A stretch of DNA of 22,984 bases, taken from IMG/VR virus record IMGVR_UViG_3300002293_000042, one strand, 5' to 3'. Source of the stretch: a virus. Position 1 is the first letter of the stretch. Each line of letters starts with the position of its first letter. The translations under genes were made by a program, and so were the position numbers. The notes beneath the pieces were generated by a model. That model did no database searches, was not told the DNA's origin, and saw only the letters and a list, made by a program, of their open reading frames with translations. Positions 1-22,984 of this stretch are shown here, in pieces.

Positions 1-216
1 CGGAAATGGGAGGTCTTGATCGAGAGGGTTGGGTGGAATTACCTGATCCGGCAGGTTCTCGTATTGGATCGTGAGGACTACAAATTATATGATGTAACCC
101 TCAGACCCGAATGCATCAAGACGGTGAGGGAGAGGGTTAAGGGGTTCACCACCGGGTCCTCTGTTCTCTCATGGAATGATTTCATGGTTGAAATGAAGAA
201 TAAGGAGGTGATGTAA
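1..216 (+). CDS. Hypothetical protein, probably 5'-truncated by the window edge
   Basis: The frame is open from base 1 (RKWEVLIERVGWNY...) to TAA at 214-216. The track's TTG start at 16 is only the first start codon available. Confidence 0.6.
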   Translation, partial: RKWEVLIERVGWNYLIRQVLVLDREDYKLYDVTLRPECIKTVRERVKGFTTGSSVLSWNDFMVEMKNKEVM

Positions 217-217
217 T

Positions 218-364
218 ATGCCATTTATTGGTGTTCTTGTATCTGATGAGATATATGAGTTGATTAAGCGTGATGCTGAGGAAGAGGAGAGGAGCATCTC
301 CTCAAAGGTGAGGTACATAATAAAACAGTATTACCGTGATGAATTAGAGAAGGGGGATGAATAA
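218..364 (+). CDS. Ribbon-helix-helix (CopG/Arc/MetJ-like) DNA-binding protein, 48 aa, not in the ORF track
   Basis: My translation: MPFIGVLVSDEIYELIKRDAEEEERSISSKVRYIIKQYYRDELEKGDE. It shows the RHH pattern (alternating hydrophobic beta strand, helix, R-S-x-S, second helix). RBS AGGAGGTGA lies upstream, and the gene overlaps the next start. Confidence 0.85.
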   Translation: MPFIGVLVSDEIYELIKRDAEEEERSISSKVRYIIKQYYRDELEKGDE

Positions 365-1223
365 GATGAACATATTCAACATGCTCGACAGAGCAACCGA
401 GAAACTAAAGGAGATCAACCCTGAAACCGTTAAACTCGTCAAGAGAACCGTGACGGCTGATGCGACGGATGAGGAACTGGCCCTGTTCATGTACATGTGC
501 TACCGCTATAACCTCGACCCCCTATTGGGGGAAATCTATTTCATGAAGGCGGGGAAACACAGCAAACCCTCCTTCATAGTCTCCCGTGACGGATACCTCA
601 AAATAGCTATGAGCAACCCGGAGTATCAGGGCCTCAACTCCTTTGTCGTGAAGGAAGGGGATGAATTCGAGATTGATGCCGAGAAAGGAACAGTAAGGCA
701 CAGGTTCGGCACCAAGAGGGGTGAGATTCTTGGGGCATGGGCGGTGGCCTACCGGAAGGGCTTCAAACCCCAAATCGCCTTCGTGGACTTCAAAGAATAT
801 TTTAAACCTAAAAGTCAGGCTTGGAAGGAGTACCCGTCAGCGATGATCCAGAAAGTAGCCGAAGTCTTCGTGCTAAGGCGACAATTCAATATAACCGGGG
901 TGGTTGCGAGGGAGGAGATAGACACTAAACTACCAACCCCCACCGCCCCGCCAACGATAACTGAGACTGAGAGGGAGGTGGTGCTTGAGGGTATCGGATC
1001 CACAAGGCCCGAGCCACAGGCGGAGGACAGTGACACTCCTAAGTTAAAGATAACCCTAACCCCTGCTAATAGGGATCTTGCGATGGCCCTTAAAAGGGAA
1101 CTTGAGGACAAAGGGGAACCGGTGAATGGTGAGAATATTTACCGCCTCGCTAAGAAGAAGTTTGAAGAGGGGGAATTATCAAAGGAAGATTTTGACAGGA
1201 TAAAAACGGCCACAACCGGCTAA
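357..1223 (+). CDS. bet: Bet/RecT-family single-strand annealing protein (start 357 or 366)
   Basis: Motifs ATDEELALFMYMCYRYNLDPLLGEIYF, VSRDGYLKIA, GAWAVAYRKG and WKEYPSAMIQKVAE...LRRQF match the Bet/RecT family. A Pro/Thr linker is followed by a small helical C-terminal domain. Confidence 0.85.
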   Translation: MNKMNIFNMLDRATEKLKEINPETVKLVKRTVTADATDEELALFMYMCYRYNLDPLLGEIYFMKAGKHSKPSFIVSRDGYLKIAMSNPEYQGLNSFVVKEGDEFEIDAEKGTVRHRFGTKRGEILGAWAVAYRKGFKPQIAFVDFKEYFKPKSQAWKEYPSAMIQKVAEVFVLRRQFNITGVVAREEIDTKLPTPTAPPTITETEREVVLEGIGSTRPEPQAEDSDTPKLKITLTPANRDLAMALKRELEDKGEPVNGENIYRLAKKKFEEGELSKEDFDRIKTATTG

Positions 1224-1235
1224 TGGGAGGTTAAA

Positions 1236-3824
1236 ATGATGGATCTCCTAAACAATCTTTTTTCCAGGGAGGGCATACCAATCGTCCCCTTTAATGCTAA
1301 GGGGGATGTGGCGGATAAAAACTGGAGGCTACTCACTGAAAAAACACAGACCACTAAGGATCTGCAGTTGATTCAGGAAAAGCACCCGGGGGCTGGCCCG
1401 ATTCTTGGAGTTAAAGACCTCCGCATGGTTGAATTCACAAATCCCTTCATTTATACTTTATTCTTACAGAGGTTCCCTGAGTTAAGGGACTCATTCACAG
1501 TTAGAACAAATGACACTATACGTCTTTTTGTTAAGAGTGAGAACGGGGTTAAGGCTGTCCCAAGTATTGGTTTGGGGGTTAAGGTTCATCAGCAGGGCCC
1601 CGTGCAGGCGTTCGGGTTGAAGGATGAGGGTGGCTTCACCGTCATCGAAACCCGGGGGGATAAACTGGTAGAGTACCCCCACCTTATCCGTGAAATCTCA
1701 GGGTGGATCTGGGAGGTGGAGGAGAAGCACCCGTGGTTGTTATGGCCCTGCATCCAACGGTTAATGAGCAAGAAGAAGTTCAGCAGGAACATCATCAACC
1801 CGATCCTCAACCTCATCCTACATTATGATCCGGAGGCGGATGAGAACCTCGCCATCTCATTCTTCGAGGACTGGCCCTCCTTTAATGAGGAGATTGTGAG
1901 GAGGGCGTACCGGGAAACCCGTGAACTGATCGAATCCGATGAACTGAAACCACCGACCTGCAAGTACCTCAGAAGGAATGCGGGGATGAAAAAGAAGTCA
2001 TGCCTCGACTGTTCAAGGCCCGATGAAATCCGTAAGGATGAGTTCACCCTTGAGAGGATCGAATCACTCTTCAAGGATAAAGGGAGGAGGATCCACCACG
2101 GCCAGTACTTCGACCCGGATAACGGCCTCATCTATGCGAGCCGTCTACCCGGATTCGATGAAATTGCAGTAGTAACTAAGGAAGGGTTTTTCAAGGGCTT
2201 ACCGGCGGATTATGAGGGCCCCAAAGGTGATGCCTACATCATCGAGGGACATACAGCCCCACTATTTGATTCCACAATTGAGGACATGCTCGCCGTGGCC
2301 AAGATGACACAGGAACCACACCCCGAATTAACACTATCATCAGTCTATGATGAAGTCCTATTACGTGTCGTGAACCACTACCTTGAACTCAGAGACCCAC
2401 GTGAAGCGATGATACTCGCCCTCTGGATCATCGGAACCTACATGAGGCAACTCTTCATATGGTACCCGTACATCACCTTTTATGGGTTGAGGGATGTGGG
2501 GAAATCCACCGCCCTATCAGTCCTCAGCCACGTCTGTTTCGATGGTGGGGGTGTGATTAGCGGATCAGGGACAGAGGCCACCCTCCTTCGTTCCGCCGAG
2601 TCCAGTAAGGGCCTCAGGGTGATCGACCACTACGAGGTCATAAGGAAATCCAAGGACAAGAAACAAGTCTATGAGCAGTTCCTTGAGAACGCATGGCACC
2701 TGCATACTGTTGCTGAGAGGACCAATGCTAACACGATGGAGGTTGAGAGGTTCAGGATCGCCTCCAGTGTCGCTGTGGCCTCCCGGTACATTGACAACGT
2801 CCTCGAGGAGAAGGGTATCGTGTTTACGATGGTTGACAGTGCTGATGAAGACCTGAAGAATCGTAGCAGTGAGATCGATACTGACCCGTTTTTCAAGGAT
2901 ATCCGCCGACGCCTGATGTACGTCGCACTACAATATGCTGGGAAGGTTTTCATGAAGTATCATGAGATCCCGGAGGTGCCTGGCCTGTATGGTCGTGATA
3001 GGAACAAGTTCAAACCGTTACTCGCCCTCGCCCTCATCCTTGAGGAGGAGGGGAAATCCGGCCTCTTCGATGAGATAGCGGATTATGGTGTGGAATACAG
3101 GTTAGCAAGGAAATCTGAGGTTAAGGATTTGGAGGAGGCCTTGCTTATGTGTATCATTGAGAATGATCTTGCCAACACCACGTATTCTGAGTTGATGGAT
3201 TACCTGGAGGATGCTGGTTTTGATCGTGTGCACTGGCAGACCATCCGCTCCGACCTCAAAAAATTGAATATTGGTTTTAAAGCATATAAGGGTGTTTCTC
3301 AGAGATCCGCCACTGTTTATGTTGATTTGAGGAGGGCGAGGGAACGTGCCATCCAGAGGGGTCTTATTAAGCCAGTGAATGGTTCTGATGAGGATTCAGG
3401 GGATGATGAAAGTGTGGATGAAAACCCCCACGAAACCCGTGTAAATACACCAACCGATATAGATGAAACCATTGAAGAACAACCAAAAAAAAGTGAAACC
3501 GGGGGGTGGAGTCTGTGGGGTTACACCGAGGAAACCACAAAGGACACTGAATCATCTGGGGGCCCGGCCCTGTTAACCGATGAACCCCCCAACATCCGGA
3601 AAACCGGGATGGGTGAGATTGAAAAGAGGATAATCAAGGAACTCCAAGACCCTGACGACCCACGGCTCGGCACAGGGGTCGGTTCCCTCACACGCCGGGT
3701 CTCAACTGACTTAATGGTTGATGTTGAGGATGTCAGGAAGGCCCTCATGAAACTTATGAGGGAGAGGGTGGTTGAGGAGCCGGTGATGGGGTACTATAAA
3801 CTTGTGGAGTACACGGAGTGGTGA
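1236..3824 (+). CDS. Multidomain replication protein: Prim-Pol-like N-terminus, PriL-CTD-like Cys cluster, P-loop helicase-like domain, acidic linker, C-terminal winged helix
   Basis: GIPIVPF...KNW...TVRT N-terminus. WPCIQRLM...FNEE...PPTCKYLRR...CLDC cluster. Walker A GLRDVGKST and Walker B-like RVIDHYE. GRDRNKFKPLLALA segment. C-terminal LMKLMRERVVEEPVMGYYKLV. Confidence 0.75.
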   Translation: MMDLLNNLFSREGIPIVPFNAKGDVADKNWRLLTEKTQTTKDLQLIQEKHPGAGPILGVKDLRMVEFTNPFIYTLFLQRFPELRDSFTVRTNDTIRLFVKSENGVKAVPSIGLGVKVHQQGPVQAFGLKDEGGFTVIETRGDKLVEYPHLIREISGWIWEVEEKHPWLLWPCIQRLMSKKKFSRNIINPILNLILHYDPEADENLAISFFEDWPSFNEEIVRRAYRETRELIESDELKPPTCKYLRRNAGMKKKSCLDCSRPDEIRKDEFTLERIESLFKDKGRRIHHGQYFDPDNGLIYASRLPGFDEIAVVTKEGFFKGLPADYEGPKGDAYIIEGHTAPLFDSTIEDMLAVAKMTQEPHPELTLSSVYDEVLLRVVNHYLELRDPREAMILALWIIGTYMRQLFIWYPYITFYGLRDVGKSTALSVLSHVCFDGGGVISGSGTEATLLRSAESSKGLRVIDHYEVIRKSKDKKQVYEQFLENAWHLHTVAERTNANTMEVERFRIASSVAVASRYIDNVLEEKGIVFTMVDSADEDLKNRSSEIDTDPFFKDIRRRLMYVALQYAGKVFMKYHEIPEVPGLYGRDRNKFKPLLALALILEEEGKSGLFDEIADYGVEYRLARKSEVKDLEEALLMCIIENDLANTTYSELMDYLEDAGFDRVHWQTIRSDLKKLNIGFKAYKGVSQRSATVYVDLRRARERAIQRGLIKPVNGSDEDSGDDESVDENPHETRVNTPTDIDETIEEQPKKSETGGWSLWGYTEETTKDTESSGGPALLTDEPPNIRKTGMGEIEKRIIKELQDPDDPRLGTGVGSLTRRVSTDLMVDVEDVRKALMKLMRERVVEEPVMGYYKLVEYTEW

Positions 3825-3830
3825 TACAGG

Positions 3831-4082
3831 ATGTCCAAGACGCTTGACAGGTTCAAGAAAGCAAAACGCCTGAAGGTCAAACTGCTCGGTGAAGTCGATG
3901 AAGGCCTACTATTCGAGGTGCAGGGTTCTAATGGGCCCTACACTGTACTCTTGAACCCGCAAGGGGTGTCCTGCAACTGTAAGGATTACGAGTACAGGTC
4001 ACTCACAGCGGATGGGTACAGTTACATTTGTAAGCACGTCTGGGCCGTGATGATTCATATCTCTAGTGGGGGCTGGTTATGA
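3831..4082 (+). CDS. SWIM zinc-finger protein
   Basis: Y-x-V...CNCKDYEYR...CKHVWAV matches the CxC-xn-CxH SWIM signature. ATGA overlap with the next gene. Confidence 0.85.
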   Translation: MSKTLDRFKKAKRLKVKLLGEVDEGLLFEVQGSNGPYTVLLNPQGVSCNCKDYEYRSLTADGYSYICKHVWAVMIHISSGGWL

Positions 4083-4822
4083 CTGAGGATAAGTCAACTT
4101 TAATTAATACTTGTGTAATATGCGGTTACAAGACCAACACCCGCCACGTCAAAGGGCAGGGCCACACATGTATTCAGTGTATCAGCGATGATGACCTTGT
4201 ATTCTGTGATCAATGTGGGGAGTACCATAAATTCAAAGATTTCCCCGTTAAAGCGATTCGTAAGAACGGGCTGATAATCCGCAGGAGGATCTGTAAAGAC
4301 TGTTACAAACTCAAGGGGGAGAACACAGTATCCATCTGCAAGAAATGTGGCCGTCACGCATCCCTCAGACTCGTAAAAGACAAAGGGACGATCTGCAATG
4401 ATTGTATCAAGGATGATGACCTTGTGTTCTGTGAGTCATGCAGAGAATTCAAGCCATGGGTGGGGTTCCCATTACGTGAACAGACGAAGGGGTACCGGTG
4501 GAGGGTCTGCAAGGAATGTAAGGATAAGGGGGCCACCGTACGTTACAACCCATTCAATGGGGCCATATACAAGACATGTGGCTATGGTTCTAAACGGAAA
4601 GGTTCTAAGAGAAAGAGGCTTCCATTGAAGACGAGGCGACTGCTCAGCAGATACAAACACGCCGTCCACGTGAACAACGGGACAATGTACATTGACATAG
4701 ACTTTGCTGTGAGGTTCATGAACGACCCCCACCTGCAGGCACCAAAGTTGATAGAACTCTACCACCACTTAATGGGGGGTAAATGGTTCATCACACCCAA
4801 AAATAGGGGGGATAACCATTAA
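4079..4822 (+). CDS. Cys-rich protein with two tandem 8-Cys zinc-binding modules and a non-Cys C-terminal domain
   Basis: Eight CxxC pairs in two approximately 65-aa repeats sharing CxxCG...R-x-VK...CxxCIxDDDLVFCxxC...F...RxCxxC. Confidence 0.8.
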   Translation: MTEDKSTLINTCVICGYKTNTRHVKGQGHTCIQCISDDDLVFCDQCGEYHKFKDFPVKAIRKNGLIIRRRICKDCYKLKGENTVSICKKCGRHASLRLVKDKGTICNDCIKDDDLVFCESCREFKPWVGFPLREQTKGYRWRVCKECKDKGATVRYNPFNGAIYKTCGYGSKRKGSKRKRLPLKTRRLLSRYKHAVHVNNGTMYIDIDFAVRFMNDPHLQAPKLIELYHHLMGGKWFITPKNRGDNH

Positions 4823-5564
4823 TCTTAAAAAAAAGTTTGGGTTCTGTGATAACTGTGGGAAGAGGACGGTTGTGAGGCTCGTGAAAGACAGGGGGTGGCT
4901 GTGCACCAAGTGTATCGCAGATGACGACTATGTGTTCTGCCCGAGCTGTAAACGATACAGGAGGTGGACTGATTTCAAGGAATACGTTTACGTCCATGGT
5001 GGTAGGAGCCGGTACCATGCCTGCAAGTCATGTCATAATCCGAAGTCGGGTGGTGATGGGTACGGGTACTGTGAAGAGTGCGGGAAACGTACAAGGCCCC
5101 GCCTAACCGGGGATGGGAGGCTCGTATGCATCACCTGTCTACCCGTAACGGGGAGGGTTCTCTGTCAGGGTTGTGGGGAGTTCAAGGATGTCACAGAATT
5201 CCGAAGGGTTCACAACCAATTATTGGGGGTATCAAGGATGAGGATCTGCCCTGAGTGTGAGAGGAACCATATCCCTGTCCGGATAAACCCCATCACTTTT
5301 AGGCGGAAGATGATGGAGAACAAAGATGAAAGCAGGGAGGGGTTGGAGTATCATGAGGATGTGCCGGGTCTTGACGGGCTTTATAACATTGATCTCCTCA
5401 TACAGGATGGGGTTATCAGCAGGGAGGGTGATGAGTACCGTCTTAGTGTGAGGTGGGCGTTGAGTATTGTCTCTGAGACTTTCATCAGCGACCCGGTCGT
5501 CAGAGAGATACGTGAGAAGATCCTGTCCGGCGACTTCTGTTTCCATAATAAACTCAAAGATTAA
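4818..5564 (+). CDS. Paralog of 4079-4822 with two 8-Cys modules; probable non-canonical ATT (4818) or ATA (4812) start; track start is GTG 4872
   Basis: The frame is open from 4773. The first CxxC (FCDNCGKR, 4842-4865) lies upstream of the GTG at 4872. GGGGG at 4806-4811 precedes ATA-ACC-ATT. From ATT the protein is 248 aa versus 247 aa for its paralog. Confidence 0.75.
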   Translation: MNLKKKFGFCDNCGKRTVVRLVKDRGWLCTKCIADDDYVFCPSCKRYRRWTDFKEYVYVHGGRSRYHACKSCHNPKSGGDGYGYCEECGKRTRPRLTGDGRLVCITCLPVTGRVLCQGCGEFKDVTEFRRVHNQLLGVSRMRICPECERNHIPVRINPITFRRKMMENKDESREGLEYHEDVPGLDGLYNIDLLIQDGVISREGDEYRLSVRWALSIVSETFISDPVVREIREKILSGDFCFHNKLKD

Positions 5565-5610
5565 AACCCCCCACCACAGAAAGAACCATTTTTTTCACTG
5601 TTTTTTATAG
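5565..5610 (+). terminator. Archaeal oligo-T terminator ending the replication block
   Basis: C-rich stretch followed by T7 (5589-5595) and T6 (5601-5606) just after the stop at 5564. Confidence 0.6.
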
Positions 5611-5624
5611 TCAAGGGGGCCCCC

Positions 5625-5680
5625 CATCACTTTTATATTATCACCGCACAGATAATATTATTAATCTCAAAATATTATGT
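5625..5680 (+). promoter_or_regulatory. Putative TATA-box promoter with two palindrome-like AT boxes
   Basis: TTTTATATTA at 5631-5640 in the only sizeable AT-rich gap between the early and late blocks. Perfect palindrome ATAATATTAT at 5652-5661 and a 9/10 copy at 5669-5678. Confidence 0.5.
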
Positions 5681-6098
5681 GGGAGGTTTGGTCTGCCTGA
5701 AGAAGAAGAGGAAGTGCAGGTGGTGTGGCCTCGAATTCACACCCAACAGGCACAGGAAATTCTACTGTTCTGAACACTGCAGGTTGGAGGCCCGCCGTGA
5801 GAACCAACGCAACTGGGCTTACAGGAAATACTACTCCTATTATCGCCTCTTCAAATATAATCTTGATTTTGTTGACACCGTTGAGGAACCATTGAACAAC
5901 CCCCATATACGGGTCTGCCCGGAGTGTGAATCAACCAACCTCTTTTTCGACCGTAAACGAGCCGAAACCACATGCAAAGACTGTGGCTTGGTCCTATACC
6001 ACCCCTACCCTTATGCTTGGTATATAAGAGTTATTTACCCCCATACCAAACCACACCCCCAAGTGAAGAACAGGGAACACCACCTTTCCTGTCGATAA
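5679..6098 (+). CDS. Two-zinc-finger protein: treble-clef-like CxxC...YCSxxC plus a TFIIB/TFB-type zinc ribbon; putative transcription regulator (start uncertain, GTG 5679 or TTG 5688)
   Basis: CRWCGLEF...KFYCSEHCR, followed by a basic helix. CPECESTNLFFDRKRAETTCKDCGLVL (5916-5996) matches the TFB N-terminal ribbon pattern CPxCGSxxLxxDxxRxExxCxxCGLV. Confidence 0.75.
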   Translation: MGGLVCLKKKRKCRWCGLEFTPNRHRKFYCSEHCRLEARRENQRNWAYRKYYSYYRLFKYNLDFVDTVEEPLNNPHIRVCPECESTNLFFDRKRAETTCKDCGLVLYHPYPYAWYIRVIYPHTKPHPQVKNREHHLSCR

Positions 6099-6119
6099 CA
6101 TATAATAGAGGTGGTGTTA

Positions 6120-6272
6120 ATGATAACTGAACGAAACGAAACAATAGCAATACTAATCCTTGGAGTCCTCGGAGCACTCTCCATGTACAAAGGAAACACG
6201 GAACTCGCATCAGTCGTTGTCGGGGCCATCGCCGGGTACATAACACACAACATCACAGCGGAGGAAAACTAA
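6120..6272 (+). CDS. Small two-transmembrane protein, holin-like, 50 aa, not in the ORF track
   Basis: My translation: MITERNETIAILILGVLGALSMYKGNTELASVVVGAIAGYITHNITAEEN. It has two hydrophobic segments with a K-G turn. RBS GAGGTGGTG at 6108-6116. The next gene starts 3 nt after the stop. Confidence 0.75.
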   Translation: MITERNETIAILILGVLGALSMYKGNTELASVVVGAIAGYITHNITAEEN

Positions 6273-6274
6273 GA

Positions 6275-6544
6275 ATGGCCCCAGACAGGAACAGCACCAA
6301 AAACCATGAATGCCTCAGAAACAAAGACTTCAAGGACTACTACGCATTCAAAGAATCCATTCTGAAATTCATGGGGGGGAAGGAAGTGACGAACGGCTAC
6401 ATAAACAACGAATTCAAAGAACTCAACCAGAGACTCGACGACCTCGAGAACAAACTATACAAACTCATATTCCTATTCCTCACAGTAGCAATAACAAACC
6501 TGTCCTCAATGATCATCATGATGATAAACATGCTAAAACCCTAA
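6275..6544 (+). CDS. Coiled-coil protein with C-terminal transmembrane helix
   Basis: Heptad FKELNQRLDDLENKL followed by hydrophobic LIFLFLTVAITNLSSMIIMMINML. Confidence 0.7.
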   Translation: MAPDRNSTKNHECLRNKDFKDYYAFKESILKFMGGKEVTNGYINNEFKELNQRLDDLENKLYKLIFLFLTVAITNLSSMIIMMINMLKP

Positions 6545-6571
6545 AAAAATCAAAAGGAGGGTGAACATCCC

Positions 6572-7003
6572 ATGCCAAGACGCAGCAAACTAACACCCGA
6601 ACTCCAAGCCAGAATCTGCAAATACATCGAAGAAGGCTACACAATCGAACAAAGCTGTGCCCTCAGCGGAATCGGAGTCAGCACCTACTACCGATGGCTC
6701 GAAAAAGGCAGGAAACACAAAAGAGGCAAATACCGGGAGTTTTGGGAGGCAACCCAAACCAGTGAACAAATCGCCGAAGCCAAAATACTCCAAACAATCC
6801 TCCAAACAGCCAAAAGCGACCCCCTCAAAAACATAAAAGGCGACTGGAAAGCCGCAGCATGGTACCTTGAACGAAGAAAACCAAAACGCTGGGCAAAAAC
6901 CGAAAAACTACAACAAGACATAAAAGCCGATGTTAAAAAGACTGAACTGCAGGTTGACATTGAACAGGCCAGGAAATACTTTGAGGAACTTGAAAAGGAA
7001 TAG
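6572..7003 (+). CDS. terS: Terminase small subunit
   Basis: N-terminal HTH (SKLTPE...IEEGYTIEQSCALSGIGVSTYYRW), WKAAAWYLERR motif, and position directly before terL. Confidence 0.85.
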   Translation: MPRRSKLTPELQARICKYIEEGYTIEQSCALSGIGVSTYYRWLEKGRKHKRGKYREFWEATQTSEQIAEAKILQTILQTAKSDPLKNIKGDWKAAAWYLERRKPKRWAKTEKLQQDIKADVKKTELQVDIEQARKYFEELEKE

Positions 7004-7018
7004 AGTGGGGAACCGGCA

Positions 7019-8341
7019 ATGACACGTGAGGGGCCCCGGACATTCACAGCTGAGGAGAAAGCACTCCTCTACAGGACGATCCTACTGAACCCCTACATCC
7101 CCCACAGGCCATTCCGCCAGCAAGCCGAATTCCTCTGCGACACCTCAGATGAAGTATTTTATGGTGGATCCGCTGGTGGGGGTAAATCCGACGCACTACT
7201 CATGGGGGCCCTGCAGTACGTGGAGGAACCCGGGTACTCAGCCCTGATACTCCGCCGAACCTACCCTGAACTCACACAGGAAGGCGGATTAATCGACCGT
7301 AGCCACGAATGGTTAGAAGGCACAGACGCTGAATGGTCAGAGTCAAAGAAACAATGGATTTTCCCCTCCGGGGCGACACTACAATTCGGGCATATGGAGT
7401 ATGAGAAGGATAAGTACAGGTATCAGGGTTCAGCGTATCACTTTATTGGTTTTGATGAGTTAACTCAGTTCACTGAGACTCAGTACCGTTTCATGTTCCG
7501 TTCACTCCGTAAGGACTCGGATGATTGGTTACCACTTCGGATGAGGGCGACGGGTAACCCGGGTGGGCTGGGCCATGACTGGGTGAAGGAACGGTTCATT
7601 GAGGGGGATAAGAAGTTCATACCATCCTCGTGGAGGGAGAACCCTTACCTTGATAGGGGGGCGTATGAGAGGGCTCTTGATGAACTGGATCCGGTGATGA
7701 GGCAGTACCTCAAATATGGGGATTGGGATTACATACCAGCGAAGGGTGAATTATTTGATTTTAATATCCTTGAATCTTTGATTGCTGATTTTGATCCTTG
7801 TGAGGTTGATTATCGGCGACTCGTTAGGGGCGTGGATTTCGCAGTTACGGGTAGTGGTGATAGGACGGCGATGACACTTATAGGTGCACGGGAGGGTATG
7901 GAGGCCTATGACATCCTCGACTGCAGGGTGTATCAGGGGACACAACCCGAACAAATCCTACTTAGTGTGATTGGGGATGACCTCGACCTCTACGGGCCCC
8001 TTGGGGTGGAGTATGTGATTGAGAAGGAACCCGGCAGTAGCGGGGAATTCACCGAACGGTACATTAAGGAACTCGTTGAGGCTGAGCACGGCCCAGATGT
8101 CACCTTAACCTTTGAGAGGCCGGTGAAGAACAAGTTCAACCGTGCCCGTCCCCTCAGCAGGGCTGTGAATAATGGCCTTGTAAGGTTACTCCGTGGTGGG
8201 TGGAATGATGAGTTCATCAGGGAACTCGCACAGTTCAGCAGTGACGAATCCCTGTACCAGTATGATGATATTGTTGACTCAGCATCACTCTCCTTCAACA
8301 CCGTCAGGGGTAGGGGGGCTGAGCTGAGCATAACATTCTAA
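7019..8341 (+). CDS. terL: Terminase large subunit
   Basis: Walker A YGGSAGGGKS, Walker B FIGFDELTQF, ATGNPGG coupling motif, RNase H-like nuclease acidic motifs GVDFA and DDIVDS. Confidence 0.95.
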   Translation: MTREGPRTFTAEEKALLYRTILLNPYIPHRPFRQQAEFLCDTSDEVFYGGSAGGGKSDALLMGALQYVEEPGYSALILRRTYPELTQEGGLIDRSHEWLEGTDAEWSESKKQWIFPSGATLQFGHMEYEKDKYRYQGSAYHFIGFDELTQFTETQYRFMFRSLRKDSDDWLPLRMRATGNPGGLGHDWVKERFIEGDKKFIPSSWRENPYLDRGAYERALDELDPVMRQYLKYGDWDYIPAKGELFDFNILESLIADFDPCEVDYRRLVRGVDFAVTGSGDRTAMTLIGAREGMEAYDILDCRVYQGTQPEQILLSVIGDDLDLYGPLGVEYVIEKEPGSSGEFTERYIKELVEAEHGPDVTLTFERPVKNKFNRARPLSRAVNNGLVRLLRGGWNDEFIRELAQFSSDESLYQYDDIVDSASLSFNTVRGRGAELSITF

Positions 8342-8357
8342 GAGGAGGGAAGATAAT

Positions 8358-9788
8358 ATGAAGGAAGGAAATGATGATATGGGCCTGGGTGTCTCCTTCA
8401 TCGGGGCCCGTGAAGGGTTCACTTTGAAGGAGGTCACCGATTACGCCTTAAAGGATGACAAGACCAAACATTTGATTAAGGATCCTTTTGAGCGGGTGTA
8501 TGGTGAGAAGGAGATCGTCCCACCACCATATGACCCAACCCGACTATCAATACTCTTGGAGGCCAACACCACACACTCGGCCTGTGTCCGGACGATAGCC
8601 AGTGATGTAGTCAGCCCCGGCTGGACACTTAAGGGGGAGGAGGATGCCATACAGTTGGCTGAGGAAACCATCAAGGCATTCACTGATCCACTTGATGAAA
8701 CCTTGAAGTCGGCGGTGATTGATTATCAGGCGATAGGGTACTGTGCCCTCGCAGTATCCTATGAGGACAGCGTCCCTGTGAACCTCTACCATATACCAGC
8801 CCACACTATGAGGCGGACTTACGATGACATCAGGGCCGTGCAGAAAGTCGGGGAGAAGGAGGTCTGGTTCACCCTCGCCGGTACTGATAAGAAAGTCGAC
8901 CCCGAGACGGGGAAATTCAATGATAACCTTAGTGATGAGGAGGCTGGGGATAGTATAATCTGGATTAACCGGTACAACCCCCGGAGCTACTTCTATGGAT
9001 ATCCACCTATCATTTCCGCTTTGAATAGTATTTACCTTGAACTCTCAGCCAAACGCTACAACACCATGTTCTTCAAGAATTACGGTGTACCGAGCCTCAT
9101 CGTCTCATTGATTGGGAATTTTCAGGATAAAGACCCAAACAACCCCACATATGACGTATCAGAGAAAATCAAGGAGGGAATCAAATCCACCATCATGAAC
9201 CCCCATAGTGCCATGGTCATGACAATGAAAACCACCGACAAGGACTCCATAAAATTCGATGTTAAGGAACTCGGGGGTCTGAATACAGAGGCGGGGTTCC
9301 TTAAACTCCTTGAGAGGGTGGAGGATGAAGTGCTCAGTGTCCACAAGATGCCACCCTATCGTATCGGGGTGAATCGGACTGGTAGCCTTGGTGGATCCAC
9401 CGCAGTTGAATCCAGTAGGACATACTATGAGTCTGTGATTAAGCCTTTGCAGGCCCGCCTATCCAATGCCTTGAACCATTACCTGTTCCAGCCGATTGAC
9501 CCTGACCTTAAATTAGTCTTTAACACTGTGAACCTCAGAGAATTTAAGGCTGAAGTGGATAGTGTGATTAACCTTGTGCAGGCGGGTATCCTCACGCCGG
9601 CTGAGGCCAGGGGAGTTATGAAGCAGTACTTCGACTTGGATGATGACATGGTGGGTTATGAGGCTGAGAACCTCTACCATCGTGGCGTGCCATTGGATTC
9701 CATGTCCGCCCTTAGCCTTAAACCACCATTGGAGACTGCCCGTGAACTCCTAAGGGAGCCGGAGGAACAGGAAGGCGGGCGGGGATAA
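8358..9788 (+). CDS. Portal protein
   Basis: 476 aa after terL. Segments LYHIPAHTM, YFYGYPPI, FFKNYGVP, VHKMPPYRIG and GILTPAEAR are typical of portals. Confidence 0.9.
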   Translation: MKEGNDDMGLGVSFIGAREGFTLKEVTDYALKDDKTKHLIKDPFERVYGEKEIVPPPYDPTRLSILLEANTTHSACVRTIASDVVSPGWTLKGEEDAIQLAEETIKAFTDPLDETLKSAVIDYQAIGYCALAVSYEDSVPVNLYHIPAHTMRRTYDDIRAVQKVGEKEVWFTLAGTDKKVDPETGKFNDNLSDEEAGDSIIWINRYNPRSYFYGYPPIISALNSIYLELSAKRYNTMFFKNYGVPSLIVSLIGNFQDKDPNNPTYDVSEKIKEGIKSTIMNPHSAMVMTMKTTDKDSIKFDVKELGGLNTEAGFLKLLERVEDEVLSVHKMPPYRIGVNRTGSLGGSTAVESSRTYYESVIKPLQARLSNALNHYLFQPIDPDLKLVFNTVNLREFKAEVDSVINLVQAGILTPAEARGVMKQYFDLDDDMVGYEAENLYHRGVPLDSMSALSLKPPLETARELLREPEEQEGGRG

Positions 9789-9803
9789 GATGGTGGGGAT
9801 GAT

Positions 9804-11450
9804 ATGAGGGTGGATAAACGAGTACGGGGCAAACTACTCATCGAGGAACAAAGACTACTCGCCCGTCTGAGCCATGAATTCTACATGAACCTCCGGCCCC
9901 TGCAGGATCAACTGTGCCTCCGTATCATGGAAGTTATGAAACAATTCAGGGGCCCAGTCAACGAGGATGTACAATTATATGATGAGGCCCTCCACCTACT
10001 TGACATCGTGTTTCAGGATCACCTCAACCACTTACCCATCAAACTCATCGAATCATATGCACGGATCAACGTGGAGGTGGACCGGTTCCATGAATGGAGT
10101 AAACAATTAATCACCGGGGAGGAGCCATTAAGGAGCACGTTTAAGGAGTCCCGGCCCCCGGAACCCGAGGTGATGGTGATGGGTGAACCTGAATCCTTCT
10201 ACCTGATTGAGGAGGATGAACTCCCACCCTATGACCCGTCACAGTTGAAACCCACTGAGATCGGAGGGGTGACCGGTGTCCCATACGCCCGACCGGTAAT
10301 TGTGGCGGGGGAATTCGATCCACGGGCCAAAAGGTACATGGAGGAACTGGCACTCCGGAAGTGTGTCACCCTGAACAGTGCACAGAAGGAACCAGTCAAA
10401 AAAGTACTCATCTACAGTTTCGAGAAGGCCGAACCACTCAGGAATACTATGAGGCGTATGGAGAAACACATCCACCACCTTAAATTCTGGCAGATCGAAC
10501 GGATAGCACGCACAGAAACACATCAAGTCTTCAACTGGAGTAAGTATAAGGAGTATCAGGATGACCCATTCATTGAATCGGTGCAGTGGTTGACTGTGGG
10601 GGATAATCGGGTGAGGAGGAGTCACCGCCTATGCCATTTAGTTGTGAGGCGTAAGGGCGAACCATTCCCCAACGGCCTGTTATACCCCCATGACCCAAAG
10701 GGGCCTGCAAGGGAGGTTATCCAGTGCCGATGCACCATCGTCCCCTACATCATCGCCCCTAGTGTGGCCCCGGCTCCACGTACAAGGACACCCACACAGA
10801 TGGCCCCGGAGTCTAACTGGAAACCACCGGTGGAGGAGAAACCAGCCAAATCCTTCAAACTCCCACGAACCTACCTGAAGAAACCCCCACGGGCCACAAG
10901 CAAATCATCCCCTCCACTCGTTTACGCTGACAACCCCAAAGATTACCCCAGATTCTTAGGGGTGTTCATGCAGTACCCTGAGGACACCCGCAACCTCATC
11001 AATGAAATCCACATCACAAGGGACATGTCATCGAGTGTTGACTTGGAGGCCATGAAACTCCGGGTGGGCCTGTATGATGGCTGGGAGTCCGACCTCCACT
11101 ACCTCATCGGATACATAATAGACCACACAGCAGACCCCGACACAGGGGCCCATGGTGATGTTGATCCATTGGAATTATACAGGTCGGGGGCGAGTATGCT
11201 CTGGGGTGTGAAGGATCGGCGGACACCCCCATACCTTAACAGTGGAGTGGTCAGGGAAGCGGAGGAGTACCTCCCAATTAAAAGGTACGTTGACGGCAAA
11301 CTCGACACAACTGAAATCCTACCCACCCTTCATATGAAACTCCACAGTGATGACTTCAAGGAATTCATCAAGGGATGCCCTGAATCCTTTAATCTCCTCT
11401 CACGTGTCCTTGGCCCCGGGTTGCTGGATTCTGTCGAGAACAATAAATGA
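9804..11450 (+). CDS. Minor head protein of the MuF / SPP1 gp7 family with a Pro-rich linker and an approximately 175-aa C-terminal extension
   Basis: ERIARTET...WLTVGDNRVRRSH...GEPFPNGLLYPHDP...IQCRC is the MuF signature, and the gene follows the portal. Confidence 0.88.
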   Translation: MRVDKRVRGKLLIEEQRLLARLSHEFYMNLRPLQDQLCLRIMEVMKQFRGPVNEDVQLYDEALHLLDIVFQDHLNHLPIKLIESYARINVEVDRFHEWSKQLITGEEPLRSTFKESRPPEPEVMVMGEPESFYLIEEDELPPYDPSQLKPTEIGGVTGVPYARPVIVAGEFDPRAKRYMEELALRKCVTLNSAQKEPVKKVLIYSFEKAEPLRNTMRRMEKHIHHLKFWQIERIARTETHQVFNWSKYKEYQDDPFIESVQWLTVGDNRVRRSHRLCHLVVRRKGEPFPNGLLYPHDPKGPAREVIQCRCTIVPYIIAPSVAPAPRTRTPTQMAPESNWKPPVEEKPAKSFKLPRTYLKKPPRATSKSSPPLVYADNPKDYPRFLGVFMQYPEDTRNLINEIHITRDMSSSVDLEAMKLRVGLYDGWESDLHYLIGYIIDHTADPDTGAHGDVDPLELYRSGASMLWGVKDRRTPPYLNSGVVREAEEYLPIKRYVDGKLDTTEILPTLHMKLHSDDFKEFIKGCPESFNLLSRVLGPGLLDSVENNK

Positions 11451-11476
11451 AAAAGAAACAGTGGTGTTAACCTATT

Positions 11477-11785
11477 ATGAAGTTATCTGAACTCATATCC
11501 ATGGAGTCCCTTAAGCGTAAGGGGATGGAATCAGCACCGGTGAGGATCCCCGATCATTACCGTGGTGGCACGGTGGAGTTCCTTGATGATGACTTGCAGG
11601 GGGTTTCGAATCCCTTACTGGCCTCTACTTATAAGGTGACAAGTCGGGATGCGAGGAGGGAACTGTTCCTACCATACAGGAACAACTATGTCCTTGAACT
11701 CATTCACATGGATGACAGGACACTCAAGTACACGTATAATTCTGATGCTACGAGGCTGATTAAACTGGAAATCATAAGGGGATGA
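11477..11785 (+). CDS. Hypothetical protein, 102 aa
   Basis: Fills the gap between MuF and the protease, with GTGGTG upstream. No recognisable motif. Confidence 0.65.
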   Translation: MKLSELISMESLKRKGMESAPVRIPDHYRGGTVEFLDDDLQGVSNPLLASTYKVTSRDARRELFLPYRNNYVLELIHMDDRTLKYTYNSDATRLIKLEIIRG

Positions 11786-11789
11786 TACT

Positions 11790-13148
11790 ATGCCATGGAA
11801 ACTGAACAGGAAGGCGTATAATCATGCCATGAAATTGATTGAGGAGGGTAAGATTAATGAAGGAGAATGGAGTGCCCCCAACCTCTCTGACTTTAAGGAC
11901 ATCACGGAATACAGTTTATTCCACCTTGCAGTTGACCCCGAACGTGACCCGGAAACCGCCGGGGCCTACGCCTACCCCTATGGGAAGGATGGTGAAGTTT
12001 ACATTCAAGCGTTGAGGAGCATCAGATCCTACTCGGCGGGGGCCCGGGGAGCAGAAAAGAATCAGGAAATCTTTGATGCCAGTGGCCGACTCCTCGACAA
12101 GATCGCATTATTGACAGGTAAGGGTATAGATGAATTAACCGTGCAGGTACCGAGGGCGATTAAGGAGACATTCACGGTTAAATCAGAGGAACAGCGAATG
12201 ATAACAGGGCCTGTACTTATACCAGATTACAGGGACTGTCAAGCTCCACAAGGGGAGAGGCCACTAACAGCTGATGAGATAACTGAGAAGATGATGACCT
12301 TCTATGACTTCAAGGTATTCGATGTCAAGCATAATGCCATCAGGGAGGGGGATTTCACATCTGTAGCTGAACTTGTGGAGTCATGGCAACTGAAGGAGGA
12401 CTGCAGGGGTTACCCGAGGGGTACGTGGATTGTTACGGCGAAAGTCACTGATGATGAGGTCTGGGGGGCCATCAGGAGGGGTGAACTCACCGGGTTCAGC
12501 ATCACAGCCATACCCCGGGCCAGTGCTAAGGAGTTATTCAACCTCAAAGATGAGGTGGGTGGTGGTGTCAGGAATGTTCCACTCGCAGAACTCGATGACC
12601 CTGTGATCTGCACGATCTCACTAACTGATAAGCCATGCGTCTTCGACGCCAAGATACTGAGTATGAAGGAGGATGGTAATGTGAAGGATGAAAAGAATGT
12701 TTTGAAGAAGATTTATGAGGTGCTCACTGAGTACTTCACCGGGAAGGAGGATTCGGTGGCCGTGGAGGAACCAGCACCAGTAGAGGAACCGGCCCCCATA
12801 GAGGCCAGAGAAGAACCCAGCGACTCATTCAATGATATCCTCTCAAAACTCGACGATGCACTCGAAAAAATCAACCGGCTCGAAGAGAAACTCAACGAAA
12901 CAATCAACGAAATAGAAGCCACACAGGAGGACACCAACACTGAGGCCGAGGAAGTGGCCACAGAAGAACCAGCGGAGGAACCCGAACCAGAAACAGCAGA
13001 GGAACCTGAAGTGGTGGGGGAGGAGGTTACAACCAAGGAAACAAAACCCGAGAAGAAATCAGTACCCCCAGATGAAGCCACAGTGAAAGAGAAATTAGAC
13101 CTCATGGAGTACCTCGGCAGAGACCCCACAGGGGTGCCCAAAAAATAA
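11790..13148 (+). CDS. Prohead protease (XkdF-like) with an extra N-terminal domain and an acidic scaffold-like C-terminus
   Basis: EQRMITGPVLIPD...DVKH...LVESW...RGTW...DDEVWGAIRRGELTGFSI matches XkdF-type putative serine proteases. Glu/Pro-rich coiled-coil tail. Position just before the MCP gene. Confidence 0.85.
   Translation: MPWKLNRKAYNHAMKLIEEGKINEGEWSAPNLSDFKDITEYSLFHLAVDPERDPETAGAYAYPYGKDGEVYIQALRSIRSYSAGARGAEKNQEIFDASGRLLDKIALLTGKGIDELTVQVPRAIKETFTVKSEEQRMITGPVLIPDYRDCQAPQGERPLTADEITEKMMTFYDFKVFDVKHNAIREGDFTSVAELVESWQLKEDCRGYPRGTWIVTAKVTDDEVWGAIRRGELTGFSITAIPRASAKELFNLKDEVGGGVRNVPLAELDDPVICTISLTDKPCVFDAKILSMKEDGNVKDEKNVLKKIYEVLTEYFTGKEDSVAVEEPAPVEEPAPIEAREEPSDSFNDILSKLDDALEKINRLEEKLNETINEIEATQEDTNTEAEEVATEEPAEEPEPETAEEPEVVGEEVTTKETKPEKKSVPPDEATVKEKLDLMEYLGRDPTGVPKK
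12762..12797 (+). repeat. Two degenerate 18-bp in-frame tandem repeats encoding VEEPAP-VEEPAP
   Basis: gtggaggaaccagcacca / gtagaggaaccggccccc. Confidence 0.7.
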
Positions 13149-13180
13149 GTCACAATCCCCAATAAAAAAAAAAATTTGAG

Positions 13181-14248
13181 GTGATAAGTATGGATGATAT
13201 GCTTGAAATGATTGAAACAACAATGAAGCAGATAACAGTCGCCGACCTCGGTGCAAGCGTCCTTAACCCTGAAAGGTACGCCCAGTACGTTAAGGGACTG
13301 ATGAGGCCCGAATCGATCCTCTCAGATATCAGGTACACGCCGATGGAGAGCCAGAGGACACTCATCGACCGGGTCGTTGCACCTGACCGTGTCCTCAGGA
13401 GACTCAGTGAAGGCACAATGGCAGGGGAATCCGCACCAACCTTCAAGCAGGTGCAGATGGATGCCGTCCCATTAATCGGTTACATGCCAATCTATGACCC
13501 CGCCCTGAGGAGGAACCTTGAGGGTGGTAACTTCGAATCAACCCTCGTCGACCTGATGTCAGGGGCCACAAGGAGGGATATTGAGGAGTTCCTTGTATTC
13601 AGCCGTGTCAGTGCAAGTGACACCAGTGGGGATATCCTCCTCGGCTCTGAAGGATTCATAAGACAGTCAATCATGGCCTACGGTGACTCCACAGACGGGA
13701 ACGTGGATAACAACATCCTCTATGGTGAAAACACAGCATCCGGTGAAGACCCTGACTTCGACCCTGAAATCGACAAGGACAACGTAACAGCACTCTTCGA
13801 CAGTATGCTTAAGGCCCTACCCTCTGAGTACACTGGAATGCCAAGTGACTTCAAATTCTACGTACCCTTTGAGGTAGCGGATGCGTACAGGGATTACCTC
13901 GCATCAAGGAACACCCTGGCCGGGGATGAAATGCTAATGAGCGGTGAACTCAAACCATACAAGGGAGTCCCCGTCAAGTACTGCCCAGTCCTTGATAAGG
14001 AATTCAATAACTTTGATGCTGTTATTGACTTATTCCAGAAGCCAGTTATCCTTACCCAGCCAAGCAACCTGATCTTCGGCCTGTTCCAGGAGGTTAAGGT
14101 TGAGGTTGCCCGTGAACCCAAATACGCAAGGACTGACTTCGTCATCCAGACAGAGCCAGCGAGTGGTGTGGAGGTACCTGAGGCCTGTGTTGTGGCCCTC
14201 CCGGATGCGGATAAGAATGATGCGGATGCACTGTGGAGCACAACATAA
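13181..14248 (+). CDS. Major capsid protein, probably HK97 fold (likely true start ATG 13190)
   Basis: Follows the protease-scaffold. Strong RBS GAGGTGA at 13178-13184. About 350 aa, with GASVLNPERY, ALRRNLEGGNFESTL and GVPVKY segments typical of MCPs. Followed by a terminator. Confidence 0.88.
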   Translation: MISMDDMLEMIETTMKQITVADLGASVLNPERYAQYVKGLMRPESILSDIRYTPMESQRTLIDRVVAPDRVLRRLSEGTMAGESAPTFKQVQMDAVPLIGYMPIYDPALRRNLEGGNFESTLVDLMSGATRRDIEEFLVFSRVSASDTSGDILLGSEGFIRQSIMAYGDSTDGNVDNNILYGENTASGEDPDFDPEIDKDNVTALFDSMLKALPSEYTGMPSDFKFYVPFEVADAYRDYLASRNTLAGDEMLMSGELKPYKGVPVKYCPVLDKEFNNFDAVIDLFQKPVILTQPSNLIFGLFQEVKVEVAREPKYARTDFVIQTEPASGVEVPEACVVALPDADKNDADALWSTT

Positions 14249-14249
14249 A

Positions 14250-14290
14250 CACCCCCCCCAATCCTCCACCCCCACTTATTTTTATTTTAT
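14250..14290 (+). terminator. C-rich plus oligo-T terminator after the MCP gene
   Basis: CCCCACTTATTTTTATTTTAT at 14270-14290. Confidence 0.6.
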
Positions 14291-14364
14291 CATATGAGGG
14301 GGTGTGTTGTATGGGAAAATCTTTTTGATGATTCTCCATTACCATGGATGGGAGGGTGGTGTTC

Positions 14365-14448
14365 ATGTTCGAGGATCCTTTAACTGAATTAACATTCACG
14401 ATAATCCTAATCATGCTCATATTAACAATGATTTGGTTGATTTTATGA
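14365..14448 (+). CDS. 27-aa single-pass membrane peptide, not in the ORF track
   Basis: My translation: MFEDPLTELTFTIILIMLILTMIWLIL. RBS GGAGGGTGGTG at 14351-14361. Its TGA overlaps the ATG at 14445 of the next gene (ATGA). An in-frame ATG at 14344 would give 34 aa. Confidence 0.55.
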   Translation: MFEDPLTELTFTIILIMLILTMIWLIL

Positions 14449-14831
14449 TAAGCACTGATCTACTAATCCGGTTCACTGGTGTGGAGCCCGAGACCTTCGG
14501 TTTCAAGGATCAGGAGGAGCTTGAGGGGTTCCTTAATGAAATCATAAGTATGGCTTCGGATATGATAAGGGAGTACACCGGGCAGGTATTCCCTGAGGCC
14601 GTGCCCAGCATAGTCAGGAATTGCTGTCTACGACTTGCGGGGAATATTATCGCACAGGGGATAGCCAGGCAGGATATCGAGTTATTAAGATCGGGGGATT
14701 ACAGTAATGAATTACTCAGGAGTGATGTGTTCACGAAGGACATCAAGGATGACCTGAAGCAATTCATCCAGTCAGATTCAACCGGATCAGGGACTCCAAG
14801 ATTCTACACAATAACAGGGGATGAGGAGTGA
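14445..14831 (+). CDS. Head-tail adaptor/connector (SPP1 gp15 / HK97 gp6-like); track start TTG 14433
   Basis: First structural gene after MCP. Helical pattern LNEIISMASDMIREYTG...VP..VRNCCLRLA resembles adaptors. Confidence 0.65.
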   Translation: MISTDLLIRFTGVEPETFGFKDQEELEGFLNEIISMASDMIREYTGQVFPEAVPSIVRNCCLRLAGNIIAQGIARQDIELLRSGDYSNELLRSDVFTKDIKDDLKQFIQSDSTGSGTPRFYTITGDEE

Positions 14832-15312
14832 ATCCACATTGACAATCAAGATTGACATCACCGGCTATAAGATGGATGGTTTGGAGGGTAAGATCAGGAA
14901 GTGGGCTGAGGCAGGTACTCAGTTATCGGTGAGGCACTTTGAATCCCTCCTTGTTAAGTACACTCCGGCCCGTAAGGGTCGTGGAGGCGGGGGACAACTG
15001 AGGGCGTCACTCCATTTCAGGAAACAGGGCCGACTGCAATTCAAATCCACCCCCAAGTATTACTTCACCTACCTTGATAAGGGTACGGGGGTGTATGGTC
15101 GTGGGTCACCCATTGTGCCGGTGCGTAAGAAGGCACTGGCATGGCATCCGCAGAACCCCCTGCGGGCATGTGGCCGTGGCACCGGTTGTATAGTCCGGAA
15201 ATCAGTGAGGGGTATACGACCATTCCGGATAGTCGATAAGGCGACACGTGGATTGCAGAGGGACATTGAACGGATATATGAGATGGTGGCGGAGAAGATA
15301 ATTGGAGGATAG
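14821..15312 (+). CDS. HK97 gp10-like neck / tail-completion protein
   Basis: TP-(x)-G-x-LRAS, Y..YLDKGTG, I-x-P-x-x-KKAL and V-x-G-x-x-P motifs. Basic. Typical position. Confidence 0.7.
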   Translation: MRSESTLTIKIDITGYKMDGLEGKIRKWAEAGTQLSVRHFESLLVKYTPARKGRGGGGQLRASLHFRKQGRLQFKSTPKYYFTYLDKGTGVYGRGSPIVPVRKKALAWHPQNPLRACGRGTGCIVRKSVRGIRPFRIVDKATRGLQRDIERIYEMVAEKIIGG

Positions 15313-15769
15313 GATTTGTATGGGTGCAACTGAACCATTAAGTGAAGCAATAATCATGATCCCCGAGACGATCAAGGAGATCATCGAATCCAATGATAAC
15401 CCCTATGGTCGTATCGCTCTCGGTCAGGTACTGCAGGGGCCAGTGAAGAAGACGCCGATACTCTGGATCATCCCTGAGAGGGTGTCGTTGAGGGATGAGG
15501 AGATTCACATGCTACTCTATGATTATAGTGTGACCCTCGCCCATGTTGATAAAACCCGTCGGATGCAGGAGGAACCCATGCTCGCCCCCTCAACCCTCAG
15601 CACAGTCTTCCAGTTAATCAAGGATGGTATCCGTGAAAGACACCCCATGAGGATGTTCATTCAGGACATTCACATGGAGTCCCTTGAATGCCTTGGTACT
15701 GAGTCTGAGGATAGGGCGGTGATCACATATGAGATGCGTGTGAAATTCCTTATCAGAACAACCCCCTAA
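15302..15769 (+). CDS. Probable tail terminator protein (likely start ATG 15320)
   Basis: About 150 aa directly upstream of the tail tube gene. Assigned mainly by position and size. GGAGGA at 15304-15309 fits ATG 15320. Confidence 0.5.
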   Translation: MEDRICMGATEPLSEAIIMIPETIKEIIESNDNPYGRIALGQVLQGPVKKTPILWIIPERVSLRDEEIHMLLYDYSVTLAHVDKTRRMQEEPMLAPSTLSTVFQLIKDGIRERHPMRMFIQDIHMESLECLGTESEDRAVITYEMRVKFLIRTTP

Positions 15770-15812
15770 CATGGGGGGATAGAGTGATTATAAAGTTTTG
15801 AGGTGAATTATT

Positions 15813-16826
15813 ATGGGAGAACGGAAAGTTGGATTGAAGAAGGAGGCAAGTTTTGGTGTGGCCCAGTCAACGGTGTCATACTATGCTGAACTCAGCAGTT
15901 TCAACCCGAAAATTGAAGGGGAGAACCTTGTACGTGAGACACTATCAGCGAGGGCCCCCAAAATAGTACGGCCCGGCCAGTACAGTCAGAGCATCGACTT
16001 TGAGGGGTACACTGACCTTGAACGCATCGGCCACCTACTCTACGGGTGCCTTGGCGAGTACATTTACACAGAAGGGACAGGGGACCAACCGAACACTCAT
16101 GAGATATACGGGGGGAACACACGGTTACTGCCATCATTCACGATGTTCGCCGGTTACGATGAATTCAACCGTAAATACGCGGGGACAATCATCAGCAACG
16201 TTAAACTGGACATGAAGAAAGAAATGATAACATTCAGCGGTAAAGCAGTCGCTAAGACCTCTGAGGACATCACATCATTACCCTCTGAGCCATCACTACC
16301 CACGGGCTTCGTTGACACTCCACTCGCATTCTATGAGGCCACAGTGAAGATTGATGATGCTGTCCTCCCGGCCCCCGCACAGAACCTGACGGTGGAGATT
16401 GAGAATGAAATCAAAACTGACCTTGCCTTCGGGTTGGGTTCCAGGTTCATGCAGATTCAACCACCTGCACAGTCACGTACAGTTACCCTTGAACTTGACA
16501 CAGCGATACTTAATGACCAGTGGAACAGTATAATCAAGAAGGCGGAGTTCGGATCCTCCTCAGCCACAAGCCCGGGTTACAGTGTAGGGGAGGTGTCAGC
16601 TGAAGTCACATTAACGCCGATGGATAATTCGGGTAATGAGATGACAATTAAAATGCCATCCGCCACCCTCGAGGTGGATTACGGTATCAAAGGCACAGAT
16701 GTTATAGATCTGAAGTTCAGTATGAGTGGATTGCAGAAGGGTACAGTGACTAAGGTGGGTGGCGATACACTCACAACAGACATCTACATACTACTCAAGA
16801 ACCACATGAGCAACCTGTCAACATAA
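15813..16826 (+). CDS. Major tail (tube) protein
   Basis: RBS GAGGTGA. N-terminal VGLKKEASFG motif, LPSFTM, beta-rich composition. Followed by a terminator and the chaperone/TMP genes. Confidence 0.8.
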   Translation: MGERKVGLKKEASFGVAQSTVSYYAELSSFNPKIEGENLVRETLSARAPKIVRPGQYSQSIDFEGYTDLERIGHLLYGCLGEYIYTEGTGDQPNTHEIYGGNTRLLPSFTMFAGYDEFNRKYAGTIISNVKLDMKKEMITFSGKAVAKTSEDITSLPSEPSLPTGFVDTPLAFYEATVKIDDAVLPAPAQNLTVEIENEIKTDLAFGLGSRFMQIQPPAQSRTVTLELDTAILNDQWNSIIKKAEFGSSSATSPGYSVGEVSAEVTLTPMDNSGNEMTIKMPSATLEVDYGIKGTDVIDLKFSMSGLQKGTVTKVGGDTLTTDIYILLKNHMSNLST

Positions 16827-16850
16827 CCGCACCCCACCTATTTTTTTTGT
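16827..16850 (+). terminator. C-rich plus T8 terminator after the tail tube gene
   Basis: CCCCACCTATTTTTTTT at 16832-16848. Confidence 0.65.
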
Positions 16851-16880
16851 AGAGAAGAACACGGGGGAGTTGATTTTTTT

Positions 16881-17177
16881 ATGATGCTAAAAACACTTAT
16901 CAGGCGTAAGGACATTAAAGCTCAGCTTTTGGAGAAGGAGAAGCTATTCGTTAAGGATAATCCGTTTTTAAGGTTTGAGGCGGTGTTTGTTTCTGGTTGG
17001 AGGAGTCACTGGACTTGGATCGTGAACATCATCCGTGCAGTCACCACAGTTGAGGGTGATGTACAATCCCTACAGGGGACACTCACAGAGGTGCAGGAGG
17101 CACTGGATGACCTCACAAGTAGGGTTGAGGCGATAGAACAGCAACTGAACCCCGAACCACCAGAAGGCGGGGAATAA
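16881..17177 (+). CDS. Hypothetical protein with a C-terminal coiled coil
   Basis: RBS GGGGGAG. Heptads VEGDVQSLQGTLTEVQEALDDLTSRVEAIEQQL. Confidence 0.7.
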   Translation: MMLKTLIRRKDIKAQLLEKEKLFVKDNPFLRFEAVFVSGWRSHWTWIVNIIRAVTTVEGDVQSLQGTLTEVQEALDDLTSRVEAIEQQLNPEPPEGGE

Positions 17178-17194
17178 ATCATATACTAATTGAG

Positions 17195-17614
17195 GTGATG
17201 ATTACCATGGTACTTGATAAACTGAGCATACTGAAAGGAGTGGAGAAAGTAGAAACCGTGCACATCGAATCCCTTGGCGGTGAAGTCAAAATAAGGCCCC
17301 TCACCAGTGAGGAATGGATTCAGATCAGTATGGAGGAGCAGAAGGGACTCGGCGAGGTGGAGGTGAATGTGGGTTCCCTAAGGCAGACTGATGGGACACT
17401 GAAGATTAACCTCCAGAAACAGGCTGAGGCCTCCTTCAACGCCAAAGTCAAAGCCGTGAGCCTCGCATTATCATGTGATGGTGAGGAATGGGAGCCGGGG
17501 GAGGTTAAGCAGTTACTACCCGGTGTGATCGATGAAATCTATGCTAAAGTAATGGATATCAGTGGGGTGAATGTGGAGGAATCAGAATTAGACCAATTTC
17601 ATCCGGAGCGATGA
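17195..17614 (+). CDS. Tail assembly chaperone (lambda gpG analogue; likely start 17207)
   Basis: Lies between tail tube and TMP. GGEVKIRPLT..E motif, acidic, ends EIYAKVMDISG. Confidence 0.8.
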   Translation: MMITMVLDKLSILKGVEKVETVHIESLGGEVKIRPLTSEEWIQISMEEQKGLGEVEVNVGSLRQTDGTLKINLQKQAEASFNAKVKAVSLALSCDGEEWEPGEVKQLLPGVIDEIYAKVMDISGVNVEESELDQFHPER

Positions 17615-17771
17615 CGGGAAAGAAATACTCATCCTTGATGATTTAGGTTATAAGTTGAGCGAAACACAGAAGGATTTAACCCCCCTCCAGAGGGCCTTCC
17701 TCATTAAGGGCCACGCATACCTCATGGAGGAGAAGAATAAGGTCTTGGATGCTGAATTAAAAAAGTATTAG
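17598..17771 (+). CDS. Start-less downstream chaperone ORF (gpT analogue), probably reached by a +1 frameshift at TTT-C (17597-17600)
   Basis: The +1 frame is open from 17592 to TAG at 17769-17771: FIRSDDGKEILILDDLGYKLSETQKDLTPLQRAFLIKGHAYLMEEKNKVLDAELKKY. It fills the gap up to the TMP start. Confidence 0.7.
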   Translation, partial: FIRSDDGKEILILDDLGYKLSETQKDLTPLQRAFLIKGHAYLMEEKNKVLDAELKKY

Positions 17772-20700
17772 GTGCGTGTTAAATTCATGAAGGTTAATGT
17801 TGAGATTGTGCTCAGGGCGGTGGATCGTGCCTCAAAGGAAGTGGGGAAACTCAGCAAATCATTTAAGGAAGTGGGGAAGGCTGGTGATTCAGCATCCAAG
17901 CAGGCCACCGGCTCCTTCAGGAACATTGACCGGGGGGCTAAGAACTCCACCAAAGCCATCAACAATGTTAACAGTTCCCTTGGGAATCTCGGTAAGGGAT
18001 TCACCTCGACTTCCCGGTCGGCGAATTCATTCACCTCCACCTTGAATAAGTCGATGCGTGATGGTTCACGTGCAGTCACCACTCTACGCACCTCCCTCAC
18101 CGGCCTCGACGCCGGCCTTAAAAGGAACTCATCAACTGTTAGGCAGACCCAATCAGCAGTCACCGGCTTTGGGAGGACAGCCATCTCAACGTTCCATCAG
18201 GTAGGGTCAACCTCAAGTGCCACCGCCCAGAGGATGGCCAGCAGTATGTCCACAGCATCACGTGAGATGAGCAACAGCCTGATGAGTGTTCAGCGGACTG
18301 CTAACCTGACAGGGGACAGTATCAGTAGACCCATCATCACAGGAACACGGCAGGCCAGCACCGGTTTCGGTAACCTCTCCCGGGTATGGTCGAACACAAC
18401 CTCCGCCCTACGCAAGGGTATTAGTAGTGTGGTGGATTCCTTTGGTAGCCTGAATGGGGCGATTGGCGGGGTTATCTCTGGATTCGGTACTCTTGAAATG
18501 GCGAGCATCGGATTTGGGGGTGCTATGAACCGTCAGCTCCTCGAGTCGTGGATGCGTATGAAGATAAGCACCGCACAGGCCCGGGAGTACTCCAAGGTTA
18601 TCAGTGAGGTGAACATGAAGTCACCTGCACCGTCCAGTTTCATCAACCAGTTACTCTCGGGGGCTGTGGTGAGGCAGACTAACCTTTCAGCAGGGGCCCT
18701 CAAGTTGCTGGGTCAGAGTGCATCTGATTACTTCGCGGCTTCACAGATGATGGGTAAGAGCGCAATTGAAACCCAGATGGACTTAATCGAGTACATCCAG
18801 ACAGGGAACACCAGCCAATTGGAAAGGGACAGTATAATTAAGAACCAGATCGATAAATTGAAGGATCAGGCCACGGTGGAGGCGAGGATCAAGGCCCTGA
18901 ACGAGGCCCTTGTGAAGGAAGGCTATAAAGGTATTAGTCAATTGGATTCGGCTAAGATTAAGTTTGAGGAGTTTAAGGGTCGAATAGAGGAGACTTTTAT
19001 TGTTATTGCTTCGAGGATGCTCCCAGTGGTGGATAAGATCCTCACAGCCTTTAATAATCTTGATAGTGCAACGGGGGGTTGGGCTTCCACTATCCTCGTG
19101 GTTTCCGGTGGTTTTATAGCTGTGGCGGGTAGTATTGGTTTCGCTTTATCCACACTGCAACCATTCACCGCATCTTTATCATCTATTACTGGTATAATTC
19201 GTGCTGGTGGTTGGGCAGGGGTATTCAGTGAACTCGGCAGTAGAATATCAATGGTCACGGGTGTTTTCAGTACTCTACGTGCCCGCATCCTCGAATCAGC
19301 CATGGCTCAGCGGTTGTTTAATGCTGAGGCGGGTGCGGGGATTATTGCAACCCTCAGGATGAGTGTGGCCTCAGGCCTCGCTGGGATTAAGAATTTGTTC
19401 CTTGCGGGGGCTACTAATCTTGTGGCTGGGGCTCAGGCCCTCCTCAATGCTGTTATGAGCATGAACCCTATCGTCCTCGTTATCATAGCGATTACTGGGC
19501 TCATCGCCGTCCTATTGTACCTCTGGAAGACTAATGAGGGTTTCCGGCAGGCAGTCATGAAACTCTGGGGTGCCTTGCAGGGACTTGGCAATTATATTAT
19601 GGGTGGTCTTAGGAAGGCTTGGGATGACTTCATGAAATCCTTGGATGGTGTGAGGAAGGCGATGGAGCCATTCATATCAGCCATTCAAGGGTCACTCACC
19701 AATGCATTCAACACACTTAAAGGTGGTGTGGATTGGGTTATCAGTGGCTTGAAAGGGTTGCTCGCCCCGGTGGGCCCCGCTGTGAGCGGATTCCTAAGGA
19801 TGGCCTATGCTATTGTGTTCACAGGGGACGGGGCCAGGATGCTCATAGATAAACTCGGCCCACTCGGTTATGTCCTCGCATGGATCATCAACCCCATCAG
19901 GACACTGTTCTTCGCATTCCAACAGTTAAAGTTGGCGTGGGATCAGTGGGCGAATAGTGTGGAGGGCCGTAAAGTACTAAATGACTTAGGAGTCGCCTTT
20001 AATCAGTTAAAGGAGGCTCTCAGACAACTCGGCGAGGCATTCCAGCCAGTCATCGATGCATTGAAGGATGCATGGGGTGAGTTCAGTAAGATATGGAGTC
20101 CAGCAAATGAGACGGGTAAAGCATTGAAGAAGGCGGGGGATGGTGCTAAGGAAGTCGGTGATAAAAGTAAAGGTGCACAGGGCCCCTTAGCCATATTTGT
20201 TGAAGCGATCAAGGTGGTTGCTTGGATACTGCAGAATGTGGTTATCCCCGCACTCAGGATATTCATCGGTATCATCACATTCCTCACACCCATCATACGA
20301 ACAATAGCCTCAGCTTTCGCCATGCTCATCGGTGCCCTCACATGGCTCGGGGGGATAATCTGGCAGATCATATCAACCCTATTCGCATTACAATCAGCAT
20401 TCACCTCCGCCTTCGGCGGGGCCCTCGCATCCGCCTTCCAGTTCATCAGCGGTATCATCTCATTCCCCGGGCAGGTCCTTGGGATACTCTGGCAGGTGAT
20501 CACGGGGCAGATCTCATGGTCACAGGCCATCCAAAGGTTGATGAGCACCACAGCGATGCGGATGGTGATGGGATTCATAAGGTGGCTCATGGGACTCCCC
20601 GGCAGAGTATTCAGCATACTCTTGCAAGTCATAAGTCGGGTCACTGGATTCAGTCCAAGGGCCCTCAGCAGTGCCGGTAAGGTAGGGGCTAATATCATTA

Positions 20701-22400
20701 AGGGCCTGGTTCAGAAGGTCAGCGAGGCACCCGGGAAGGTCTGGAGTGAGATGCTCAAGATCGGGGAGAGGATCATGCAGGCCGGCAGTGACCTCTACAA
20801 TAAGGCCAAAGAGGTCGGTAAGAAAATCCTCAACGGACTACTCGGTGCCCTCGGGATTAAATCACCCGGATACATGTACTATGCGGTTAGCGGGGAACTA
20901 ACAAGGATAAGTAAGGAGTTTAAGAACCGTACCGGTGAGGTTAAGGGGGCTGTGGAGGGTTACGGTGAAGCCATGGTTAACTCCATGCGTGGTTCAGTGA
21001 AACTACCCGTACCCGAAGCGAAAGTCGACGTCAGTGGTGCAGTGTCAGGTGTTAATGAGACCGTGAGTAATGTGGCTGGGGGCCTTAAAGGAGTCACCAG
21101 CATATCCGCTGATGCAATGAAAGGAGTCATCAACACCACACAGGAAGGTATTAAGGAGTGGACTGGCCTCTACAAGACCGGAACAGGTAACATCCAGTCA
21201 GTCATGGATTCAGGCCTCAAAAAGGTCATCGAGGTTAATGCTAAGGGCCAAGTGAAAAATCAGGCCATCCTTAAATCAGGCACTGATGGTATGGTTAAAA
21301 CCACCAAATCCGGTTTAGAATCCATTAAACGATCATGGAATGATATGAAGGGTAAGGTCGTGGCCTCCGCTAACGCCACGAAGACTCAGGTCACCAGTCA
21401 CATATCCACATTGGGGGGTAATATTAAACGGTTCTACAGGTTGGTTCAGAATCCCGGCGGTGCAGGTGGCCCCGCTGGGCCCGGCCCCATAGGTGCGGGG
21501 TTCATGAGGGGTTTGCGTGTCAGCGTACCCTGTTCTACATGCAGTGCCCCACCCTTACCTTTAACTTCAACTAATGGTGAGGCATTAACCCGACCCTTAC
21601 CTGAGATGCAGAGGAGAACAGTACGGATTAAAAGGATAGTTGAGGAGTACATGAAATTCTTGAAGGATCCAAGATTTGGATTCGGATGGGATTACAGTGG
21701 TGAATGGATTCCATGGGTTAAGGAGAAGATTGGTTCTTGGCCTGTTAATTTCCTTCCCGGTTTGAAGGTTAAGGTGAAAGACTTCGCCACATGGCCACCA
21801 CGGGGCCTCGCCGGTAACCTCATAGCATTCAGGTCATTAATGTCAGCGATTATTGGCCGTACAAGGTATGCTTTCTATTATGGTAGCAGTGGCTTGTCAC
21901 CGGCGGAGTTAATCCGGCGGGGAGCCTTTAATTGTTATGATGGGGCCCGTATAGTCACCGCTTACGCCCGTGCATTCGGTTTACCAGCCAGTATCCGCTG
22001 TGGCTTATCATGGAACGGTATAAGGCATTGTGCGGCGAATGTCGGTGGTATGTGGTTCGATACAACTGCATTCCAGCATGGATACGGTTGGACAAGTCCG
22101 GCTGTGAAGGGTTACGGTGGAGGGGCCTATGTGGAGTCAGCACTCAAAACCCATGCCCGTGCAGGTGCCGGTGCGGTGGTGAGTCGGGATGTCGGGGTGT
22201 CACTGGATCATAACGTCACCCTCGAGGTTAAAGTTAAGGGTGATGGAGTCAGTGCATCTGAAGTTAAATCCGCCTTGACTGATAAGGGTGTGATTGATGG
22301 TATCAGGCGGGGCCTTGTGGAGGATGAGGGATTCAAGTCAAGGTTGTTGAGGGTGATTGGTGAGGCTATTAGCCGGGAGGAGCGGTACTATGGATTGTAA
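17772..22400 (+). CDS. Tape measure protein with a C-terminal transglutaminase-like (Cys-His-Asp) domain (likely start ATG 17787)
   Basis: 1542 aa after the chaperones. VEIVLRAVDRAS N-terminus and the classic LNAVMSMNPIVLVIIAITGLIAVLLYLWKTNEGFRQAV motif. Periodic W/F amphipathic repeats. NCYD...H...WFD near the C-terminus. Confidence 0.93.
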   Translation: MRVKFMKVNVEIVLRAVDRASKEVGKLSKSFKEVGKAGDSASKQATGSFRNIDRGAKNSTKAINNVNSSLGNLGKGFTSTSRSANSFTSTLNKSMRDGSRAVTTLRTSLTGLDAGLKRNSSTVRQTQSAVTGFGRTAISTFHQVGSTSSATAQRMASSMSTASREMSNSLMSVQRTANLTGDSISRPIITGTRQASTGFGNLSRVWSNTTSALRKGISSVVDSFGSLNGAIGGVISGFGTLEMASIGFGGAMNRQLLESWMRMKISTAQAREYSKVISEVNMKSPAPSSFINQLLSGAVVRQTNLSAGALKLLGQSASDYFAASQMMGKSAIETQMDLIEYIQTGNTSQLERDSIIKNQIDKLKDQATVEARIKALNEALVKEGYKGISQLDSAKIKFEEFKGRIEETFIVIASRMLPVVDKILTAFNNLDSATGGWASTILVVSGGFIAVAGSIGFALSTLQPFTASLSSITGIIRAGGWAGVFSELGSRISMVTGVFSTLRARILESAMAQRLFNAEAGAGIIATLRMSVASGLAGIKNLFLAGATNLVAGAQALLNAVMSMNPIVLVIIAITGLIAVLLYLWKTNEGFRQAVMKLWGALQGLGNYIMGGLRKAWDDFMKSLDGVRKAMEPFISAIQGSLTNAFNTLKGGVDWVISGLKGLLAPVGPAVSGFLRMAYAIVFTGDGARMLIDKLGPLGYVLAWIINPIRTLFFAFQQLKLAWDQWANSVEGRKVLNDLGVAFNQLKEALRQLGEAFQPVIDALKDAWGEFSKIWSPANETGKALKKAGDGAKEVGDKSKGAQGPLAIFVEAIKVVAWILQNVVIPALRIFIGIITFLTPIIRTIASAFAMLIGALTWLGGIIWQIISTLFALQSAFTSAFGGALASAFQFISGIISFPGQVLGILWQVITGQISWSQAIQRLMSTTAMRMVMGFIRWLMGLPGRVFSILLQVISRVTGFSPRALSSAGKVGANIIKGLVQKVSEAPGKVWSEMLKIGERIMQAGSDLYNKAKEVGKKILNGLLGALGIKSPGYMYYAVSGELTRISKEFKNRTGEVKGAVEGYGEAMVNSMRGSVKLPVPEAKVDVSGAVSGVNETVSNVAGGLKGVTSISADAMKGVINTTQEGIKEWTGLYKTGTGNIQSVMDSGLKKVIEVNAKGQVKNQAILKSGTDGMVKTTKSGLESIKRSWNDMKGKVVASANATKTQVTSHISTLGGNIKRFYRLVQNPGGAGGPAGPGPIGAGFMRGLRVSVPCSTCSAPPLPLTSTNGEALTRPLPEMQRRTVRIKRIVEEYMKFLKDPRFGFGWDYSGEWIPWVKEKIGSWPVNFLPGLKVKVKDFATWPPRGLAGNLIAFRSLMSAIIGRTRYAFYYGSSGLSPAELIRRGAFNCYDGARIVTAYARAFGLPASIRCGLSWNGIRHCAANVGGMWFDTTAFQHGYGWTSPAVKGYGGGAYVESALKTHARAGAGAVVSRDVGVSLDHNVTLEVKVKGDGVSASEVKSALTDKGVIDGIRRGLVEDEGFKSRLLRVIGEAISREERYYGL

Positions 22401-22445
22401 GTTTTTTGTGTTGAAGTTGCGTTGTGTACTCAATATTTTTTATCA
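22401..22445 (+). terminator. Possible oligo-T terminator after TMP
   Basis: T6 at 22402-22407 and a second T tract near 22436-22441. Both lie inside the 5' part of the track ORF 22357-22734. Confidence 0.35.
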
Positions 22446-22488
22446 TGCCCTCTGTGGGGGTTATGTTAAGGTCACGGGGGATGAACCA

Positions 22489-22734
22489 GTGGTTGGTGAA
22501 TGGGTGGATCAACTTGATGATAAGGGGATACTGGTCTTTAAGGGCCCATTGCCTGGTTCATTTCTTGGTGTTTCCTTTCCACCATTCCCTTTAATTATCC
22601 TTAATGAGGATGGGGGCTTGGTGGTGGAGGTCTTACTTCATGAGTACGGTCATATAAGGGCGGGGGTCAGGTCGGGTGAGGAGGAGGCTGAGTTTATTAA
22701 GGAGAAGTGCTTGTGGAGGGGTGACTTGGTATGA
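22489..22734 (+). CDS. Small HExxH zinc-metallopeptidase-like protein (ImmA/IrrE-like); likely start GTG 22489, alternatively ATG 22390
   Basis: IILNED...VLLHEYGHI...EEEAEF resembles the ImmA/IrrE I-x-x-N...HExxH...E-x-x-A pattern. GGGGG at 22476-22480 precedes GTG 22489. ATGA overlap with the next gene. Confidence 0.65.
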   Translation: MVGEWVDQLDDKGILVFKGPLPGSFLGVSFPPFPLIILNEDGGLVVEVLLHEYGHIRAGVRSGEEEAEFIKEKCLWRGDLV

Positions 22735-22984
22735 TGCAGGATATAACAGGAGGTATTAGTAGGGATGGGAACCTCCTCGGCTACGTGGACCATAAAAACC
22801 CGCTAATATTCCAAGATTCGTTTGATAGTGGGATACGGTCGGAGTGGGGTAAATGGGTGAATAGTGGGACATGGTCAGATTATATCCAATCATATAATGG
22901 GAAGCTCAGGATCCAATACACTGGAACTGGGGCGTATTATGGAGGGGTTTTTTACCCTCTACCTGCTGGTGACTGGGAGATAAG
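22731..22984 (+). CDS. 3'-truncated tail-associated protein, beta-rich or possibly lectin-like; not in the ORF track
   Basis: My translation: MMQDITGGISRDGNLLGYVDHKNPLIFQDSFDSGIRSEWGKWVNSGTWSDYIQSYNGKLRIQYTGTGAYYGGVFYPLPAGDWEI..., open to the window end. ATGA coupling with the upstream stop. Rich in W, Y and G. Confidence 0.65.
   Translation, partial: MMQDITGGISRDGNLLGYVDHKNPLIFQDSFDSGIRSEWGKWVNSGTWSDYIQSYNGKLRIQYTGTGAYYGGVFYPLPAGDWEI

Follow-up and report, generated by a model that had tools for sequence, protein, structure and literature searches.

The tape measure protein (TMP) encoded in a DNA of 22,984 nt from a Methanothermobacter virus, referred to here as the window, very probably contains an intact transglutaminase-fold Cys-His-Asp enzyme domain near its C terminus. 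With moderate confidence we propose that this module acts at entry as a pseudomurein peptidase borne on the virion, and that the virus thus probably brings along its own means of opening the wall. A preliminary description of the DNA, made from its letters, had interpreted the domain as a candidate pseudomurein hydrolase; the results below support that interpretation, and from them we infer wall hydrolysis.

The tape measure gene and its layout

At the DNA level the window is 98.5% identical to Methanobacterium virus PhiF3, and its open reading frame (ORF) 17772-22400 is the counterpart of PhiF3 ORF21. This ORF matched the PHROG tape-measure families phrog_1272 (5e-30) and phrog_58 (1e-26) and follows capsid, adaptor, tube, and chaperone genes, the order of a siphovirus-type TMP. 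The TMP homologues of MSTV1 and of a 62.6 kb contig occupy the same gene position, and the probable tube gene of the window corresponds in position to that of MSTV1. The features are as follows, with residue numbers counted from GTG 17772:

15813 to 16826, plus strand: probable tail tube protein gene; phrog_290 (tail, label 'minor tail protein'), 2.2e-21, and phrog_35581, 5.6e-39
17195 to 17614, plus strand: tail assembly chaperone gene, immediately preceding the TMP gene; phrog_344, 3.6e-6
17772 to 22400, plus strand: TMP gene, 1542 aa from GTG 17772 (ORF list)
19080 to 20390, plus strand: region with three stretches of strong hydrophobicity (aa 437-462, 554-588, and 806-873; Kyte-Doolittle)
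21450 to 21500, plus strand: Asn-Pro, then Gly/Pro-rich linker (aa 1227-1243; from the translation), separating the helical ruler from the C-terminal module
21600 to 21806, plus strand: accessory subdomain that forms the N-terminal part of the module (aa 1277-1345; model residues 1-69, pLDDT 59-90)
21807 to 22121, plus strand: predicted transglutaminase-fold catalytic core (aa 1346-1450; model residues 70-174), with Y-x-F-Y-Y, N-C-x-D, His, and D-T-T motifs
21933 to 21935, plus strand: TGT for the predicted catalytic Cys (aa 1388), with which helix 112-125 of the model opens; conserved in 166/166 sequences
22026 to 22028, plus strand: CAT for the predicted catalytic His (aa 1419), within beta-strand 141-148 of the model; conserved in 167/167
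22059 to 22061, plus strand: GAT for the predicted catalytic Asp (aa 1430), just past strand 151-153 of the model; conserved in 167/167
22191 to 22397, plus strand: C-terminal TMP tail (aa 1474-1542), kept among close relatives in the alignment

The true TMP start is likely ATG 17787, giving 1537 aa. This is the annotated start in PhiF3 and has an AGGTG 12 nt upstream; GTG 17772, the start used in the preliminary description, falls inside that AGGTG. The residue numbers 1388, 1419, and 1430 given there are right when counted from the GTG, but the likely start lowers each by 5, to C1383, H1414, and D1425.

The hydrophobic stretches, found in a Kyte-Doolittle scan (window 19, threshold 1.6), are candidate membrane-inserting segments as judged from the sequence. 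Most, but not all, of 26 aligned TMPs have NP or HP and a Gly-rich stretch at the linker position. The Gly/Pro stretch and the peptide strings quoted in the preliminary description are all present in the translation, as is its CSTC motif, which is not conserved among the TMP homologues and which we dropped as a feature. The accessory subdomain has a conserved GW-D-x-S...W motif, with W1306 present in 137 of 167 sequences; neither a PeiW equivalent nor a fold assignment was found for it, the structural matches covering only model residues 65-185. The C-terminal tail presumably contacts the tail tip.

Conservation, fold, and kinship of the predicted catalytic domain

Direct reading of the DNA places AAT-TGT-TAT-GAT at 21930 onward and the codons TGT, CAT, and GAT at 21933, 22026, and 22059, exactly where Cys, His, and Asp had been reported. 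When 1.84 billion representatives were searched with the C-terminal 325 aa of the TMP, 227 clusters reached E≤1e-3. The triad was invariant in ∼166 homologues, almost all of which lie C-terminally in proteins as long as a TMP (950 to 4300 aa), and the Asn preceding the Cys was present in 166/166 sequences of the 167-sequence domain alignment, which bears out the conservation among homologous TMPs to which the preliminary description had looked. Domain and TMP lie in a single open frame, as they do in ∼130 TMP-sized homologues. The short matches are taken to be fragments at contig ends; the one examined as a possible stand-alone domain (P0029) was rejected, because it is a TMP fragment cut off by the contig end. 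Homologues retaining the Cys, His, Asp, and Asn fall to ∼28 to 35% identity; invariance of these residues across ∼166 diverged sequences is a signature of selection on catalysis.

An AlphaFold model of the module (pLDDT 82, core >90) has transglutaminase/papain topology, in agreement with the earlier claim of a transglutaminase-like domain. DSSP applied to the model showed helix 112-125 beginning at Cys112, His143 within strand 141-148, and strand 151-153 followed by Asp154, so that the Cys stands at a helix N terminus with His and Asp on or beside the next strands, the layout of the superfamily. The top Foldseek matches were all transglutaminase-like cysteine enzymes (3isr at 2e-5, PeiP, PeiW, a TGase, LapG, TgpA, and PNGase), and VIA-align gave Z scores of 7 to 10.5 across this set, a similarity at the level of the superfamily fold. 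PeiW (8jx4_A) ranked first with Z 10.5 and an rmsd of 2.9 Å over 103 residues, exceeding LapG by only 1.6 in Z, and PeiP (8z4f_A) followed with Z 9.5. In a viral structure library PeiP ranked next after the TMPs themselves. The comparison with PeiW and PeiP suggested in the preliminary description thus returned both as the best solved structural matches.

By sequence, the Pfam family Transglut_core (PF01841) matched the window domain over profile positions 21-103 of 108 with 20.3 bits (E 7e-4), below the Pfam cut-off of 23 bits, and matched 8 of 12 relatives (best E 8e-5). Peptidase_C71 (PF12386; cut-off 22 bits) gave no match to the window sequence at E≤1 and was matched by only two of the 12 relatives (E 0.017). 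A search of the PDB with the single 325-aa C terminus returned nothing, and PeiW and PeiP were reached only by a 12-sequence domain profile, for which they were the top PDB sequences (E 0.03); the sole remaining matches of this profile, at E ∼0.4, were to a sugar-transporter chain and were rejected as chance. With hhalign, the domain aligned to a Pei reference alignment built from psiM2 PeiP at E 1.6e-4 (probability only 50%), with Cys and His aligned. PhiF3 ORF27 was dropped as a Pei reference because it is C39/PeiR-type rather than C71.

The Pei motifs Y-x-Y-Y-Y-N, I-N-C-T-D, G-H-Y, and W-D-Y align with Y-x-F-Y-Y, N-C-x-D, His, and D-T-T of the TMP domain, from which the C-terminal P-C-C motif of Pei is absent. 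PeiW, from prophage psiM100, and PeiP, from phage psiM2 (MEROPS C71), share the fold and triad of the domain and come from viruses of the same hosts, but they are soluble endolysins of ∼300 aa that carry N-terminal pseudomurein-binding repeats (PMBR) and serve egress, whereas the TMP domain is part of a 1542-aa virion protein, has no counterpart of the hairpin that Pei inserts between Cys helix and His strand, and possesses an additional subdomain on its N-terminal side. PMBR (PF09373) gave no match at E≤1 in the 1542-aa TMP, consistent with the lack of such repeats noted before; they are absent also from some Pei-like proteins (PMC2989375).

The closest sequence relatives are cellular Methanobacteriaceae proteins with PMBR and Transglut_core (PF09373 + PF01841), which in one genome matched the domain profile with 25 to 45 bits (E 1.8e-11 to 1.9e-5). 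The motif set Y-x-[FY]-Y-Y, N-C-x-D, His, and D-x-[TS] is common to these proteins, Pei, and the TMP domain. The cellular proteins are ∼210 to 460 aa long, most with PMBR, Big_5, or DUF11, and they match Transglut_core with 61 to 91 bits, above the cut-off, unlike the TMP domain; they have been postulated to cross-link pseudomurein, not to cut it (PMC10117817, PMC11915815). The best reading of these data is that the TMP domain belongs to a methanogen-specific branch together with PeiW/PeiP and the cellular PMBR-transglutaminase-like wall proteins, within which, as far as sequence comparison can place it, it is a compact sister clade and not a strict Peptidase_C71 member.

Distribution and relation to the endolysins

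Only seven of 50,697 phage records matched the domain, all of them Methanobacteriales viruses. TMP-type matches were present in 31 of 329 species genomes of the Methanobacteriaceae phylum. Since PMBR are carried by 320 of these 329 genomes, an internal negative set was ruled out and a bacterial phylum served as the control; it yielded 0/267 when a single 5.6 kb contig, probably mis-binned, is set aside. Among the phage records and species genomes searched, the domain was therefore found only in Methanobacteriales viruses and proviruses, where the fusion that the preliminary description had proposed to survey is widespread. The isolates that carry it are PhiF3, Drs3, and MSTV1. A related-locus search found only two loci.

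The TMP of psiM2 is without the domain, and the domain is thus not essential for infecting Methanothermobacter. The psiM2 protein weakly shares the C-terminal tail only, seen as a match of the homologue profile at profile positions 182-219 (7.5 bits).

The domain co-occurs with separate endolysins of two classes, C39-type in PhiF3 (taken from the GenBank record) and C71-type in MSTV1, and is independent of the endolysin. The PeiR-type (Peptidase_C39-like) endolysin PhiF3 ORF27 is the other predicted pseudomurein-cutting cysteine peptidase of the same virus, but it differs from the TMP domain in belonging to an unrelated papain-like family (PF13529/PF03412), in being encoded by a separate late gene outside the window, and in its egress role.

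Proposed role at entry and alternative readings

In the mechanism that we propose, the C-terminal module would be a catalytically competent transglutaminase-fold cysteine peptidase. Lying ∼110 residues from the TMP C terminus, it would occupy the tail tip and, on tail opening, would be one of the first parts to leave. It could then cut pseudomurein peptide or isopeptide cross-links locally, and this cut would allow the hydrophobic middle of the TMP to reach the membrane and the DNA to pass. Within this scheme we infer what the substrate is, that the reaction is hydrolysis and not transfer, where in the virion the module lies, and when it acts. Virion-carried wall-opening enzymes are common in bacteriophages, and T5 pb2 and the TMP of mycobacteriophage TM4 are further TMPs with wall-degrading domains. 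Such domains are established in bacteriophage TMPs as lytic transglycosylases or M23 peptidases of Gram-positive phages, which share with the present case the architecture, an enzyme domain built into a structural protein of the virion, and a presumed delivery at DNA ejection, but have other folds and murein as the substrate (PMC10194240).

Alternatively, the module may be a self-processing protease with no role at the wall. During tail maturation it would then cleave either the TMP itself, perhaps in or close to the Gly/Pro linker, or another tail protein. C-terminal TMP processing occurs in bacteriophages, as in lambda gpH and T5 pb2, the NP/HP and Gly-rich linker precedes the module in most aligned homologues, and wall-binding repeats are absent. 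We nevertheless consider self-processing unlikely, as it leaves unexplained both the restriction to viruses of pseudomurein-walled hosts and the kinship with wall-associated enzymes, and no bacteriophage TMP among the 50,697 records has the domain. A purely structural role is the least probable: the module could be a non-catalytic plug or wall-binding element at the tail tip in which the ancestral fold is merely retained. This would suit a compact domain without the hairpin insert of the Pei and cellular enzymes, and the C-terminal end of bacteriophage TMPs does contact the tail tip complex, but a plug would hardly keep Cys, His, Asp, and the preceding Asn invariant over so diverged a set of sequences.

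One triad serves both hydrolysis and acyl transfer, and the domain might instead be a transglutaminase that joins the ejected TMP covalently to the stem peptides of pseudomurein, or restores links in the wall around the entry site, and so anchors the DNA conduit. To our knowledge no virus cross-links itself to a wall, and if this reading were true it would add a covalent virus-to-wall attachment step without a bacteriophage counterpart. In its favor, sequence places the domain closest to the cellular proteins postulated to cross-link pseudomurein (PMC10117817, PMC11915815), and PeiW/PeiP are sensitive to a transglutaminase inhibitor (PMC4592898). However, PeiW and PeiP, the sole biochemically characterized members of the branch and the best structural matches, are hydrolases, and cross-linking by the cellular proteins is no more than a postulate; we regard transfer as quite improbable and prefer a peptidase that acts on the wall at entry.

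Reviews of archaeal virus entry treat pseudomurein under egress only (PMC10791045), and we found no published description of a TMP-borne wall peptidase in archaeal viruses in a search whose scope lay outside the compendium of Medvedeva et al. 2023. The domain is a concrete, widely conserved, and testable candidate for how tailed viruses pass the pseudomurein wall at entry. As a compact module of ∼105 residues (∼200 with the accessory subdomain) that has no binding repeats and comes from a thermophile virus, it is a possible reagent beside PeiW, PeiP, and PeiR for the lysis of methanogens or for combating those of the rumen and gut. With it the methanogen-specific transglutaminase-like family gains a third branch, a possible aid in assigning the cellular cross-linking and remodeling enzymes.

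The virus and its tape measure protein

Window positions 9419-22889 aligned by blastn with Methanobacterium virus PhiF3 (MN737622.1), whose host is Methanothermobacter thermautotrophicus FF3, at 98.5% DNA identity; the final ~95 bases (22890-22984) gave no blastn alignment to PhiF3, the remainder aligning at this identity. The ORF at 17772-22400 (+) encodes the tape measure protein (TMP). It follows, in order, genes for a capsid protein, a head-tail adaptor, a probable tail tube protein and a tail assembly chaperone; it matches PHROG tape-measure families at 5e-30 and below, and the middle part of its product has three strongly hydrophobic stretches. Its PhiF3 counterpart, ORF21, is labelled "hypothetical protein" in GenBank, and the TMP C-termini of the two viruses share 99.4% protein identity. 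The preliminary description had placed the start at GTG 17772, the first in-frame start, which lies within a Shine-Dalgarno-like AGGTG directly 3′ of a TAG stop (window 17769-17789). ATG 17787 is the likelier start, and the PhiF3 record begins at the ATG, 12 nt after AGGTG; with this change, residue numbers, counted here from GTG 17772, drop by 5 and nothing else is altered.

Conservation and predicted fold of the C-terminal domain

Direct reading of the DNA placed the three proposed catalytic codons exactly where they had been claimed; they are listed here together with the two parts of the module:

21600-21806 (+), conserved subdomain of ~70 residues with a GW-D-x-S...W motif
21807-22121 (+), catalytic core
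21933 (+), TGT, Cys1388
22026 (+), CAT, His1419
22059 (+), GAT, Asp1430

We searched the last 325 TMP residues against 1.84 billion representative proteins (E<=1e-3) and matched 227 clusters, the best 150 of which were nearly all proteins of 950-4300 aa matched at their C-terminal end; the short matches are fragments. P0029, a homologue considered as a stand-alone short form, was rejected, as its frame is open to the contig end and runs on into TMP linker sequence. Across 167 domain sequences, extracted and aligned, the triad proved conserved among homologous TMPs (Cys 166/166, His 167/167, Asp 167/167), as were the Asn preceding the Cys (166/166) and, nearly invariantly, two Tyr upstream of it, and a median of 62 residues separated the domain end from the protein C-terminus. 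The Gly/Pro stretch noted ahead of the domain is real, with an NP/HP plus Gly-rich linker at its position in most aligned homologues, but the CSTC motif is not conserved among them and does not stand as a feature; the TMP itself has no pseudomurein-binding repeats (PMBR), and none had been noted next to the domain. One homologue of 4234 aa, at TMP position on a 62.6 kb viral contig (L014:8001-20705), has the same C-terminal domain; if its tail is as long as TMP size usually predicts, that tail would be exceptionally long.

An AlphaFold2 model of TMP aa 1277-1473, built from 34 sequences, had a mean pLDDT of 82, with the core above 90. In the model a helix begins with Cys1388, the second strand past this helix contains His1419, and Asp1430 comes after the next strand, a predicted layout that corresponds to the papain/transglutaminase arrangement. 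The resemblance to PeiW and PeiP suggested beforehand was borne out for the model by Foldseek, whose top PDB matches were all transglutaminase-like cysteine enzymes (3isr, PeiP, PeiW, a TGase, LapG, TgpA and PNGase). By VIA-align, the PeiW catalytic domain (8jx4_A) ranked first (Z 10.5, rmsd 2.9 Å, 103 residues), by a modest margin above LapG (8.9), with PeiP at 9.5 and TglA at 8.5. In a viral structure library, the PhiF3 and Drs3 TMPs came first and PeiP headed the remaining matches; no bacteriophage TMP there was matched with any confidence. Bacteriophage TMPs with wall-degrading domains include T5 pb2 and that of TM4. The 21600-21806 subdomain gave no structural match; many homologues have a Cys-x(n)-Cys-Tyr pair ahead of it, which this virus lacks.

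Kinship with Pei and cellular enzymes

The domain scored 20.3 bits against Pfam Transglut_core, below the 23-bit cut-off, and had no Peptidase_C71 match. When PDB sequences were searched with a 12-sequence domain profile, PeiW and PeiP scored best (E 0.03), the sole others being chance matches to a sugar-transporter chain (E about 0.4), and hhalign against a 13-sequence Pei alignment gave E 1.6e-4 and a probability of 50%, with Cys and His aligned. The same profile gave much stronger matches in one Methanobacteriaceae genome, to six of its cellular proteins (25-45 bits, 1.8e-11 to 1.9e-5), all with Transglut_core (61-91 bits), four with a Peptidase_C71 match and three with PMBR. A joint alignment revealed a signature common to the TMP, Pei and cellular types (Y-x-[FY]-Y-Y, N-C-x-D, His, D-x-[TS]). 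Of the three, the TMP type is the most compact, because no hairpin is inserted between its Cys helix and its His strand. By the Pfam results, this kinship and the common signature, the TMP domain is not a strict C71 member but the third branch within a subfamily of wall-associated proteins that is specific to methanogens. The six cellular genes (L006-L011, MAG OY969779.1) have varied partner modules (PMBR, Big_5, DUF11) and include two closely spaced pairs, at about 449-459 kb and 2535-2542 kb; their products are candidate enzymes for cross-linking or remodelling pseudomurein.

Host restriction and possible role

Among 50,697 phage records, seven had a domain match, corresponding to five viruses (PhiF3, Drs3, vir249, vir075 and MSTV1), all of Methanobacteriales, so the fusion sought in other TMPs of this order is indeed present. 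The phylum to which the Methanobacteriaceae genome belongs had a TMP-type match (E<=1e-14) in 31 of 329 species genomes; nearly all of these matches lay in open frames of 944-3495 aa, and two were short contig fragments; PMBR occur in 320 of the 329, and the phylum therefore essentially comprises pseudomurein methanogens. In a bacterial control phylum the domain was found in 0/267 other genomes even at E<=1e-3, a comparison that leaves virus relatedness and wall type partly confounded. Its lone positive, the contig L002 (JBFXIQ010000081.1, 5.6 kb, from a 'Synergistaceae bacterium' MAG without PMBR), whose TMP C-terminus is 62% identical to the window domain, is probably a mis-binned methanogen-virus contig, and P0008, a homologue labelled 'Candidatus Hydrothermia bacterium', may reflect similar mis-binning.

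The PhiF3 endolysin ORF27 (L001:19824-20552, beyond the window) carries the GenBank note 'similar to PeiW', an assignment we rejected, as Pfam gives Peptidase_C39_2/C39 (PeiR type) and no C71 match; some of its homologues have added pseudomurein-binding repeats. MSTV1 has a Peptidase_C71 endolysin and the domain in its TMP as well. With a C39-type endolysin in PhiF3 and C71 in MSTV1, the TMP domain is therefore independent of endolysin class, which points to a job separate from that of the endolysin. The TMP of psiM2, whose endolysin is PeiP, is without the catalytic domain, which is thus common, not universal.

In pseudomurein, the epsilon-(Ala)-Lys isopeptide bond is cleaved by PeiW and PeiP, both of which rely on a Cys-His-Asp triad and require reducing conditions (PMC2989375, PMC4592898), and wall-degrading domains are frequent in bacteriophage TMPs (PMC10194240). 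In the reading that we consider most probable, the C-terminal module would lie at the tail tip, be expelled first and locally open pseudomurein cross-links, after which the hydrophobic TMP segments could reach the membrane. A protease for TMP self-processing is an unlikely reading of the domain, as host restriction and kinship to wall enzymes argue against it. Transferase chemistry instead of hydrolysis seems slightly less probable still; the postulated pseudomurein cross-linkers are transglutaminase-like proteins (PMC10117817, PMC11915815). A purely structural role is very improbable given the invariant triad. We found no paper on a TMP-borne Pei-like domain in a literature search that did not extend to the main methanogen-virus compendium, and in public annotation these TMPs appear as hypothetical, "prominin" or plain tape measure.
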